Virus record (IMG/VR): IMGVR_UViG_3300028048_000002
Span: 98,818-162,817 of that record
DNA length: 64,000 nt
Source of the DNA: a virus
Lineage: Duplodnaviria > Caudoviricetes
Direction: 5' to 3' (one strand)
Numbering within the stretch: position 1 is the first letter of the stretch; every line of letters begins with the position of its first letter. The notes under the pieces are model-generated. The model was not told the DNA's origin. It saw nothing but the letters and a program-made list of their open reading frames with translations, and made no database searches. Made by a program: the position numbers and the translations under genes. This document shows positions 1 to 64,000 of this stretch, piece after piece.

Positions 1-453
1 TTTATCAGGAGTTACCACAAAGGGAGTCTCAACAACAGGCTCAGATTCATACTTTTGCTCAACAGGTTCTGCAGTTTCAATATTGATAAACGGCATGTCA
101 ATCTGAGCTGCAGCACCAGTAGCTATACGAGAAACAAGAATATCATAACCAGAAGTTAATAAAGTCATAGCCATCTGATATGAATAATCTTGATGCTGAA
201 TATACTGAGTAGTAGGTCCTCTAAACGTAGATACAAAAGACTCTAAGCCTTCTTGATTTGACTTAAATCTAGACCAAACAACAGATTCAAGTCTTTCATC
301 GTTTATACTACCTGCAACATCATTTGAAGATCTATCATCTTCAAAACCCGGTCCCCAGCAAGCTGTAATAGGAAATGCTACAGTAGCATAAGAAGAATTT
401 CCCACATTATAGGTATAATTCTGGGAAATCTCATTAATGGTAATATTTGCCAT
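1..453 (-). CDS. Tail sheath protein, N-terminal part (runs off the left edge; not in the ORF track)
   Basis: Manual translation from ATG at 453: MANITINEISQNYTYNVGNSSYATVAFPITACWGP...ESFVSTFRGP...YSYQMAMTLLTSGYDILVSRIA, the typical myovirus sheath N-terminal pattern (I.E...A.WGP...F.G.P...L..G..I.V.R). Confidence 0.7.
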   Translation of the reverse strand, partial: MANITINEISQNYTYNVGNSSYATVAFPITACWGPGFEDDRSSNDVAGSINDERLESVVWSRFKSNQEGLESFVSTFRGPTTQYIQHQDYSYQMAMTLLTSGYDILVSRIATGAAAQIDMPFINIETAEPVEQKYESEPVVETPFVVTPDK

Positions 454-761
454 TATTTCTCCTCACTATTTTCATTTTCAGATTTAACTTCATCATCGCT
501 GGAAGGTTTCGAGCTCTGTGTTGTTTTGTTGATAGAAGGTTTAGTAGTACGTTTTGTATACTTACGCTTAGGCTTTTCAGCTGCTTTAGCAATTTCTTCT
601 GTTTTCAATTCTGCAACAACAGACTCTTTAGGATTTTTACCTTCAAAAACTCTAATAATTCCAAAAGATTTAATATATCCGGGAAAATCTTTTATTTCTC
701 CTGGTGCTAAATCAATTCCATAAAATGTTCGAGTTGAATATCCGCAATTCTTATACTTCAT
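453..761 (-). CDS. Hypothetical protein with Lys/Ser-rich tail
   Basis: ORF with GGAAGG RBS, abutting the sheath start codon. Confidence 0.6.
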   Translation of the reverse strand: MKYKNCGYSTRTFYGIDLAPGEIKDFPGYIKSFGIIRVFEGKNPKESVVAELKTEEIAKAAEKPKRKYTKRTTKPSINKTTQSSKPSSDDEVKSENENSEEK

Positions 762-771
762 ATTACCTTCC

Positions 772-1365
772 TTACAGTGTTTCTATTTCAATAACATTAC
801 GTTTTAGATGTACAGGAGTATAATGAATTAAAACACATCCCTCACAATTTAACTGAATAGAAGATTGATACAGTTGCCCAGATTCAGTATACTGTGAAAT
901 TCCAGATTGCTTTTGTATACCATATCCTTTGTCAAGAGTTATACCAAAACTAATGTCTCTTCTACTTTCATATGGAATTTTGATTTTAAGAAAATACATT
1001 GATCCATATTTAAAAATAATCTCACGAAGAATCTCATCCATGTCAGTTTGATTTGTAGTCATAACAGATAACACATAGGATAAAGATATAGGATATGATT
1101 TTTCATTATAGATATTATTTTTAACTTTATCAAATACCGCAGGTACTCCTTTTATGCTTTTAGTAAAATTAGTAAGAGTCTCATCTATCTGTACATCATT
1201 TCTATCTAATGCTACAAGCGGGAAGGATATAGCATCTTCCTGTAGCTGAGCTGCAACTCCAAGAATCTGTTCAGGTCCTATGACTCGGACAACAGGATGA
1301 GCTAAGTCTTCATTAAAAGACTTGCTTAAATCATCTACAATAGCGTTGTCATATAAATAAATCAT
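772..1365 (-). CDS. Putative tail completion/terminator protein
   Basis: Position just upstream of the sheath; size and FP.VAL.R...P..L.Y...V.T....DEI..EI pattern resemble T4 gp15-like proteins. Confidence 0.4.
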   Translation of the reverse strand: MIYLYDNAIVDDLSKSFNEDLAHPVVRVIGPEQILGVAAQLQEDAISFPLVALDRNDVQIDETLTNFTKSIKGVPAVFDKVKNNIYNEKSYPISLSYVLSVMTTNQTDMDEILREIIFKYGSMYFLKIKIPYESRRDISFGITLDKGYGIQKQSGISQYTESGQLYQSSIQLNCEGCVLIHYTPVHLKRNVIEIETL

Positions 1366-1371
1366 AAACCC

Positions 1372-2157
1372 TTAATCATCAAAAGTGCATATAGAAGTTA
1401 CATCCGAAGACGTCATTGCATCAATAGTGAAATCTGAACCTAGTGGATCCCATGCAGTTCCAGTCCAAGCTACGTTCATACCAGGACCACCGTAAGTTGA
1501 CTCATTTACAATGTTATATACATCACCTACAGTTAAATTTGAAGAAGGTAAGTCAGAGGCGTTAGTAACTGAACCTTTAAATATGTATGCAGAAGATACA
1601 GCAGCAGAAATTAAGCTGTTTACATCAGAAGCTGTTTGATATCCAGCACCGTTAGTAAGCTGATTATTATTTGTAGGTACAGATATATTAACATTTTTAT
1701 TAGTTATTGTTTGAGAATTTCCGTTTACAGAAATCGAGCTAATAGCATTAACTTCTGCTCCAGTAGCTACACCATCTAACTTAGCTTTATCTGTAGAACT
1801 GAGTAACCCAGATGCTGATGTAGTAGCCTCAGAATAAGTTGTATCAGTAGCCGATATGGTTAATGTTTTATTTGAAGCATCCGCTGCTAACGTAACATTT
1901 GAACCATTTATAAATTCAAATGTGTCTGTTTCAGAAGTAGCTGCTACAGTTGTAGCACCATACTTCATATATGAATAAGCATTCTGATTACCGTAATCAC
2001 CTGGGCTCATATTAACAAGCTTAGTTTCAATCTCATCAGTAAAGTCATTAGTAGATAACCCTTTTCCTGCTTCTTTTTTTACAAAGTTTTGTTTAATTAA
2101 CGCCCATAATACGGCAAGACCTTGGCTATCTAGAAACTTTCTGGTATCTTTAGGCAT
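1372..2157 (-). CDS. Virion structural (head/collar fibre-like) protein
   Basis: FLDSQGL..LW, GKGLSTNDFT, GLLSSTDKAKLDG and VGDVYNI...GMNVAWTGTAWDPLG motifs recur in phage fibre/decoration proteins. Confidence 0.6.
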   Translation of the reverse strand: MPKDTRKFLDSQGLAVLWALIKQNFVKKEAGKGLSTNDFTDEIETKLVNMSPGDYGNQNAYSYMKYGATTVAATSETDTFEFINGSNVTLAADASNKTLTISATDTTYSEATTSASGLLSSTDKAKLDGVATGAEVNAISSISVNGNSQTITNKNVNISVPTNNNQLTNGAGYQTASDVNSLISAAVSSAYIFKGSVTNASDLPSSNLTVGDVYNIVNESTYGGPGMNVAWTGTAWDPLGSDFTIDAMTSSDVTSICTFDD

Positions 2158-2166
2158 ACTGTCTCC

Positions 2167-2415
2167 TTAATTGCAAATATCGAAAATATCTAAAGTAGAT
2201 AATGGTGTCATTAAATCTTGTTTAGTATCTAATTCATCATCAAATTGATTTAAGGTAGCCGTCAAACCTGTAATAGAAGTTATAGGGTGACAATCTGTAT
2301 CATCACGTTTAAGTAATACATTATGCTCAGGATAATCGGTTCTCGGCGCTGATACAATAGTACCTTTAATTACCCCTTCACGTTGAATTTTCCCTATAAG
2401 ACGTTGTTCATACAT
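2167..2415 (-). CDS. Small structural-region protein
   Basis: HPITSITGL motif common in phage structural proteins; tight gene packing. Confidence 0.5.
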   Translation of the reverse strand: MYEQRLIGKIQREGVIKGTIVSAPRTDYPEHNVLLKRDDTDCHPITSITGLTATLNQFDDELDTKQDLMTPLSTLDIFDICN

Positions 2416-2417
2416 AT

Positions 2418-3350
2418 CTAAAAAGTCACCTCTTCAGAAAGTATAAATCTAGCTGGCCCTATTACAGTATAAACATCTCCAGATGCTAAAGTTAATTGAA
2501 CATCATACCAGTACAAGCCATAAGATAGCGGTGAAGTATCAGAACCCTCAATTCTGAGAGTAAACTCGGGTATTTCTTTTTGAATTAACGTATTTTCAGA
2601 ATTCTTTGATTTTTTAACACTAAATACAAGTTGATCTCCAGATTCCCTTTGATATTGAGTGCCATCCTCTAGAAATACATCTAGTAAAAATTCAGCAGTA
2701 TCGCCTCTAGTTACTTCTATATCTGACCCAGAAACACGTAGCATAAGTGACCCTGAATTATTCCCCACGATATTACTTGTAAATGTTCGAACTTTTCTAG
2801 TTCTCCGATATTTTGTACTTGTAGTTATATAATCACCTCTATAATCCAGAGGCTGCTTTATAAAATGTTCAGAAGTATTGAAGGTTCTACTAACCTCTTC
2901 TTTAGTTCTACCTACTACCTGTTTTTCATAAACAGGTATAACTTGACATACAATATGATCGGGAGATTGTATGTCATAAGAAATTTCAGTTACCTTAAAA
3001 ATTCGTTCTGGTAATTCAGTAAACTGTCCAGCTATTTTAAAAATAGAATCTTTTTGAACATGCGGTAAATGAAAGCTACAATGAATTAAAAACGGTAATT
3101 CAGAATTATTTTCTACTACCCACCCAAGACGCTTAAAAGTTTTAACTTTAGGAGAACCCTCAAAAAATATCTGAGTGTTTATAGGTAAAGAATATTGGTC
3201 TACAATAGCTTCACCTTGTTGGTTAGTTTGTGTGATGTTTGGATACATATAAACACATTCAATACCTCGAAGTTTTAAAGCTTCATCATACCTGTTACGA
3301 ATCAGTTTTATATCTTCATCAATTAAATTATGCAATCTATCCAAACTCAT
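2418..3350 (-). CDS. Putative neck/head-closure protein fused to a BppU-like C-terminal domain
   Basis: N-terminal region resembles neck proteins; C-terminal IEVTRGDT...YWYDVQLT...VYTVIGP..F.L.EEVT is a BppU-N-like module. Confidence 0.45.
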   Translation of the reverse strand: MSLDRLHNLIDEDIKLIRNRYDEALKLRGIECVYMYPNITQTNQQGEAIVDQYSLPINTQIFFEGSPKVKTFKRLGWVVENNSELPFLIHCSFHLPHVQKDSIFKIAGQFTELPERIFKVTEISYDIQSPDHIVCQVIPVYEKQVVGRTKEEVSRTFNTSEHFIKQPLDYRGDYITTSTKYRRTRKVRTFTSNIVGNNSGSLMLRVSGSDIEVTRGDTAEFLLDVFLEDGTQYQRESGDQLVFSVKKSKNSENTLIQKEIPEFTLRIEGSDTSPLSYGLYWYDVQLTLASGDVYTVIGPARFILSEEVTF

Positions 3351-3355
3351 AACAT

Positions 3356-3976
3356 TTAACCTTCGTCTTCGTAATTAGCAAGTATTTGATCAATATCCAT
3401 AACAGAATTATAAAGCCAATCCCACCGATATTGAGAAGCATAAGCTAAACCGGAAACGTTAAAAGCAGAACCTTGTACTAATGCAGTTTCCCACTCTATT
3501 CTTGAAGGTGAATAGTTTGAATTGATCCAATCAGGGTTCTCTTTAACATTAAAAGCTGTAACATACCATCTTGTATCATCTAAATTATTATTTTCATAAA
3601 CAACACATAATCTAAGTTTATCGTAATTCAGACCTTGAATAGTCTTAAGTAGATTAACTTGTCCTGAAGATAAATGAGCTTCTTCAGTAAATGATACGTA
3701 AAACCCATAACGCTTTAACTCATTTAACAGAGTAGAAGAATGCATGATATCTGATTCTTCTTTAGTTATATCCGTAACTAACTCACCCTTAGGATCTATA
3801 GTATATGCCATCAAAGTACCATAAACCGGATGCATAACTGCAACCTTCAGACCTACAATATCGTCGTTTTGGATATAACTAAATACTTTAATTTCCAAAT
3901 CGGGAGAATTATTTGATTTGCATTCTGTTAATTGCGACCACGCAGAGATATTATACTGCAGTATTGAATTCTCCAT
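3356..3976 (-). CDS. Hypothetical protein
   Basis: 206 aa ORF with GAGGA-like RBS in the structural operon. Confidence 0.6.
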   Translation of the reverse strand: MENSILQYNISAWSQLTECKSNNSPDLEIKVFSYIQNDDIVGLKVAVMHPVYGTLMAYTIDPKGELVTDITKEESDIMHSSTLLNELKRYGFYVSFTEEAHLSSGQVNLLKTIQGLNYDKLRLCVVYENNNLDDTRWYVTAFNVKENPDWINSNYSPSRIEWETALVQGSAFNVSGLAYASQYRWDWLYNSVMDIDQILANYEDEG

Positions 3977-4304
3977 AATTCATTTCTTCCTTAGTTCTTT
4001 GAACATATCTACGCATCTCTTCTTGAAACGGTACTAAATCTGAAGTAGACGATACAGGATATTCAGAAAAATATCTAGCTATCAAATCAATTTTTAACTT
4101 AAAGTAAAGTAATTTAGCTTCACTATCAGATAACTCTGGATGTTTTTCAATAAAGATGAAATACCTTGTAACTACAGAGCTGCAAGCTTTATGTACAACC
4201 GGATTATCTTGTTGTAAATCTGCTTCTAAAAGTGTTTTAAAGTTAGTTGCATTGTATTTTTTCAATTCTTGAAAAAACAAGTCGCATAAATTAGAACCCT
4301 TCAT
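3951..4304 (-). CDS. Hypothetical protein
   Basis: 117 aa ORF overlapping the portal stop. Confidence 0.55.
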   Translation of the reverse strand: MKGSNLCDLFFQELKKYNATNFKTLLEADLQQDNPVVHKACSSVVTRYFIFIEKHPELSDSEAKLLYFKLKIDLIARYFSEYPVSSTSDLVPFQEEMRRYVQRTKEEMNYGEFNTAV

Positions 4305-5778
4305 TCATTTCACCTTCCTCTACATCAAGCTTCCAGCTCATCACATCAGATGCAATTTCTGGGAACTCTTCACTCAATGCTTCAACTAAAGCTTTTTGGA
4401 AGGGTTCTATATCTGTTATACCTAAAGACTTCAACATTTCAATCATCTGCATAGCTTGACCTACAGCTGCATCTCGTTTTTCTGATACTACTGTAGATAA
4501 TGTGGTAACAATAGGTTGCATCTTTAAAATATATTTATCAACCATACCTGACATATTTCTTTGTAAGAAATACTTGTTAATAGCGTCACGCCAACCTGAA
4601 ATATAAGCAGTTTCAAGTCGTTGTAAAGCATTAGCGTATAATGCAGATCTTTGAGACAATACAGAGCCTGCACCACCTAAGCCTTCATTAGATGAGAAGT
4701 TCATAGCTTCTTTAGGTACACCTAATACCGATAACTTCTTATCCTGATAGTGATTTAAAAGATCAGACTCAGCTTCAGTAGTATCTGCCATGTTTAAATC
4801 TGTAATGTCGATAGGTGAAGCACCGTTATTCATAGGAATGAATATCAAGTTATTAGGACTTTGTGGATTAACAAAACTTTGAGCATCTCCCGTACTTGTA
4901 TTCAAAGCTAGTTGTTGCTCAATAACTTGTTTCATTTCTAACAGTGTAGCAGCAACTTCTGTTTCATCTTCTAAATCGCCACATTCTACAGCTATAAACC
5001 TTACAACTTTAGTAAGAGATGATAATAATAAAGCATCTTCTAGCAGACTTAAAGTCTGTGTAGGTTGAAGAGCCTTTTCCATTAGAGGATTAGCAAATTT
5101 GATGTCATATTCAGATATCTCACCAGTAGAATCTGTTACCTCAATCGTGTAATCCCCTAATAACCCACCCATAGAAAAGTGGATTACAGATTCTGGTGGA
5201 TATACAACGTACTTAGACTTATCATCTTCAGGTTCGAAAATGTAGCCAAACTCTTTTCCTTGCTTATATAAATGCACAATATTTTCCGGTGGAATTTTAT
5301 AAGATGGTACTATATCATATACTGAATCCGGAATAGTGTTGTTGTCTAATGCAACATGCATTGCACTATACTCTTGTACGTATTCTTTATACATATCAGT
5401 TGTAGGTATGTATAAATTTCCTATGGTAGCTAATTCCAATATATGATCTCTAGCATATGCGTTTACGTCCCAACGCTTAAATAATTCGTTTACAATTTCA
5501 GCTACATCCTTTGAGTTATCATCTACAGGAACTGCCCAAATAATATTTCCCGAAGCGTTAGAAACAGTAGCATCCGTTGCATAATATGATAAAGCTGTAG
5601 CTACTTGTGAATCTTGTGCTAAAGATCTCATAGAATCAATCTGATTACGTATTGTTGTTATTGCAGAATTTGATCTTAAATCTGAAAGACGATACAAAGA
5701 TCCAGCTGTAGCGCTTCTTAGCCAAGAGGGTGCTGGTTTTTCTTTTGGAAATAATCTGTCCCAAAGTCTATTTGCCAT
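4291..5778 (-). CDS. Portal protein (T4 gp20-like)
   Basis: 495 aa near terminase; D..V..AL..YA.DAT, LLEDALLL.R/S-like segment and KKLSVLGVPKE match large-myovirus portals; AAGGAG RBS. Confidence 0.75.
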   Translation of the reverse strand: MANRLWDRLFPKEKPAPSWLRSATAGSLYRLSDLRSNSAITTIRNQIDSMRSLAQDSQVATALSYYATDATVSNASGNIIWAVPVDDNSKDVAEIVNELFKRWDVNAYARDHILELATIGNLYIPTTDMYKEYVQEYSAMHVALDNNTIPDSVYDIVPSYKIPPENIVHLYKQGKEFGYIFEPEDDKSKYVVYPPESVIHFSMGGLLGDYTIEVTDSTGEISEYDIKFANPLMEKALQPTQTLSLLEDALLLSSLTKVVRFIAVECGDLEDETEVAATLLEMKQVIEQQLALNTSTGDAQSFVNPQSPNNLIFIPMNNGASPIDITDLNMADTTEAESDLLNHYQDKKLSVLGVPKEAMNFSSNEGLGGAGSVLSQRSALYANALQRLETAYISGWRDAINKYFLQRNMSGMVDKYILKMQPIVTTLSTVVSEKRDAAVGQAMQMIEMLKSLGITDIEPFQKALVEALSEEFPEIASDVMSWKLDVEEGEMNEGF

Positions 5779-5815
5779 ATCAACTCCTTATACATCAATA
5801 TGATACAAGGTATGT

Positions 5816-7339
5816 TTAAACAAGATCTTCATCAATTTCGTATCTACTGAAAAATTCCGATTCATTAAAAACTGGAAGACCTTTAGATTCAATATATTTG
5901 ATATGACTTCCATTGATATTTTCAGGAATATCCCCTATTATTGCACAATCAGCTGCTACATAATCTGTAATTTTTGCGGAATAACTTCTTAAAATAGCTG
6001 AAACTTCTTCTATATTTCCATGTGAAAACTTTCCAGTTAGATATATGTTTTTATCTCTAAATATAGGACTACCATCAAATTTTTTAAGTTCAGAAGATAC
6101 AACTACATTTGTATACAAAAGAATATCTTTTACACAGTTTCTATTATATACATCAGAAAACCAATTAACTAATTCATTATTTTTTAAATTGAGATCAATT
6201 TCTATAAAATTACAATGATCCATATAATATTCTATAGTTTCCCATGAATTATTACACCGTGTGCAATATTCATATATCACAGATCTATTACGGACAGCTG
6301 AAATTGGTATGATGGCATCAAGTAACTGATAATAAGATATATTTATTTCGAAATCTTGATAGCAACTCAACCCTAATATATCACTAAATACCGTTAAGTT
6401 TTTATTCTTAACATTATCCATATATACATCATAAGAAATTTCGGGTAAGTTTAAACCTCTCAAAAAATGCAGTATATCAAAATAAGATCTTGATAAACAA
6501 TGAATATCCCCACATCTTGAAAATTCATCAAATGCAATATAGTGCTTACCGCAAATGGAACATGTTCTATTAAATTGCATTATACTTAAAGAAGCTTTTG
6601 GGTATGTTTGAATGATTAGACCATTAGCATCAAATTCAACAATACTCCCAGTAGATAAACTCCAATAATCGAACATGTAAGAAGAAATGTAATACTCAGA
6701 TTGCAGCACCATGGTTAACTTACATTGTTCATATCCTTGGTTATCTAAAAATCTATTATAATGTGTTATCTTATCTCTGTGTTTAGTCAAATAACCAAAA
6801 AAGCTATTTGTACCTCTAAATATGAAGTATCCAAAAACATCTTCATAATTAAAAGCAGTATCTTGAAGTTGATTTCTGATATATAATTCAACATCACTAT
6901 TAGCTATAACAAACCCAGGAATTAATAAAAATCCGTTCCTATTTAACCAATTTCTTATTTGCATAGAACCTACAAAATTCATATTTTTAGCTTCCATGCT
7001 AACTGCAAAAAAGTTAAAATTATAGTTTTGATGAATATCAGATTTAATAGAAGGAAAAATACAGGTAGGTAACGAACCTAACACTTCATCATATTTTTTA
7101 CCTGTGTATACCACACCTCGTACAAACACCGTGCCGTTTTTAGCGTCTACATGAAGCGGCAGTTTACCATATTTAATTAAATCACCTAAAAGTTGTTTAT
7201 CAGGATCACCTAAATTTGATTCAAAGCCCTCCCAAACTTTTACAATCTTTCCCGATTCATCATACTGGATGGTGATAGGTAGACCTAGAGGTAGAGGTTC
7301 AACATAGTCTCCTGCTTTCAGAAGGTTTCTAGTAAGCAT
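5816..7339 (-). CDS. NAD-dependent DNA ligase-like protein (degenerate adenylation domain, Zn finger, BRCT)
   Basis: YVEP...GL.ITIQY..GK, VRG motif, CSICG...C....C Zn finger and C-terminal BRCT (IYLTGKF...ILRSYSAKI...AIIGD...VFNESEF); KxDG motif replaced by LPLG. Confidence 0.6.
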   Translation of the reverse strand: MLTRNLLKAGDYVEPLPLGLPITIQYDESGKIVKVWEGFESNLGDPDKQLLGDLIKYGKLPLHVDAKNGTVFVRGVVYTGKKYDEVLGSLPTCIFPSIKSDIHQNYNFNFFAVSMEAKNMNFVGSMQIRNWLNRNGFLLIPGFVIANSDVELYIRNQLQDTAFNYEDVFGYFIFRGTNSFFGYLTKHRDKITHYNRFLDNQGYEQCKLTMVLQSEYYISSYMFDYWSLSTGSIVEFDANGLIIQTYPKASLSIMQFNRTCSICGKHYIAFDEFSRCGDIHCLSRSYFDILHFLRGLNLPEISYDVYMDNVKNKNLTVFSDILGLSCYQDFEINISYYQLLDAIIPISAVRNRSVIYEYCTRCNNSWETIEYYMDHCNFIEIDLNLKNNELVNWFSDVYNRNCVKDILLYTNVVVSSELKKFDGSPIFRDKNIYLTGKFSHGNIEEVSAILRSYSAKITDYVAADCAIIGDIPENINGSHIKYIESKGLPVFNESEFFSRYEIDEDLV

Positions 7340-7355
7340 TTGAACTCCTTTCTAA

Positions 7356-9266
7356 TTATTTATTGAACCGATTAAAACCAAATATTGCCGAAACATCGGA
7401 ATATTTTTTGCTTACATTACCCGTATTTGCTACTCTCATAGCCTTTACAGCTGTTTTTGTAGATATAGGTACCGAGGGATTAGATAAGATAGCTGACCAT
7501 ACAGCCCCTGCAAACGAGTCGGCCTCATCCTTTTTTCCACCTGCTGGGTGATCACATTTACCTGTAGTTGCATCACGCTGTAAATGAATCAACTCATCTT
7601 GAAGCTCTTCACAATCTAGCATATCAATTCTCTGCTCAAGTAAGACAGATCTCAAAGCCATATATCCGTCAGGAGTCCTATCAAGAGATAATTTATCAAC
7701 TTGACCAAAGCCTTGATTTTCAAGTAATTGCGCTAAATACTCACTCTGAAATTGGTCCCTAGTTATTTTTTCTACGTTAAACTTAGATTTTCTTAACCAT
7801 ACAATAAAAGTTAGTATTTTATCATAAGGAATTTTATCCCCTCTAGGAGCTTCCAAAGCTATAGAAAATATATGTGTAAACGTAGGAACAGAAATAGTTG
7901 AACCACCTACGTCAATGTCTTTTCTACCTGTAACTGCAACTCCTGATATGCCTGTTCTGTCAGTATTCAAAGAGAGGTCTAAATGTATAAACATAGGGCA
8001 TTTTTTAAACCCAATATCGATAACTTCATCATGAAAAAACTCTTCAATAGATAGCGTATCTTTCGTCCCAATCTGTAAAACTTCGTTAAAGAATGGGTTT
8101 TTGCGATTACCTATACACGAATCTAAAAACTCTTGTGTAATAAATGATAAAGTACCGGGAATTGAAATACCTGCAATATCTCGTAACGCTATATCAAAAT
8201 CGGCTAAAAATCGAGTTTTATTGTCTTCAGGTACATCTAATAATTGGTATCCTTGAGCTATTAACTCTTGCAATCCTTCAGCATCTACATCATCAGAAAC
8301 TACAAAACTTCTAAGTTTTTTACCACCTAAAGCAATTTTGAACTTTTTATCTGAAGAATATTTAGATGCTGGCCACACTTCCCATTGGGGTCTATCAAAG
8401 ATGTACATGTGTTCATTTCTAGCTTCCCTCTGTTGTTGTATGTAATTTTCCATAAAATCAGAATCGCTATTTTTTGATGAAATTACATAAAGTTTACCAA
8501 ATACTTCACCATTCTTTACAAATGTACCAGTTACACGTGCAACAAGTGTATCATATTTAGCTTTCATACGTTCTTTTGATTTTTCAATATCTTTAATACC
8601 GGCTTGACTAAAATTTACCTCATCAAAAACAGTTAAAAATGTAGCTTTTCCAAGTGCATGTGAAGCATCTGAACCTGCTTCAATAGAAATTAAACCCCCT
8701 TCAGGAATATATGTAGGATGAGCCTCACTTTTATTCATTTTACCATGCTCCATAAACCATGGAGACATAGCTATGGTGCTATTCATCTCTCTATATGCTA
8801 CACCCTTTGCTAAGGTAGCTGTTAAGTTAAAAAAGAATATTGAAATAGTTGTTACTGACTTTAAACTAAAATATTTTTGTGGATCTCGTAAACACATAAG
8901 ACGATATAACTGATAGCATGCATCTGAAACAGCTGTTGATGTTTTACCTGTACGAGTAGCACCTGTAAATACAATTTCATAATACTGATTACCAGTACGT
9001 TCTAATTCAAGCATAGTCTCTAACCATACCGGGTAAATAGCTTTACCGTTATCGTTGGTTTTTCCTAAGTAATTATCATCTGTTAAGAATGTATATTTGT
9101 CTACAGGAATTTCTTTATAATCTTGTAGCCATAAATCTTCATAAGTTTTAGAATAACCGGTATCAGAAATTTCTTCTAATATACTAATTAACAAACTTTG
9201 TTCATATTTTGAACAAGATTGATATATTCTTTTTATGCGTGTAAGCACATCTTGATAATCAGGCAT
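7356..9266 (-). CDS. terL: Terminase large subunit
   Basis: Walker A GATRTGKT, Walker B VFDE, RNase H-like nuclease HLDLS...D.FQS...DHP.GGKKDEADS. Confidence 0.9.
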   Translation of the reverse strand: MPDYQDVLTRIKRIYQSCSKYEQSLLISILEEISDTGYSKTYEDLWLQDYKEIPVDKYTFLTDDNYLGKTNDNGKAIYPVWLETMLELERTGNQYYEIVFTGATRTGKTSTAVSDACYQLYRLMCLRDPQKYFSLKSVTTISIFFFNLTATLAKGVAYREMNSTIAMSPWFMEHGKMNKSEAHPTYIPEGGLISIEAGSDASHALGKATFLTVFDEVNFSQAGIKDIEKSKERMKAKYDTLVARVTGTFVKNGEVFGKLYVISSKNSDSDFMENYIQQQREARNEHMYIFDRPQWEVWPASKYSSDKKFKIALGGKKLRSFVVSDDVDAEGLQELIAQGYQLLDVPEDNKTRFLADFDIALRDIAGISIPGTLSFITQEFLDSCIGNRKNPFFNEVLQIGTKDTLSIEEFFHDEVIDIGFKKCPMFIHLDLSLNTDRTGISGVAVTGRKDIDVGGSTISVPTFTHIFSIALEAPRGDKIPYDKILTFIVWLRKSKFNVEKITRDQFQSEYLAQLLENQGFGQVDKLSLDRTPDGYMALRSVLLEQRIDMLDCEELQDELIHLQRDATTGKCDHPAGGKKDEADSFAGAVWSAILSNPSVPISTKTAVKAMRVANTGNVSKKYSDVSAIFGFNRFNK

Positions 9267-9271
9267 AAGGT

Positions 9272-9802
9272 TTACACCTTTTCAGAATTTGATTCCAATG
9301 CTCTCAATTCAGATAATATTGCACCAGCGTTCTCTCTAAGCATGTGTCGATCAGAAGTATCTAAGTCTATAACATTAGCTGCTACAGGTGTAGCCGCTTT
9401 GACCGAACTAAATGCAGGATACTGATCTATATCTAGATATGCTGTTAGCAGCTTATTAGATTCAATGATAGATTTCTGCAACTTTTCTTGTATAGCCAGT
9501 AATTTAGTTATATTACCGAATCCACCAGAATCTAAATCAGCTAACTCTGAATCAATAGATCTATACAAAGTTGATTCAAGTTTGTCCATTAAATCTAAAT
9601 ATTGAACAATACGCATAACTTGATGATATGCTCTTAACAATGTTACTTGTTTCATAGCAGTTACCGCTGAAAGCGGATCATCAAGAGATGCAGATAATAA
9701 TGAAATTTTCATACGATCAATTGCTTCACGTTTTAATGAAGCAATTGGATCATGCTCATATTCAACGACTTGGCCACCAACGGTTTCAGCAGCTTCATCC
9801 AT
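9272..9802 (-). CDS. Possible terminase small subunit
   Basis: Helical 176 aa ORF immediately upstream of terL; positional inference only. Confidence 0.35.
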   Translation of the reverse strand: MDEAAETVGGQVVEYEHDPIASLKREAIDRMKISLLSASLDDPLSAVTAMKQVTLLRAYHQVMRIVQYLDLMDKLESTLYRSIDSELADLDSGGFGNITKLLAIQEKLQKSIIESNKLLTAYLDIDQYPAFSSVKAATPVAANVIDLDTSDRHMLRENAGAILSELRALESNSEKV

Positions 9803-9814
9803 ATAATCACTTCT

Positions 9815-10075
9815 TTACTTTAAATCTAGCAAAACAACACTCAAATTAGCAATAGCATCTCGTGCAATTTCATCATTCTCTGCATTTTCAGCTAAACACT
9901 TAATAGCTTGCATAATATTGTCACAAGCATCGCCGTAAATAGATACACAAGATTCAGGAAGCTCTTGGATACCTTCTGCATCATTAATATCTTCAGTAGA
10001 ATTCACCTTTCTATTAATTTTTATAGGTTTAGCTTCACAAGCAGATTTTACTCCAGACTTCTTAGAAACTTTCAT
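9815..10075 (-). CDS. Hypothetical protein
   Basis: ORF with AAAGGA RBS. Confidence 0.55.
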   Translation of the reverse strand: MKVSKKSGVKSACEAKPIKINRKVNSTEDINDAEGIQELPESCVSIYGDACDNIMQAIKCLAENAENDEIARDAIANLSVVLLDLK

Positions 10076-10373
10076 CTATACTATCCTTTCGAGTACGTGT
10101 ATTTAACTTAGCATACATAGTTTCACTATTATTTAAGATTTCCTCAAAATCATCAAATTTTGAAAATAGCTCATCATCGTTTTTTACGTATTGCTCACAC
10201 ATATATTTTAAAAATGCAAAAGCAGCTTGAATTGCTTCAATAGAAGGAAAAGCTTTATATACAGCAATTTCTAAATCTGCAATACCTTCAACGATGCTTA
10301 AAGGCCATACATATGATCTTAAACTTTCATACAACTTTATATAACTATTTTGAATTTGTTTAGCTGATACCAT
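10062..10373 (-). CDS. Hypothetical protein
   Basis: ORF with GAGGAG RBS. Confidence 0.6.
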   Translation of the reverse strand: MVSAKQIQNSYIKLYESLRSYVWPLSIVEGIADLEIAVYKAFPSIEAIQAAFAFLKYMCEQYVKNDDELFSKFDDFEEILNNSETMYAKLNTRTRKDSIDESF

Positions 10374-10374
10374 A

Positions 10375-10563
10375 TCAGTAACTCCTCATAAAGTACGAAT
10401 TGATTAAACCATCTAAATCAAAAACATCTAAGTCATTATGTTTTTTAACAAATTCTAACTCATGTTTTATGTCAAGATCTTTTTGCATCATTAAATAATC
10501 CACAAAAACACATTCAAAACAACTAAAAGGTTCAGATATTTCCTCTTTAATCGTTTGAAGCAT
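10375..10563 (-). CDS. Hypothetical protein
   Basis: Small ORF overlapping its upstream neighbour in an operon. Confidence 0.5.
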   Translation of the reverse strand: MLQTIKEEISEPFSCFECVFVDYLMMQKDLDIKHELEFVKKHNDLDVFDLDGLINSYFMRSY

Positions 10564-10873
10564 TGTAAATATCCCTAATCTTAATAACTAAATCTTTATG
10601 TCTAATATCAATATCCTTAAGTTTTTTACTTTTAGAAATATATACATCATAAAAAGCTTGAATACTTTCAACGCTATCAGACAACTGATCTAAAGTAGGT
10701 ATCTTTATAACTTCTCCTCCAGCATATCTACATAAATTTATCAATTTTTCATGACCTAATAAAGTGAATAACTCAGGTAACCAAGAAAACTCATCAACAT
10801 TGTACAATGGTCGCATTAAACTTAGTAAATACGCAAAATCTAGTTCTTCTTGTAGCGGTAATTTATTATTCAT
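10547..10873 (-). CDS. Mor-like transcription regulator domain protein
   Basis: LLGHEKLINLCRYAGGEVIKIPT resembles the Mor-family IG.E...KL....GG..IYIP motif. Confidence 0.5.
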   Translation of the reverse strand: MNNKLPLQEELDFAYLLSLMRPLYNVDEFSWLPELFTLLGHEKLINLCRYAGGEVIKIPTLDQLSDSVESIQAFYDVYISKSKKLKDIDIRHKDLVIKIRDIYNASND

Positions 10874-11612
10874 TATGAACTTCGTTTAATTGTGATGGAT
10901 GAAAATAATTTGATACCCAAGTAACCGTAAATATAGCTGCGTTAGAGTTTCTATCAACTCTATTGAAATCTAAGAAATAATAATTAGATAAATTAATTAC
11001 ATCTATTATTTTGTCCAAAATTTTACTTATATCTACATCATCTTTATAATATATCCAAAGCTCATTAGAATTTGAACTCTTTAAAGCAGCATAAAGTGCT
11101 CCACAGGTTTCTTCTCTTAAATTAAGTGTACCAGGTAAAGTTGTAAGGACTTCAGATATATCTTGAATTGTTATATAAGTAGAAGCATGAATACTACTTG
11201 ATACTTCAGTTTCATCAGATTCTGTAGCTTCACCAGCATCTTGATTAGACTTTGCTGTATCCTCAGAAGCATCGGCTTCTTTAGATTCGTCCTCTTTCGG
11301 GGTGAATTCCATCTTACTATTTGATGATCTTTTTGATAAAGTACTAGGTGAAGCTTTAGGAACAGCATTTTTTGTTGCTTCAGATTCCTTAGACGATTCA
11401 GTATCTTTAGAAGTATCTACATCGTTTACTTCAGAAAAATCTTCTAATTTCTCATCCTCTTCCTTTGATTCAGGAGATTCAAGATATTTAGGGTCAATAT
11501 ACTGTGATAACTGTTTCAGTAATGGCTGATTCAAAGGGTTGTTAACTTCCGCTAATATCTTTGCTTGACGTGAACTACCTTTAAATAGCTTTGAAGATAG
11601 AATCCAATCCAT
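10866..11612 (-). CDS. Hypothetical protein with acidic low-complexity middle (possible internal head protein)
   Basis: 248 aa ORF with Glu/Ser-rich linker. Confidence 0.55.
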   Translation of the reverse strand: MDWILSSKLFKGSSRQAKILAEVNNPLNQPLLKQLSQYIDPKYLESPESKEEDEKLEDFSEVNDVDTSKDTESSKESEATKNAVPKASPSTLSKRSSNSKMEFTPKEDESKEADASEDTAKSNQDAGEATESDETEVSSSIHASTYITIQDISEVLTTLPGTLNLREETCGALYAALKSSNSNELWIYYKDDVDISKILDKIIDVINLSNYYFLDFNRVDRNSNAAIFTVTWVSNYFHPSQLNEVHNE

Positions 11613-11617
11613 ATTAT

Positions 11618-12031
11618 TTATCCCTCAACTTCCGCAGAATCTAAATAATCTCTATCCATATAGATATATTCCTGCTCCGGGTTGTCTGTCTGTATTTCGT
11701 AACAGAAGTATTGATACCATAAATCTTCAGTTACATTGTTTTTAAATTGTATTCGATAAACATGCATACCTACATCTAAGTTTAAATCAGCAGTTTTAAT
11801 ATCTACCCAAGGATGGCCTGGACCTGACCATGTATAACTTTCTAAAGATTTACCACCAATTTCAGATATATCCTCAATCGACAAATAAGAAATATCCGAA
11901 GCTTCTATATAAATATGCATATAAGTTTCTAAACATTCTAAATTATAAATCTTAGAATGAAATGACAATTCAGCTTTATTAGAAGCTTTAAGAACATTGG
12001 CATGATATATATTGTCAAAATCATAATACAT
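11618..12031 (-). CDS. Hypothetical beta-rich protein
   Basis: 137 aa ORF in operon. Confidence 0.55.
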   Translation of the reverse strand: MYYDFDNIYHANVLKASNKAELSFHSKIYNLECLETYMHIYIEASDISYLSIEDISEIGGKSLESYTWSGPGHPWVDIKTADLNLDVGMHVYRIQFKNNVTEDLWYQYFCYEIQTDNPEQEYIYMDRDYLDSAEVEG

Positions 12032-12038
12032 ACGTAAA

Positions 12039-12254
12039 TTACTCCGGAAGCTGTACTAACCACAACTGTGTAACAGGGCAAGGTATCAGCAATCTAGAAA
12101 ATCTAGATAATTTGCAACCTTTTGACTCAAAGTATTCTTTATCTTCATCAGTTAGGGGATGCTGCCAATACGCAAAAGCTTCATTAAACTTTTTACTATC
12201 TTCTAGCAACTTGTCTATCATAGCTTCATGAATATCTGTTAAAGTAGTTTCCAT
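12039..12254 (-). CDS. Hypothetical protein
   Basis: ORF with GGAGAG RBS, first gene after a terminator. Confidence 0.5.
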   Translation of the reverse strand: METTLTDIHEAMIDKLLEDSKKFNEAFAYWQHPLTDEDKEYFESKGCKLSRFSRLLIPCPVTQLWLVQLPE

Positions 12255-12292
12255 ATACTCTCCGAACTATATATTTTACTACACTCTATATC

Positions 12293-12322
12293 AAAAAAGG
12301 TTCTGACTTACTATCAGAACCT
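12293..12322 (-). terminator. Intrinsic terminator
   Basis: AGGUUCUGA-UAGUAAG-UCAGAACCU followed by U5 on the minus strand. Confidence 0.75.
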
Positions 12323-12346
12323 ATTATTAAAATTTACATCATGATT

Positions 12347-12598
12347 TTATTTATTAAAAGAAATATGCATCAAATCCTTTAAAAATTCTTTTTTATATTT
12401 AGATTGAGTTCTTAATAATACATATTTCTCTCCAGAATCTTTAGAAGATTTTATTTGAACTGGACTTGAATTTATTACACTAAGTACGTTGCCATCGTTG
12501 TCATAAATAGTTTTAGATTTAGTTCTTATATTCCTTTTACTGCTGATTTCATAATAATTTTCATATCCTGGAATTTCTATCCAAATTTCTTTAGACAT
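12347..12598 (-). CDS. Stand-alone NUMOD4 domain protein (homing endonuclease remnant)
   Basis: EIWIEIPGYENYYEISSKRNIR is a NUMOD4 motif; no HNH motif follows. Confidence 0.7.
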   Translation of the reverse strand: MSKEIWIEIPGYENYYEISSKRNIRTKSKTIYDNDGNVLSVINSSPVQIKSSKDSGEKYVLLRTQSKYKKEFLKDLMHISFNK

Positions 12599-12616
12599 TA
12601 AACCTCACTAAACCTT

Positions 12617-13636
12617 TTAGAACAGTTTCTTTTGCACTACTAAGTTTTTTGGATCATATTTGAACCTAGTATTAGATAAGATTTGAATTGTTTTAATAGA
12701 GATTGCTACACGAACGTCATTCTTTTCAGGAAGCCAATCTAAAATATCATCACCCTCAAACCCATATTTTCTTGCAAAATCTAAAGTTACACCAATAGAT
12801 TCAAGTTCATCTCTTAAAAGTTGAATATTTCCAGCATCTGCAGAATCAAGAAAACTCATATTAGATTTAGTTTTTACAGATCTGGACTTCTTAGTAATAG
12901 AAATGATTCCAAAATTTTGAGTAAATATCTTATTATATCCACTGATTAATCTGTGTGAAATAGAATCTGCGCTATAGCATGGAAACTTAGACATAGCATT
13001 TAATGACGTAAACCCATATACATGAGTTTTCACATTAGGATTAGAAGAAGCTTTTATGATATCATACATATCTTTCAGATAAAGCATTCTAGCAGATACA
13101 GACGCATCATTAGCAGGTGATAAACCTATGTATTCAAGTTTATCTCCGTCTTCATCTACATACTCTAACATACGTTTAAGATATTTCGTATCTTCACCAA
13201 AATGATATACCGGCATAATTTTATGCTTATCAGAAACTTTTTTCCTCATATGCAAAAAATTATTCCAAGAAGCTTCTGCAGAATCTATATAATCTTGAGG
13301 AGTTTTAGATTGTTTAAATTTACCAGGAATAGTATCTAATTGAGCAAATACATCTGCTTCATCTATGATAGTATTTATGTATTCAATATATTCATCTTGA
13401 GTGGTAGTAGCTTTACCTGTATGAACACTAAAAGCTCCGCTATCTACAAAACACCATCTGCAAAATCCTTCTTTTTTCCATTCTAACATCTGTTTTACAC
13501 CTGAACGATCTAGTTGTGTGCACAACATATCTAAAGGCTGAAAATCAACTAAATCAAGAAGCATATCATGCATAGTATTAGTTAAATTTCCGGAAAACAC
13601 ATATCTAAAATTTACATTATCTTTAATCATCTTCAA
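12617..13636 (-). CDS. TGT-like/DpdA-like 7-deazaguanine transglycosylase
   Basis: FVDSGAFS, AQLDTIPG, IMPVYH.GE, YIGL, KTHVYGFT and SADS motifs match the TGT-fold proteins of phage deazaguanine systems. Confidence 0.7.
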   Translation of the reverse strand: MKMIKDNVNFRYVFSGNLTNTMHDMLLDLVDFQPLDMLCTQLDRSGVKQMLEWKKEGFCRWCFVDSGAFSVHTGKATTTQDEYIEYINTIIDEADVFAQLDTIPGKFKQSKTPQDYIDSAEASWNNFLHMRKKVSDKHKIMPVYHFGEDTKYLKRMLEYVDEDGDKLEYIGLSPANDASVSARMLYLKDMYDIIKASSNPNVKTHVYGFTSLNAMSKFPCYSADSISHRLISGYNKIFTQNFGIISITKKSRSVKTKSNMSFLDSADAGNIQLLRDELESIGVTLDFARKYGFEGDDILDWLPEKNDVRVAISIKTIQILSNTRFKYDPKNLVVQKKLF

Positions 13637-13823
13637 TCTCCTGTAGAAAACGGGTCATAGATTTGAAAAACTTTTTTATATTTAACTTATACTTCTTATT
13701 ATTAAATATTAGATACACATTTGCTGAAGAATCTAAATTGAAAACCACACTAGATACAGTATCACGTTTAGATACCTTTGTATACTTATCTTCTGGATAT
13801 GTATAATAATTGAAGCTTTCCAT
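13623..13823 (-). CDS. Hypothetical protein
   Basis: Small ORF in operon. Confidence 0.45.
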   Translation of the reverse strand: MESFNYYTYPEDKYTKVSKRDTVSSVVFNLDSSANVYLIFNNKKYKLNIKKFFKSMTRFLQEIEDD

Positions 13824-13827
13824 AAAA

Positions 13828-14604
13828 CTATCCTTTCAAAGAAAGTACAAGTTTACTTAAAACAGCATGTTCTGAAATAATATCCTGTTCTAATGACATT
13901 AAAGCTGATAGTATCTTAAAACGATCATTTGGATCTTGCCAGGTAGCAAAAATGACCTGCAAACCTAATTTTACATCTAATTTAGAGTTATCTGGAAAGT
14001 GTCCTAATTGCCAAATAATCTGATCAATAGATTGGGACCAAAATTTTTCAGATGTAAAAGCTTCATAATATTTCAACTTATCTAAAGACAGAGCCATTAC
14101 ATTTCTAATATCAGATAATGACTTACATGCATCATACACTTCTAAAGTATTTACTAATTCATATTTTCTAGCATCCAAGCTTCTTGCAAAGACGTTCAAA
14201 GATTCTTTATCTGGATGATTTAAATTAACCTGTATAGATCTACTTAAAACTGTAGATGTTAATTTCGAAATGTTGTTACATGTGATAATAACATATACAT
14301 TTGGAAGAGGCTCTTCTAAATATTTTAAAATTACTTGAGAAGCAGCCGGTACCCCTTTATCTAAATTCTCTATACATATAACTTGATTTTCTGATAATTT
14401 ATAGCTATCAGAAATAAGCTCCTTTAAGTTTGCTACCTTTGGAGCGATGCTATGAAACGTAAAAATATGTAAATATTTGGCAAACTCATTAGCTAAATAA
14501 GTTTTACCTGATCCTGCAATTCCTGATATAATTATACTATGCCTATCACTATCAGCTAATTTCTTTAATTCTTGTATCGCAGAACTTTGATAAGATAGCT
14601 TCAC
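13828..14604 (-). CDS. holB: Clamp loader delta'-like AAA+ subunit
   Basis: HSIIISGIAGSGKT, ILKYLEEP, TVLSR (arginine-finger motif). Confidence 0.65.
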   Translation of the reverse strand: MKLSYQSSAIQELKKLADSDRHSIIISGIAGSGKTYLANEFAKYLHIFTFHSIAPKVANLKELISDSYKLSENQVICIENLDKGVPAASQVILKYLEEPLPNVYVIITCNNISKLTSTVLSRSIQVNLNHPDKESLNVFARSLDARKYELVNTLEVYDACKSLSDIRNVMALSLDKLKYYEAFTSEKFWSQSIDQIIWQLGHFPDNSKLDVKLGLQVIFATWQDPNDRFKILSALMSLEQDIISEHAVLSKLVLSLKG

Positions 14605-14605
14605 T

Positions 14606-15505
14606 CTACACCAACTTAAATTTTAATAACCCGCATACATAAATTAACGAAGTATACACAGAATATGAAGAATTCATCCTTAACTGTTCAAGTTGATTAT
14701 ATGCTATATCAAACATCGTTACCAAACTTTGAAAGCTCCATAAAGAAGCAAAAGGTTTGGCATACGAATCAGATCTAGGGTTTTCTATAAATTTAATCAT
14801 ATCTAAGTATGCGCTAAAAATATCATAATATAGCTGACTTAAATCACCTTCAAACGAATCAATGAACTTCACACATAAATCAAAATCTCTAGAAAGTATA
14901 GCTTGCTTAAATTCTTGCTTATCATAATTATACTTATATCCAAATAATGATTCAATTTCATGAGCACTTAATGAATGCACAATATTAGAAGGCAAATACG
15001 AAAGTAGATTACATATCAATTTTGATTTATAATAATCTTCACTGATACGAATAACAGTATCTATATGCATTTCAGATAACATAGGGAATTGAACAACTAA
15101 ATGCTTTTTTATAACTTTATCAGATAAAGCATTTACTCTAACAGTATTTTCAGGAAAATACGTATCTAACTTACGCTCAGATTTATCATCATAATAAATC
15201 CCTACTACTGTTCCCAAAAATTTAGCTTTAAACAAATCTCTAGCTAAAGTACCAGATAAATTAGATATAAATGCGGAATCATACCGTATAAGATGAAGTT
15301 GTTTAGATTTAGGTATAAGAGATTTTTGCTTAACGCTACTTAACAATTCAGAAAAACTTGTATACTCACAATATTTATTTTCATATATTTCTATTAATTT
15401 AGAAATATATTCAATTTTTACCCCATATTCAGGACCCGTAAAAAAATAGATAGAATCAGGACATCCTGAGTAAATGCTTTTAGCACAAGCTTGAATGGTT
15501 TGCAT
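14606..15505 (-). CDS. holA: Clamp loader delta-like subunit
   Basis: IYFFTGPEY..K..YI N-terminus as in HolA; adjacent to the delta'-like gene. Confidence 0.55.
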   Translation of the reverse strand: MQTIQACAKSIYSGCPDSIYFFTGPEYGVKIEYISKLIEIYENKYCEYTSFSELLSSVKQKSLIPKSKQLHLIRYDSAFISNLSGTLARDLFKAKFLGTVVGIYYDDKSERKLDTYFPENTVRVNALSDKVIKKHLVVQFPMLSEMHIDTVIRISEDYYKSKLICNLLSYLPSNIVHSLSAHEIESLFGYKYNYDKQEFKQAILSRDFDLCVKFIDSFEGDLSQLYYDIFSAYLDMIKFIENPRSDSYAKPFASLWSFQSLVTMFDIAYNQLEQLRMNSSYSVYTSLIYVCGLLKFKLV

Positions 15506-15969
15506 TATTCTAATCCAATATATTGCTTAAATTCCATAACATTCAATATCATGAACAACTGTTCATATCTTTGAAATATTAACACTTTATCAAAAGACTC
15601 TAGAGAAAAAGAAATAGAGCTTTTTGAAGAATAATCAGGAATATTTGAAATATCTGATTCAATCAATACAGGAGATTTAAACATAACATATGTATTCTGT
15701 AACTTTTTAGATCCATCATCAACAAATAATACAGGTTCTTTAAATTGAGAAATTGCTTCTTGATCTATCTTATCCCACACATTAAAGTAAAAACAGATTT
15801 TATGATTAGGTTCTATGTGAGTTTTGCATTCGCCCAACCAGCTATCCGATTTAACATCTCCCGGATACAACGGTCTACATCCACTTCCGGATATTACTGT
15901 CCATCCTAAAAAATCAGCTATTAAAGTTTCTTGTAATTTTGAATGGTGTTTATAATTATCTGAAATCAT
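15505..15969 (-). CDS. Holliday junction resolvase (PD-(D/E)XK, Hjc-like)
   Basis: QE..IA..LGW...SGSG...GDV....LGECKT motif. Confidence 0.7.
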   Translation of the reverse strand: MISDNYKHHSKLQETLIADFLGWTVISGSGCRPLYPGDVKSDSWLGECKTHIEPNHKICFYFNVWDKIDQEAISQFKEPVLFVDDGSKKLQNTYVMFKSPVLIESDISNIPDYSSKSSISFSLESFDKVLIFQRYEQLFMILNVMEFKQYIGLE

Positions 15970-15974
15970 TATAT

Positions 15975-17099
15975 TTATCCATTTATATCTGATTCAATGA
16001 AATCTTTCAAACTATTGAAATACACAGGATGTGTTTCAAGATATTCATAAACACGAGGAAGTCCATTTATTTTAACAAGCTTCCCATCTTCTTCTAATAT
16101 TTCGCCAGTTTCAGGAGATATCAAACTGAACCATGCTCCAGCTTTCCTAATTAACCCATATTTCTTTATAGCTAACTGCGCATAGTCCATTTCCGGTTTG
16201 ATACCTGATTGACTTAGTAAATAATACGAAGCATTTTTACGATCATTAGGAGCACTCTTCTGCTTCAGCAATCTAACTTTAATTAGATATCCTGCAGGAT
16301 CTTCCGTTTTCTGTGGAAGTTCATTCCCTACAATGTCAATTGGATTACCTAAGCTAAATAGCATGCGAAGTGAGCTATAAAACTTGATAGCTTGTCCCCC
16401 AGGGGTTTGTATCACATAAGGATTATCCATATTATCTCGTATCTGATTAATCATCAGAAGAGTTGTATGATACCTAGTTAGTAGCGGAACTATTTTTCTA
16501 CAAAATATAGTCATCAACCCTGCAAGACTAGCAACAGTGCGTTCGCCAAATTTTTTCTCTAATTCAGCTTTGGGTACTAAAGAAGGGATAGAATCTAAAA
16601 CAATAAGGCCTACTTCGTTAGTCTCAATCATCTCTTGGACCATCTGAAGTATATCCTCAGCAGGAACATCTGGTGGTTGCATAATACTAATATCAGAATT
16701 AACAATTCCTAATGTTTCAGCCCAAGCCATATCAAAAGAATGCTCAAGATCAATATATAAAACTTTTCTAGGACCTGCTTCTTCTAATTCAGCTAATTCG
16801 TACTTAGCTTCCTTAGTCTCGCAATGAGCTCTAAGTTCTTCACATCGATCTTCCCATTCTTGCTTAAATATATTTAATGAATTCTTACATAAGTCAATAC
16901 TTGTACTGCTTTTTCCTCCCCCAGGAGCTCCACAGAATTCTGTAATCTTATCTCTAGGTATTCCTCCATATGTAGCAAAATTCATAAGAGGTGAGCTAAA
17001 TGGGAGTTTTTTACCACGAGAAGCATTAGCTCCGTCCATGAGGCCTGGTGCATTCCAAGCTTTCTTCTTTTGTTTAATTATATCATCAAATGAAGACAT
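15975..17099 (-). CDS. recA: RecA/UvsX recombinase
   Basis: GGIPRDKITEFCGAPGGGKSS, YIDLEH, IVLDSI, INQIR, TPGGQAIKFYSSLR. Confidence 0.95.
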   Translation of the reverse strand: MSSFDDIIKQKKKAWNAPGLMDGANASRGKKLPFSSPLMNFATYGGIPRDKITEFCGAPGGGKSSTSIDLCKNSLNIFKQEWEDRCEELRAHCETKEAKYELAELEEAGPRKVLYIDLEHSFDMAWAETLGIVNSDISIMQPPDVPAEDILQMVQEMIETNEVGLIVLDSIPSLVPKAELEKKFGERTVASLAGLMTIFCRKIVPLLTRYHTTLLMINQIRDNMDNPYVIQTPGGQAIKFYSSLRMLFSLGNPIDIVGNELPQKTEDPAGYLIKVRLLKQKSAPNDRKNASYYLLSQSGIKPEMDYAQLAIKKYGLIRKAGAWFSLISPETGEILEEDGKLVKINGLPRVYEYLETHPVYFNSLKDFIESDING

Positions 17100-17644
17100 T
17101 ATTTAATATACTCCTTATGCGATATACTATCATAATCAGGTAAGTCAGTTACAGATTCTCCAGATGTACCTACAAGTTCTGATTGCTTTCTTGAAGTCCA
17201 AATTTTCTTAGCACTCATAATCAATTCTTTTGAAAGCGAAATTTCCGATTCTACTCTATTTATAACGACCGTATAAGCTTTAATCAACAATTCATCATCT
17301 AAGGTAGCCGATTCTGCTTCTTCTTTTTTCTTAACTTGCGAAGTTGCTGCACTATTTTGAATTATATCCGACTTGGCTTTCTTTACTTCAATCTTTATTG
17401 CTTCCAAGGATATTTTAAAATTGTTCAAAACTTCAGAAACTTCGAACAATTTAAGAGGTAAATATACTAATATCTGCTCCAATTCAGCATCTGTGATTGC
17501 TCTATATTTTGAACCCATTCTTTCAATTAATTCATGAACATCTTCAAAATACCAGCTAAAATTCTTTTTATAAGTTTCTGTAAGCCACGACTCTACATCT
17601 TCTCTATAGGATTCATATTTAAGATCAAGTTCTGTTAAAGCCAT
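17099..17644 (-). CDS. Coiled-coil protein, possible recombination mediator
   Basis: Helical ORF translationally coupled to recA; function inferred from position only. Confidence 0.4.
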   Translation of the reverse strand: MALTELDLKYESYREDVESWLTETYKKNFSWYFEDVHELIERMGSKYRAITDAELEQILVYLPLKLFEVSEVLNNFKISLEAIKIEVKKAKSDIIQNSAATSQVKKKEEAESATLDDELLIKAYTVVINRVESEISLSKELIMSAKKIWTSRKQSELVGTSGESVTDLPDYDSISHKEYIK

Positions 17645-17645
17645 G

Positions 17646-19490
17646 CTACCTCCGTTGGCATAAATACGATAACGCTACTTCTTCCATATATTCAGTCTTA
17701 GAAATTTTTGAAATCAATTCAATCAAAACTTGCGATAGAGATAAACATATTTGAGCATGCTTTTCAGTATAATTAGAAATCTTATCTTTGTAATAACTAG
17801 GTATCATAGTTCTATTTATATCATGTAAAAATACATACTTAGCGATATTAATTACAAATGATTGAAATCCTTCAAACCACTGAACAAAATTTATACCTGA
17901 ATTATATACTTTTGAAATAATCAGCATAATTGCTGAATTATCTTTTTTGGCGTAAGCATTTAACAAGCTAAAATAATCATCATATTCTGGTATATTTAAA
18001 GAATACTTTAACGTTTCTTGAGTGATATTAGTGTCATAAATTAATGCTTTATCTAAAAGCGTAAGAGCATCTCTCATTCCACCTTTAGCTAATTTCGCCA
18101 AGAAACTAATAGCATCATCTTCATATGTTATATTTCTACCTTCAAGATTTTCTTGTTCAATAACATACTTTAATCTAGATTCTATTCCTTCTAAACTGAT
18201 ATTTGACAATTGAAATACTTGAACTCTAGATATAATAGTTGCAGGAATTTTTTCAGGGTTTGTAGTTAATAAAACAAACACAGTTTTTGCAGGCTGTTCT
18301 TCTAAAACTTTGAGCATAGCTTGCCACGATTGAGAACTTAATACATGAACCTCATCTAGAATAAAAACTTTGTATTTACATCCAATTGGATATTGCTGTG
18401 CTTGCTGCACAATATTTCTGATAGCTTCTACCCCATTATTAGAAGCTGCATCAACTTCAATAGGTTCACCTACACCTTCATTTAGCATGTTAGCTATAAT
18501 ACGGCCTGACGTAGTATTATGTGTAGGTGTAAATCCATCAGAAATATACGTATGATCATCATGATCAATCTTGATACATTGGCAATTTTGCTTACCAATA
18601 TAGGTTATAGATGTAATTTCTTTAATGAGATAATCTAAATTAACATCCTCAACTTTAGGATAAAATAGTTTATTATAAATATAATCAGTTAAAGAAATTA
18701 CATGTCTGGTTATATTTATTTCTCTGTTGTTTTCAAACCACTTGGATTCAAATATTTGATCTATACAACCTAACGAACGTATAAAAAAGCTTAAATTATC
18801 AGAAATTTCTTTATCATACGAAGGAACATTTAACAATAAAGTATATGAAGGTCTCATATCGGGAATAGTTAAATCAAGAAGTTTTCGAAAAAATTCAACT
18901 CTCTTTTCAATAGAATTATAAAAATAATCTCGCTCAAATGTCCTCAAAATTGTAAGAACTTGATTTAAATCTAGATCCAAATTAAGAGAGGTTTCTTTCC
19001 AATTTACTAATGGGCATTTAACATAAAACTTAGCAGATCTATATCCTGTATCAACATCTAAAGCTGCATTATATAAATTGATTAAATCTGAAGTAACAAT
19101 ACTTAAACTAGCTGGTCCAGATTCGTAAACAGCAATAATTTCATTTATGTGTTCATCAGAAACTTCTATGAAAGTACCATCTGAAAATGTTATTTGAAAT
19201 GTGTCTAAATATCCTTGAGGATATATTCCAGATATTTCGCCTATATTTCCATTTGCTGTAAATACTTTAATACCTTCCTTGGTATCTCTCATAGGAATAA
19301 ACCCATCACAAGTAAGCACTAAACTGTGTAAAGGTTGTGCTTTTCCAGTACCTCGGGGACCTACAAGTAAAAAATTCCTATTTGGCAAATTTTCTTGTTT
19401 ACACATAGATTCTAAAATTGTAACTACATTTGTCTGCTCCGTTAACTCTGAAAATGATTTAGGCCGATATTTAAGAGCAAGATTATCCAT
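17646..19490 (-). CDS. dnaX: DNA polymerase III gamma/tau-like clamp loader ATPase containing an intein (likely start MDNLALKYRP at 19490)
   Basis: LALKYRPKSF, GPRGTGK|TT, EVDAASNNGV, KVFILDEVH, LLTTNPEKIPATIISR, GGMRDAL. Confidence 0.9.
   Translation of the reverse strand: MDNLALKYRPKSFSELTEQTNVVTILESMCKQENLPNRNFLLVGPRGTGKAQPLHSLVLTCDGFIPMRDTKEGIKVFTANGNIGEISGIYPQGYLDTFQITFSDGTFIEVSDEHINEIIAVYESGPASLSIVTSDLINLYNAALDVDTGYRSAKFYVKCPLVNWKETSLNLDLDLNQVLTILRTFERDYFYNSIEKRVEFFRKLLDLTIPDMRPSYTLLLNVPSYDKEISDNLSFFIRSLGCIDQIFESKWFENNREINITRHVISLTDYIYNKLFYPKVEDVNLDYLIKEITSITYIGKQNCQCIKIDHDDHTYISDGFTPTHNTTSGRIIANMLNEGVGEPIEVDAASNNGVEAIRNIVQQAQQYPIGCKYKVFILDEVHVLSSQSWQAMLKVLEEQPAKTVFVLLTTNPEKIPATIISRVQVFQLSNISLEGIESRLKYVIEQENLEGRNITYEDDAISFLAKLAKGGMRDALTLLDKALIYDTNITQETLKYSLNIPEYDDYFSLLNAYAKKDNSAIMLIISKVYNSGINFVQWFEGFQSFVINIAKYVFLHDINRTMIPSYYKDKISNYTEKHAQICLSLSQVLIELISKISKTEYMEEVALSYLCQRR
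18516..19340 (-). mobile_element. Intein (275 aa, Ala1, class 3-like) in the DnaX Walker A motif
   Basis: Interrupts GTGK|T; starts AQPLHSLVLT, ends CQCIKID...TYISDGFTPTHN with Thr+1. Confidence 0.9.
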
Positions 19491-19494
19491 TAAT

Positions 19495-20283
19495 TTATCC
19501 CCACTGCTTACAAGTAGATTTATAGTTGCAATATTTACACCAATAATCACCTTTATCTAGTCGTTTTGGTGCAATATTATTTTTAACACAATCCATTACA
19601 TAATACATTCGCTGAAAAATTTCATTCATCTCATAATCTGTTACAGTAATTTCATAGCACTTTAAATCACCATAAAGCCGATCTTGATATAACACTAAAG
19701 CTTTGTGCAAATTTAATAACGAACAATAACATTTAATTTGATCTATATGCTGCGGTTTAGGCTCTTTTAACACTTTAAAGGATTGATATTCCGAAGTTTT
19801 AATTTCTAGTAAATAAAATTCACCTGCAATCTTAAGTATCCCATCACAAGAAAACTTTACAGGTGGATTAAAAAATTCAATTTGTGTTTCTAGTTCTCCA
19901 GAATTTCTTATGGTATAATCATAGGGTTCTACAGGTGGTTTATGAACTACTGTTAGAAACGTAGCAACATCTACCCATTGATCTCCAATAGCTTCTTTAA
20001 GGTTTCTTTGAATTTCTTGGTGACAAGCTGTTCCGAGCATCGCAGAAAACTCTAAACTGAAATCTATTGAAGGATTAGCATCTGGTTGAATACCTCGTAA
20101 TCTAAAAAAAGAAAGTCTATCACACCTAAAAGATGAAGGAGCAAAAGTTTTTGAATGTATATGATGTTCTTGTAAACTATATCTATCTTGAAGTATATTT
20201 TTGTATAAATCAATGAAATTAGAACTTACAGTAGAATTAAATTTCACACCGTTATTTATAGGTTCAATAGGCTTAAATCCCAT
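19495..20283 (-). CDS. Cas4-like PD-(D/E)XK exonuclease
   Basis: PSS..C.R, GT..H, CDG...LLEIKT, Q...Y, C-terminal CKYCNYKSTC (4-Cys Fe-S pattern). Confidence 0.8.
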   Translation of the reverse strand: MGFKPIEPINNGVKFNSTVSSNFIDLYKNILQDRYSLQEHHIHSKTFAPSSFRCDRLSFFRLRGIQPDANPSIDFSLEFSAMLGTACHQEIQRNLKEAIGDQWVDVATFLTVVHKPPVEPYDYTIRNSGELETQIEFFNPPVKFSCDGILKIAGEFYLLEIKTSEYQSFKVLKEPKPQHIDQIKCYCSLLNLHKALVLYQDRLYGDLKCYEITVTDYEMNEIFQRMYYVMDCVKNNIAPKRLDKGDYWCKYCNYKSTCKQWG

Positions 20284-20295
20284 AAAATCAGCCTC

Positions 20296-21396
20296 TTAAG
20301 ACTCAACACCTGCTAGCATAGCTTCCATATTGTCAGTCCACATAATAATACCTACAGCTTCATCATTTTGAATCAAAGGACATAATGCAACTTCTGATTC
20401 ATCCATATGAGAAATTAGATCTTTGAGCAAAGAAATTTTAAATACGATGGTGAAATCTTCAAAAGGATTATCAATATTCACAGCACAATTTACATTGTCA
20501 TTGTAAAGCAGGAAAGTAGAATCTTTTGCAGATATGCTAATTGTATCATCTGCTGAAGATGTAAACAGTTCAGCCTGGTTGATATACTTAGAGATTACAT
20601 CGAGATTAATTGCTATATATTCTTCAGATTTTGCAAAAAGATCTAAAATGATAGATGAACTGTAATCACCTACACCTGCATCTTCTTCATACTTCGGCAT
20701 GAACTCACAGATATAAGTATATGGATCAGTATCTACAACAAGTTCATATGATTTACCGAGATTTATGATTTTAGAATCTTCAGGAACTGTAGTTAAAAGA
20801 TTTACTACGGTATCTGTAAGTAAACAGGTGCTGTCAAGCTGTGCTTGGTTGGAATGCGTAAAGATGCTATTATCAAAATCACCTACAAGGACATTTCCAT
20901 CACTACTTACCCAAACATTGGTGTATACGGGATGAATAAATGACATCGCAATCGCATACATCTGCTGATTTTTAATAAAATTCCAGCCAGCCGCATCAAT
21001 TTCTTTCCTATAGTCAGAAGCCTCTGAAGGTGTAGGCCTTGATAATTCCATATCACTATCCGCAACTTGAGGTAAAGTAAATTTAGAAGTATTAGAATAA
21101 ATCACCAATCCATTTTCATTAATTTCAAATTCAACCAAATCACTGTCAAGTGTTTTCATCAAATTTTTAAATAAAATGCTATCAACGAAAGTATGATATT
21201 CACCCTCATCTGAACTTTGACCCTTTACTAGAAGTTCAGATTTAATAGAAGAGGCTTCAGTATTTATACGTAATAAATTTTCTTGGATAGTTAATTCTAC
21301 AATACAACTTTTTTGATAAAATTTTGTAATGTTTGAAGAAATAATACTTAAATCTAAACCTTCTAAAATAGGTTGGGTATTAGCTTTAAACTTCAT
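20296..21396 (-). CDS. dnaN: DNA polymerase III beta sliding clamp-like protein
   Basis: 366 aa acidic protein, MKFK N-terminus and three-domain beta-clamp length and pattern; next to the polymerase and clamp loader. Confidence 0.65.
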   Translation of the reverse strand: MKFKANTQPILEGLDLSIISSNITKFYQKSCIVELTIQENLLRINTEASSIKSELLVKGQSSDEGEYHTFVDSILFKNLMKTLDSDLVEFEINENGLVIYSNTSKFTLPQVADSDMELSRPTPSEASDYRKEIDAAGWNFIKNQQMYAIAMSFIHPVYTNVWVSSDGNVLVGDFDNSIFTHSNQAQLDSTCLLTDTVVNLLTTVPEDSKIINLGKSYELVVDTDPYTYICEFMPKYEEDAGVGDYSSSIILDLFAKSEEYIAINLDVISKYINQAELFTSSADDTISISAKDSTFLLYNDNVNCAVNIDNPFEDFTIVFKISLLKDLISHMDESEVALCPLIQNDEAVGIIMWTDNMEAMLAGVES

Positions 21397-21406
21397 TTAA
21401 TTCCTC

Positions 21407-24400
21407 CTAAATATTTCCTTGTTCAACTCTAGCCTCTATGTTATCAATAAATGAATCTTTAGCTACATGATAACGATGACAATAATCATCTATAGCACTA
21501 AGCAATTCAGGTGAAGATAAACCTGAAACTCCATGAGCAGCATCACCTATAGGTTTATTACCATTTTCATCTTTAAACACAGGCAAATCATAACCCATCT
21601 CAACAAGATGCCACTGTATCCAACTACAGGCATTTTCATCATCTAAATTAATAAATTGAGGTTTCGAAAATTTACAAGGTAATTCTAAGCCATACCATCT
21701 ATATGAAGCAGTAACATCGCATTTAATAGGAAATGGCAAGAACGAACCTGCTTGCTCCATATCCTCCTTTAAAACCTGTGCACCCTGCTCCCATTGATCT
21801 GCAGGAACTTGCGCCACAATTTCATCATGAACAACTGTAAGGACTTCACCTCCGATATCTTGCCATCTAGTATCATTCATAACATTAATAAGAGCTATTT
21901 TAGTAAAATCAGCAGCAGATCCTTGAATAATAGAATTACCTGTTATATAATACTTTCCGTTTCTTCGTGCAATCCAGGTCCCTTTTTCTGTGGTAGGACA
22001 CCAAACTGTATCTACATATTCTTCAGATTTATCCATTAAATCAATTCTAGCTGTTTGATTAAGAACTTTTTTAGAAGCAGTAACTTTCCAGAATTTCTTA
22101 TCAGGTTTCTTTTTATATGTCTTTATTTCTTCTCGTTTATTACTGACTTCTCCACACATTAAGCAGATAAGTTGAAACTTATCTGCAATCTCTTCAGATT
22201 CAAAAGAAATACAACCACCTTTTGCATAATTATCACGACAATATGAAAAAATGCAATTTGCAGAATAAGGACCTAATGCCATGATGTCTGAAATACTAAT
22301 ATCATTTTTAAACAGCTTAACTGCAAAATTTTCAACATCAATAGTTTGATTTTCGTTGATATGCTGTAAAGCTAAACGCAAAATATGATATCTAGGTCTG
22401 TGAAATCTTAAAATATGCTCAGTTTCATAAATTCGTACATTATTGGTGTCGAAATTACGCATCACCCATCGATGATTTTCTGTACAAACAGCATCAAAAG
22501 AAGTGGTTGAAAGATGCCATACTTTGATATCTCGAGAATCATGTTTTTCTATATTTATAGCTTTAATATGATCTAAAACTAATTCATTTGAATCTAAAGA
22601 ATATGAAAGAATTTCTTCACCTTCAGCTAATTCATCATAATGCTTCCAACCCTGCGTTGTGAGAATTTCAGTTTGAACATCAACACAATTTACGCATTGT
22701 CTTTTAGCATCATTAATTTTTGGACGATTATTTATCACTTTAATTGATTCCTTTTCGTACAACTCTTTCATACGCTTAGCAATTTGACCAAAATATTTAT
22801 ATTTACTAAACTCTTTTCGAAGCTCAGATAAACGATATTCAGGTATTCCAGATTCTCCATTTAAAGTATTTAAGTCTAACGGATCAATTTCAGGATTTAC
22901 ATACCCAGCAAGCGGCGTAAATTCAAATTCATCAAGCATCATATCTGGAAGATGTCTGCGACGTCCTAAGATAGTTTCCGTATATCCGTACTTTCTTGCA
23001 AAAGCTTGAGATTGTATCATCAAACGTTCTAATTCAGGAAATGCTCGCATAACAGAATCATATACTCGCTGGGCTTCTGTAGTTTTTTCCTCATCCGTCA
23101 TATCATCTCTATGATTATATAACTGCTGACCTATAGAAGGAACAGATCTGCCATAAGTAATTCCTAACACAATTGTTTTTGCTTCATTTCTTCTTGCTTT
23201 TCCTTCAGGTTGATATTCACCCGTCTCTGGATTAAACTCTAAACATTCTTCATAAGCTTTTTTAAATGCAATACTTGCAATAGTAGCATATATATCTCTA
23301 CCATTTTTAAAAGCATCAATCATTGAAGCAGCATTAGCTACAAACGCAGTAAGTTTAGGCTCTTGCTGAGAAAAGTCACTTCCAATCATGATTTTTCCCG
23401 GATCTGCCCTAAACATTTGCCGAATATCACCTAGTTTTGCAGGAATATTCATAAGATTAGGATCTGAAGATGACATTCGGCCCGTTCCGGCGCCAATTTG
23501 TCTAAAATTCGCATGAATCTTTCCATCGTGACTTACAGCTTCAGGTAATTTATCTACAAATGTGCTTATATTTGTTGCTAAACTTCTTACCTCTACAATT
23601 TTATCAGTAATAGGTTTATTAAAATCTTTAAGTATTTCAACCCCAGTTGATTCTTTTCCTTGAGGCTTAGGTAGCTGCAATAGCTCATAACATAGGAATT
23701 TTACATGCAAAGGAGATCTAGGATTAAAATCAGCTCCAGAGGAAAAAGGAGCTTTTTTAGTTGAAATATGCACATTATTATCTAATACATCCTGAACCAT
23801 AGTTCTGAGTTCAAGCATTTCTTTATCGTAAATTTCATGATACTTTACCTGCAATCTTGAAGCACGATCTTGATCAATATACATTCCCGTACGTTCGATA
23901 GATTGAATTATTGAAATAAGAGGAAATTCAACTTGCCAAATTAACTCAGAAATATTTTCTAGATGATTTCTTTTACATTTTTCATTATTTTTAAGTGTAT
24001 ATGGAAGCTGCCATACAAATAATTCATACGTGATTTTAGCATCATTGGCAGCATACAATTTTGCAATTTCCGGTTTACAATAAGGGAACAAAGAAGGAGA
24101 AAAGAAATCAGAAAATCTTTTAGGATCTCCTTCCCCTTTCAATACATATTTATTGTAAAGTTCTTTTAACCCATTATGTAATTCATTTTCCTTTAAGCAT
24201 CTCCAAGCTAAAATTACATCATAGTAACAAGACGGACATAAATCAACCTTTAAATCTTTCCAAATCATATATAAGTCAAAATTCGCATTAGCAAAGATCA
24301 ATTTAGTATTAGCATCAACAAATCTTTGGAGCTCTTTACCTACAGTATTATAATCAAGTTGATTTTTATATTCATCTTCAAAGATAGGAATTCGATGCTT

Positions 24401-24727
24401 CATAGGAATGTAGCACTCAACCCCGTCAGGATAATACAACGAAGCACCTACAATATAATCTTGATTTCTATCAAGACCAGTTGTCTCAGTGTCTATCCCT
24501 ACATAGCCACAAGAGATAGCAGCAGTTACATATTCATGCAACTGCTGCTCAGATTCAATTAGTATAGCAAGACTATCACTAAAATACTCTTGTACAGCTT
24601 TAGAAGAGGAATTTAACTCATCATTAATAGAAGATACTTTTTTTGGAGATTTGGGAGCTTGTACAGCTTTACTCTTCTTAGCTATATCGTTAATTTTGTC
24701 AATTTGAGAAGTACTGAATAGCCCCAT
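21407..24727 (-). CDS. polA: Family A DNA polymerase with 3'-5' exonuclease, containing an intein
   Basis: IDTETTGL exonuclease I, YAANDA exonuclease III, TGRMSSSDPNL, DFSQQE (motif A), R..AK...LGITYG (motif B), IQGSAAD, VHDEI (motif C). Confidence 0.95.
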   Translation of the reverse strand: MGLFSTSQIDKINDIAKKSKAVQAPKSPKKVSSINDELNSSSKAVQEYFSDSLAILIESEQQLHEYVTAAISCGYVGIDTETTGLDRNQDYIVGASLYYPDGVECYIPMKHRIPIFEDEYKNQLDYNTVGKELQRFVDANTKLIFANANFDLYMIWKDLKVDLCPSCYYDVILAWRCLKENELHNGLKELYNKYVLKGEGDPKRFSDFFSPSLFPYCKPEIAKLYAANDAKITYELFVWQLPYTLKNNEKCKRNHLENISELIWQVEFPLISIIQSIERTGMYIDQDRASRLQVKYHEIYDKEMLELRTMVQDVLDNNVHISTKKAPFSSGADFNPRSPLHVKFLCYELLQLPKPQGKESTGVEILKDFNKPITDKIVEVRSLATNISTFVDKLPEAVSHDGKIHANFRQIGAGTGRMSSSDPNLMNIPAKLGDIRQMFRADPGKIMIGSDFSQQEPKLTAFVANAASMIDAFKNGRDIYATIASIAFKKAYEECLEFNPETGEYQPEGKARRNEAKTIVLGITYGRSVPSIGQQLYNHRDDMTDEEKTTEAQRVYDSVMRAFPELERLMIQSQAFARKYGYTETILGRRRHLPDMMLDEFEFTPLAGYVNPEIDPLDLNTLNGESGIPEYRLSELRKEFSKYKYFGQIAKRMKELYEKESIKVINNRPKINDAKRQCVNCVDVQTEILTTQGWKHYDELAEGEEILSYSLDSNELVLDHIKAINIEKHDSRDIKVWHLSTTSFDAVCTENHRWVMRNFDTNNVRIYETEHILRFHRPRYHILRLALQHINENQTIDVENFAVKLFKNDISISDIMALGPYSANCIFSYCRDNYAKGGCISFESEEIADKFQLICLMCGEVSNKREEIKTYKKKPDKKFWKVTASKKVLNQTARIDLMDKSEEYVDTVWCPTTEKGTWIARRNGKYYITGNSIIQGSAADFTKIALINVMNDTRWQDIGGEVLTVVHDEIVAQVPADQWEQGAQVLKEDMEQAGSFLPFPIKCDVTASYRWYGLELPCKFSKPQFINLDDENACSWIQWHLVEMGYDLPVFKDENGNKPIGDAAHGVSGLSSPELLSAIDDYCHRYHVAKDSFIDNIEARVEQGNI
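21935..22687 (-). mobile_element. Intein (251 aa) in DNA polymerase
   Basis: Interrupts QCVN|SIIQGSAAD; starts CVDVQTEILTTQGWK, block B CTENHRW, ends VWCPTT...WIARRNG..YITGN with Ser+1. Confidence 0.9.
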
Positions 24728-24742
24728 AACGTTTAACCCCGC

Positions 24743-25426
24743 TTAAAAATCTACTTTATCTTCAGATGCAATATCGCTTTCAAGAGAAGATTCTAGAATA
24801 TCAGGCATTTCAGAAACTTGAGTAAGCTTTCTAGGTGAAAGCTTATATTCAGGCATAGAATCTACATCTACCGAAGCGTTAGAACTAGTAGCACTGAGAT
24901 GCTCATTATAATCTTGAGAAGTCCAATCTTTACAGATAGAATTGTAGTATTCAGGAAACTCTACATCCAACTTGCTCAAAATACCTTCATAATCTAACAC
25001 ATTATTCTTACCAATAGCTTGAATACTGTATCTAGTATTAATATCACCTGCAGCCCCATGTCTAGTGATTCTAAATACAAATTCAGAGGGATTAGGAAAC
25101 TTAGAAAATACATCATTTTCTAATTGCTGCTGGAACCTGATAGACCTATCCCAAAATAAAATAGTATTTGATTCAATTACATATAAAGGAATAAAGAGTT
25201 TTGGCTGAACTCGAATATTACGTTCACATGCAGGGCAAGATCGTGACCCTAAACATTGAACATATCCTGAATGATTTTCAGATTTGATATAATGAGTATC
25301 ACACATAAGCACATCTTGAATACTCTTGTACATGAAAATTACATCAGCACTATCTCCATCATTCTTCAGTAGAAACATTCCGGAATACCGCTCATTATTA
25401 TATTCAGTAATCGATTTAAATGCCAT
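24743..25426 (-). CDS. Single-stranded DNA-binding protein (gp32-like; likely start MAFKS at 25426)
   Basis: F.LKNDGD.A, H...C....CPAC Zn site, ITRHG.G...T.Y, acidic tail ending DF; GGAGG RBS. Confidence 0.7.
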   Translation of the reverse strand: MAFKSITEYNNERYSGMFLLKNDGDSADVIFMYKSIQDVLMCDTHYIKSENHSGYVQCLGSRSCPACERNIRVQPKLFIPLYVIESNTILFWDRSIRFQQQLENDVFSKFPNPSEFVFRITRHGAAGDINTRYSIQAIGKNNVLDYEGILSKLDVEFPEYYNSICKDWTSQDYNEHLSATSSNASVDVDSMPEYKLSPRKLTQVSEMPDILESSLESDIASEDKVDF

Positions 25427-25485
25427 ATTATTTACCTCCTGTATTCTTGACATTTAACGGCGTCAAAAGATATTAACGATATTAA

Positions 25486-25941
25486 TTAAAATTCTTTTCT
25501 CCAAGTTACATAAGAACTTGCAGTTTCTCTAAGTTTTGTTTCTTTCAAATGAACATCTGAATAATTAGATTCAATAAAAGAATCAACTACCTGAGAAATA
25601 TGCTTTAAGATATTTTCTACAGACACAGAACCTCGTATTGGGTAACAACTTACATTACATGCGTTAAAGGCTGTAGTAACTAAAACTTGTTTTTGATCAT
25701 TTACATCGTATAAAAATTGACCCTCAGGAGAAGCTTCCTTTAAAATTTTCTTAAAAATTTTGAAATCAATCAATTTATTTGAAGTATTATCAGGAAGACC
25801 TTGAACAGTAGCTTCGAGTTTATACTGATATGCATTTAATCTATATTTCTCAGATCCAGTATTATCTATATATTTATCTAAGTAACAGCAAGAAAACTCA
25901 GTTCTTTGAGTTACTTCTAAGGCAGCATCAGATTTTTGCAT
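25486..25941 (-). CDS. QueD/PTPS-like T-fold protein lacking the Zn-binding His residues
   Basis: EF....L, Y.LEATVQG, IDFK.FK, SVENI...I and LRET.SSY match the QueD scaffold; AAH and LHGH are replaced by CCY and LNAY. Confidence 0.55.
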   Translation of the reverse strand: MQKSDAALEVTQRTEFSCCYLDKYIDNTGSEKYRLNAYQYKLEATVQGLPDNTSNKLIDFKIFKKILKEASPEGQFLYDVNDQKQVLVTTAFNACNVSCYPIRGSVSVENILKHISQVVDSFIESNYSDVHLKETKLRETASSYVTWRKEF

Positions 25942-25979
25942 TTATATCTCCTAAATCATTACACAAAAAGATGCTAGAG

Positions 25980-26061
25980 TCCGGGTGGAGGGATTCGAAC
26001 CCTCATGCTCAAAGAGCGGCAGATTTTGAGTCTGCGATGTATGCCGTTCCATCACACCCGG
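25980..26061 (-). tRNA. tRNA-Leu(CAA), CCA not encoded
   Basis: CCGGGUG/CACCCGG acceptor, GCAGA-CUCAAAA-UCUGC anticodon arm, long variable arm, GGUUCGAAUCC. Confidence 0.93.
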
Positions 26062-26082
26062 ATTCTAGCATCTCTTTAAATT

Positions 26083-26156
26083 TGGAGCAGATGACGAGAA
26101 TCGAACTCGCATCTAAAGCTTGGAAGGCTTCTATTCTACCATTGAACTACATCTGC
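26083..26156 (-). tRNA. tRNA-Gly(UCC)
   Basis: GCAGAUG/CAUCUGC acceptor, loop CUUCCAA, UUCGAUU T-loop, UCCA end. Confidence 0.95.
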
Positions 26157-26157
26157 T

Positions 26158-26233
26158 TGGTAGGGGATGAAAGAATCGAACTTTCAACATACGGGTTATG
26201 AGCCCGGTGTTCTAACCATTGAACTAATCCCCC
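26158..26233 (-). tRNA. tRNA with CAU anticodon (Met, initiator-like; Ile2 not excluded)
   Basis: Loop CUCAUAA, three consecutive G-C pairs in the anticodon stem, G1.U72, ACCA end. Confidence 0.88.
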
Positions 26234-26244
26234 TCTTATAATAT

Positions 26245-26324
26245 ATCACCTTTTGATTTAAACAAATACATTGCAGAAATTTATTTAAATCTTTAACGGA
26301 CTAGCAGAATTTACCGAGGGTGAT
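26245..26324 (-). ncRNA. Unrecognised three-way-junction RNA, copy A
   Basis: AUCACC-CU-CGG-UAA...AGU-CCG-UUAAA-[13 bp hairpin]-AAAA-GGUGAU; junction sequences identical to copy B at 28462-28530, with compensatory stem changes. Confidence 0.65.
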
Positions 26325-26372
26325 TATATCCGCTATGTAATATCTTAGTATATTATAACGATGCAAGATAGC

Positions 26373-26455
26373 TACTAAGGAAATACTTACGCTAGCAAAG
26401 CTGACTGAAAACAAAATTAATCTATCTGATGCAACTAGCGTATCATCACTTAGTA
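26373..26455 (-). ncRNA. Y-RNA-like scaffold, copy 1
   Basis: UACUAAG-UGAUGA-UACGCUAG-UUGCAUC-[variable]-CUAGCGUA-AGUAUUUC-CUUAGUA; has its own upstream TCGTTA motif. Confidence 0.75.
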
Positions 26456-26524
26456 TTTATTATATTTTCAAGGTTAATCATATACGTATTAACGAATAGA
26501 TTATAAATTTATATAAATAAACTA

Positions 26525-26664
26525 GCTTGAGGAAACACTTAAATCAGCATTACAATAAGCGCTCTTCCAGACCTGAGCTAATGAGCACATTCATGCCTAT
26601 ACAGGATTCGAACCTGTGACCTCTCGATTTCCATTCGATGCAACTGATTTATCATCACTCAAAC
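26525..26664 (-). ncRNA. YrlA-like Y RNA (scaffold copy 2 with a circularly permuted tRNA domain)
   Basis: Starts about 15 nt after the Ro60 stop; same scaffold enclosing, in order, UCGA-AUGGAAA-UCGA, a T arm (ACAGG-UUCGAAU-CCUGU), a closed acceptor-like stem and a D arm (UA-GCUC-AGGUCUGGAA-GAGC). Confidence 0.85.
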
Positions 26665-26678
26665 AACTTATTTAATTA

Positions 26679-28154
26679 TCAATATACGTAATATCTTACT
26701 ATATCTAATAACGATTTTGTTTCATCCTCTTGAATTTCAATTATCTTAAACACAACATCTGTAAGTGCTGTGATATATGAAATATCAGATCGCGTTGAAA
26801 CAACTTGACTATGATAGTTTCCAAGGTCAAAGCTATAAATGTGAGAGGGTCCGTAGTTATCTACATATTTCCTCCATAAGCTGTTTGCAGACCTGCTACT
26901 ATCTGCGTAGTACGACCATCGACTACCATCCATAACTTGCATATCTGAAAACAAGAATACTCTGTCATAATGCTTATCTAACATATTGAATACTGTTGAA
27001 ATTTCAGTACCATATCCAAGACCCTCGTTTTTTGCAAGCATTGAAATTAACTTAAATTGATTGCCTGCTGTAAACGTATCTTTTTTCCACTTCTTAGCCT
27101 TCGTCCCAAATTTAATAAAATCAACATTAGACCTAAATCCAGAAACTAAGAATGCAGAAGCATAAACTGCACACAATTCTTTAATCGTCAAAGAACTGTT
27201 CTGGCTAAATCGAGAATCCATAGACCCGGAAACATCAAGGACTACAAGTGTATTCCCGTCAAGATACGGCATATTTCCTGTGGAAATCTCAAACGCTTCT
27301 GACAATGCTGTCTCAACATAGAGCCCAATTCCTTCTTGGTTAAGCGTCTTCCAAGCAGTGTAAATTTGAAGCGGCCAAACTAGTGATTTCTTGATTGCAG
27401 CCTCATTTATAATTTGAGGGACAAGGTTCTCTTTGATCCAAGAACTGGAAGCAAAAGAACATTTGCAGATATTACGAAGATTTCTGAGAAGTGCAAGATA
27501 CCCGAGCTTTTTCTCTTCAACCAAACGCTTCCATTCTGATTCTTTTTCTTCCACTGATTTCGCTGAAGAAATTTTTACTTCCCAAGTATCCGGAGTCTCT
27601 AAGGTTCCTTTCTGATATTGATCTATTGCATCAGATTTTGCATGAGTGATATTGATGATATCATGCATGTTATATTTATGATTTCGCATAGGATATTTGC
27701 CAATTTGATAGGCTGAGAGCGAACTGAGGTAATCCGCAACCCCTCGGATTAAAGCATGAGAACGCTTACCACCGAGATGATCTACAGCAGCAAATACTTC
27801 ACCTACACCATCAGGTCGATGAAAATACTTAGCATAAAAATTGCGCTTATCTTTCCACTGGACGCCATTGAGTATAGCGGCAGTAAGCTCAGAAATTGAA
27901 CGCATTCCAAGTTCATTACGTGCATATACAGCAGCTGTACCTATGAGCTCTGGAGAATATTTAGAAATCATTTGGTTAGTCAAATCTACAAACCTAGATT
28001 CTTGTTCCTCAGCTGACTCGTAGAATCGAGGTTGAAGAATTGAAGAAAAGATTGCGTTACTCCATTCATCCTCTAGATACTTTGAGTATGCTACTCCTCC
28101 CTCAAAAGTAGCAGTTTTCCGAACGTTGATGTTCTTTTCATTGAACTTGCTCAT
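26679..28154 (-). CDS. rsr: Ro60/TROVE domain ribonucleoprotein with vWA domain (likely start MSKFN at 28154)
   Basis: MSKFN...EGG.AY, FYES, YARNELGMRS, TWEVKIS, LGYLALLRNLRNI, vWA DVSGSM and FSDMQ. Confidence 0.93.
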   Translation of the reverse strand: MSKFNEKNINVRKTATFEGGVAYSKYLEDEWSNAIFSSILQPRFYESAEEQESRFVDLTNQMISKYSPELIGTAAVYARNELGMRSISELTAAILNGVQWKDKRNFYAKYFHRPDGVGEVFAAVDHLGGKRSHALIRGVADYLSSLSAYQIGKYPMRNHKYNMHDIINITHAKSDAIDQYQKGTLETPDTWEVKISSAKSVEEKESEWKRLVEEKKLGYLALLRNLRNICKCSFASSSWIKENLVPQIINEAAIKKSLVWPLQIYTAWKTLNQEGIGLYVETALSEAFEISTGNMPYLDGNTLVVLDVSGSMDSRFSQNSSLTIKELCAVYASAFLVSGFRSNVDFIKFGTKAKKWKKDTFTAGNQFKLISMLAKNEGLGYGTEISTVFNMLDKHYDRVFLFSDMQVMDGSRWSYYADSSRSANSLWRKYVDNYGPSHIYSFDLGNYHSQVVSTRSDISYITALTDVVFKIIEIQEDETKSLLDIVRYYVY

Positions 28155-28167
28155 TGCAATCACTCCT

Positions 28168-28232
28168 TACAAGGAAACTTATGTAGAAAGTAGCTTCTCC
28201 TATACGATGTAACTCTCTACTCATCACTTGCA
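28168..28232 (-). ncRNA. Y-RNA-like scaffold, copy 3, in the Ro60 5' UTR abutting the RBS
   Basis: UGCAAG-UGAUGA-GUAGAGAG-UUACAUC-[15 nt]-CUUUCUAC-AUAAGUUUC-CUUGUA, followed directly by AGGAG. Confidence 0.75.
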
Positions 28233-28238
28233 TCAATG

Positions 28239-28333
28239 GAAATTTAGATGCTGGAAATAACTTAATCAGATAAAGTAGCATAATTTCAAGTTATCTATGA
28301 AGTAACTGATCAATCATCACAGCATCTAATTTC
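28239..28333 (-). ncRNA. Y-RNA-like scaffold, copy 4
   Basis: UUAGAUGCUG-UGAUGA-UUGAUCAG-UUACUUC-[AUAA-CUUGAAA-UUAU hairpin]-CUGAUUAA-GUUAUUUC-CAGCAUCUAA. Confidence 0.75.
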
Positions 28334-28379
28334 TATATGTATATAATATAACGAACTTTAAATTTCGATATAAATCTAT

Positions 28380-28453
28380 TGGCTGCGCGACCAGGATTCG
28401 AACCTGGATAGCTGGAACCAAAATCCAGAGTCCTGCCGTTGGACGATCGCGCA
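28380..28453 (-). tRNA. tRNA-Gln(UUG)
   Basis: UGCGCGA/UCGCGCA acceptor, CUGGA-UUUUGGU-UCCAG, GCCA end. Confidence 0.95.
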
Positions 28454-28461
28454 GCATTATT

Positions 28462-28530
28462 TATGCCTTTTGCAATAGCTACCGAAGCAACTAAGCTTTA
28501 ACAGACTCTCCGAAGATTACTGAGGGCATA
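28462..28530 (-). ncRNA. Unrecognised three-way-junction RNA, copy B
   Basis: UAUGCC-CU-CAG-UAA-UC(UUCG)GAG-AGU-CUG-UUAAA-GC..(UUCG)..GC-AAAA-GGCAUA; two C(UUCG)G tetraloops indicate the minus strand. Confidence 0.7.
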
Positions 28531-28544
28531 TACTGAATAACTAT

Positions 28545-28618
28545 TGGAGCCGATAGCAGGAATCGAACCCGCATATACGCATTACAAGTGCGTTGTTCTA
28601 CCATTAAACTATATCGGC
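28545..28618 (-). tRNA. tRNA-Thr(UGU)
   Basis: GCCGAUA/UAUCGGC acceptor, ACGCA-CUUGUAA-UGCGU, CCA end. Confidence 0.95.
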
Positions 28619-28619
28619 C

Positions 28620-28708
28620 TGGCGGAGGATGTAGGATTCGAACCTACGGAGGCTATTAACCTCGACAGTTTTCAAGACTGCTTCCTTAGACCTCTCGGAC
28701 AATCCTCC
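28620..28708 (-). tRNA. tRNA-Ser(UGA)
   Basis: GGAGGAU/AUCCUCC acceptor, loop CUUGAAA, long variable arm, GCCA end. Confidence 0.95.
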
Positions 28709-28772
28709 ATATTAAAGAACTCCATGTATACTCCAAATCTATAATTAATACAGAAATAATCTGCTAACTATC

Positions 28773-28848
28773 TGGTGGATCCGGTGGGACTCGAACCCAC
28801 GGTCTCGAGATTAAAAGTCTCTTGCTTTTCCATCTAAGCTACGGATCC
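28773..28848 (-). tRNA. tRNA-Lys(UUU)
   Basis: GGAUCCG/CGGAUCC acceptor, loop CUUUUAA, ACCA end. Confidence 0.95.
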
Positions 28849-28851
28849 AAC

Positions 28852-28926
28852 TGGTGCCCCTTGTAGGACTCGAACTCACGGTCTTAGTATTAAAAGTCCT
28901 TTCTTTGCCAACTAAGCTACGGAGTC
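28852..28926 (-). pseudogene. Chimeric tRNA pseudogene: 5' Lys(UUU)-like body joined to the 3' end of an Arg-like tRNA
   Basis: 5' GACUCCG does not pair properly with 3' AAGGGGC-ACCA; T stem GUGAG/CCUAC is mismatched; anticodon stem degenerate. Confidence 0.75.
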
Positions 28927-28956
28927 TTTTCAACTATCTTATAAATATGTAACAAA

Positions 28957-29598
28957 TTACTTTTTCATCCAATTGTAAGTTCTACCTCGTCTAAATCCTT
29001 CAGGAATTTTATCGTTCTTATTTATCTTCTTATTCACATCCCCATTAGTTATCCAAATTGTTCCATATTGGGAATTTGAAGCATCTAAAGCTTTTAACGA
29101 ATTCAAACGATTTTCTTCTTTTTTAGTTTCTAATAATTTGTGCATATCTATACGTGGCTGCACATTTAAATTTTCAAGCTTTTTCAAAACATACTCAGCC
29201 TCATACTCAACAGCATAATCAATATTACGTATTTGTAAATTCTTAGGTAAATTTAAACGAAAAGATCTAACTGTACGTTTTTTATCATTATCAATCAGAT
29301 AACATATACCATCTAAATATGTACCAAAAAATTCAAAATCATCTAATTCATAAGAAACAGAAATTAACTTTGTGTTTAAATTACCTTGTTGCTTTTGACA
29401 ATAAATATAAAATTTTCCATTTTCTTTTACAGCATGTTTAACTTGAACTCTATATAATTTCTTATTAAATTCAAAAATTAAATCATAAGGAGAGCATTCT
29501 CCTAAAGGAAAACTTACATTGCAACCTAACTGCATTAAAGCCGTAGCAACTTGATACTCAATTATAGTTCCACGAATTTTAGGATGAAGATTTTTCAT
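28957..29598 (-). CDS. Free-standing PD-(D/E)XK homing endonuclease (group I intron-associated family) with C-terminal DNA-binding module
   Basis: G.I.E..V...L...G..VS.P.GE.SPYDLI.....KLYRVQVK; C-terminal NSQYGTIWITNG...IPEGFRRGR typical of phage homing endonucleases. Confidence 0.8.
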   Translation of the reverse strand: MKNLHPKIRGTIIEYQVATALMQLGCNVSFPLGECSPYDLIFEFNKKLYRVQVKHAVKENGKFYIYCQKQQGNLNTKLISVSYELDDFEFFGTYLDGICYLIDNDKKRTVRSFRLNLPKNLQIRNIDYAVEYEAEYVLKKLENLNVQPRIDMHKLLETKKEENRLNSLKALDASNSQYGTIWITNGDVNKKINKNDKIPEGFRRGRTYNWMKK

Positions 29599-29620
29599 AG
29601 TTTACTCCTTGATAGTAAAC

Positions 29621-29698
29621 AATACCTAAATGAGCTTGACAATCAAGGCATCATTATCTCAACTAGTAGCTAGCTAGTTGCTACCTCATTTAGATATT
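29621..29698 (-). promoter_or_regulatory. Structured leader upstream of the endonuclease gene
   Basis: Outer stem AUCUAAAUGAG/CUCAUUUAGGU encloses hairpins CAACUAG-CUAGCUA-CUAGUUG and CUUGA-UUG-UCAAG, about 10 nt before the AAGGAG RBS. Confidence 0.5.
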
Positions 29699-29734
29699 TT
29701 ATGATAAGTTGACACATTAGTCAACTTGATCAGC

Positions 29735-29809
29735 TGGTGCCCCTACGAAGAGTCGAACTCCGATTCTAGGTTTAGAGGACCTATGTCTTATCCATTAGAC
29801 GATAGGGGC
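29735..29809 (-). tRNA. tRNA-Arg(UCU) with atypical C33
   Basis: GCCCCUA/UAGGGGC acceptor, D-loop A20, UAGGU-CCUCUAA-ACCUA, ACCA end. Confidence 0.88.
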
Positions 29810-29812
29810 ATA

Positions 29813-29834
29813 TTATCCATTGAGCTAAAGGGGC
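29813..29834 (-). pseudogene. Orphan 5' fragment of an Arg-like tRNA
   Basis: GCCCCUU-UA-GCUC-AAUGGAUAA; its acceptor strand pairs 7/7 with AAGGGGC at the 3' end of the chimera at 28852. Confidence 0.7.
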
Positions 29835-29836
29835 AT

Positions 29837-29919
29837 ATCTTACTACTAGGTATTCTGTTTTCAAGCCATCTCTCAGAAACTTATGTTATTTACGTTATAT
29901 AACCACCTAGTAGTAAGAT
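29837..29919 (-). ncRNA. Structured element closed by a perfect 15 bp stem, between a TCGTTA motif and the first tRNA
   Basis: AUCUUACUACUAGGU/ACCUAGUAGUAAGAU enclosing a 53 nt interior. Confidence 0.45.
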
Positions 29920-29962
29920 TACTGTATATTATAACGATTCTTTAAAACTCTTTGTCACAATT

Positions 29963-30313
29963 TTATGAAGTAACTTTAAGTTCTCCGTATTTACAATACA
30001 TAACCGCACTATCTTCAATAGAAATTCCTAACATAGCACAATCGTTTTCCTTAAACCACTTACAATTTTTGCAAAGAACTACTCTCACTAAACCTAGCGG
30101 TAATGACTCCATATCACGTACAAGTCTCCGAACAAATTCTTGCGCATCATTATAACCCTCTGCATAATGTTTAGAAATTATTGAATTTAAACTATCAATA
30201 TCTATATAACGTTTTGATACAATGACACCATTATGATTTTTTTGTGCTATGATGTAATCCGGCCATTCATCAATATCCCAATTATCTCCTAAAAAACAAT
30301 TTGTACAAATCAT
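29963..30313 (-). CDS. Hypothetical protein with Cys motifs
   Basis: CxxC at the N-terminus and VVLCKNCKWF...YCKYGE, a phage small-protein motif. Confidence 0.55.
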   Translation of the reverse strand: MICTNCFLGDNWDIDEWPDYIIAQKNHNGVIVSKRYIDIDSLNSIISKHYAEGYNDAQEFVRRLVRDMESLPLGLVRVVLCKNCKWFKENDCAMLGISIEDSAVMYCKYGELKVTS

Positions 30314-31012
30314 CTAAACAAACCTATCAATATCAATTACAGTGGATAGTTTGATCTTAATTTTTTCAGGAGCATAACTTGATAGCTCTTGAATAACCTT
30401 CTGTCGATAACTTTTATCCCGAGTATTACCTGTTATATATCCTTGATTTTTCAAAGAACGGACAACTTGACACTCAGTAACTTCTCCTAAGCTAAACTCT
30501 AGATATAATTGAAGATCTCCAGACAATTGATTAAAGAAATTTTGAAGGATCTCAGATTCATAAGAATCCTCAAAATTAAAATCATCACCTAAGAAGTCAA
30601 ACCAACTAATTTCATCATCACCGGCTTCGAATCTTTCTGAAACTTCTTTGTGATATCGATCTTTATTTTTTGTAGGATCAATACAGATGCAATAAAAGCA
30701 ATTATAGGCAACCTTATAGATATATTTAGGATCAAATCTCTTCTTATCAGCTTCAATCTTACTTATATTTTTAGAAAGATACTGATTTATTGTTTCAATT
30801 CCCTCTTCCTCAATTGACCAAGGAGTTTTTACTTTATACCAAGCTAGCGTAATTTCATTATAGAATTGACAATACAAAGCTGCAATTTTAAAAGATTGCG
30901 GCAACCTCATCCATTTATTGTAAGTAAGAGGTTTTGAATAATTGATATATTCACGATATAATTTATACGTGTTAAAAAATTCTGAATTAGAATCTATGAT
31001 TATAGCTGACAT
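30314..31012 (-). CDS. Phage sigma-factor-like protein (ECF region 2-like)
   Basis: ALY..FY..I...EE..E...Y......FD..YIYKVAYN pattern; preceded by a host-type promoter and AAGGAGG RBS. Confidence 0.5.
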   Translation of the reverse strand: MSAIIIDSNSEFFNTYKLYREYINYSKPLTYNKWMRLPQSFKIAALYCQFYNEITLAWYKVKTPWSIEEEGIETINQYLSKNISKIEADKKRFDPKYIYKVAYNCFYCICIDPTKNKDRYHKEVSERFEAGDDEISWFDFLGDDFNFEDSYESEILQNFFNQLSGDLQLYLEFSLGEVTECQVVRSLKNQGYITGNTRDKSYRQKVIQELSSYAPEKIKIKLSTVIDIDRFV

Positions 31013-31056
31013 AATTCCTCCTTGTAGAGTTTTGATACGTTAAAATTATGTATTAT

Positions 31057-31084
31057 ATTCTATGTTATATCATGACGATGTCAA
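31057..31084 (-). promoter_or_regulatory. Sigma70-type early promoter
   Basis: TTGACA-16 nt-TAGAAT. Confidence 0.6.
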
Positions 31085-31106
31085 TACCATTAATGAATAA
31101 AATTGA

Positions 31107-32105
31107 TTAAATTTTTTGAGCATAAATATTTATAAACTCTTGTTGATTAAGATCATTTATATCTTTACCTTGTGGTATATTTAATTGACGAATAATAGCT
31201 ACTTGCTTCAAAGCTTTTCGTAATTTATTGCAGCCTCGTTGGCCTGCTTCATCAGGGTCTAACCCTAAAACAAATTCTCTTATACCTAAAAGTTTAAGCT
31301 GAGATATTTGTAATTGAGTTCCTGTGCCTAAAAGTGCTATAGCAGGGTACCCATATACCCAACATGTTAAAGCATTAAATATACTCTCACATATTATAAC
31401 AGATTTATTGTAATCACCTAGTTCATATAATCCATATATAGGTTTTTCTATACCTGATGGCATATAGAAGTTTTTAGTTTTAATAGCTCTTCTATAAATA
31501 AACAACGTTTTACCATGTACATCCCTAACAGGAAAAGTTATACATGGAACCTCACGAACTTTACCGGAAGGAATATAGTGTAAATCTACTCCTACATCAA
31601 ATTTCTGAATTATTTCATCAGTAAGTTTTCTATCATACATATATGGTACAGTATATCTATAATTAGCAAGCTCCTCTTCGGATACATATGAATCTGATTG
31701 TAAGTTAAATGAATTAATATAATCTACCGCATAAAAAGCATTTAGCTTTTGTATTACATTTCTAGGAATAAGATAATCAAACTCAGCTGCTTCTGGATTA
31801 AAACCCGGTATGTTTTCAATAAGCCATTCAAGACCAGATTGATTAGAAATTCCTTTAACAGCTAAAATATCGGATATCATATCTGTAATGGGTTTAGCAT
31901 AACTGCAAGAAAAACAGTGCACAAATCCTTCAGGATATTTTTGACCGTTTCGAAATTCCTCCTTCAAAAGGACACCACATGAAGGTTTACGCTCATTTCC
32001 ATCATTATGAATAGGGCAATAAATTGAATACCAATTACCAATCTGTTTATTTAATCTTATCAAATTCAACTCAGCAAGTTTGTTCAATATAGCAATAATA
32101 TCCAT
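31107..32105 (-). CDS. dnaG: DNA primase (DnaG-like, CHC2 Zn finger plus TOPRIM)
   Basis: CPIH...E..PS...HCFSC; ICESIFNAL, LGLDPDEAG, KDIND. Confidence 0.9.
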   Translation of the reverse strand: MDIIAILNKLAELNLIRLNKQIGNWYSIYCPIHNDGNERKPSCGVLLKEEFRNGQKYPEGFVHCFSCSYAKPITDMISDILAVKGISNQSGLEWLIENIPGFNPEAAEFDYLIPRNVIQKLNAFYAVDYINSFNLQSDSYVSEEELANYRYTVPYMYDRKLTDEIIQKFDVGVDLHYIPSGKVREVPCITFPVRDVHGKTLFIYRRAIKTKNFYMPSGIEKPIYGLYELGDYNKSVIICESIFNALTCWVYGYPAIALLGTGTQLQISQLKLLGIREFVLGLDPDEAGQRGCNKLRKALKQVAIIRQLNIPQGKDINDLNQQEFINIYAQKI

Positions 32106-32115
32106 ACAAATCTAC

Positions 32116-33483
32116 CTAGAATTCTACATCATCATAATCTTCTTCATCTAAAATACTTGCTTCTTCTGAGGGTTCAGATTCCATATTTAACGTAGTAGTA
32201 AGCTGTGTAGTAACCATAGGTGTTCTAAAATCTCCACTTACAGCTGCTGGGCCTAAAGACCCAGAAGACTCAGTATATTCAAGGGACCCGGTATTAAAAT
32301 CTACTACATAAGCTAATACAGGTTTTTCATTTCTAGCATTACGTGATTTTTCAAGACGCAATTCAATGATATGCTGCTCATGTAGTTGCCTAAACGCAAA
32401 AGCTTGCGTTGCAATACGAGCTGGATGATCACTTCCACTGATATTATATAGATTGGGAAAAGGCTCACCATTTTCATCTCTGTTTTCCCGAGTTTCTCTA
32501 TTAGCTTGCACCGCTGCAACTACAGCGCACCCATATGCTTTAGATAATCGGAACAAATCATCACATATTTCTTTGTATTTTAAGGATTCATTATTATATC
32601 TTTCATTTGAGGCTAGATAAGACAAACCGTCCACAATCAATAGCTTACTATGATGCTTTTTGACTAAAATTTCAAGATCATGAACAGTAGTCCTCCCTCC
32701 AGACATATCGGAATCTTCTACAACAATAGCAGGTGTTGTATCTTCAGCCAGAGTAGAAAGATAATCACGATACTCATCGCTGTATATTCCGCGAAACAAA
32801 TCACTATTTCTGAAATGCCCTTTCCAGGTATCAAATCTAGTACCGATAAAAGAAGATTGCATTTCAGGACTATAATAAATTACAGGAAAACCATTACGTT
32901 GAGCTGATTCCATAAATTTTGTACACAACCAGGACTTTCCTGCGTTTGTTCTAGCTACAATTACCAAAAACTCTTCAACTGTAGATAGCCCTCCATACAT
33001 TAATTCATCAATTTCTTTAAACCCTGTAGGTATACGCGTTTGCTTATTGAAATCAATAATTTGCTGAGCACGTTCTTGTGCAGATTTTACAATATCAACA
33101 GGACTATGTGTATCTAATTCACTAGCTTTTTCACATTGCCTATTTAAATATTCCCAAGCTTCTCTAACATCTCCTGAACCTAAATCTGCTAATTTATTAA
33201 AAGTTTCAAGAAATAAAAGTTGCTGTTTATTTTTCTTTAACTCTTCTTCTAAATAAGATATAGGTTCATTAACTTCTACAATTACTAAATCTTCAAAATG
33301 AGCTTGAAAGGTAAAAAGATCTGGAACTTTACCTGTTTTATCTTTATGATCTAGTATGAACTCAATTTGTTTATCTAAAATTCCGTAATAAGATGAATCA
33401 TATGCACAAAGTTTTTCAATCTCATACTCATCATCACTTACAAGCAGTTTTGAAATAACTTGAAGTTCAATAGAGTTTGTCAT
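32116..33483 (-). CDS. dnaB: Replicative helicase (DnaB-like)
   Basis: IPTGF..ID...GGL, ARTNAGKS, SPEM, LIVDGL, AVQANR, KSRN. Confidence 0.9.
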   Translation of the reverse strand: MTNSIELQVISKLLVSDDEYEIEKLCAYDSSYYGILDKQIEFILDHKDKTGKVPDLFTFQAHFEDLVIVEVNEPISYLEEELKKNKQQLLFLETFNKLADLGSGDVREAWEYLNRQCEKASELDTHSPVDIVKSAQERAQQIIDFNKQTRIPTGFKEIDELMYGGLSTVEEFLVIVARTNAGKSWLCTKFMESAQRNGFPVIYYSPEMQSSFIGTRFDTWKGHFRNSDLFRGIYSDEYRDYLSTLAEDTTPAIVVEDSDMSGGRTTVHDLEILVKKHHSKLLIVDGLSYLASNERYNNESLKYKEICDDLFRLSKAYGCAVVAAVQANRETRENRDENGEPFPNLYNISGSDHPARIATQAFAFRQLHEQHIIELRLEKSRNARNEKPVLAYVVDFNTGSLEYTESSGSLGPAAVSGDFRTPMVTTQLTTTLNMESEPSEEASILDEEDYDDVEF

Positions 33484-34121
33484 AATTTAACACCTCGTAA
33501 CTTCAATTCATTTCGTAACTTTGAATAAAACATACTTTCTTGCTTACCTGGAAGAGCAAACCTGCCTTTATCTAAAACAATAATTGTGTATCTTTCAGGT
33601 TCATATCTTTCTTGAAGAATTGAAAGTAAAAGTTGAGATTCAAAATCACCAAATTTAACTAGACCTAAGTTTGTAATTATCAGATATTTAGAAGATCTAA
33701 TCCATATTTTCATATCTTCTAAATCTGTAGCGTTGTACCGATTATTCCAGCTTTTCTTAGTTTCATCTAAATAATCAGCAAAATCAAGTTTGTAAGTACC
33801 ATTATAGAACCCAGCATCTTTACAATATCTAGTTATTGCAAGATACGTAACTAAATCAGCAATTAATAATGGCTTATTTCCACTATATACACTCATAGTA
33901 GTAAAACTAGATTCAGGAAGATTATCTTCTGCAGCTTTCTTAATCAAAGTATCTGCTAAAGAAATCTGATCTAAAGAAGCTTTTATAGCTGGATTATTTA
34001 AGCTGATTTTACATCTATTAGTCCAATGGGAATACTCAGCAAACACTTTACAAGAAAAATCACAAATTAATCTTTTACAGCTACTAGTATATGGACAATT
34101 AAGCATAAGGCTCTTCCACAT
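33480..34121 (-). CDS. DnaC/IstB-like helicase loader (degenerate P-loop)
   Basis: N-terminal Cys cluster; YLIITNLG...L.SILQERY...TII resembles DnaC LLIIDDLG...IIDERY; adjacent to dnaB. Confidence 0.5.
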   Translation of the reverse strand: MWKSLMLNCPYTSSCKRLICDFSCKVFAEYSHWTNRCKISLNNPAIKASLDQISLADTLIKKAAEDNLPESSFTTMSVYSGNKPLLIADLVTYLAITRYCKDAGFYNGTYKLDFADYLDETKKSWNNRYNATDLEDMKIWIRSSKYLIITNLGLVKFGDFESQLLLSILQERYEPERYTIIVLDKGRFALPGKQESMFYSKLRNELKLRGVKL

Positions 34122-35319
34122 CTAATTTTTTTAAAATTGGATTTCTAGTAAATGCAAACGATCTTCTTGCTTCAATACATTTTTTTCCAATTTCAAGGGG
34201 ATCATATCCATATTTTTCATAATATGCAGGATTAGCATATAATGTAAGAAATGGTTTTAACGAACCTCGCATCTTATACTTATGTTCTACACCGTTATTG
34301 CTATCTAATATATACTTTCTCACCACATATTCATTCATGAAAGATTCTGTTTTAGGAAGATTTTTAGTATCAGGAAGCTCAGACCAAACAGATGTTGTAG
34401 GATAAATTTCACCGTTTAGTTCAATATGTTTCCAAAACGGCAATAACGTCTCTACACCTTTCACTTTAACTATCCTATCAAGCCCCTCAAGGTGTGGGTA
34501 CTCAATAATATTTTTGATTATTTGAGACTTCGTGTATCCAGAAATCTTAAAAACTGTTCCCAAATCTTCATCATACTCAGTATTATCATATTTCTGATAC
34601 AAATACTGAGATCGAGTATAAACTCTTATATCGGGAAATAAATTCAATATGTCTGATGTACTGAATTTAGAGATATCACTGACAGCGGTTATTTGACATT
34701 GAGCCCAAGGAACAACTGCATCTCCATAAATACAATATTCTCGACCATCTATTACAGCTGAGTATCTTATATCATTAATATCAGGTTGAGGCATTATCGG
34801 ATGGAATAGATTTAAAGCTTGCACCCAATAATCTAAATCATTTTTAATAGAAACATCTGTAGATACATTTTTAGATGGAAAAGAACTATCAGAAGATTTA
34901 TTCTTTAATAAATCTGTTAAAAATTCAGATTTCTTCGTAGTAGTTATAGAAGTGTCAAAATACAATCGCTTTGGATCTACATAATCGTCTTCTAAAACAT
35001 ATTTTAAATCTTCAATTGAAATTTCAACATTATCAATCCAGTTATCTAAAAAATTTTCTTCCACACATGCTAGTAACGTAGAAACATCAATATAACTTAA
35101 ATCAAAAAAATTGCCATTCTTATAGCAATATTGAGCATAGTTTAAAACATAGCCCAAATACTCTATCAATTTATAATTCTTATCTGAATGAATAATCTCT
35201 AAAACAGAAGAATCACTTAAAGAATTATTAAGTTTTAGTGCAAACGATTGTATAGGACTTCCCGGAATTGAAAATCTATAATCGTTATTAAGCAAATTGA
35301 TAATTTCCATATGCTTCAT
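34099..35319 (-). CDS. Hypothetical protein
   Basis: 406 aa ORF in the replication operon. Confidence 0.65.
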   Translation of the reverse strand: MKHMEIINLLNNDYRFSIPGSPIQSFALKLNNSLSDSSVLEIIHSDKNYKLIEYLGYVLNYAQYCYKNGNFFDLSYIDVSTLLACVEENFLDNWIDNVEISIEDLKYVLEDDYVDPKRLYFDTSITTTKKSEFLTDLLKNKSSDSSFPSKNVSTDVSIKNDLDYWVQALNLFHPIMPQPDINDIRYSAVIDGREYCIYGDAVVPWAQCQITAVSDISKFSTSDILNLFPDIRVYTRSQYLYQKYDNTEYDEDLGTVFKISGYTKSQIIKNIIEYPHLEGLDRIVKVKGVETLLPFWKHIELNGEIYPTTSVWSELPDTKNLPKTESFMNEYVVRKYILDSNNGVEHKYKMRGSLKPFLTLYANPAYYEKYGYDPLEIGKKCIEARRSFAFTRNPILKKLDVEEPYA

Positions 35320-36418
35320 CTAAAATACGTTGAGTACTTTCTACAGATTTATGATATAATGCAATCGAATTTACATAAATTCTATCTACTGCAGCTCGTA
35401 ATTTAAGCCCAAAGTGATTAAATGATAACGATTCAACATCTTTAAGCAACCAATTCATACCAACTGTTGGCAGATATTCACGTCCTTTAAACGTTTTTGA
35501 CGTATAACCAAACTCATCTAATCCTTGCAGCCAAAGCTCTTCATAAATCCTTCTAGAATTTTCTAAGGCTTTTTCAGATAATGTGGATAAGATATCACCG
35601 TTTTTAATACTAAAAAACATGTACCCAACAGATCTAGGGAACGAGTATTTAACATTCCCGGCCTTGACTTGATTTAACCAATCTTCACATTCACATAAGA
35701 ACTCAGAAGTTTCATCCCATTCAAAACTTTGCCCATAAGCAAAAATAAAACTGGCTAAATAATTTCTAAATTGTTTTCTATCAAACTTGTGAATATGATT
35801 TGGATCATATTTGGCATTAAATCTTATAGAAAAATAACTGCTAAGTATCTTAGCAAATCGTTTCATTTCCGGATCGCTAAATTTTAATTCATCTATTTCT
35901 GCTACTTCATGTAAAACAGTTTTAAATTTTTTACAAAAATCTTCACTTAAAGATTTACCTGGAAGTGATTCAGATACAGCAGATTTACACTTGTCAACCT
36001 TGCACTTAGATGACGTAACATCTACAATAGGTTCTATATCTGCTTTTTCATAGCTGCCTGTGTTGTTTTCTATAGGAAATTCGACATTTTTAGAAGTTTT
36101 TTCAGATTCTAAAGTTGCAGATTTAGGCACTAATTCAAAAGATTTTAGAAGTTCAGATAAAAAAGATGCATTTAATTTAGCAATATCTTCTTTTGGAGAT
36201 TCGTAATAATTGCTTCGCACATCTTGATACTTTATATCATCTTTACCTACTTTAGCTAGAGCTTTATTTGCATTCTCTACAATTTGGCAAGCTAAATCTC
36301 GAATTTGTAGTAAATTGTCTACACCCTTTGAATAAAGTGTAGAATCACTATTAGCTTGAATTTCAGTAAACTCAGCACATCTAGCAATACCTCTCAGCGC
36401 ACTTGCTACAACAATCAT
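35288..36418 (-). CDS. Hypothetical protein (first gene of the replication operon)
   Basis: 376 aa ORF with GGAGG RBS. Confidence 0.65.
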   Translation of the reverse strand: MIVVASALRGIARCAEFTEIQANSDSTLYSKGVDNLLQIRDLACQIVENANKALAKVGKDDIKYQDVRSNYYESPKEDIAKLNASFLSELLKSFELVPKSATLESEKTSKNVEFPIENNTGSYEKADIEPIVDVTSSKCKVDKCKSAVSESLPGKSLSEDFCKKFKTVLHEVAEIDELKFSDPEMKRFAKILSSYFSIRFNAKYDPNHIHKFDRKQFRNYLASFIFAYGQSFEWDETSEFLCECEDWLNQVKAGNVKYSFPRSVGYMFFSIKNGDILSTLSEKALENSRRIYEELWLQGLDEFGYTSKTFKGREYLPTVGMNWLLKDVESLSFNHFGLKLRAAVDRIYVNSIALYHKSVESTQRILDEAYGNYQFA

Positions 36419-36459
36419 ACAACCTCCATAAATCGATGAGTTACGTTAATAAACGATTT

Positions 36460-36960
36460 AGACCCTTAGATTTTAGATACCGATAGACAGTGATAATGCA
36501 AGTAAGTAACTACTATGTTAAACGATGAAGATTCAAAAATAAAGAATTAATTCAGAAAGATTAGAAGATAAAGCTAAAATGCTTTATTTTTTTGCTTTTA
36601 TTTAAGGAAGGATTAAGGTAAGCGGTAATATTATTTTAATACTATTTAATTTTATTTTTTATATTATGTAATTTTATTATATACTATGCGGAGTACTAAT
36701 AGAGATTTACAAAAATCATTTTAATTCTTTAAATTTTTATATATTCAGAATCCCCAGCAGAAATGAAGCTATAAAACTAAAAAACAAAAATTCATAAGAA
36801 ACATTACTTAAATTTAAATGATTTTAATAATCCTTAAAATTTAAAATTCTTAAAATTCTAATAACTATTATGCATGCTATAACTCGCTATGTACAGAGCT
36901 AAACCTTTATTAAATAAATTTTTCAATATATAATATCTACTATAGATATCATAAAAAACT
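36460..36960. other. Very AT-rich non-coding gap between divergent genes; candidate replication origin
   Basis: Longest ORF-free, RNA-free gap in the window; TTAAAATT(C) tandem units near 36833-36861; upstream of the loader-helicase-primase operon. Confidence 0.4.
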
Positions 36961-36967
36961 TCTGAAG

Positions 36968-37753
36968 GTGATCTTCTTGGTACCTGTAGTCAAACGAAAA
37001 AAACATGAAAAAGAAGTTGATTACATCAAAAGATACACAAATATACTATATGATCAATTACCGCAAACTTCATTAGAAGATAGAGCTAAGTATATTGATA
37101 TAAGAGATAAAATAATTGAATTGAACTATCCATTTTTTGGATATGTAGTTAGATCTAAATTTCTTAATAATTCATATGCTGATTATGAAGATAAAGTACA
37201 AGCCTGCATTACAAGATTTTGTGAATGTTGGACTTGGTACAAATTTGCAAAGAAATATAGAACAGATTTAGCTTTTTCCGTATTTTATAAACCTAGACTC
37301 GGAGAAATGCTTGAACGTGATTTTAATGAAGTAAAATATTCACTAAGACGTACTTTATTAATGGAAGTAGGAGAACAACTTGATAAGCATTGGAGTAAAG
37401 TTGTATATGAAGATTTAGCGAATCCCAAACTGCATATTTCTGCAAGTCATATGACTTCATTGATGGCTATATTTGGTTCTATGTATCCAGCATCTTCTGA
37501 TGATATTTCACCCTATTTAGAAGCTCCAGATGACATTGCAAGAGATCAAGGACCTATTGGTGAATTAACCGATGAATATAATGATATAGTTAATTTACTT
37601 ATACGAGAGATGGTTGAGAAGGAAAAAAAGTTAACGCCCAAGGATATCAACCATATGGCAGATGTATATGGGATAGATCCTAAATCGCTTAGGAGCAAGC
37701 TACCTTTAGCAGAACAGCAGCTTTATCAGATTTTAAAATCTCGTCAAAATTGA
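36968..37753 (+). CDS. Phage sigma70-family factor (only convincing plus-strand gene)
   Basis: IRDKIIELNY..F.YVV...YEDKVQ...FSVFY..R (region 2-like) and C-terminal HTH LTPKDINHMADVYGID...LRSKL..AEQQL. Confidence 0.6.
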   Translation: MIFLVPVVKRKKHEKEVDYIKRYTNILYDQLPQTSLEDRAKYIDIRDKIIELNYPFFGYVVRSKFLNNSYADYEDKVQACITRFCECWTWYKFAKKYRTDLAFSVFYKPRLGEMLERDFNEVKYSLRRTLLMEVGEQLDKHWSKVVYEDLANPKLHISASHMTSLMAIFGSMYPASSDDISPYLEAPDDIARDQGPIGELTDEYNDIVNLLIREMVEKEKKLTPKDINHMADVYGIDPKSLRSKLPLAEQQLYQILKSRQN

Positions 37754-38060
37754 TGCTATCTACAGTACCAATGAAGTATTTCGCATATTCAGAATAACAT
37801 CTTATCAATTCTTCAAAATCATTTTTAGCTTCTACAGAAGTATTTTCATTAATATTACAGCTTTTTATCAACTTCTTTACAGTTAATTCAAATTCTGTAG
37901 CAATTTGTTCTATACATCTAGCTTGCAATCTATAGAAATATGCATAGGGAGTAATATCAGGGTTGAAATAATCATCTACATACTTTCTACTACATTCTAT
38001 AGGTATTGGTAAATAAGTATCTACCAAATAATCCAGATAGTTAGATTCATCTGATTTCAT
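37689..38060 (-). CDS. Hypothetical protein
   Basis: ORF convergent with, and overlapping the end of, the sigma-like gene. Confidence 0.5.
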   Translation of the reverse strand: MKSDESNYLDYLVDTYLPIPIECSRKYVDDYFNPDITPYAYFYRLQARCIEQIATEFELTVKKLIKSCNINENTSVEAKNDFEELIRCYSEYAKYFIGTVDSINFDEILKSDKAAVLLKVACS

Positions 38061-38062
38061 AA

Positions 38063-38770
38063 CTAATTTTCCAAAAGACTTGATTCATCCATAGCTTCAA
38101 TACGGGAAGATCTTATGCTATATTTTCCATCTCTATAACCTGTAGTAGATGCATCAATTATATTAGAAGTTGATTCAAACTTTACCGATTTAAAAGCATA
38201 ATTGTCCATTTGGCTTTGAACCTCTTGAGGAACTACTAACATCAAAGCTTGACATTGCTTAGAAAGTTCATTATCCACTCCAGCGATAAAACCTTTGTAA
38301 TAACTAGGTTTTACGCCTTGCGATGTTCCAAATTGCTTCTTAGCTAATTTTGAAATTTCTGAAGCTTTCTGTTCTCCTACATTTATAAGTTTAGTGTATA
38401 CGAGAACTGCAGCTTTTGCATCATGTTCATAGCCTACAAAACTAATAGTATTTGTACGTTTATAATTGTTACATGATTTCCTCAAAGGTGTCTGAAAACA
38501 TGTACATCTAAAATTTTTAGCAACTACACTTGCAATGAACAATCTCCACTGCTTTCCAGAATATTCTTCACTTGTAAGTGTTATAATTTGAGTAGATTTG
38601 CAATTATCAATATATTCTTCTTCAGATACATCATATTCACTAATAAGTTTTTGTGCTTTCAAAGCAGCAGAAATAGCTTCGTTTTCACTAGTATTATTTT
38701 CAGAAAGCTTTAAAAGTTTCTTTATTTTTTCGATTATTGCGTCTCGATTGCTCATCAAGTACCTCCTCAT
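38063..38770 (-). CDS. DUF2786 family protein
   Basis: IIEKIKKLLKLS...ENEA.SA..KAQKLI..Y N-terminal motif. Confidence 0.8.
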   Translation of the reverse strand: MRRYLMSNRDAIIEKIKKLLKLSENNTSENEAISAALKAQKLISEYDVSEEEYIDNCKSTQIITLTSEEYSGKQWRLFIASVVAKNFRCTCFQTPLRKSCNNYKRTNTISFVGYEHDAKAAVLVYTKLINVGEQKASEISKLAKKQFGTSQGVKPSYYKGFIAGVDNELSKQCQALMLVVPQEVQSQMDNYAFKSVKFESTSNIIDASTTGYRDGKYSIRSSRIEAMDESSLLEN

Positions 38771-38821
38771 TAGAGCATAGATATTTGAGATACATACAAG
38801 ATGATTGAATTTATACAGAAA

Positions 38822-38864
38822 ATCAATAGCAAAGTAAGAGAAATTCCCTCACTTTGCTATTGAT
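38822..38864. terminator. Long hairpin, probable terminator after DUF932
   Basis: ATCAATAGCAAAGT...ACTTTGCTATTGAT 14 bp inverted repeat. Confidence 0.6.
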
Positions 38865-38875
38865 CTATGATATAC

Positions 38876-39877
38876 TTATGCAGCTTTTGCAATATCTTCA
38901 AATTTCTTCATATTATTGATAAATTTAGAAACTTTAAGCATTTCTGTGGTGGCTTCAGGATTCATACCAGGAACAAGAGTCATGCGATGACTAAGGTCGA
39001 AACCCTTGTCAGCATTGCGATAGTAATGGGTACCGTAATCGGTAAGCGCATTAAAGACCTGATACATTGTACCTTGATAGTTAGCAAGATTGTCAGCATT
39101 GAGACATGTTACGAAGGCTTCTCGCTGCATATCTACGGTCTGATTTGCACGAGAATGATTAGTGGTGCTGTCTTCAGATTCTTCAATGTAAGGGAACAAT
39201 TCATCTAGGAGTTTGTTGATTCCTTCACGACTGATTTTGATCTTAACCATTTCTTCAGCAGATTTCTGCATCGTTGCAACGGTTCGATGATAAGCATTGA
39301 TGATAGCATTGTGAATGGTGCTCTGATTCGAAGCATCTACAACTGCGGGAATCTTAAACTTAAGTCCGGCACGCCTGAGAGCCGACGACATTGCGTTCAT
39401 GCAGGCAATTCTTACCGGAGTATTGATGACTTGAACGTTTCCGTCAGGTTTAAGATGATCGTTTACAACGATGAAATAATGACCGAATACGTCGTCTAGA
39501 ACATTGAACTCTTCAGCAAATTCGAAGCAGCCGAACATCTGCTTTCCACCCATATAAGTATCAGCAATAAGGGGCTTAAGAGTTCCGTCCTGCATCAGAC
39601 CTTCAATAGACTGGAATGTTTCGATATTCTGTACAATTACCGGATTTTCAGATTTGACAATTCCTAGAAAAGAGTTGCTATCGTCTCGATACATGCCGTA
39701 AAATCCTGGAACGGGTTCTTCAATATCGGTCTTAACATTGTGTGCCGAAACAGTGTAATCAAGCCCTAGCGTAGAAACGATGTCTTCAGAAGACGTCATG
39801 CCCTTAATAGCATCTTCGATGTTCTTAGAAACAGACCACGCAGCGCCTTCGACTTTGATAAGAGTGTTGGTAGACAT
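38876..39877 (-). CDS. DUF932/DUF945 family phage/plasmid protein (early gene)
   Basis: LDYTV, R.D....LGIV...Y/VQN.E.F, TPVRIACMNA, GT.Y..FNALTDY..H. Confidence 0.8.
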   Translation of the reverse strand: MSTNTLIKVEGAAWSVSKNIEDAIKGMTSSEDIVSTLGLDYTVSAHNVKTDIEEPVPGFYGMYRDDSNSFLGIVKSENPVIVQNIETFQSIEGLMQDGTLKPLIADTYMGGKQMFGCFEFAEEFNVLDDVFGHYFIVVNDHLKPDGNVQVINTPVRIACMNAMSSALRRAGLKFKIPAVVDASNQSTIHNAIINAYHRTVATMQKSAEEMVKIKISREGINKLLDELFPYIEESEDSTTNHSRANQTVDMQREAFVTCLNADNLANYQGTMYQVFNALTDYGTHYYRNADKGFDLSHRMTLVPGMNPEATTEMLKVSKFINNMKKFEDIAKAA

Positions 39878-39920
39878 TTGATCCTCCTTAGACTTTTGAT
39901 TTTTAATTGCCTACAACATG

Positions 39921-39949
39921 ATTATAGTAACATGTGCTAAAAATGTCAA
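39921..39949 (-). promoter_or_regulatory. Consensus sigma70 early promoter
   Basis: TTGACA-17 nt-TATAAT. Confidence 0.85.
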
Positions 39950-39967
39950 TAGAATTTATCGAAAAAA

Positions 39968-40318
39968 TCATGATTTTAATAGTCGGTTATCCACTTCTTC
40001 ATGAAGATGAAAGCTTTCAATATCTTCATATATATCATTTAATTTCACTAATACTTCAGAGGTAATGGAAGGATCTTTAAAATCAGATAAGTTACGTAAC
40101 ATAAGCGTATATAATTCTACAATTACTCTATTTCTAGCTGTAATTTCTTTAGAATATTTATTCTGCAAATTTTGTGAAAAATGATGCCACCCTTGTAATA
40201 CTCTAAATACGGGGATTAATGAAGAACCGTTTGTGTATACTTCTTTATTATCATTAAATTTATACGTAGATATAAAAGCTTCAAAAGTTTTAGGGAATTC
40301 TAGCATATCCTGAGGCAT
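39968..40318 (-). CDS. Hypothetical protein
   Basis: M.FP.TFE.F...Y.F.D.KEVYTNGS.LIPVFRV.Q motif seen in phage proteins. Confidence 0.6.
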   Translation of the reverse strand: MPQDMLEFPKTFEAFISTYKFNDNKEVYTNGSSLIPVFRVLQGWHHFSQNLQNKYSKEITARNRVIVELYTLMLRNLSDFKDPSITSEVLVKLNDIYEDIESFHLHEEVDNRLLKS

Positions 40319-40320
40319 TA

Positions 40321-40830
40321 TTATTCTCCTGTAGATCCATACCCACCTGCACGTACTGAATTAACCTCATCATTATCAACTAAAAGAAATTTTGTAAATA
40401 TTCCTTGACCAATCTTCATACCTTTTTCTATATGTATTGAATTAGGAGTTAAATTATAAACTAAAAATCCGATTTCCCCTTCATTATCGATATTATTGTA
40501 GTAGTCAGCGTCAATTATTCCTACACTGTTAGCCATAACTAATCCTAATTTTGAAGGGGATGAACTTCTAATAAACAATTCAAGCACTTCATCTTCCTGC
40601 ATATATGCTTTTATTCCAGTTTTTATACAATATGGTTTAACAATTTCTACATTGCGGAAACTTATACAGCTATTAGCGTTCTTAGCTAGCATATTTAAAT
40701 GTGAAGGAATATCAAAAGATTCACAAGCGTAAAAATCATATCCAGCACTACATTTAGTACTTCTTTCAGGTAGTTGGAAGTCTATTTTTGAAACTCTAGT
40801 AACTTTTTCAAACCCTCTTAAACTCAACAT
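40321..40830 (-). CDS. dut: Trimeric dUTPase
   Basis: SAGYDF, RSS, GIIDADY, KIGQGIF, RAGGYGSTG. Confidence 0.95.
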   Translation of the reverse strand: MLSLRGFEKVTRVSKIDFQLPERSTKCSAGYDFYACESFDIPSHLNMLAKNANSCISFRNVEIVKPYCIKTGIKAYMQEDEVLELFIRSSSPSKLGLVMANSVGIIDADYYNNIDNEGEIGFLVYNLTPNSIHIEKGMKIGQGIFTKFLLVDNDEVNSVRAGGYGSTGE

Positions 40831-40893
40831 AGAAAACCTCCGGTAAAAATAGATTAATAATTAACTATTAACGAATTTACCAGAGGTTAAACT

Positions 40894-41367
40894 TTAGCTT
40901 ATTTTAATGCCATATTGATTGTCTGAGCTTAGGTTTACTTGAAGTACCTTATCAAAATGTGGTTCGTTATTAGGTTTAAATCTTCCAAATTTTACATATA
41001 CATTTTCAAATTCTCGAAGATTATTTAATTTATCATAAATCTCAGATTCTATATATCCTGTATATATGACGATATCATCTTGTAATTGGCTTCTAAAAGC
41101 TGTTATAAATTGCATCATATCATAGAACGAATCAAATGGTTCTAATCCTTGAAAAATGACAGATTCTGTAAGTGGATTAGCTTTATATGCTTCAATGATT
41201 TCATTTATATCAAAATCAAAGACTTCATAACCTGATAGTTCTAGATTCTGACAAACTGTATATCCTGCATCTTTATTACATTTAAATGAACAGTAAGGAA
41301 ACTCTAAAAGCATTCCAGGTTTTCGATAATTTACAAAATCTTCTTGTATTATTCCTACTAATTTCAT
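40894..41367 (-). CDS. nrdG: Anaerobic ribonucleotide reductase activase (radical SAM)
   Basis: CSFKC...CQN, GLEP, IYTGY, KFGRF...L.SDNQ; adjacent to nrdD. Confidence 0.85.
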   Translation of the reverse strand: MKLVGIIQEDFVNYRKPGMLLEFPYCSFKCNKDAGYTVCQNLELSGYEVFDFDINEIIEAYKANPLTESVIFQGLEPFDSFYDMMQFITAFRSQLQDDIVIYTGYIESEIYDKLNNLREFENVYVKFGRFKPNNEPHFDKVLQVNLSSDNQYGIKIS

Positions 41368-41381
41368 ATAAATTCTCGTAT

Positions 41382-43520
41382 CTATTTATTTACATCTGCC
41401 CATTGACGAAGCTTGTATTCTTCTTTTCTAGGTTCAGCCCAGTTGTTAACTTGAGTAAAAAACCCAACAATACGAGTAAATTCAGCTGCAACTGGTTCTC
41501 CACATGTAGGACACTTTGTACCATAAAATCCGTGGTTATGTTTACATGCTTGAATTCTAGGATTAAAAGCAAAATATGTTACACCTGAACTAGCAATGTA
41601 ATTTACTAATTTCCAAGCTTTATCAAAAGAATCGATTGGAGCATCAATGTTTGCGTGTAAAATAGAACCTCCATTACAGAAAGAATCAAATAAAGCTTGA
41701 GTTCTTACACGTTCACTCAAAGAAGTTTTAATTCCTAGAGGCATAAATTGATTTCCATATAAAGGAAGATCATCTACTACATCTTCGGGATAAAAATATT
41801 TATCCTTTTTCATTAATTTATCTGCAGCACTCTCTCCCGGAGTTTGCTCACAATTGATTTTGTAATCAAGTTGATTAGATTCCAAAAACTTTTTAGATTC
41901 ATTATGAATTGTATCAAAGATAGCTTTTCCGAAAGTTTCCCCTTCTGGGGTATATTTAGCATCACCCGCAAAATCTGTAGCAACGTAATTAAATTTCTTT
42001 AAAGTTTCATATACACCAATAAATCCTATAGTGTTATATAGATGATCAAAATCTAATAAACCATAAGTAAAATTCTGAAGTAAACCCTTATCTACATTTC
42101 TAGAAATTATATGTCGTACTGCATCTAATGCAATACAATCTAGATTAACATAATATTTTAGTTTTTCAAGATATTCTTCTTCTGTTTTACTCTCTAATGC
42201 AATTCTAGCTAAATTTATTGTAGAAACTTTTACGGATCCTACACTTAAACTGCTGCCACCGATACTATTAAAATGTCCTAAAGCTTCATGTTCATCTACT
42301 TTAGCTTCTCTAACTTTCTCTTTTTTACGTATATCAAATTGTTTTTTAAGTTCTACATCTTCAGATATCTTTTGTTTAAATGAAGATAGAGACAGCTTTG
42401 CTTCATCTATAGATGCTTTCTGAAGATATTCTTTATGCATCTCAGAAAGGATGAAATCTTCTAACTTTTTATCAGAATCTAATAAGCCAATTTCTTCTAT
42501 GCTGGATTTAAGTCTGCAACAATTAGATAATGAATTAACAGTACTATCTACAAATAGATTTGAATCACTCCATTTTCTATTATGTTCTATAGCCCATCTA
42601 GCAAATTCTTCATCTACAAAAGTATTATTTTGATACAATAAGGAAATAGTATTGACTGGAAATGTCATCATATTTTGAGATCTAATATCTGACATTGTTT
42701 CTAAAAATAGCTTTTGAAATTCAATTATTTCTTCTTCATAATCAATCATAAATGAACCATCAGGGAAAACAGCACCACCGAACAAAGCTTCAAAGTAATT
42801 ATGATCAAATATAGAAGTATTGGTAAAAGCGGATTGAACTCCATCTCTCGTATAAGGTTGATTTAATGCGTATATTAAACGTTGAAATTGTTGCTTCGCA
42901 TAATATATTTCATCATGAATGATATATCCTTCATTACAATCTTTGTGCCAGAAATAATACATGTAAGGAAGAAGATTCGGTAGGCCTACAGCACCAGAGG
43001 TTCGATTACATGAAAAAGATACAAATTCTTTTACAAAATCTATAAATGTTTCAAGATGTTGCGGAGGTTGTGCGTTAAATGTTCCATCATCCAAAAAGTA
43101 TAATCCACGTTCTGCTAAATCTTTTAAATCATAAGCATAACAATAACTTGCAAAACTGGCAGTAGGAGCATCATGCATATATAGGTGTCCATCGTAGTCA
43201 CTTATAAGCCAAGCATCTGCAATTTCTTTTCCATGTTTCTTTTTGATTTCATAATAAATTTTATTATAAGAAAGTAATTTCTTATGAGATTTTGGAAGCT
43301 CTCCTAATAATGTTGGCATATCATGTCTACCCACATTAGATGAAGGATCTACTGAAGAATCTGCAACTGTCGGCCTATCAACAAAACTATCAATGAAATC
43401 GGTATGATTTAAACTAGAATTAGAAAAACCATTGATTTTAGCTAAATCTTCACCGAAAGAATCTTTTAAATTAATAAGAGTGTTAGAAAAATCAGAATCT
43501 AGCGCAATATCAATATTCAT
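41382..43520 (-). CDS. nrdD: Class III ribonucleoside-triphosphate reductase
   Basis: LYMHD, YCYAYDL, SNCCRL, EQTPGE, C..H...CPTCG, glycyl-radical motif TRIVGF. Confidence 0.95.
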   Translation of the reverse strand: MNIDIALDSDFSNTLINLKDSFGEDLAKINGFSNSSLNHTDFIDSFVDRPTVADSSVDPSSNVGRHDMPTLLGELPKSHKKLLSYNKIYYEIKKKHGKEIADAWLISDYDGHLYMHDAPTASFASYCYAYDLKDLAERGLYFLDDGTFNAQPPQHLETFIDFVKEFVSFSCNRTSGAVGLPNLLPYMYYFWHKDCNEGYIIHDEIYYAKQQFQRLIYALNQPYTRDGVQSAFTNTSIFDHNYFEALFGGAVFPDGSFMIDYEEEIIEFQKLFLETMSDIRSQNMMTFPVNTISLLYQNNTFVDEEFARWAIEHNRKWSDSNLFVDSTVNSLSNCCRLKSSIEEIGLLDSDKKLEDFILSEMHKEYLQKASIDEAKLSLSSFKQKISEDVELKKQFDIRKKEKVREAKVDEHEALGHFNSIGGSSLSVGSVKVSTINLARIALESKTEEEYLEKLKYYVNLDCIALDAVRHIISRNVDKGLLQNFTYGLLDFDHLYNTIGFIGVYETLKKFNYVATDFAGDAKYTPEGETFGKAIFDTIHNESKKFLESNQLDYKINCEQTPGESAADKLMKKDKYFYPEDVVDDLPLYGNQFMPLGIKTSLSERVRTQALFDSFCNGGSILHANIDAPIDSFDKAWKLVNYIASSGVTYFAFNPRIQACKHNHGFYGTKCPTCGEPVAAEFTRIVGFFTQVNNWAEPRKEEYKLRQWADVNK

Positions 43521-43523
43521 AAT

Positions 43524-43772
43524 TTACATCACTTTCATTGATCTTACAAATGTTTCAAAAGAAGAGCTATCATTAAATTTATCCAGAAGTTTTCTAGCTC
43601 CGCTAAAATCAAAAAGGGCACCATCAACTTGTAGCATAGGGGATGATGTAAAATGCAGTTTTTTCATTTCTTCAATATCATCTATTTCATCATATTTTAT
43701 ATTTTTATCATCAAGTTTAGCTTTTAATACTTTACATTTAGGGCAGTGTGTTGTATAAAATATAACACTCAT
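43524..43772 (-). CDS. nrdH: Glutaredoxin-like NrdH protein
   Basis: YTTHCPKCKVLK.KL...I.Y, P.LQVDG. Confidence 0.8.
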   Translation of the reverse strand: MSVIFYTTHCPKCKVLKAKLDDKNIKYDEIDDIEEMKKLHFTSSPMLQVDGALFDFSGARKLLDKFNDSSSFETFVRSMKVM

Positions 43773-43805
43773 AATTTCTCCTAGCTTATTTATAACTTTT
43801 TCTGT

Positions 43806-43846
43806 AAAAATATAACTTCAAATAGCTAAACCATATTGAAGTTATA
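43806..43846 (-). terminator. Intrinsic terminator after the KTSC gene
   Basis: TATAACTTCAA/TTGAAGTTATA inverted repeat followed by U5 on the minus strand. Confidence 0.55.
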
Positions 43847-43877
43847 ATTTATATAAAATATGACAAATTAAGTTGTT

Positions 43878-44243
43878 TTAGTTATTTACTGCATTTCTAA
43901 GTTTACCTCGTTTATCTCCAGTAAGCTTAGAATATTGATATTTATCTCTTAAGAATTTCCATACTGAATGACCTTTGGATGGAGCGGCTACAAATCTGCG
44001 ATAAATTTTCGCAGGAACATTATAATATCTATATATATCTCCTGGACCTCCACGAGCGTTCTTATACTGTATGTACATTGTACCTATATCTGAATCAGCA
44101 TCAATATCAAATGCATAACTCCAAACATTTGAAGATCTAGCACGTATCATATGATCTGTAATTTTTTTAGAACTAGACTTTCGTGAATTTCTAGAACTAT
44201 GTTTAGCAGCTTGAATTTCAGCGTTCTTGATGAGTATTTTCAT
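43878..44243 (-). CDS. KTSC domain protein
   Basis: SSNV.SY.FD...TMYIQYK....IYRYYNVP..IY..FV.APSKG. Confidence 0.85.
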   Translation of the reverse strand: MKILIKNAEIQAAKHSSRNSRKSSSKKITDHMIRARSSNVWSYAFDIDADSDIGTMYIQYKNARGGPGDIYRYYNVPAKIYRRFVAAPSKGHSVWKFLRDKYQYSKLTGDKRGKLRNAVNN

Positions 44244-44323
44244 ATTTAAAACCTTTAAAGAATTATTGTTACAGCTTCATCAAAGGTTCTCAACAATGAA
44301 ATACGATCGTCATAACCAAAAAT

Positions 44324-44346
44324 AAAAAGCTGAAATACAGCTTTTT
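44324..44346 (-). terminator. Intrinsic terminator
   Basis: AAAAAGCTG-AAATA-CAGCTTTTT. Confidence 0.6.
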
Positions 44347-44569
44347 ATTGTAAATTGATATGGGCAATTAACTTATCTAGATACCATCTACACTTTTCTA
44401 GATCTTGTAACCCTCCCTTATTTTTCCATCTCCATAGATATTTGATACAATTACCATGTAAAAACCCTTCAAAAGCTTCAGGGCTCAAAATCGATTCAAT
44501 ACCTTCAAGACATTCTATTTGTCCTAAGTTGTAATGCTTTGGATGATTCACTTCAATATCATTATTCAT
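44345..44569 (-). CDS. DUF3310 family protein
   Basis: VNHPKHY..G.IEC...F..GN.IKY.WR...KGG.QDLEK..WYL. Confidence 0.9.
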   Translation of the reverse strand: MNNDIEVNHPKHYNLGQIECLEGIESILSPEAFEGFLHGNCIKYLWRWKNKGGLQDLEKCRWYLDKLIAHINLQ

Positions 44570-44816
44570 TAGCAGATCTATTCAACGCAGATTTAGTAGC
44601 AACTACAGCAGTAGATATGATATCTTGTATATTAAACGTTTGATTGTGCATATATCCTGGACAAGGGATAATATACTCATCCACATTATCTTCTGGTTGA
44701 AGATCATTAATCGATATAGCTAGTTGCTTTGCATCTTCATAAATATCACAAACTATTACAGATTTAGATGAAACACTAAACATGGCTTTATTTTGAACAA
44801 TATATACTTCTTGCAT
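44562..44816 (-). CDS. Hypothetical protein
   Basis: ORF with AGGAG RBS and upstream TCGTTA motif. Confidence 0.55.
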   Translation of the reverse strand: MQEVYIVQNKAMFSVSSKSVIVCDIYEDAKQLAISINDLQPEDNVDEYIIPCPGYMHNQTFNIQDIISTAVVATKSALNRSANE

Positions 44817-44869
44817 ACAAATATCTCCTAAATTTAGACTACAGCATATTATATGTTAACGAATTCACC

Positions 44870-45037
44870 TTATTCATTACAGTTATGCTTAATATTATCC
44901 GATAACCACTCAGTAATTATTGCTTCTTCAAAAGTTTTTAAGAACTGTTCCCACTCCTCTTGATTAAATTGAATATATGTAGTAGCTTTATATTGAGGTC
45001 CAACTTCAATCAATTTTTCTGTAATTTTAAAACTCAT
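44870..45037 (-). CDS. Small hypothetical protein (55 aa, not in the ORF track)
   Basis: MSFKITEKLIEVGPQYKATTYIQFNQEEWEQFLKTFEEAIITEWLSDNIKHNCNE; GGAG RBS; fills the gap exactly. Confidence 0.5.
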   Translation of the reverse strand: MSFKITEKLIEVGPQYKATTYIQFNQEEWEQFLKTFEEAIITEWLSDNIKHNCNE

Positions 45038-45227
45038 AATACTCCGCCTTTAACCAATTTTCTAGTTTATGCTTAGCTGTATTTTCATCTTCTAAATCAT
45101 CATCACTTATACCTAACATTAATTGAAAATATCCTGGAGCAGCTAAGATATCGTATAGAGTTTGTGCTGTTTGTTCAACAGCATCAATATGAGATTCTCC
45201 ATAGAAATACATACCAAAATTTGTCAT
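45027..45227 (-). CDS. Hypothetical protein
   Basis: AAGGAG RBS. Confidence 0.55.
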   Translation of the reverse strand: MTNFGMYFYGESHIDAVEQTAQTLYDILAAPGYFQLMLGISDDDLEDENTAKHKLENWLKAEYYEF

Positions 45228-45239
45228 ATCTCTTCTCCT

Positions 45240-46388
45240 TTAGATTGAATTTATTAATTCATTTATATCTTCAGGAAATTCATCCCCCGTATATTTATCT
45301 GAATGTACAGTTTGATTATCACCTTTAACTATCTGCTTAGCAATTAGTAGATTTGTTTCTGTTACATCCATTCTTCTAGCTTCTATAATAGACTCAGGAG
45401 TACTTTCATCATCATGCCAGAAAATAATAATTTGAGGATCAGAATCTTTTGAAGCTTTAGCTACTACTGCAGATCTATATTCATTAGACTGTACTATTTT
45501 ACACACAGTATCCGGATAAAATAATTGATACCAAATCCCATTGCTATCGTATATTTCATGTGGACAATAACATTTATTTTCCAGATAATTGATCATATCA
45601 GGATGAATCTGCTTTAGAGTGAGATCAAAATCTTCATAGTCATATTTATATACGTACTTATGATCTTCTAAATATGTTTGTATTTCTTGACGCATTTCTT
45701 TTAGACGCTTGGTCAACCAAATTGTATTTTCATATTTAACTTGGTCTTTGGGATGAATACGTATTCCAGAATCTATCAGTTCTTTATGAAGATCTACCAT
45801 CTCATTAAATTTGACACTAAAAAACGAAGGCCATTTACAACTTGCTTTTGTATCAGACATGGCAGATACAAATTTACGATACAAAACAGGAGATGCTAAT
45901 TTTTTAATTAATGTAACTCCAATATCACCATAATCCCAGGAATATCCGTGTTCTTGATATAGATGAATTCCATGTAAAACATCTTGTGGGTCGTAATCTC
46001 TATAATCTTCATTTTTCTTTAATGGCCTATAATCGTGAAGATCACAAATTAGTTCGTAATCATTTAACATCGATTCTGATGTGATTTTTTCATTCCCAGT
46101 ATGATACCAATCACCTCTAGACGTATATATAGCCCAATGTCCTTTATCGGGATCTTTTAAATTGAAAATGCGCTCCATAGCACCTAAGGTAGCTGATCCG
46201 TCTTTAAGACTACCATATTTAAGTTGATGTGTGTCTTGCATCCACACATTACCGTCTTTATCCATTGCCGGAACTGCTTGATAATAGATTTGATCGTTTC
46301 TAATAGATGAATCATTCCATCTATTATGATTTACTTTATACAACCCACCCCATACTACTTTATCTTTGAGAATTTTATCATCAGCCAT
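45240..46388 (-). CDS. Hypothetical protein (likely start MADDK at 46388)
   Basis: AAGGAGG RBS before the internal ATG. Confidence 0.65.
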   Translation of the reverse strand: MADDKILKDKVVWGGLYKVNHNRWNDSSIRNDQIYYQAVPAMDKDGNVWMQDTHQLKYGSLKDGSATLGAMERIFNLKDPDKGHWAIYTSRGDWYHTGNEKITSESMLNDYELICDLHDYRPLKKNEDYRDYDPQDVLHGIHLYQEHGYSWDYGDIGVTLIKKLASPVLYRKFVSAMSDTKASCKWPSFFSVKFNEMVDLHKELIDSGIRIHPKDQVKYENTIWLTKRLKEMRQEIQTYLEDHKYVYKYDYEDFDLTLKQIHPDMINYLENKCYCPHEIYDSNGIWYQLFYPDTVCKIVQSNEYRSAVVAKASKDSDPQIIIFWHDDESTPESIIEARRMDVTETNLLIAKQIVKGDNQTVHSDKYTGDEFPEDINELINSI

Positions 46389-46420
46389 AATAACCTCCTT
46401 TAGAATAGAATATAACACGA

Positions 46421-47056
46421 TTAAAAATCTGTATATACATCTATTGTACCTGAAGGACAACCGGTATCATAAACCTTCGCTTCACCAAATGGGGTATCGA
46501 CAATTGTACCCATTTCGTAATCGCTAGAAGCTACAGCGATATAACCCTCATTATCACATATATAACCATTTTCATCTACATGTCTTCCATTAGAGTTTAA
46601 ATCATTTAGACCACCACCTGGCAGAACATTTTGAGAATACCAAGTATATCGGATACCATATTCATCATAAACTACACCAGAAGTTTGAAAATCTGATGAA
46701 TCTGCTGAATAGGTGTATTCTACAAAATTAGGTTCTTCATAATCTATATAAATAGGTTCAGAAATTTCTTGATCTTCATATGATACTTCATTTTCAATAT
46801 ATACCTCATCGTATTCTATAGAAGTTGAATCTTCTACATTTTCAATATCTTCATCATAAGAATTAACATCTATGTTTTCTTTATCTTGATCTATATTAAC
46901 AACTTCAGGTTTATCAGAAACCTCAGTAACAAAATAAGAAATATCGAAACTTTCTTCAATTTCTGCATGTGCAGAATTGGTTATAACAGTTAAAAAAACA
47001 ACAATAGTAATAAATATAATGCAAAAAATTGAAATAACACATTTGAAGTATTTCAT
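46421..47056 (-). CDS. Membrane-anchored 3D/double-psi-barrel-like peptidoglycan-related protein
   Basis: N-terminal signal/TM helix, acidic linker, C-terminal YIAVAS...GTIVDTPFG...VYDTGC....IDVY. Confidence 0.6.
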   Translation of the reverse strand: MKYFKCVISIFCIIFITIVVFLTVITNSAHAEIEESFDISYFVTEVSDKPEVVNIDQDKENIDVNSYDEDIENVEDSTSIEYDEVYIENEVSYEDQEISEPIYIDYEEPNFVEYTYSADSSDFQTSGVVYDEYGIRYTWYSQNVLPGGGLNDLNSNGRHVDENGYICDNEGYIAVASSDYEMGTIVDTPFGEAKVYDTGCPSGTIDVYTDF

Positions 47057-47113
47057 AATATGCCTTTCACAATGAATGACGCGTTATATAATTAGTAACG
47101 AGTTTTCGAAGTA

Positions 47114-47491
47114 TCAAATTCTATTAGAATTCATAAGCATATCAAAGACAGCAGATTTGAAACAATCATGAAAAGTATTGAAACCTTCATCGAATGAAAC
47201 AATATTGCAGCTATCTCCAAATACCTCATTGATGTAGTCTTCAATAGACTTAAACACAGCATAGGTCCAACCGTCATCTTCACAATCATCGCACCACTGA
47301 TCACTATCAGAGATAACGATAATAGCATCATCAACCTCTCGTATGTAATCAACAAATCCAGTATAAGGAAGTTGCACCCTGCTAAAACCTTCGTGGTCGT
47401 AATCTACTTCGATGAAATTACTAAAATAGGATTGAGGAAAGCTGTCATCGACGTTTGCACGAAGTGTTTCGATTGTGTGTTGATATGACAT
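47114..47491 (-). CDS. Hypothetical acidic early protein
   Basis: AAGGAG RBS and its own sigma70 promoter. Confidence 0.65.
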   Translation of the reverse strand: MSYQHTIETLRANVDDSFPQSYFSNFIEVDYDHEGFSRVQLPYTGFVDYIREVDDAIIVISDSDQWCDDCEDDGWTYAVFKSIEDYINEVFGDSCNIVSFDEGFNTFHDCFKSAVFDMLMNSNRI

Positions 47492-47532
47492 GGTAGCTCC
47501 TTTGGATTCTTGATATGCTTACTACACATAAT

Positions 47533-47561
47533 AGTATAGAGGTATTAACTTTAAAAGTCAA
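47533..47561 (-). promoter_or_regulatory. Sigma70 early promoter overlapped by an inverted repeat
   Basis: TTGACT-17 nt-TATACT; ATAGAGGTATT/AATACCTCTAT inverted repeat at about 47536-47570. Confidence 0.7.
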
Positions 47562-47586
47562 TACCTCTATTATTGCTTAAGCTGTT

Positions 47587-48033
47587 TTATTTGATCCAGT
47601 AGTTACCAATTGTTTTATCTGTAGGGTCCCAAATGTCATGGCAAGTATAGCCCCTACCATCGTCTTCATCTACAAAGCAGGTGGTATGATGCCATCCAAT
47701 ATTTGCTACGATTCTTCGATTCTCTAAATAGTAGTTATCATTCAAGTAGTTTACAAAATCCTTACCTGTATACTTGGTATTATCAAACTTACGAGGCTGT
47801 TTCATACGCCTGAACCCTTGATCTTCAAGATATCGAGTAAACAGAGTAGGTTCGTTTAGAAGTGAGCAGTATTTATGCATGTACGGAATCATTTCATCGA
47901 TTACTTCATGCCAAGGTTTATTCATCGCTTTCGATATAGCACGAACTACGCAATCTCCCGTACGTTTGTTTTTCGGATTTACATTTTCAAAGGTGAAGTA
48001 ATCGGTATTAGGATATGTGATGATCTTAGGCAT
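47587..48033 (-). CDS. Phage protein with papain-like Cys/His/Asp pattern
   Basis: N.NPK...TGDCVVRAI...HH.TC......DIWD. Confidence 0.55.
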   Translation of the reverse strand: MPKIITYPNTDYFTFENVNPKNKRTGDCVVRAISKAMNKPWHEVIDEMIPYMHKYCSLLNEPTLFTRYLEDQGFRRMKQPRKFDNTKYTGKDFVNYLNDNYYLENRRIVANIGWHHTTCFVDEDDGRGYTCHDIWDPTDKTIGNYWIK

Positions 48034-48075
48034 AAGGCTATCCTTTCTAGACTATTGATATTACGCCTACAATTT

Positions 48076-48104
48076 ATTATAAGCTTTTTTGATTAAAAAG
48101 TCAA
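48076..48104 (-). promoter_or_regulatory. Sigma70 early promoter
   Basis: TTGACT-17 nt-TATAAT. Confidence 0.8.
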
Positions 48105-48114
48105 GATATAATTA

Positions 48115-48360
48115 TCAATCGGTTTTTCCTTTATGATGTTGTTTTACTTCTTTTCTATATTTTTTAGAACATTTATACAATATACAATCTACAGCTACAG
48201 TATTTATTTGATTATTACTTAAAGGATCTACTACATACCAATCTTCCCCTAAGATATAATCTATAAGAATATTTAATGCAAATTGTGAATCCATTGCAGG
48301 TGGATAGACATTATCTGGATCTTTATGTTTATCATACCAACTATAAAATTTGCTCTCCAC
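48115..48360 (-). CDS. Hypothetical protein
   Basis: ORF overlapping the upstream gene. Confidence 0.5.
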   Translation of the reverse strand: MESKFYSWYDKHKDPDNVYPPAMDSQFALNILIDYILGEDWYVVDPLSNNQINTVAVDCILYKCSKKYRKEVKQHHKGKTD

Positions 48361-48592
48361 AGTTTAAACACCTATCTTGTATTTGCCAATTTGCATAAAA
48401 AGCTCCACATTTCGAACATCTAAACATTCCTACATACGATGAAACATTTTTACATATTTTTGATGGAACAAATCTATCACAAGCTTCATCATTTTCATAA
48501 TGTAAACATGGATCTACTTTACAGCATAAATTCCAATCTCCTGCACCTATATAATTATCACACATACAGCATAATAATTTTGTTATTTCCAT
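48341..48592 (-). CDS. Cys-rich Zn-ribbon protein
   Basis: CSKCG...CLNCG. Confidence 0.55.
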   Translation of the reverse strand: MEITKLLCCMCDNYIGAGDWNLCCKVDPCLHYENDEACDRFVPSKICKNVSSYVGMFRCSKCGAFYANWQIQDRCLNCGEQIL

Positions 48593-48601
48593 ATATATCC
48601 T

Positions 48602-48973
48602 TTAATGCTTACATCCAAAATATTCAGGTGTCTGTGAACGTTCTAGATAAACGACTTTTCCACATTTAGAGCATGTCCATGAATATTTTGGAGGTAAAGA
48701 TGCACATACTTCATCTACATAAGGATTATTTTCATAAGGTCGATGCCAATCATGTACAAATAACTGGTTACCAAATTTATCAAAATGCTTTGATTCACCA
48801 ATACGTAAATTATTACACGCAGTTCTAGTAGAATCATGATGCTTAAGTTCGGGGCACCAAAAATAGATAGTTCCAACAGCATCCTTAGATGCATTATACG
48901 GAGGATATCCATGATATTCCCCTAATGCACAATTCCCGCAAATTTGATCATTTACGCCCATTAAAATACTCAC
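48602..48973 (-). CDS. Cys-rich hypothetical protein
   Basis: CGNC and CSKCG motifs. Confidence 0.5.
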   Translation of the reverse strand: MSILMGVNDQICGNCALGEYHGYPPYNASKDAVGTIYFWCPELKHHDSTRTACNNLRIGESKHFDKFGNQLFVHDWHRPYENNPYVDEVCASLPPKYSWTCSKCGKVVYLERSQTPEYFGCKH

Positions 48974-48980
48974 CTATAAA

Positions 48981-49649
48981 CTATAATCTTATCCTATCAA
49001 TTTTGTCAAGCTCAATTTGAAGATATTTTGCAGCATCTAAATTATCCCAAGGTTCCCAAATAGATGGATCGGGAAATCTAGGATCATACGGCAAAACGTT
49101 GCAATTAAGGATTTTAGCTTCTATAGCTGTTCTTCCAACCGCATATACGTTTTTGTATAAAGACAAAGTATCAAGAAGTTCTTGGCGATTTAAATTACAG
49201 ATTAAATCGACATTTTCAGGAATAGCACAACCTTCTAAAAACTGCTTTGAATATCTTCCAGCATATGCCGTATCTCCGTATTTTTCTTCTATAGATTTTT
49301 TAAATTGCGAAACATAAGAAATATCTACAGAAAGCGGTAAGTAAATTGGTATTCCTAAATGTTTTACTTTCTCACAAGTTTCAGGTATACCACAAACTAA
49401 AATTAAATCATCATAAACTGATAACCACGTATACAAATCTGTATTTATATTATTATGAATAAATACAATTGAATGATTTACTCCTACCTCAGGTACGTTT
49501 AGTGTTATCCAATTTCTAGAAGTACGAATATTGGGAATTATGTTATTTACAATTTCTATAGAATAATAATAAGCACCATTATGAGGATTTTTTATATTTT
49601 GAGAACGTAACCATTCCCAATATTTAGGATGTGTGTGATCAATAATCAT
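48981..49649 (-). CDS. Glycosyltransferase-like (GT-B) protein
   Basis: AYAGR...L...L..YK.VYAVGRTAIEAKIL.C.V resembles the GT-B nucleotide-sugar-binding segment. Confidence 0.5.
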   Translation of the reverse strand: MIIDHTHPKYWEWLRSQNIKNPHNGAYYYSIEIVNNIIPNIRTSRNWITLNVPEVGVNHSIVFIHNNINTDLYTWLSVYDDLILVCGIPETCEKVKHLGIPIYLPLSVDISYVSQFKKSIEEKYGDTAYAGRYSKQFLEGCAIPENVDLICNLNRQELLDTLSLYKNVYAVGRTAIEAKILNCNVLPYDPRFPDPSIWEPWDNLDAAKYLQIELDKIDRIRL

Positions 49650-49656
49650 TTATATT

Positions 49657-49971
49657 TTAATCTCTAATAATTTTAATACCATAAGCATCGGCAAAATCAT
49701 GCTCGATCTTACATCCTCGAGAAGTTTGCCAATTGTCATCAAAGTATGCATAATCAGCTTTAGCTAAAAGCTGTAAATTACTAGCTAAGCACTCTCCGAA
49801 AGTATCAAATTTTAAAATATTCGACATAGTGTCAATAAGCGTTAATTTGTCCTTTAGTAGAGTTTCAGCATCATTATAGCAATATGAGATATTTGACTCA
49901 ATTTCTACTTGAGATTTATTTTGCATTGGAGTGCTTACATATAGTGTTTTCATAAAATCTCCTAAGTACAA
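49657..49971 (-). CDS. DUF4406/nucleoside 2-deoxyribosyltransferase-like protein
   Basis: LYVSTPM...L.LLAKAD.AYF...WQTSRGCKIEH..A..YGI.I. Confidence 0.75.
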   Translation of the reverse strand: MYLGDFMKTLYVSTPMQNKSQVEIESNISYCYNDAETLLKDKLTLIDTMSNILKFDTFGECLASNLQLLAKADYAYFDDNWQTSRGCKIEHDFADAYGIKIIRD

Positions 49972-51441
49972 TTAGCATACAATAGAATCGTAATATTTCA
50001 TCCAAGGATTTAAAGTTTCAAACGTATTTGCAATAGCGAACACATCCTCATCATGGTACTGTTTACATATAACTTGCAATCCTACAGGTAGATTATCTTT
50101 GGTCAAACCGCAAGGAATAGATGCAGCTGGATAGCCTACGAAGTTAGCTAACGGAGTTTCTCCAAAAGAGATAAAATCAATTGCTTCAATTTGAGGTACT
50201 CCATTTACCTCTTTGCAATGACCTTCCCATGAGTTAGGCAACGGGGGACAAACTGCAGTGGGTGATATGATTGCATCATATTTTTCAAATACTGTTTCAA
50301 AATTGTCTAGAATATCTGTTCTAATGTAATTAAACATCTGAAGATCAAATATAGAAGCATCATAAGCTTTTCTGTTATAATAAACAAATTCTGGCGGCAA
50401 TTCGTCACTATGATCTTTTATGAGATCTAAACCTTCTTCTTTCCATCGTGCTAAATCTAAGGCAGTATCTATTGAAATAGCCCAGGACCAACAAGTTAGT
50501 ATTTCTTCTAAAGTGAATTTCCAATTAAATTGAGCAAATTGAATTGACGCTCCTGCATCTATTAAAGTGTTAGCAGAGGATTGAACTATAGCTTTTACTT
50601 CTTCATCAACTTGTGGATATAAATCAAAATCACTTGTAAATGCAATCTTCATTCCTTCAATATTATTGTTTAGCAATTCAGTAAAATCTTTAGAAGCATT
50701 TATAGGCAAGCTCATAGGATCTCTAGGATTGTAGTAAGCCATCTTATTTAAGATAGTTGCACTATCTCTAACACTTTTAGTTAATACCCCGTTAAAGCAG
50801 TAAGGATGTGTAGCTGCCCACCCATCAGGTCTGCAATAGCTCGGAACAGTGCCTATTGAAGGCTTAAATCCAAACAAGTTACACCAACCAGAAGGGATGC
50901 GAATAGAACCTCCAGCATCCCCTCCTTCTCCAAATGTAATTAAACCACCTGCAACCGCTGCAGCTGTACCACCCGAAGACCCTCCAGACGTACATGAGGT
51001 ATCAAACGGATTGCAAGTCTGTCCATACATTTCGTTTTGGCAAGCTCCACTAAACCCAAACGCAGGAGCATTAGTTTTTCCGACAGCAATTGCCCCTAAA
51101 GTTTCTGCTGCTTTGCAAAACTCAGAATCACAATTATCCACAGCTAGTAAAGATCTAACCCCACCGTGTGAATTTATCCACCCTTTTTTAGAGGGTAAGA
51201 AATCCTTAAAAGCCATAGGCACCCCTGCAAATGGACCTATATCTTTATGTTGAATGATTTGAATTTCTTGTTTTTTAGCTACTTCAAGAGCTTCTTCAAA
51301 TTTTGTATAAGTAAAAGCATTAAGTTTTGGATTTATAGATTCAATACGATCAATAAAATACTGGATAGATTCAATTGGCGAAAGCTCGCCAGAATTGACG
51401 AGCTTTCCTAAAGCTATACCATCAAGATTTTCAAGTTTCAT
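49972..51441 (-). CDS. Amidase signature (AS) family amidase
   Basis: GPFAGVP.AFKD, GKTN.P.FG, GGSSGG.AAAVA, D.GGSIRIP (Lys-Ser-Ser triad intact), GLPVGLQ-like end. Confidence 0.92.
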   Translation of the reverse strand: MKLENLDGIALGKLVNSGELSPIESIQYFIDRIESINPKLNAFTYTKFEEALEVAKKQEIQIIQHKDIGPFAGVPMAFKDFLPSKKGWINSHGGVRSLLAVDNCDSEFCKAAETLGAIAVGKTNAPAFGFSGACQNEMYGQTCNPFDTSCTSGGSSGGTAAAVAGGLITFGEGGDAGGSIRIPSGWCNLFGFKPSIGTVPSYCRPDGWAATHPYCFNGVLTKSVRDSATILNKMAYYNPRDPMSLPINASKDFTELLNNNIEGMKIAFTSDFDLYPQVDEEVKAIVQSSANTLIDAGASIQFAQFNWKFTLEEILTCWSWAISIDTALDLARWKEEGLDLIKDHSDELPPEFVYYNRKAYDASIFDLQMFNYIRTDILDNFETVFEKYDAIISPTAVCPPLPNSWEGHCKEVNGVPQIEAIDFISFGETPLANFVGYPAASIPCGLTKDNLPVGLQVICKQYHDEDVFAIANTFETLNPWMKYYDSIVC

Positions 51442-51492
51442 ATAACTCTCCTAGAGTTTAAACCTGCACTTGATATATAATAACGAATATAC

Positions 51493-52233
51493 TTAGTACG
51501 TAGGAACAGCGTATTTCTGAATATAGTCTTCACCAACTTTATCCTTCGCCCAATTTTTAGATAATTTATAACCAATAGGTGAAAACACAATTTCAAAAAC
51601 TAGCTCAAGTAGCATCATCATGAATGAGCATACAAGAACTTGTTCAATAGACCATCCAAAGAATATAAAAGATACAAACATTGCAAATACAAAATTATCT
51701 ACAAATTGCCCTAAAGCTGTAGATATGAAGCTTCTAATCGCAAATCCTACATATGTACCTTGGTTATCAAGTTTAACTCCTACAATATGATTCATACCAG
51801 AGTTAACTAAACCTCCTAGGAACATAGCTGCAGCAGAACCTACTACAATATACCAAGCAGAAGAAAATGTTGCATTTATTCCTGCATTTATAGCTTCACT
51901 AATTTCTGGAGTAGTTCCCGCATAACTTGCAGCCCACACACCTGGAATCTGTACAATAAGCATGAATAGTATACAAGTAATAAGATTAACTATCATACCT
52001 ACAGTATTTAAGATCGTCGCAGCTTTATATCCAAATCGCTTACAAACAGAATCCATGCAAAGAAAAGTAATCCAAGATACAAAAATGCCTGCTGTAGAAG
52101 CAAGCCATGGTAAATTAAATATAGATTTATTAGCTAATAGATTCATTGCTATTACAGATATCATGAAAATAGCAGTTACTAATCCCGGAATTGCACGTAA
52201 AGCGTCTTTTGTTTGAGTTAATATTGAGTTCAT
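51493..52233 (-). CDS. VUT family (YhhQ-like) queuosine precursor transporter
   Basis: Multi-TM protein; MNLLANK, D...KRFG, GS..A...G..VN, R.F.ST..GQFVDN.VF. Confidence 0.85.
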   Translation of the reverse strand: MNSILTQTKDALRAIPGLVTAIFMISVIAMNLLANKSIFNLPWLASTAGIFVSWITFLCMDSVCKRFGYKAATILNTVGMIVNLITCILFMLIVQIPGVWAASYAGTTPEISEAINAGINATFSSAWYIVVGSAAAMFLGGLVNSGMNHIVGVKLDNQGTYVGFAIRSFISTALGQFVDNFVFAMFVSFIFFGWSIEQVLVCSFMMMLLELVFEIVFSPIGYKLSKNWAKDKVGEDYIQKYAVPTY

Positions 52234-52241
52234 AATTTTTT

Positions 52242-52296
52242 CCTCTCATGTTATTTTTGTTTTACAAGTGGGTGTCAATGAGTATACAAAACACTT
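52242..52296 (-). promoter_or_regulatory. Candidate preQ1-I-like riboswitch (H-type pseudoknot covering the RBS)
   Basis: P1 AAGUG/CACUU preceded by ACC; loop CUCAU pairs with AUGAG overlapping the GAGAGG RBS; A-rich L3 GUAAAACAAAAAUAAC; directly upstream of the VUT gene. Confidence 0.6.
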
Positions 52297-52433
52297 AATT
52301 TATCATCTTATAAGCATCACATCCTTCATGGTATCTCTTAATTGTTAACGATCTTCTTGTAATATTAAAGGATTATTTTCTATACTTTATAAAAAACTAT
52401 ATTATTTTTTCTTTTATTACGGAATAAATAAAT

Positions 52434-52883
52434 TTAAAAAAGAAAATCATAATTTTCATATTGTTTACTTATTCTATTTCTCACGTACGTTTCTAAAGAC
52501 TTGAGCATAAATTTCAAATATTCATTACCATGCTTCAATTTAACTTTTTCAATATCAAATGTTTTACAACCTAAGGTTAAGTTATCAGGAGTTTCCTCTA
52601 AAATATTAATACGTAATTTTGTTCCATATGTTGTTATATTAATATTTAAAAGCATTTCATATACTTCTTTATATTTATCCTCAGAAATATCATATAAATT
52701 TCTTACTTCATAAGGAATTTGATACAAAACAATCGTCCATATATCATACATATTAGAGGACTTCTTAAACTTTATTGAACCATCTAAGTGTTTAAATAAA
52801 TATTTTCCAAATATATTTACAACTTGATTTAATGAGGAAAGATTAGCAGTTTTACACTCAATTAACATATTATTCAACTCCAA
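52434..52883 (-). CDS. Hypothetical protein
   Basis: Last ORF of the tail operon. Confidence 0.55.
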   Translation of the reverse strand: MELNNMLIECKTANLSSLNQVVNIFGKYLFKHLDGSIKFKKSSNMYDIWTIVLYQIPYEVRNLYDISEDKYKEVYEMLLNINITTYGTKLRINILEETPDNLTLGCKTFDIEKVKLKHGNEYLKFMLKSLETYVRNRISKQYENYDFLF

Positions 52884-53658
52884 TCTTTGGAGCTACAATA
52901 TTAAGAGTATTGTTTTCTCCGTAAATTAATACAGTAGATTTAGATAAGTTTCCAAATCTATTTTTTCTATCAGTTAAATTAGAACTGGATGTATATTTTT
53001 TAAAATATCCGCCAGATCTATTACAAGACTGAGCTTGAGAGTTGGTTGTATATATTTCTCCAGGAAAATAATCTAAATATTGAATTATTTCAGAAATATC
53101 AATGCTTACTCCATATATAGTAGCAGGATGAGAAGTAGCATAATCAGGATCATACGTCATACCACCGATGTATATGGTACCTCCTGTATATGCTTGAGAC
53201 TGACTGTTATACGTTGCAAAATCAGTAATTTTCCCTATTTTTATATTGAACGAAGGGAATTCTAAGGTAGGATAACCTCCAGAAACTGGATTATAAATAT
53301 TCCAAGAAGTAAGCTGACGTTTTATACTACCTGATCCTGCAGTAAAATATGGTATTTTATGCGTTCCGGCATTTCCCGAATATAAAGTAAAACTAGCATT
53401 GCTAAAAAACAAATAACCTTTCCATCTGTGGCCAATCAACGGACCTGTTTTTGAATTAAATGCAAAAGTTTTTTGAGACCCTGTAGAAATATATACAGAA
53501 AGATCATCGTATACTGTAATTGTAAGTCTAATTCTTAACTTAGGAGCTACATTTGTAAGACCAGAACCTACAAAAGCGAAAAAAGCGGTAGCAGTGGTAG
53601 GTACTCTTTCTCCGCCTGTTTTTATATATCTACTAAATGATCCTAAAACATTAGCCAT
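52870..53658 (-). CDS. Putative tail/baseplate-associated protein
   Basis: Beta-rich Gly/Ser/Thr composition; coupled to the upstream structural gene. Confidence 0.45.
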   Translation of the reverse strand: MANVLGSFSRYIKTGGERVPTTATAFFAFVGSGLTNVAPKLRIRLTITVYDDLSVYISTGSQKTFAFNSKTGPLIGHRWKGYLFFSNASFTLYSGNAGTHKIPYFTAGSGSIKRQLTSWNIYNPVSGGYPTLEFPSFNIKIGKITDFATYNSQSQAYTGGTIYIGGMTYDPDYATSHPATIYGVSIDISEIIQYLDYFPGEIYTTNSQAQSCNRSGGYFKKYTSSSNLTDRKNRFGNLSKSTVLIYGENNTLNIVAPKIGVE

Positions 53659-55553
53659 TATTTCACTCGCAAATCTCCATTTTCAGCAGATGTATGTGAT
53701 TTTATCCATCTATCAGCACCAGATGTTGTTTTTGAATAGATATTTAAATTCCCACAAGGAATTTTAAAATCACCGGCATTATCTAAACCTAAATTAGCCC
53801 AGAGTATATTTCCGTTTTCATCCATCAAGCCCGACTTTACACCTATTACATGCTGTAATAAGTCCTTTAACGCTGTATCTAATTTAGTTATTCCTAATGT
53901 TTTTTTCGGAATAGTTCCAGCTAATTTATTAGCTAATTTAGCAAAATCCCAAGAAACTACGCATTTACCATTACTTTCTTTAAAAGTTAAGATACCAGTA
54001 CTATCAGATATGCCACCTGCTTTATATTTCAATACTGTTACTTCAGGATTAGTTCTAGAAACCGATAAAAAGTTTGAAGTAATTGGAACTTCTACAATCA
54101 TATCATTTCCAGCTTCTACAGGATAAGTAATTCGTACTCCACCTTTACCTTTAGAATCATTTCTATTCACAGGTTTAGAAACTTTTAGACGAGTTCGAAC
54201 ACCTTCTGCAACAGTTTTAGGAGATATATGAGGTTGAGCTGTTGAAGGGTCTTGTATATCAATTGGTGAATCGATAGCTACTTTGAGCATCTTATTATCC
54301 GGAGATGCATTTGTATTATAAGGTTCTATTCTAGAACTGATTAAAATATCTCCACCAGGAGTTGAAGGACCACTTATAGAAATACCCGTACCAGCTTTTA
54401 ATTGACTATGTTTAATAGTAGTTACAACTGCATCTTCTTCAGTAGATGACGTTTGAGTTATATTCAAACTAGAATCAGAACTATCGTAAACATCCGAAGA
54501 ATATATTTTAGAAGAATCTTTAGTGTCCCTGCTATCCCTGTAAGGAGTATTATATGGGTTTAAAGAAGTTGCCCAACTTTTCCCTTGTTTGTTTGCAGGA
54601 ATTACTTCTGAAATATCTTCCATCCTTGATCCAATTTCAACAGGACCTCCAGGAGTAGTCGGACCGTACATGCTTATACCTGTAACTGGGTTCAAAGGAG
54701 ACACAGTAAAATCTGTAGATAAACTATCTTCATTTACTTCAATTTTTAAGAAATCATTATGTGATTGAATATTTTTTCTTAGATAGTAATCTACAACTGT
54801 TGACGATGTTAATATTACTTTATTTGCCCATGGATAAGATTCAGGTCCTATGAAATCACCATCTTCAGGATTATCAGTATTTACTGAACCTGAATCAAAT
54901 CCTGATATCCCTGAAATAATAGATCTATTGGTAAACCCTGTCAGTAATAAATAAAAATCATGAGTAATTTTAGAACTTAATGTAATTCTTAATGTAGGAA
55001 CTTTTTTCAGATTTGGAATTAAATCCCAGACGGGTAAATTTTCTCCTTCTTCTGCGTAAATTTCTTCTTCCCATAAACCTGGTTGTATTACTATAGCATC
55101 TTGTATTTTCAAATAATTAGCAATTGCAGATTGTTCTGAAGCTGAAAGTTCTTCTACAGTTATCTTATAATCTGAATCATTAGAAACTGTATAAGTATCT
55201 GGAGAAATATTAGATGAATTAGGTAGCATACTTCCATAGCTTTTGATACGAGTAACCCAGCCTTGTTGATTAGCTACACAATCTCCAAAAAATTGAGATC
55301 CAATAATTGTATTTGCAGCACAAAGTTTAGAGTTTTCAGGTAATTCAACTTCAATACAATGTACTCCTGAAATTTGATCTGATTCTACAGGAATATGTAA
55401 AATCATCGAGGCTCCATGCCCTATTTGAGAGGCGAGCCACTCTCTTTCTGATGCAGGTTCAATTGAAGGATTTTCTGATAAAGCGTGTTTAACATATAAT
55501 TCATATGTAGATAAACCTACTACTCGTCCTTCATTATAGAGTTCTCTTGGCAT
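53658..55553 (-). CDS. Putative tail fibre/baseplate protein
   Basis: GRVVGLSTYEL...EREWLAS motif of fibre proteins; internal repeat G.GIS..GP.TPGG. Confidence 0.55.
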   Translation of the reverse strand: MPRELYNEGRVVGLSTYELYVKHALSENPSIEPASEREWLASQIGHGASMILHIPVESDQISGVHCIEVELPENSKLCAANTIIGSQFFGDCVANQQGWVTRIKSYGSMLPNSSNISPDTYTVSNDSDYKITVEELSASEQSAIANYLKIQDAIVIQPGLWEEEIYAEEGENLPVWDLIPNLKKVPTLRITLSSKITHDFYLLLTGFTNRSIISGISGFDSGSVNTDNPEDGDFIGPESYPWANKVILTSSTVVDYYLRKNIQSHNDFLKIEVNEDSLSTDFTVSPLNPVTGISMYGPTTPGGPVEIGSRMEDISEVIPANKQGKSWATSLNPYNTPYRDSRDTKDSSKIYSSDVYDSSDSSLNITQTSSTEEDAVVTTIKHSQLKAGTGISISGPSTPGGDILISSRIEPYNTNASPDNKMLKVAIDSPIDIQDPSTAQPHISPKTVAEGVRTRLKVSKPVNRNDSKGKGGVRITYPVEAGNDMIVEVPITSNFLSVSRTNPEVTVLKYKAGGISDSTGILTFKESNGKCVVSWDFAKLANKLAGTIPKKTLGITKLDTALKDLLQHVIGVKSGLMDENGNILWANLGLDNAGDFKIPCGNLNIYSKTTSGADRWIKSHTSAENGDLRVK

Positions 55554-55610
55554 CTAAACTCCTTATACTTATTTATATAATTTCAATTAACATTTAAGAT
55601 TTTCATCTAG

Positions 55611-58331
55611 TTATCTGGATGTTATTGTATTAATATCTGTAGTAGTAATAGGTGTAAGATCCATAGTTCCCGAACCTCCTCCAGAACCTGAATCATACTG
55701 GCCTCCAAGTATTGCTTCAAGTATATCATTTGAAATTCCAGAAATATCTAAATAATTATCCGAAATAGGAGACCAAGTACCATCGCCTTTTAAGAAATAT
55801 TGAGATTCGGTATCAATAGGTGCTGGAACTAACCCCTCTACACCCTCTGATCCTGTGACTACATGAATTTCGCCTAAATTAGAATTTTCAACATTTAAAT
55901 CTACTAAAGTATATATACCTTCAATTAAATCACCCTCATCAGATACTGCGCATAAAAACGCAGGATATGCAGAATAAGGCGTGCCTCCAGCAGGTAATGT
56001 TAATGTGCTTGTAGGTGAGAAAGAATCACCATTTAATATAAAGTATACATAAGTATCTGTAGAAAACGAGCCTTCTACATATGCAGCATATATGTAGTAT
56101 TCATAATCAGGATCCGATTCAGTTCCAGGTATTACTGTAGCTGCAGGTAAACTAATCGAGGATTCTCCTAAATTGACAATAGAAAGGCCTACATACCCTT
56201 CGGGAGGATTAAAAGATTCATTTATATAAACTTGTAAGGAATTAGGATAAAGATTAGAAAGATTGGAAGCATCTTCAGGTAGTTTAGATATAGCAGAAGA
56301 TGCACCTCTAAATACATCAATATCTCCTGAACCCCCACCTTGCCCTGGATCGTATCCTAAAGCCTCTATAACATTATTATGATTGATTGAAATTACACCA
56401 TTTGCTACCGTTATATTATCACCAATTTGAACAATACCATATTGTTCGTGAGAAGCATATTGGTAGCTATACTCTGTAGAAGTCTCTCCAGTTATTGGAT
56501 CAATAACAGATATAGGTTCAATGATACAATTTTCACCAATTATCTGATCTAAATTATTATTTATATTATCAAAAATCTGTTTATCTATATGGGACATTAA
56601 CCCGTCAGAATCGTAATTAACTATATTATATTCTGAAGTTAATGAATCTAAAATTTCATAATGATTGCTATCTTGGATGTAAACAAAAGCATGCAATCCA
56701 GAAGATAATACATCTTTAGCACCTTCAATTTGCTTTCTTCCTGAAATTCCTATGCTTAATTCCATACCTTCAGGGAATACATCTGTGTTGGACATCACAG
56801 AATTTGGAATATGCACATATTTAAATGCTAATTCATTTTCATCTGATGTTGCGTATAAACGCATGATAAAGGAATTTTCAATTTCATCTTCTTCGGGTGC
56901 AGGATTTTCGTCATCTTCCTCAGGTTCAGGATTTTCGTCATCGGAATCTTGAGAATCAATAGGATAAGTTACTTCATATTCTGCAAAATTATTTTCAGTA
57001 TCAAATATATTTAAAGTTACTGAAAAGTCACTACCATCAAATTCTATAGCAGGATTTCCTGATGTATCCTCCCATGTAAATTCTAATACATCATATAGAT
57101 ATGTAGAAATAGTAGAATCCAATTCAGCTACTTGATCTCCACTATCTGAATCTAATGAAAACCCTGTAGTTATACCCGAAGCTTCTACAATATCTGAATG
57201 TAATTCTGCAGATTTATAAGTTATATACGCTTCTAAATTATCATTTATTTTTAATTTAGGAGAATCCACACTATTATCATTTTCAAAATATATAAATGAA
57301 ATAGCACCATCTGTATTTTGATAATTATTTATTGTAACTTCTTTAGTTTGAACATTGCTAGAAGTACTACAATATGCAAATCTTTGAATTGATGATGTAC
57401 CATCAAATTGAATACCATCTATATTTTGAGGTATTTGAAGTTTTTCCGCAGAACCAGCTACCGCAGGCATATAAATATCATATGTTAAGGTTTGCTCAGA
57501 TAATTCAGAATTTACGTCAATAACACTTGTTATAGCTAATGTACCTAGTAAAATATTAGCTTCTTCAGAAGATACTGAAGTATAATTAGGAGTATATTCA
57601 ACTTTAGTAGCATTAGCAGCTACAAAATCTAATTTATTTCTATATTCATTTGTAAAATCATTAGTAGATAATTGTTTGCCTTCTACTTGATCTACCTTAT
57701 GATTCCAGTATTCTCTAGTTTCTTGAGTTATATGCTGAACAGAAGGGTCTGTTTTATAAAAAAGAAGATTCCCAGCAGTGTCAGTAGCTTGTGTTCCGTC
57801 ATCTCTTAATACAGGATGGATACCTTCTGACGCATCAATAGTAGTTATAGGATTTCCATCTGAATCTGTTAATATGTCATCTATATGATATTGTAATTTA
57901 GCATCAATATTATCTGTTATGTCATCTACATAGATTCTAGGAACAGCTATCAGATCTTTTACAGTTAAAGTAGAATTATCAGTAAATTCAGCTGTAATAT
58001 CTCCTCCAGCAGTTTCAATAAGTTCACATTGCTTAGACTGGAAATCTTCAAAAGCATCAGTATGATAATCAAGATATAAATCAATATCATTTACATTAGT
58101 TGAAAGGATTACAGGTCCTGTAAATCCTCCACCTGAAATATCAAATTTAGATGTATCCGTAAGTTTACGTCGTACAATTTCACCGGATGCGCTAGATTCT
58201 GTGTCAAATTCTCTATATTCAAGGTAAACATCCCCCGTATCTTCTTGATATAGAAGGCGACCTGAAATAAAATCATCAGGCATTGAAGTGCTTTTACCTC
58301 TCCAATAACTTACTTTCTCTGCTCTAGCCAT
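55611..58331 (-). CDS. Large acidic tail-fibre-like protein
   Basis: HIT.E.R..WN.K, KQLSTNDFT, A.SA.KL..P..I.G..FDGT, GIVQIGDNITV, GLVPAP...FLKGDGTW motifs. Confidence 0.7.
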   Translation of the reverse strand: MARAEKVSYWRGKSTSMPDDFISGRLLYQEDTGDVYLEYREFDTESSASGEIVRRKLTDTSKFDISGGGFTGPVILSTNVNDIDLYLDYHTDAFEDFQSKQCELIETAGGDITAEFTDNSTLTVKDLIAVPRIYVDDITDNIDAKLQYHIDDILTDSDGNPITTIDASEGIHPVLRDDGTQATDTAGNLLFYKTDPSVQHITQETREYWNHKVDQVEGKQLSTNDFTNEYRNKLDFVAANATKVEYTPNYTSVSSEEANILLGTLAITSVIDVNSELSEQTLTYDIYMPAVAGSAEKLQIPQNIDGIQFDGTSSIQRFAYCSTSSNVQTKEVTINNYQNTDGAISFIYFENDNSVDSPKLKINDNLEAYITYKSAELHSDIVEASGITTGFSLDSDSGDQVAELDSTISTYLYDVLEFTWEDTSGNPAIEFDGSDFSVTLNIFDTENNFAEYEVTYPIDSQDSDDENPEPEEDDENPAPEEDEIENSFIMRLYATSDENELAFKYVHIPNSVMSNTDVFPEGMELSIGISGRKQIEGAKDVLSSGLHAFVYIQDSNHYEILDSLTSEYNIVNYDSDGLMSHIDKQIFDNINNNLDQIIGENCIIEPISVIDPITGETSTEYSYQYASHEQYGIVQIGDNITVANGVISINHNNVIEALGYDPGQGGGSGDIDVFRGASSAISKLPEDASNLSNLYPNSLQVYINESFNPPEGYVGLSIVNLGESSISLPAATVIPGTESDPDYEYYIYAAYVEGSFSTDTYVYFILNGDSFSPTSTLTLPAGGTPYSAYPAFLCAVSDEGDLIEGIYTLVDLNVENSNLGEIHVVTGSEGVEGLVPAPIDTESQYFLKGDGTWSPISDNYLDISGISNDILEAILGGQYDSGSGGGSGTMDLTPITTTDINTITSR

Positions 58332-58339
58332 GTAAATTC

Positions 58340-58573
58340 CTATCGATTAGTAACTAAATAAATATCATATAAATCAGTTTCTTGTATAGGTTTTATAATT
58401 TCAGGTTTATCTAATTGGGTAAGATACCAACCACAAATTTTTCTATTACCTTCATATGAAAACCAACCGAATCCAACAACCCATTTAATAGAAGAAAATC
58501 TACTGAGTAAAATTACATCATCAGGATGTATAAATGTAACTCCATCCGGCAATGCTAACATCATTTCACCCAT
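58340..58573 (-). CDS. Hypothetical protein (first gene of the tail operon)
   Basis: GAGAGG RBS within a hairpin. Confidence 0.55.
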   Translation of the reverse strand: MGEMMLALPDGVTFIHPDDVILLSRFSSIKWVVGFGWFSYEGNRKICGWYLTQLDKPEIIKPIQETDLYDIYLVTNR

Positions 58574-58632
58574 AATAATACCTCTCTTATGACAAATATC
58601 AGACAGATAAAAGGTCCTAGAGAGGTATTGAG

Positions 58633-58827
58633 CTAGAATTTTGATTTTGATGAATTAGAATTTATAAGTATTCTTCGCTTTCTACGCTTGATAGCTGCTA
58701 AAGTTTCAATTTTTTCAAAATATTCTTCTACATATTTATCTTCAGCTGTTTGAGCTTCTTTTTTAGTAGGATAAAATCTATTTTGTAAAGAAGAGTAATA
58801 AAATTTAGTAATCATAAACATCATCAT
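58633..58827 (-). CDS. Small hypothetical protein
   Basis: YYS.....FY.T.KEA..AE pattern common in phage small proteins. Confidence 0.45.
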   Translation of the reverse strand: MMMFMITKFYYSSLQNRFYPTKKEAQTAEDKYVEEYFEKIETLAAIKRRKRRILINSNSSKSKF

Positions 58828-60631
58828 CCAAATTTGTTATATAACAAGAATCAACTGTCTCTAAATCAAATATACCTGCAATAAAAATTTGAGTATATTG
58901 AGAAAGTTTATGTATATTTTTAATAACGGTTTTAAGATTTTTAGCATCTAGATGATCAAATAAGTCATCAATAAGTATGAAATTCAAAGTGTATCCCGCC
59001 AAACGATTCAGAACAATTTGGAATATTAATGTAAATATGCATTTTTCACCTGAGGATAATTGATTAAAAGATATGAATTTATCATTCCTAGTTACTCCAA
59101 AATCAAAAGAATTCAATTTTTCTGAAATAACAAAGTGCACAGATCCAAAAGAAGATAATTTTAAATCATCTAAATACTTGTTAAAGTTAGTAGAAAAATC
59201 TTTAAAAGCTTTAAGCGACAGCTCAGATTGCAACCCATTTTCACCTGTAAGCTTAATAGCTGCTTTAACAAATTTTATAGTTTCGGTTAATGTATACCTT
59301 TGTTCTTGGAGTTTTTTCATCATTTCATTATACTGTTTATTAGCAGAAGCTTTAATAAGATCTTGATGCAAAGTTTCAATTTCTTTTTTAATTTCTGCAG
59401 ATGAAACTTCTGGATATTTTATATCAGTATATTGTTGTAATTCTGTATATAATATTGTAAGTGTTTTCTTTTCATACTCTAAGTCTTTTAATGCTTCATC
59501 ATTTTCATTATATATTGATAGCTTTTTAGATAACGTCTCTTTTAACGCTCTAAGATCTGCATCTAGAATATCAATGCGAGATGTAACATCATTATATAAA
59601 GTTGTAACTTCCGAAACATACGTTTCTAAAGATTCACAAGGAGTATTCATCAGAGGACAAGTATTTTCAGAATTAATTACATTTTGATACATAGCTTTCT
59701 CAAGTAACAACTTATTTTTTTCTTTAGTTTTATCATCTATTGAGCTTTCAATGCAGGTAATATCTGCTTTCAATGCACTAAGGATTTCAGTACGATCTTG
59801 TATAAATGTATCAATTTGATCTAATGAAGTTAATTCATGAGAATCTAGTTTAGTTTGAATACGTTGTTTTGCTTCTAATTTATGTTCAATTTCAGAAATT
59901 TCATCCCTTTTATGCATTAATTGATTCAAAGTTTGTCTGATACTTTCAGTATCGTATGTACCTGAATATTCATCATAAAACATAAGAGATTGTACAGTAG
60001 ATGTTAGCCGTTTATCTTCTGCATTTAATCTAGATTGAACTTCTTTTAAGTAACTATTGCAAGAAGCTATATCTGCTACCGTTGTAAATCTAGGAAATCT
60101 TTCAATAATTTCATCAAGAAGTTCTTTACAATTAGAAGTATATGAATCTAAATTAATAAAACAACTTGATGCATCAAAAGAATCTGTGCAGCTAGGTAAC
60201 ATAGATATCAACATTTCTTTTTGTTTGTTTGAACTTAAAGCTATGAATTCATCAAAGTTCAAGATAGAAATATCAGAATTTCGGACGATATCTTCAATAG
60301 TATAATTATCAGGATAAATTTCTAAATTTTCAGAAATATTTTTTCCTGTTTTAATAAAAGATCTACGCACTATAATATCTTGATTAGTCTGATAATCAGA
60401 TAGTCGTAATTCTATGGTTATAGAATTATGAAAACTATGCGATAGTATGCTGGATTTAGTTTTAGCCGTTCCCGGTATATAACCAAGTAATGCCAGCTGT
60501 ATAGCTTGAAGAATAGTAGATTTTCCTGACCCATTTTTTCCTGTTAAAAAATTTACATCAGGCCTGAAGCAATATTTATTCATTGAAGTGTTATGCAAAC
60601 CATCAATATTTACTCCGACTAATTTCATCAA
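58805..60631 (-). CDS. SbcC/Rad50-like SMC ATPase
   Basis: Walker A GKNGSGKST, coiled coil with CP....C hook, signature LSSGE, Walker B ILIDD. Confidence 0.85.
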   Translation of the reverse strand: MMKLVGVNIDGLHNTSMNKYCFRPDVNFLTGKNGSGKSTILQAIQLALLGYIPGTAKTKSSILSHSFHNSITIELRLSDYQTNQDIIVRRSFIKTGKNISENLEIYPDNYTIEDIVRNSDISILNFDEFIALSSNKQKEMLISMLPSCTDSFDASSCFINLDSYTSNCKELLDEIIERFPRFTTVADIASCNSYLKEVQSRLNAEDKRLTSTVQSLMFYDEYSGTYDTESIRQTLNQLMHKRDEISEIEHKLEAKQRIQTKLDSHELTSLDQIDTFIQDRTEILSALKADITCIESSIDDKTKEKNKLLLEKAMYQNVINSENTCPLMNTPCESLETYVSEVTTLYNDVTSRIDILDADLRALKETLSKKLSIYNENDEALKDLEYEKKTLTILYTELQQYTDIKYPEVSSAEIKKEIETLHQDLIKASANKQYNEMMKKLQEQRYTLTETIKFVKAAIKLTGENGLQSELSLKAFKDFSTNFNKYLDDLKLSSFGSVHFVISEKLNSFDFGVTRNDKFISFNQLSSGEKCIFTLIFQIVLNRLAGYTLNFILIDDLFDHLDAKNLKTVIKNIHKLSQYTQIFIAGIFDLETVDSCYITNLDDDVYDY

Positions 60632-60855
60632 TTTTTACCACCTTCCGTAGGATCATATTTATCTAGTATTCTCAAAATAGGAACTCTAGAAGAATTGATA
60701 ATAATAGTGTTTCCATAGTTGTCTTTTCCTAAAAGTGGATACCCATTATGAAAATTTTTCATAATTACGTCGGGTTCCAGTTCTATAAAAAGTTTCATTT
60801 GGATATTAGATAAGTATGCTATAACAGTAATTGGTTTAATTTTTGGTTTTGTCAT
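60628..60855 (-). CDS. Hypothetical protein
   Basis: Small ORF in operon. Confidence 0.45.
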   Translation of the reverse strand: MTKPKIKPITVIAYLSNIQMKLFIELEPDVIMKNFHNGYPLLGKDNYGNTIIINSSRVPILRILDKYDPTEGGKN

Positions 60856-61159
60856 GATTAATAGTCAAATCTTCTCGAATAAATAATATGTTGTTAAATT
60901 TGATAGCTATAGTTTTGCTTTTATCCGAAATGAATTCCAATGAGTCATTTAGATCGTATCTTTTATTCCATATTTTAGATGCTTCATATAAAGCTTTAGC
61001 TGAAGTCAAAGAAAACTTAATTACACTACTATTACAGTACGGACATATGATTTTTCCATAAGCTAAAGTAAACATTCTCCAAGTTTCTGCGTAAGGACGA
61101 TTTCCACAATGCGGACAATTTATTAATTCTAAGTTTTTAAGTAATTTGTTTGTTTTCAT
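60836..61159 (-). CDS. Lar-like restriction alleviation Zn-finger protein
   Basis: L..CPHCG...CPYC...A...WNKR. Confidence 0.6.
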   Translation of the reverse strand: MKTNKLLKNLELINCPHCGNRPYAETWRMFTLAYGKIICPYCNSSVIKFSLTSAKALYEASKIWNKRYDLNDSLEFISDKSKTIAIKFNNILFIREDLTINHDKTKN

Positions 61160-61160
61160 T

Positions 61161-62675
61161 TTAATTTAAGTATTCTAACGAATTTCCTATAATAAATAAC
61201 GTATCTTTTGCTCTAGTACATGCTACATAAAACAAATTTTTATTATCTTCTGAAGATAGCACATGAAAAGCAGGAGTGTTCACTCCATAAACATAAACAG
61301 TAGAAAACTCTAACCCTTTAACAGAATGAATTGTACCAACATATAACAAAGTATCTTGAGACATATAAGAAATTTCAGAAAGTGAAAGTTCACCTAATTC
61401 GTATAATTGTTTCATGCTATAAAACTCATCGGTATCTTGTATATCGTAAATTTTTTTAAATTGATCTGTAAATACAGATTTCAAATAGGCTAAGATATTA
61501 AAATTCTTATCAAAGTTTTTTCTACTTAATATATTTAATTGTTGTTCCGTAGGTAATTGGTTTATGAAAAAATCTATGCAATAATTTGAATCTAATGCAC
61601 ATTTATATAATGCAATTTCTAATAGACTTTGGTTAGTTTGATACGATACACAATGGTTATCTAATATATTGCATAAATACTGTACTTCTTTATTAGTTCT
61701 GCATAATATAGCTGAATTAGTAGTTTCAAGATTATCTATACTGGAAAAAAATTCAGATAATGACATAGCAATTACTTCAGAACCATGTCTTTCAGATTTC
61801 AATTCAATTGAAGCATAATTATCTTTAAAGCATTTTAAGAAATCATTTGCATAATTGCAGATTTCAATGGTTGATCTATAATTCTTATCTAATATATGAG
61901 TTTCCCAAGTATCATTATCGTAAATTTCTTTAAGTACGCTGTTAGTGCAACCTCTGAAAGAATATATGTTTTGTCGTATATCCCCTACAACACAAATACT
62001 AGAATATTTCATAAAAGCTTGTACAAATTTCCATTGAAGTAAATCAGTATCTTGAAATTCATCTACATATATATGTGTAAATTTGACTAAATACTTAGAT
62101 ATTAAGGGATTGCAATCAATAAATAATTTAGTTATACAAGATATTATCCGCTCAAATGTAATTAAATTTCTTTCTAGCATTACACGTTTTAATACTTTAT
62201 GAAATAATTCGTATTCAAACTTTTGTGATTCCTTAGGTGAATAGGATAACTTAAAAGCTTTAGCAGGCAGTTTAACTCCGGTAATTGCTTTTACTTCTAA
62301 ACAAAGTGCTTTTTCTTGAATATCATCAATAACATTTGGTATAGTTGAATAACCTAAATGATGCAGTATATCTTGATCTTTACACAATAAAGAATAGCAA
62401 AAGCTGTGAAAAGTAGTGAATACTGGATAAGATGTTAAGTTAGAATACTGTTTAAATCTAGCAAGCATTTCTGAGCTTGCTGAATGCGTAAAAGTTAAAG
62501 CAAGTATACATTCAGGGTCAATATTGAGAATTTCAGTTTGATATAAAATTTTTGTAATTAATGTATGTGTCTTACCTGTACCAGCTCCTGCTAAACATAA
62601 AAGTCGTCTACCAGAGGAGTAGACGACTTCAAGTTGTTGAGGATTTAACGATTCAAAAATAGCATCTATATTCAT
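61161..62675 (-). CDS. UvrD/Rep/PcrA superfamily 1 helicase
   Basis: LNPQQ, AGAGTGKT, TFHSF, VDEFQD, VGD.RQ.IYSFRG, NYRST, TIHSVKGLEF, YVACTRAK. Confidence 0.93.
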   Translation of the reverse strand: MNIDAIFESLNPQQLEVVYSSGRRLLCLAGAGTGKTHTLITKILYQTEILNIDPECILALTFTHSASSEMLARFKQYSNLTSYPVFTTFHSFCYSLLCKDQDILHHLGYSTIPNVIDDIQEKALCLEVKAITGVKLPAKAFKLSYSPKESQKFEYELFHKVLKRVMLERNLITFERIISCITKLFIDCNPLISKYLVKFTHIYVDEFQDTDLLQWKFVQAFMKYSSICVVGDIRQNIYSFRGCTNSVLKEIYDNDTWETHILDKNYRSTIEICNYANDFLKCFKDNYASIELKSERHGSEVIAMSLSEFFSSIDNLETTNSAILCRTNKEVQYLCNILDNHCVSYQTNQSLLEIALYKCALDSNYCIDFFINQLPTEQQLNILSRKNFDKNFNILAYLKSVFTDQFKKIYDIQDTDEFYSMKQLYELGELSLSEISYMSQDTLLYVGTIHSVKGLEFSTVYVYGVNTPAFHVLSSEDNKNLFYVACTRAKDTLFIIGNSLEYLN

Positions 62676-62682
62676 ACTAACC

Positions 62683-62901
62683 TTAGACGTCGTTTATATG
62701 CCTTTCATAAGATATACTAACGATATCCTTATGCATATCAACATATTTCAACCCAACCGCACCTATGACCAGGAACCCAGCAAGAATCAGATAACTACCA
62801 ATAACCAAATAAATTGAAGTATTAGGATCAAAGTTAATAGAACTAATAAGTACAAAACTTCCTGCTACGAAAATTTCAGAAATAACCTTGATGATCTTCA
62901 T
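62683..62901 (-). CDS. Small two-TM membrane protein
   Basis: Two hydrophobic segments; AAGGAG RBS. Confidence 0.55.
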   Translation of the reverse strand: MKIIKVISEIFVAGSFVLISSINFDPNTSIYLVIGSYLILAGFLVIGAVGLKYVDMHKDIVSISYERHINDV

Positions 62902-62929
62902 ATGAACTCCTTAATTAAACATATATACT

Positions 62930-63184
62930 TTAGAAAGACTTTATGGGTGCATACCCTCTTACAATTTTATGTATATGGACGTATTCATCCCATTCTTCAG
63001 AAGTCCAGCTATTAGAAGTATGAGTATGCTGATGTTCAATTGTATTGAGCCAAGATTCTAAATCGGGATCAACTTTAAATGCTCTTACAGAAGGTTCATT
63101 ACTATCTTGGACTTCAACATAATCATCAAAATCATCCCAAACACGTTCAATAAGAGTTTCATAATAATTTGAAGATTTAATCAT
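62930..63184 (-). CDS. Hypothetical early protein
   Basis: AAGGAG RBS and its own sigma70 promoter. Confidence 0.6.
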   Translation of the reverse strand: MIKSSNYYETLIERVWDDFDDYVEVQDSNEPSVRAFKVDPDLESWLNTIEHQHTHTSNSWTSEEWDEYVHIHKIVRGYAPIKSF

Positions 63185-63223
63185 GTCGACGCTCCTTAGC
63201 TTTTGATATGTTTCGACAACACG

Positions 63224-63252
63224 ATTATATGAAACTAGTAGAAAAAAGTCAA
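63224..63252 (-). promoter_or_regulatory. Sigma70 early promoter
   Basis: TTGACT-17 nt-TATAAT. Confidence 0.8.
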
Positions 63253-63273
63253 TATAGAATTATAAAGAAATTA

Positions 63274-63438
63274 TCACCATTTTCCTTGTTGCTTTAACTT
63301 TTTGACCCAACATGTGTACGAACATACAAATCTAACATGCCCATGATCTCTATATTTGTAAATAGATTCTATAGGTTTAAAGAATTTTTTACCACAAACT
63401 GGACATTTTCGTTCATCAAAAATTTTATTATTATCCAT
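63274..63438 (-). CDS. Small TRASH/YHS-like Zn-finger protein (54 aa, not in the ORF track)
   Basis: MDNNKIFDERKCPVCGKKFFKP...FVCSYTCWVKKLKQQGKW. Confidence 0.6.
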   Translation of the reverse strand: MDNNKIFDERKCPVCGKKFFKPIESIYKYRDHGHVRFVCSYTCWVKKLKQQGKW

Positions 63439-63446
63439 AATATCTA

Positions 63447-64000
63447 TTAATCTCTATCTTTAATGATCCATTTGAGATATTGATCACATTCTTCCTCACA
63501 TATAGGACAAGTACCTGATATCTTTTCAATTTCTTGATCACTCTCAATTACAGCAGAAATAAATACTCCATGACATTTTTCACATTCTGCAATAAAATGA
63601 TTTGATATGTTGTTTTCCAACTCAATATCGACATTATCTTCCTCGAAATTGCTCAGCATTTCGTTCATTTCATCTAGAGTATCAGACATGTCGTCTATAC
63701 TATCGCTAACATCCTCAGAATCATCAACTTTAGCAAATTCTTCATCATCAAATTCTTCATCATCAAATTCTTCATCATCAAATGCCATGTCACCGAAAGG
63801 ATCTTCATCATCCTCAGCAGCCATAATAGATGTAGAAGCGGTAACTTTTATAGGATTAGAATTAAAAGCTTTAGCATCATAGGGCTGATTCATAGACATA
63901 TAGTATCTATGCATATAAGCATCATGTAGATCTTGAGGATATAAAGTAGGAAATACCAATTCCTCTTCTGCAGGGTCATCCATACATTCGTATGTTAACT
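63447..64000 (-). CDS. Acidic protein with C-terminal Zn ribbon (frame open to the window edge, probably 5'-partial)
   Basis: CEKC...CPIC; no stop codon between 63983 and 64000 in this frame. Confidence 0.6.
   Translation of the reverse strand, partial: LTYECMDDPAEEELVFPTLYPQDLHDAYMHRYYMSMNQPYDAKAFNSNPIKVTASTSIMAAEDDEDPFGDMAFDDEEFDDEEFDDEEFAKVDDSEDVSDSIDDMSDTLDEMNEMLSNFEEDNVDIELENNISNHFIAECEKCHGVFISAVIESDQEIEKISGTCPICEEECDQYLKWIIKDRD
63735..63783. repeat. 15 bp tandem repeat x3 encoding DDEEF
   Basis: (AAATTCTTCATCATC)x3. Confidence 0.9.

What the first reader, a model, noticed from the sequence alone, without database searches (positions are those of the whole stretch)
26245..28530. Second unrecognised ncRNA motif, in two covarying copies, each about 10 nt upstream of a tRNA gene
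Seen: copy A (26245-26324) AUCACC-CU-CGG-UAA-AUUCUGCU-AGU-CCG-UUAAA-GAUUU...AAAUC-AAAA-GGUGAU. Copy B (28462-28530) UAUGCC-CU-CAG-UAA-UCUUCGGAG-AGU-CUG-UUAAA-GC...GC-AAAA-GGCAUA. The junction nucleotides (CU, UAA, AGU, UUAAA, AAAA) are identical, all three stems covary, and copy B has two UUCG tetraloops. A precedes tRNA-CAU and B precedes tRNA-Gln. A's long hairpin has a CUGCAAU loop resembling a Cys(GCA) anticodon loop. I cannot match the motif to hammerhead, twister, pistol, hatchet, HDV/theta or any riboswitch I know. Inference: a new ribozyme or processing signal for tRNA precursors, a protein-binding RNA, or a stable RNA analogous to those in the T4 tRNA cluster.
Basis: partly seen in the sequence, partly recalled or inferred. 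Interest (0 to 1): 0.78.

Follow-up and report, generated by a model that had tools for sequence, protein, structure and literature searches.

The report
New folded RNA in phage tRNA operons
The two flagged stretches are real copies of a previously uncatalogued, tRNA-sized, three-armed RNA found only inside the tRNA/Ro60 gene island of one small group of uncultured cattle-gut phages; the fold is well supported, but its function is still a guess.

Summary
Both copies read as described on the minus strand, the strand of the tRNAs. Copy A lies 11 nt and copy B 8 nt before a tRNA.

I found six more copies (five distinct) in related metagenomic phage contigs. A covariance model built without copy A finds it at E 6e-9, and the 163-kb genome holds exactly two hits. 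Of 20 modelled base pairs, 14 show compensatory changes (0 of 500 shuffles reach this). RNAalifold recovers the same three-way junction from an independent alignment. The junction strands (CU, UUAAA, AAAA) and the P2 internal loop stay nearly fixed while the stems vary.

Nothing in Rfam 15 matches it, and it is not a tRNA, a Y RNA or a known ribozyme.

- Six of eight copies sit 6-13 nt downstream of tRNA-Gly(UCC), so "upstream of a tRNA" is not the conserved feature.
- The anticodon-like loop of copy A is replaced by a UUCG cap in six of the other copies.

The family is confined to one phage subclade. It is absent from about 34 other TROVE-bearing phage loci and from 9 relatives that lack TROVE.

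My best reading, inferred and not shown, is a stable small RNA cut out of the tRNA precursor by host tRNA-processing enzymes, acting in trans through its junction core. Ribozyme, cis-processing element and Ro60 partner remain open.

The parts
26245..26324 (-). Copy A of the three-way-junction (TWJ) RNA. P1 26324-26319 pairs with 26250-26245. J1/2 CU is 26318-26317. P2 26316-26314 pairs with 26299-26297 around a 14-nt loop. J2/3 UUAAA is 26296-26292. P3 is a long A/U hairpin, 26291-26255. J3/1 AAAA is 26254-26251.
   Evidence: Sequence. The MFE equals the consensus fold at -15.8 kcal/mol, z -2.98. R1 gives 45 bits, E 6e-9. R2 gives 60 bits, E 4e-15.
28462..28530 (-). Copy B of the TWJ RNA. P1 28530-28525 pairs with 28467-28462. 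CU is 28524-28523. P2 28522-28520 pairs with 28504-28502 and encloses the inner hairpin UC-UUCG-GA. UUAAA is 28501-28497. P3 is 28496-28472 with a UUCG cap. AAAA is 28471-28468.
   Evidence: Sequence. R1 gives 86.7 bits. R2 gives 77.8 bits, E 3e-20. The consensus-constrained fold is -16.2 against an MFE of -17.0.
26158..26233 (-). tRNA-Met(CAU), 11 nt downstream of copy A. It is followed by tRNA-Gly(UCC) at 26156-26083 and tRNA-Leu(CAA) at 26061-25979.
   Evidence: ARAGORN; Rfam tRNA 70.2 bits.
28380..28453 (-). tRNA-Gln(UUG), 8 nt downstream of copy B.
   Evidence: ARAGORN; Rfam tRNA 58.6 bits.
28545..28618 (-). tRNA-Thr(UGU), ending 14 nt upstream of copy B. B therefore fills a slot in the Lys-Ser-Thr-[B]-Gln array.
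   Evidence: ARAGORN; Rfam tRNA 73.8 bits.
26351..26361 (-). Promoter-like word TCGTTATAATA, about 27 nt upstream of copy A. The same word stands before the other small-RNA units of the island (26704-26714 with one mismatch, 28344-28354, 29927-29937).
   Evidence: five exact matches in 64 kb, all on the minus strand, four of them in the RNA island. My own rough estimate is under one expected by chance. The word also recurs in L113 and L196 behind the TWJ copy. Promoter function is inferred.
26679..28154 (-). Ro60/TROVE (Rsr-like) gene lying between the two TWJ copies. This is context, not shown to be a partner.
   Evidence: Pfam TROVE, E 8e-16. There are 6623 homologues at E <= 1e-5, and the closest are 82-63% identical.
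26538..26650 (-). YrlA-like Y RNA candidate just downstream of TROVE. This is context: a different RNA family from the TWJ.
   Evidence: Rfam RF02553 YrlA at 28.9 bits (gathering score 69), E 0.003, aligned over the full model length. It contains AUCGAAUG, close to the published GNCGAAN0-1G motif (PMC4201824).

Best explanation
The element is a gene for a small, autonomously folding RNA of about 70 nt (80 and 104 nt in two variants) that occupies 'tRNA slots' in the phage's tRNA/Ro60 RNA island. The fold is shown. P1 (4-8 bp) clamps the 5' and 3' ends. A 2-nt CU link leads to P2 (CGG/CCG), which carries a conserved internal loop (UAA opposite N-A-G-Y) capped by a 2-bp UUCG hairpin. J2/3 is UUAAA. 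P3 is variable in length and sequence and usually UUCG-capped. J3/1 is AAAA. The mechanism is inferred. The RNA is co-transcribed with the neighbouring tRNAs. It is freed by host RNase P cutting at the next tRNA, and by RNase E or 3' exonucleases trimming the A/U-rich 6-14-nt spacers. The P1 clamp then protects its ends, as an acceptor stem does. The hairpin caps are only structural tetraloops and P3 is freely variable. Selection falls on the junction and the P2 internal loop, so the working surface is the junction core. That core most likely binds a protein or another RNA in trans, as a decoy, adaptor or sponge in the phage's tRNA-centred conflict with the host.
For: - Family and fold: there are eight copies (seven distinct) in seven phage genomes or contigs.
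- Covariation on alignment A6: 14 of 20 pairs have compensatory changes. The covariation score is 0.55 against 0.19 in shuffles (0 of 500 reach it) and about 0.1 for slid controls.
- RNAalifold, run on a MAFFT alignment not fitted to any model, predicts the same P1, P2, P2b and P3. Eight of its 17 pairs are compensatory.
- Strand: many G-U pairs and UUCG caps fit only the tRNA strand.
- Slot-like placement: the spacers are 6-14 nt behind a tRNA's CCA end (B-H) and 8-11 nt before the next tRNA (A, B, G).
- Position varies. The element is first in its unit (A), between two tRNAs (B, G) or last (C-F, H). This fits a self-contained product better than a cis signal.
- Junction strands are invariant or nearly so while P1 and P3 vary freely.
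- Precedent (established knowledge): T4 rnaC and rnaD are stable RNAs processed out of the T4 tRNA cluster (annotation seen).
Against: - There is no direct evidence of transcription, processing or accumulation. The only RNA-library data are assembled contigs at the same low depth as the neighbouring ORF, and they could be DNA carry-over.
- No partner has been identified.
- The family is narrow: seven related phages whose Ro60/TROVE proteins are 63-100% identical where that gene is on the contig. Part of the sequence invariance could therefore be shared ancestry.
- Copy C fits less well. It scores 27.7 bits, and its consensus-constrained fold is 7.8 kcal/mol above its MFE.
- Six of eight copies follow the same tRNA (Gly-UCC), which would also fit a cis role for that tRNA.
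Confidence: 0.42

Rival explanations
1. It is a cis-acting processing or stability element of the polycistronic tRNA precursor. A folded block next to tRNA-Gly would guide or block RNase E, RNase P or 3' exonucleases, or protect the transcript end, and would have no life of its own.
For: Six of eight copies lie 6-13 nt behind tRNA-Gly(UCC), whose CCA is encoded. In C, D and F the element is the last structure before a new promoter-like word. No terminator follows it.
Against: Copies A and B sit in other positions: before tRNA-Met, and between Thr and Gln. Complete relatives carry 3-5 tRNAs but no TWJ, so tRNA maturation in this phage group does not need it. A simple nuclease block would not need about 25 fixed junction and internal-loop nucleotides.
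Confidence: 0.2
2. It is a non-canonical partner RNA of the phage Ro60/TROVE protein, a second kind of Y-like RNA loaded onto the ring together with the YrlA-like RNAs.
For: Seven of eight copies lie within about 1 kb of a TROVE gene on the same strand, beside YrlA-like RNAs. The 5' and 3' ends pair in a stem, as in Y RNAs.
Against: It lacks the GNCGAAN0-1G / CGAA motif and a T-arm module (PMC4201824; PMC12135203; sequences). No TWJ is found in five other TROVE loci (L199-L206) or in 29 IMG/VR TROVE loci within 3.5 kb. Copy C sits in an island with no TROVE gene at the syntenic place.
Confidence: 0.12
3. It is a new class of self-cleaving ribozyme that helps cut tRNA precursors, as hammerhead and theta/HDV-like ribozymes do beside some phage tRNAs.
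For: It has a compact junction with many fixed unpaired nucleotides, next to tRNA ends. Ribozymes are known in this genomic niche (theta ribozymes, PMC10879173, a lead taken that I did not read).
Against: No Rfam ribozyme model matches, even at E <= 10 on a 101-nt query. By reading, the hammerhead core (CUGANGA / GAAA) is absent. An HDV-type P1 between the 5' flank and J2/3 is possible only in copy E. The position relative to tRNA ends is not constant. No cleavage data exist.
Confidence: 0.08
4. It is a ligand-sensing aptamer (riboswitch-like) whose junction pocket binds a small molecule.
For: A three-way junction closed by P1, with conserved junction strands, is the typical aptamer architecture. 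A QueD/PTPS-like gene lies downstream of the tRNAs.
Against: There is no expression platform. No terminator or sequestered ribosome-binding site follows it. The downstream neighbour is a tRNA, a promoter-like word or unrelated sequence. No Rfam riboswitch matches.
Confidence: 0.05
5. It is a decayed tRNA gene (a T-arm-less relic) with no function.
For: It is tRNA-sized and occupies tRNA slots, with a 6-bp end stem, a 2-nt link and then a short hairpin. Copy A has a 7-nt CUGCAAU loop.
Against: ARAGORN finds nothing in bacterial or mitochondrial armless modes. There is no Rfam tRNA hit. The anticodon-like loop is unique to A. Compensatory changes and fixed junctions across seven phages show purifying selection on this particular fold.
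Confidence: 0.03

Closest known systems
Phage T4 stable RNAs rnaC and rnaD (species 1 and 2) in the T4 tRNA gene cluster
   Same: They are small non-tRNA RNAs encoded inside a phage tRNA operon, flanked by tRNAs at short spacing, and their function is still unknown. This is the best analogy for how the TWJ RNA would be made.
   Different: Model R2 finds no similarity in sequence or fold in the T4 region that holds rnaC, rnaD and eight tRNAs. The T4 RNAs are 119-139 nt, the TWJ about 70 nt. Accumulation of the TWJ RNA has not been shown.
Bacterial and phage Y RNAs (YrlA/YrlB, Yrn1; phiLo Yrl1/Yrl2) bound by Ro60
   Same: They are encoded next to a Ro60/TROVE gene on the same strand, with 5' and 3' ends paired, in an island that also holds a YrlA-like RNA.
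   Different: The TWJ has no CGAA-type Ro-binding motif, no large internal loop and no T-arm/D-arm tRNA-like module. It does not travel with TROVE outside one subclade.
Ribozymes beside phage tRNAs (theta/HDV-like, hammerhead) and other small self-cleavers (pistol, hatchet, twister-sister)
   Same: They share the genomic niche next to tRNA ends, a compact fold and several fixed unpaired nucleotides. Pistol also has a hairpin followed by UUAAA (recalled from memory, so a lead only).
   Different: No covariance-model match. The end-closing P1 with two nested hairpins is not the topology of HDV or pistol, and the hammerhead core is absent. Activity is untested.
T-arm-less mitochondrial tRNAs and tRNA-like processing signals (t-elements, mascRNA)
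   Same: They share tRNA size, an end stem, a 2-nt link and a short first hairpin. Release by tRNA-processing enzymes is plausible for both.
   Different: The TWJ has no anticodon loop (UUCG caps) and no T-loop hairpin, and no tRNA finder calls it.

Membership tests
Any Rfam 15 family | Covariance-model match at or near the gathering score | tested here: not met
   There is no hit on either copy at gathering scores or at E <= 10 in a 5-kb search. On a 101-nt query around copy D the only hit is an L20 leader at 15.6 bits against a gathering score of 42.8, E 0.37.
Y RNA (YrlA/YrlB type) | Encoded within about 2 kb of Ro60/TROVE on the same strand | tested here: met
   A, B, D, E, F, G and H lie within about 1 kb of TROVE. 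C does not.
Y RNA (YrlA/YrlB type) | GNCGAAN0-1G / CGAA Ro-binding motif in the basal stem region | tested here: not met
   The motif is defined in PMC4201824 and PMC12135203. It is absent from all eight sequences.
Y RNA (YrlA/YrlB type) | tRNA-like module (T-arm, D-arm) or large internal loop | tested here: not met
   The fold is a compact three-way junction with tetraloop caps. There is no Rfam YrlA hit on it.
Y RNA (YrlA/YrlB type) | Co-occurrence with Ro60 across lineages | tested here: not met
   There are no TWJ hits in 29 IMG/VR TROVE loci or in L199-L206 and L208.
Y RNA (YrlA/YrlB type) | Physical binding to Ro60 | not testable with these tools
   This needs a gel shift or co-purification.
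tRNA (including armless forms) | Cloverleaf or armless tRNA with a 7-nt anticodon loop | tested here: not met
   ARAGORN in bacterial, -mt and -mtmam modes calls nothing in any of the 8 copies. There is no Rfam tRNA hit. P3 ends in UUCG in 6 of 8 copies.
Self-cleaving ribozymes (hammerhead, HDV/theta, twister, twister-sister, pistol, hatchet) | Family covariance model or catalytic-core consensus | tested here: not met
   No model hits at E <= 10. By reading, the hammerhead core words are absent and no conserved HDV-type P1 can be drawn.
Self-cleaving ribozymes (any, including a new class) | Site-specific self-cleavage | not testable with these tools
   Only assembled contigs of one RNA library were available, and they cannot show RNA ends.
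T4 rnaC/rnaD-type stable RNAs | Non-tRNA RNA gene embedded in a phage tRNA cluster | tested here: met
   for the TWJ; T4 annotation.
T4 rnaC/rnaD-type stable RNAs | Homology in sequence or structure | tested here: not met
   R2 finds nothing in T4 68.5-74.5 kb at E <= 10.
Riboswitch | Aptamer followed by an expression platform upstream of a regulated gene | tested here: not met
   There is no terminator-like site next to either copy. The downstream neighbours are tRNAs or promoter-like words.

The most novel reading that the evidence does not exclude
The fixed junction is an active or recognition centre of a new kind. J2/3 reads U-U/G-A-A-A, which fits the five-nucleotide T-loop pattern, and J3/1 is an A-rich strand. 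Two readings follow. It could be a new class of self-cleaving ribozyme that punctuates phage tRNA precursors. Or it could be a small RNA that docks onto tRNA or tRNA-like (YrlA) elbows and so links tRNAs to the phage's Ro60 particle or shields them from host anticodon nucleases.
Probability: 0.1. Interest if true: 0.8.

Novelty: new variant of a known kind. Interest (0 to 1): 0.45.

Why it matters
Phage tRNA clusters are now seen as counter-defence tool kits, yet the non-tRNA RNAs inside them have had no known function since the T4 species 1 and 2 RNAs were found. This element is a clean, small example with good covariation support and a sharply defined conserved core. It sits beside a phage Ro60 gene and Y-like RNAs. 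That makes it a tractable object for testing three things: what such companion RNAs do, whether they are processed by the host tRNA machinery, and whether they bind phage or host proteins. Its narrow distribution limits its general importance unless a catalytic or tRNA-binding activity is found.

Tried and rejected
- **Strict core pattern in IMG/VR.** It gave 110+ rows, and none but my own genome had a P1 with the CU link. These are chance hits.
- **Longer patterns.** I scanned IMG/VR, JGI/ENA metagenome contigs and GTDB genomes.
  - The only true hits were L113 and its near-identical twin L188.
  - L212/L213 fall inside a HicA-like ORF, by my reading of the frame, with no family scan.
  - L210 scores 10 bits.
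  - L234/L235 lie in G+C-rich, probably coding sequence without the junction words.
- **Finding relatives by protein.**
  - The TROVE protein alone found nothing in IMG/VR.
  - DNA polymerase and SSB gave 13 relatives. Twelve of them have no tRNAs at the syntenic place.
  - The nine relative records searched whole have no TWJ.
- **blastn of copy D** against E. coli genomes and GenBank phages found nothing.
- **Sequencing runs.** One metatranscriptome (X2, assembled contigs only) has an identical 290-nt contig across copy A (26136-26425). Its depth is 3.6, no higher than over the TROVE ORF. This shows neither transcription nor a stable RNA. DNA contigs of three other cattle-gut studies (X3, X5, X7) cover parts of the region. 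No difference was listed inside copy A, but with about 1% divergence this is not significant.
- **Pseudoknots.** I looked by eye for pairing between the P2 loop and the flanks or P3. A 7-bp match upstream of A is not kept in the other copies, so I rejected it.
- **Anti-Shine-Dalgarno or Shine-Dalgarno mimicry by P1.** The resemblance holds only for A, D and F and is not conserved. Rejected.
- **CRISPR-repeat mimic (hairpin plus UUAAAG).** I could not test this.
Full report
**1. What is there**

The window is the last 64 kb of a 162,817-bp IMG/VR virus record with direct terminal repeats. All eight tRNA genes of the window lie on the minus strand, between 25979 and 29809.

| Copy | Coordinates (minus strand) | Length | Upstream neighbour | Downstream neighbour |
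|---|---|---|---|---|
| A | 26324->26245 | 80 nt | promoter-like word | tRNA-Met(CAU), 11 nt on |
| B | 28530->28462 | 69 nt | tRNA-Thr, 14 nt back | tRNA-Gln, 8 nt on |

A 491-aa Ro60/TROVE gene lies between the two copies (26679-28154; Pfam TROVE, E 8e-16). Next to it is a weak but full-length match to the Rfam YrlA Y-RNA model (26538-26650; 28.9 bits, E 0.003). The wider neighbourhood on the same strand runs helicase, primase, tRNAs, TROVE, tRNAs, a QueD/PTPS-like gene, an SSB-like protein and a family-A DNA polymerase. The SSB reading is mine, based on a zinc-finger CxxC and an acidic tail ending in F.

**2. It is a family, not a coincidence**

Exact-pattern scans of the large collections gave almost only chance hits. 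Synteny was more productive.
- A contig whose DNA polymerase is 69% identical (L113, and its near-identical metagenome twin L188) carries a third copy, C, right behind tRNA-Gly.
- Fetching contigs that encode the closest TROVE homologues (82-63% identity) gave five more copies. These are D in L196/L197, E in L198, F in L204, G in L207 and H in L209.
- Model R1, built only from B, D and E, scores copy A at 45 bits (E 6e-9 in 395 kb) and scores F, G and H at 66-85 bits.
- Model R2, built from seven copies, aligns C end to end (27.7 bits, E 1e-5), with a 53-nt insert in place of the P3 interior.
- R2 finds exactly two hits in the whole genome of the window.

**3. The fold**

On the seven-sequence alignment A6, 14 of 20 modelled pairs have changes on both sides and 85% of cells are paired. 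The covariation score is 0.55, against 0.19 in 500 shuffles (none reaches it) and about 0.1 when partners are slid by 1-3 columns. That alignment was fitted to the model. I therefore also ran RNAalifold on a plain MAFFT alignment of the six copies of similar length. It predicts the same P1, P2, inner P2b and P3, with 8 of 17 pairs compensatory.

The inner 2-bp hairpin in the P2 loop is UC-UUCG-GA in B, D, E, G and H and CC-UUAG-GG in F. The consensus fold is the MFE for A and lies within 0.6-3.3 kcal/mol of the MFE for B and D-H. Copy C is the outlier at 7.8 kcal/mol and has a competing hairpin made by a local CGGUAA duplication.

Frequent G-U pairs and UUCG caps fix the strand as that of the tRNAs.

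The picture is a three-way junction:
- The innermost two P1 pairs (CC/GG) are fixed.
- The J1/2 link CU is fixed.
- P2 is CGG/CCG, with one CAG/CUG compensation in copy B.
- The P2 internal loop is UAA (UAU in F) opposite N-A-G-Y.
- J2/3 is UUAAA (UGAAA in C).
- P3 is closed by a G...C pair.
- J3/1 is AAAA (GAAA in C).
- Everything else varies. P3 is 11 bp with a UUCG cap in most copies, about 13 bp of A/U pairs with a 7-nt loop in A, and a branched insert with UUCG- and UGCG-capped hairpins in C.

**4. Context across the family**

Copies C-H all begin 6-13 nt after the encoded CCA end of tRNA-Gly(UCC), in a Met-Gly-[TWJ] unit.
- G is followed 8 nt later by a tRNA-Ile.
- C, D and F are followed by a promoter-like word and then tRNA-Leu(UAA), 37-108 nt on.
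- E and H have no tRNA after them.
- In the window the unit is permuted. A comes before Met-Gly-Leu, and a second copy B, whose P2 region is identical to that of D and G, sits between Thr and Gln. Related phages have nothing at that place.

So "10 nt upstream of a tRNA" is not the conserved feature. [quoted passage not shown] is.

**5. Distribution**

The family was found only in this subclade.
- Nine related virus records (eight rated 91-100% complete, one 79%; SSB about 50% identical) have no TWJ. The five of them searched for tRNAs still carry 3-5.
- TROVE was searched in three of these records and not found.
- Five more distant TROVE phage loci have no TWJ.
- 29 IMG/VR TROVE loci with 3.5-kb flanks have no TWJ.
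- Copy C lies in an island with no TROVE gene at the syntenic place. The contig is only 15.7 kb, so TROVE may lie elsewhere in that genome.
- GenBank phages and E. coli genomes hold nothing similar.
- By sequencing-run look-up the phage comes from cattle gut. Contigs 85-100% alike occur in several studies.

**6. What it is not**

| Candidate | Result |
|---|---|
| Any Rfam 15 family | No match, even at E <= 10 on a 101-nt query |
| tRNA, including armless forms | No call in bacterial or mitochondrial modes |
| Y RNA | Lacks the CGAA-type Ro-binding motif and the tRNA-like module that define bacterial and phage Y RNAs (PMC4201824; PMC12135203) |
| T4 rnaC/rnaD | No similarity |
| Hammerhead | Core absent, by reading |
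| HDV type | The needed P1 can be drawn only for copy E |
| Riboswitch | No terminator or ribosome-site platform follows |

**7. How it most likely works**

What is shown: a conserved, independently folding RNA domain under selection for its fold and for its junction and internal-loop nucleotides, embedded in tRNA transcription units.

What is inferred:
- It is made as part of the tRNA precursor.
- RNase P, cutting at the next tRNA, sets its 3' side. RNase E or exonucleases act in the A/U spacers.
- The P1 clamp makes it a stable, tRNA-sized product, as in the T4 precedent.
- The loops are mere tetraloop caps and P3 is freely variable. The functional surface must therefore be the junction plus the P2 internal loop, which suggests specific binding of a protein or RNA.
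- J2/3 (U-U/G-A-A-A) fits the T-loop pentanucleotide pattern, and J3/1 could make A-minor contacts with the invariant G-C pairs of P2. Both are structural guesses from general RNA knowledge and were not tested.

I put 0.42 on "stable trans-acting small RNA". The rivals are a cis processing or stability element (0.20), a Ro60 partner (0.12), a new ribozyme (0.08), an aptamer (0.05) and a tRNA relic (0.03).

**8. Novelty and verdict**

This is a well-supported new RNA motif, a new variant of the known kind "non-tRNA stable RNAs in phage tRNA clusters". It has a narrow distribution and no demonstrated function, so interest is moderate. It would be high only if catalysis or tRNA/Ro60 docking were shown.

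Noticed in passing
window 26538-26650 (-), with 26375-26460 (-) and 28165-28333 (-): There is a YrlA-like RNA (Rfam RF02553, 28.9 bits, below the gathering score) with a permuted T-arm/D-arm module just after the TROVE gene. Further hairpin RNAs sharing an AGUU(G/A)CAUC word lie on both sides of the gene. The same layout is seen in L196 and L198. Other notes of this scan treat these as Y-like RNAs.
   Followed up: partly
window 28855-28926 (-): This is a tRNA-Lys(UUU)-like sequence directly upstream of the real tRNA-Lys. ARAGORN misses it and it scores only 20 bits with the Rfam tRNA model. The acceptor stem looks degenerate, so it is a probable pseudo-tRNA or tRNA-like RNA.
   Followed up: no
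window 26351-26361, 26704-26714, 28344-28354, 29927-29937, 51476-51486 (all -): The word TCGTTATWWTA occurs five times exactly or nearly so, always on the minus strand. Four occurrences lie 20-35 nt before small-RNA or tRNA units, and it recurs in L113 and L196. It is a probable phage promoter for the RNA genes.
   Followed up: partly
window 28163-28177 (-); also L196:920-940 and L198:940-955: A conserved hairpin UUUCCUU-GUA-AGGAG in the TROVE leader pairs CCUU with the AAGG of the ribosome-binding site. This may be translational control of the Ro60 gene.
   Followed up: no
L113:7425-7460 (+): A fragment copying the 5' acceptor and D-arm of tRNA-Leu(UAA) sits between TWJ copy C and the intact tRNA-Leu. 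It looks like the remnant of a rearranged tRNA gene.
   Followed up: no
L113:9104-13550; L113:6371-7195; L198:4485-8419: The DNA polymerase gene of relatives is interrupted. In L113 the match spans 4.4 kb against 3.3 kb here. In L198 there is an intein hit and an AcrVA2-like ORF between the two halves. An unscanned 274-aa ORF (possibly a homing endonuclease) also splits the Met-Gly tRNA pair in L113. Mobile elements are remodelling this island.
   Followed up: no
window 24743-25453 (-): A 236-aa protein with no Pfam hit is conserved upstream of the polymerase in all relatives. It has a CxxC...CPAC zinc motif and an acidic C-terminal tail ending in F, like the T7 gp2.5-type single-stranded DNA-binding proteins.
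   Followed up: no
window 26051-26151 and 28576-28777: Very high summed contig depth occurs over tRNA-Gly and tRNA-Ser in the metatranscriptome, with joints to foreign sequence. This is cross-matching of other organisms' tRNAs, not phage expression.
   Followed up: no

Follow-up and report, generated by a model that had tools for sequence, protein, structure and literature searches.

Endonuclease genes lodged in phage tRNA clusters are already known, and so is illegitimate repair. Homing endonucleases are thought to gain new sites by rare events of this latter kind, whose natural products are seldom caught. In Aeromonas phage Aeh1 (Friedrich et al. 2007), insertion of the mobE gene reportedly splits nrdA and leaves "genes in pieces", the split protein being functional. 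Another relevant enzyme is I-Ssp6803I, which is encoded by the group I intron of the Synechocystis tRNA-fMet gene, and this intron sits in the anticodon-arm region of its host gene. I-Ssp6803I and enzymes closely homologous to it are in general cyanobacterial, according to a review (PMC3384342). The nearest parallels come from bacteriophage T4. SegB, a free-standing GIY-YIG homing endonuclease encoded in the T4 tRNA cluster between tRNA-Arg and tRNA-Ile, cleaves tRNA genes at the T-psi-C motif (GGTTCRANTCC) and drives inheritance of the tRNA region (PMC2330249, PMC2988022). For T4 homing with limited homology, the passages of PMC2988022 devoted to it (citing Parker et al. 1999) describe illegitimate junctions at microhomologies together with extensive degradation or resection, and propose such repair as a route to ectopic sites.

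How does the locus studied here compare with these systems? The window, the whole stretch of 64,000 nucleotides that was analysed, is taken from an IMG/VR virus record of 162,817 bp, of which it covers bases 98818-162817. The record is complete, has direct terminal repeats and represents the genome (about 163 kb, G+C of 33%) of an uncultured phage. It carries eight tRNA genes in two groups that flank a TROVE/Ro60-like gene. Read along the minus strand, the locus begins with a 5' tRNA orphan (fragment A, the remnant of a gene called Arg1 here), and continues with an intact tRNA-Arg(UCU) (Arg2), a promoter-like site, a structured leader, an endonuclease gene, a 30-nt spacer, a chimera of tRNA-Lys and a second tRNA orphan, 3 nt, and the resident tRNA-Lys, followed by Ser, Thr and Gln. 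A preliminary description had interpreted this arrangement as an endonuclease cassette that split a tRNA gene and supplied a replacement. Every element that it described was found in its place by inspection of the sequence, ARAGORN and Rfam, which confirms the observation. We consider it probable that the locus is a fossil of the illegitimate acquisition of a free-standing homing endonuclease cassette, in which a break, most likely made by the endonuclease, was repaired from a divergent donor with joints at microhomologies.

Fragment A (29813-29834, minus strand; read from the sequence) is the 22-nt stretch GCCCCTTTAGCTCAATGGATAA, which contains the acceptor 5' strand, the D-stem 5' strand and the D loop of a tRNA, and is separated from Arg2 by only 3 nt. 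Its counterpart ends the chimera, a stretch of 75 nt (28926-28852) whose first 51 nt or so resemble tRNA-Lys(UUU) and whose last 14-24 nt are an orphan T arm and acceptor 3' end, reading GTTCGAGTCC-TAC-AAGGGGC-ACCA. The outer part of this orphan, with the T-stem 3' strand, the acceptor 3' strand and ACCA, occupies 28852-28865 on the minus strand, as assigned from its pairing with fragment A and its match to contig L037 (see below). No tRNA was called in the chimera by ARAGORN or by the Rfam tRNA model at E<=1. The acceptor strands of the two orphans, GCCCCTT and AAGGGGC, pair at seven of seven positions, whereas those of Arg2 read GCCCCTA and TAGGGGC, with A:U instead of U:A at position 7:66. 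When the tRNA-Arg of a relative, contig L013, was compared with the whole 163-kb genome, the best match was fragment A (20/21, positions 1-21, E=5e-4), and the best match of the Arg 3' end of L037 was the orphan 3' end including its T loop (19/20, E=7e-4). These genome-wide matches of the orphan ends go beyond chance. They also bear out the earlier proposal that an Arg gene is the broken one: since the orphans are the best matches of the relatives' Arg in the whole genome, the disrupted gene was of the tRNA-Arg(UCU) type that is still intact in relatives. No exact match to fragment A, to the orphan 3' end or to a segment of tRNA-Ser was found in IMG/VR.

About 30 nt of the old Arg are absent: the anticodon arm has gone completely, and the D and T arms have each lost one half. 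The deleted segment has the anticodon arm at its centre, while the T arm contains the right junction. The cut may have fallen in either of these two arms, in the anticodon arm, the region that houses the intron of I-Ssp6803I, or in the T arm, which is the target of SegB. It could be argued from the perfect 7/7 complementarity kept between the acceptor strands that the halves are functional, for example as decoy RNAs or as a split tRNA whose parts are spliced or otherwise united in trans. Such halves would have to work with the losses just listed, no intron or ribozyme family is found in 25500-30500 (Rfam, E<=1), and the intervening 940 nt hold a complete tRNA and a protein gene, so that we give this explanation scarcely any credence.

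The unbroken form of the gene is found in related phages. The closest homologue of the endonuclease (55% identity), which is the only close one in the protein collection, lies on L013, a Logan contig of 1,345 bp, and two other contigs, L037 and L043, were reached via homologues of the neighbouring TROVE protein (79% and 64% identical, respectively). In L013, an intact tRNA-Arg(UCU) with the acceptor strands GCCCCCT...AGGGGGC is followed after 3 nt by Lys and then by Ser, Thr, leader with endonuclease gene, and Asn; its Ser and Thr are close to those of the window, and the flank 5' of its Arg aligns partly with that of fragment A. L037 starts inside a tRNA whose end reads GCAGGTTCGAGTCCTGCAAGGGGCGCCA (...AAGGGGC-GCCA), and this end is followed after 3 nt by Lys, Ser, Ser, Thr, Asn, Gln and TROVE. 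L043 starts in the anticodon loop of tRNA-Arg(UCU), so that only its 3' half is present, and after 2 nt come Lys, Ser, Thr, Gln and TROVE. The empty allele predicted at the outset, in which Arg is directly followed by Lys, is thus present without interruption in all three relatives, the two tRNAs being 2-3 nt apart. In the window, the orphan 3' end is likewise followed after 3 nt by the intact tRNA-Lys(UUU) (28773-28848, minus strand; ARAGORN, Rfam 70 bits), which is the same spacing as in L013 and L037, and this resident Lys appears from its position to be the original downstream neighbour of the disrupted Arg. As is usual for an optional gene, the endonuclease gene occupies the slot between Arg and Lys here and is absent from that slot in L013, L037 and L043. 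Because related phages keep an unbroken Arg gene, the locus can be read as a clear natural scar of endonuclease-driven reshuffling of a tRNA cluster.

When cultured phages were searched at the DNA level, near and distant, with the 2-kb region as query, the matches were to generic tRNA sequence only, and a scan of IMG/VR with the TROVE protein gave none. A metagenome scan with the tRNA-Ser segment retrieved only loci of tRNA-Ser(GCT) beside tRNA-Ser(UGA), probably bacterial, in which the phage cluster is absent. Neither tRNAs nor a TROVE gene were found near relatives of the primase (56-59% identity), and no homologue was found for the upstream 116-aa protein.

As the record comes from a metagenome, one may ask whether the locus is an assembly chimera of two strains with different tRNA clusters. 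Both L037 and L043 end as contigs within this very tRNA-Arg, a hint that strains differ at this point in other samples. However, a second assembly made by another pipeline, a 70-kb Logan contig from run SRR8442993, agrees with the record at every position (100% identity) of a 4,642-bp stretch that contains all the junctions. Repeats common to the tRNAs of the locus are only about 10 nt long, the junction itself shares only 9-10 nt, far below assembler k-mers, and the record, with its terminal repeats, represents a complete genome. An artefact of assembly is thus very improbable.

What is the source of the inserted block? The tRNA-Lys part of the chimera, Lys' (28876-28926, minus strand), is the 5' part of a tRNA-Lys(UUU) truncated in the T loop, and was recognized by its identity to the Lys of L043, with which it agrees completely in two stretches, the first 24 nt and the 19 nt that precede the junction. 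The resident Lys and the L043 Lys differ at positions 2, 3, 16, 20, 43 and 52, and Lys' has the L043 state at all six, which shows the inserted block to be foreign. In addition, Lys' has five private changes in the area of the D stem and the anticodon stem, as would be expected either of a dead copy or of a variant in the donor. The block of Arg2, endonuclease and Lys' is accordingly a piece of another genome, set between positions about 22 and 52 of the old Arg. It has the composition known from co-conversion: within it, the endonuclease gene is bordered by a divergent Arg on one side and by a Lys allele unlike the resident one on the other. Which of the flanks was resident is assigned by parsimony, and this assignment should be taken as probable. 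A donor genome with Arg2, endonuclease and Lys was not found, in the protein collection and IMG/VR among others, and an exact scan of IMG/VR for the 24-nt 5' end of Lys' gave no match.

Local duplication and decay of the phage's own Arg and Lys would explain the locus with no foreign DNA at all. Fragment A does resemble the first 22 nt of the adjacent Arg2, and the truncated Lys is 84% identical to the resident one. But fragment A is identical to its neighbour at only 17 of 22 positions and is closer to the Arg(UCU) of L013 (20/21), its acceptor strand complements the distant orphan and not the neighbour, and Lys' follows the L043 allele wherever L043 and the resident Lys differ. This explanation, already disfavoured, has very little chance of being correct.

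At the right junction (28866-28875, minus strand), comparison with the L043 Lys and the L037 Arg 3' end shows 9-10 nt of T-loop sequence, GTTCGAGTC(C), common to the Lys allele and the Arg. At the left junction, AATGGATAA, TAT and GCCCC follow one another, and no clear microhomology can be reconstructed. The right junction thus shows tRNA microhomology, as the preliminary description had proposed.

The imported gene, Arg2 (29809-29735, minus strand), is called by ARAGORN with the anticodon TCT and reaches 57 bits with the Rfam tRNA model. Position 33 is near-universally U in tRNAs; the anticodon loop of Arg2 reads CCUCUAA, with a non-canonical C33. Arg2 is 69% identical to the tRNA-Arg(CCU) of L041, a gene located directly upstream of a GIY-YIG endonuclease gene, and 59% identical to the tRNA-Arg(UCU) of L013, and its anticodon loop differs from that of the L041 Arg(CCU) by the dinucleotide 33-34. 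Arg2 may therefore be a remoulded member of the Arg(CCU) lineage and an imperfect substitute, which may work poorly in view of C33 and its remoulded appearance. The idea that it is an "immune allele" is a hypothesis. AGA accounts for 51% of the Arg codons in the long ORFs, which provides a selective reason to keep a copy of Arg(UCU), so that loss of the gene would be survivable only with a substitute.

The endonuclease gene (28957-29598, minus strand) is intact and encodes 213 aa. Its product matches the Pfam family PDDEXK_5 (PF11645) over residues 5-134 with 62.2 bits (cut-off 26.1, E=7e-17) and, by phmmer, I-Ssp6803I itself (PDB 2OST, E=3.8e-6), as its preliminary assignment to PD-(D/E)XK enzymes of the I-Ssp6803I type had implied. 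In the phmmer alignment, SPYD(39)L...VQ(52)VK(54) falls on YDL...VQVK of 2OST, so that the D...QVK core is aligned; from knowledge of the superfamily, we take the catalytic residues to be those of this D ... Q/E-x-K core. Besides the Pfam family, direct similarity and association with tRNA genes common to the two enzymes, there are differences. Equipped with a promoter-like site and a leader of its own, the gene is situated between tRNA genes, and as there is no intron or ribozyme family in its surroundings, and hence no group I intron detected, it is free-standing, unlike the intron-encoded I-Ssp6803I. It is also phage-borne, unlike the generally cyanobacterial enzymes of that type. Finally, the phage enzyme has an extra C-terminal tail of about 45 aa, which has no Pfam family of its own and recurs at the C-termini of GIY-YIG (Seg-type, SegE-like), NUMOD3 and HNH endonucleases; such a shared tail points to the modular build typical of free-standing phage homing endonucleases. 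The pseudo-palindromic stem-loop of a tRNA would be a natural target for an oligomeric PD-(D/E)XK enzyme.

Upstream of the gene lies a promoter-like sequence, TTGACT-17-TAAAAT (29724-29696, minus strand), with 10 of 12 consensus matches, found by a consensus scan and to be read as a match to consensus only; the homologous position in L013 reads TTGGTG-17-TATAAT. It is followed by a leader RNA predicted to form a three-way junction (29627-29692, minus strand) and by a hairpin (29620-29600, minus strand; minimum-free-energy fold) that holds the ribosome-binding site AAGGAG and has a predicted equivalent in L013. Leader and hairpin fold strongly (z=-4.85), and the leader is conserved: in its consensus structure from five sequences 97% of the cells are paired, and eight pairs, in two helices, have compensatory changes on both sides. 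The same leader precedes both PD-(D/E)XK genes, that of the window and that of L013. It is also located 5' of HNH_3/NUMOD4 endonuclease genes in three unrelated IMG/VR contigs, and 5' of an unassigned 224-aa ORF in a fourth. The leader matches no Rfam family, and blastn against cultured phages gave no match; a 17-mer of it occurs in prokaryote genomes about as often as expected by chance (an estimate), and none of these occurrences scores as a leader.

The homologous cassette of L013 is equipped with this leader and sits between Thr and Asn, in a slot that is empty in L037 and L047. Since the slot in which the same cassette is found within one tRNA cluster varies from phage to phage, the cassette is mobile within the cluster. 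In L013, it sits cleanly between the two tRNAs, neither of which is damaged, so that insertion by this cassette family need not involve cutting inside a tRNA. A derivation of the 3' flank of the endonuclease gene in the window from the spacer between Thr and Asn, as the previous home of the cassette, was considered and dropped, as the alignment is too weak. Other relatives have either a GIY-YIG gene (L041, L044) or, in L045, an HNH gene in the slot between tRNA-Arg and TROVE.

Distant homologues of the endonuclease (25-33% identity; cultured viruses) adjoin tRNA genes in all six virus lineages examined. The homologue of Enterococcus phage EFP01 (Schiekvirus) lies 138 nt before tRNA-Arg(UCG), and that of Pseudoalteromonas phage J2-1 inside an array of 16 tRNAs. 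In the genus Kuttervirus, the gene of Escherichia phage 241 lies between tRNA-Met and tRNA-Tyr and that of Salmonella phage SM5 20 nt after tRNA-Asn; a tRNA-Asn at the 5' border of the endonuclease gene is present in SM5 and not in 241. In a 484-kb uncultured phage, the gene is found about 450 nt after tRNA-His, and in the archaeal virus HSTV-4, 2 nt after tRNA-Asn. As a tentative generalization, possible rather than probable, the PDDEXK_5 enzymes may be tRNA-gene-specific homing endonucleases across bacterial and archaeal viruses, with I-Ssp6803I as an intron-borne offshoot, and viral tRNA genes would be exchanged, lost and remoulded under their influence. In the present case Arg(UCU) would have been destroyed and replaced by a gene derived from Arg(CCU) whose anticodon is now UCU. 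A three-way-junction leader RNA of a kind not described before, which HNH endonuclease genes in other phages have as well, would control the expression of these enzymes.

By what steps could the scar have formed? The ancestral lineage would have had tRNA-Arg(UCU), 3 nt and tRNA-Lys, and a related donor phage would have carried the cassette, consisting of promoter, structured leader and ORF, with a divergent tRNA-Arg on one side and the donor's own tRNA-Lys on the other. When both phages infected one cell, a double-strand break would have been made in the resident tRNA-Arg, most likely by the endonuclease, and the broken ends would have been resected by about 30 nt in total. As the two genomes are supposed to have been too divergent for ordinary flanking homology, repair would have copied the donor via short matches inside the tRNA genes: on the right side, the T loop of the resident Arg may have annealed to that of the donor Lys (GTTCGAGTC), and on the left side, the end in the Arg D loop may have been joined just upstream of the donor Arg. 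The product would keep the first 22 nt and the last 14-24 nt or so of the old Arg as orphans, and between these the endonuclease gene, preceded by the Arg and followed by a truncated Lys from the donor.

The same recombinant might have arisen without any action of the endonuclease, by illegitimate recombination of two co-infecting relatives at short matches in the T loop and D loop of tRNAs, with the nuclease gene as a mere passenger. tRNA clusters hold many conserved motifs of 9-11 nt, the junctions fall in exactly such short tRNA motifs, and cluster content varies widely between the relatives. On the other hand, the block is centred on an intact nuclease gene whose family adjoins tRNA genes in 6/6 lineages, different homing endonuclease families fill tRNA-adjacent slots in the relatives, and repair stimulated by double-strand breaks is a documented phage route to such junctions (PMC2988022). 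We therefore regard passive carriage as unlikely, though as an account to be taken seriously, and a break made by the endonuclease itself as the most likely start of the event.

Set beside the described systems, the locus resembles, by analogy, the intronless homing of SegB combined with illegitimate repair, carried out with a nuclease of the I-Ssp6803I type. Aeh1 mobE is similar in that insertion of a free-standing homing endonuclease gene splits a gene; unlike the split protein of Aeh1, which is said to be functional, the split tRNA here appears dead, and a second copy was brought in. In common with SegB, there is a free-standing endonuclease gene in a phage tRNA cluster directly downstream of tRNA-Arg, with its ribosome-binding site in a hairpin, tRNA genes are the relevant targets or junctions (cleavage being predicted here), and flanking tRNA alleles are co-inherited. 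The fold is different, PD-(D/E)XK instead of GIY-YIG, and SegB uses long flanking homology and leaves no broken tRNA, whereas here illegitimate repair would have split a tRNA gene. With illegitimate homing in T4, as portrayed in PMC2988022, the locus would share microhomology junctions, extensive resection and the invasion of a site where homology is limited; the T4 work used a group I intron engineered in the laboratory, whereas the present scar is natural and involves a free-standing gene and microhomologies between tRNAs. In the literature searched, a free-standing phage form of PDDEXK_5 nucleases, their consistent placement beside tRNA genes in bacterial as well as archaeal viruses, and a split tRNA preserved as a natural scar together with its empty allele are apparently undescribed.

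Thus, both a scar and its unbroken allele are available here in a tRNA cluster, together with a nuclease of the I-Ssp6803I type, mainly known before as an intron-encoded cyanobacterial enzyme. They provide a concrete pair of substrates for a cleavage assay, the Arg(UCU) gene of the relatives and the imported Arg. Through such events, selfish nucleases would alter the set of tRNAs that large phages encode, and the positions of the homologues hint at a link between this nuclease family and tRNA genes in bacterial as well as archaeal viruses.

Distant relatives of the PDDEXK_5 endonuclease adjoin tRNA genes in every one of the six virus lineages that were checked, namely EFP01 (L031), phage 241 (L032), J2-1 (L033), SM5 (L034), the uncultured phage LR756508 (L035) and the archaeal halovirus HSTV-4 (L046), in the last of which the gene lies 2 nt past a tRNA-Asn. 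In four instances the adjoining gene is a tRNA-Asn: in SM5, J2-1, HSTV-4 and L013, the related contig with a homologue of the window's enzyme. The Kuttervirus pair allows a closer comparison: in SM5 a tRNA-Asn lies exactly on the 5′ border of the PDDEXK_5 gene (L034 2411-2507), whereas phage 241 is without it and has about 9 nt (L032 2496-2505) in place of about 94 nt. The endonuclease genes of the two phages are only 79% identical, against 84-98% for most flanking segments.

How is the corresponding region occupied in relatives of the window phage? In contigs whose TROVE proteins are 61-62% identical to that of the window, the slot between tRNA-Arg and the TROVE gene is filled by differing endonuclease genes, of the GIY-YIG type in L041 (3170-3826) and L044 (2143-2796) and of the HNH_3/NUMOD4 type in L045 (2270-2791). 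The tRNA-cluster region is a hot spot for homing endonucleases, with three nuclease folds. The TROVE/Ro60-like ORF itself occupies a central place in the tRNA cluster (26679-28163, minus strand; Pfam E = 8e-16), and its homologues are very common among related phage contigs (2,204 matches at E ≤ 1e-20). Just 3′ of it is a sub-threshold match to the Y RNA-like Rfam family YrlA (26538-26650, minus strand; 28.9 bits, where the family's gathering cut-off is 69).

The intact tRNA-Arg(UCU) of the window (29735-29809, minus strand), which has C33 in the anticodon loop CCUCUAA, is 69% identical to a tRNA-Arg(CCU) with the loop CUCCUAA located 5′ of the GIY-YIG gene on L041 (2984-3058), versus 59% to the Arg(UCU) type of the cluster. 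It could have arisen by anticodon remoulding after the original tRNA-Arg(UCU) was lost. Base 1 of two independent metagenome contigs from relatives, L037 and L043, falls within the tRNA-Arg(UCU) gene, around position 45 in one and in the anticodon loop in the other; populations may be polymorphic at exactly this gene, so that assemblies break there.

At the head of the cluster, a perfect 15-bp inverted repeat, ATCTTACTACTAGGT / ACCTAGTAGTAAGAT (29905-29919 and 29837-29851, minus strand), encloses 53 nt and has a promoter-like TTGTGA...TATAAT on one side and, on the other, fragment A, the orphan 5′ end of the disrupted tRNA. The phage tRNA-Ser(UGA) shares an identical 31-nt segment with tRNA-Ser(UGA) genes on metagenome contigs (L027-L030), which also carry tRNA-Ser(GCT) and are bacterial in appearance; this identity is a possible clue to the host.

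Directly 5′ of the PDDEXK_5 gene is a three-way-junction RNA of about 66 nt (29627-29692, minus strand), whose counterpart is present on L013 (485-550) and also on L018, L023, L024 and L026 (IMG/VR 3300045988 contigs). It consists in turn of P1, which is variable in sequence and covarying, GGTAGCRAC, a P2 hairpin, TTGAGATAATGATGCCTT, which forms P3, and TCAAG; no Rfam family matches it. The GIY-YIG genes of L041 and L044 have a structured leader of their own, unlike this one. On other phage contigs, HNH_3/NUMOD4 endonuclease genes have the core of the window's three-way junction in front of them, as does, on another, a 224-aa ORF without known family. This leader could act in cis-regulation or in processing, as an element common to homing endonuclease genes of differing nuclease families.
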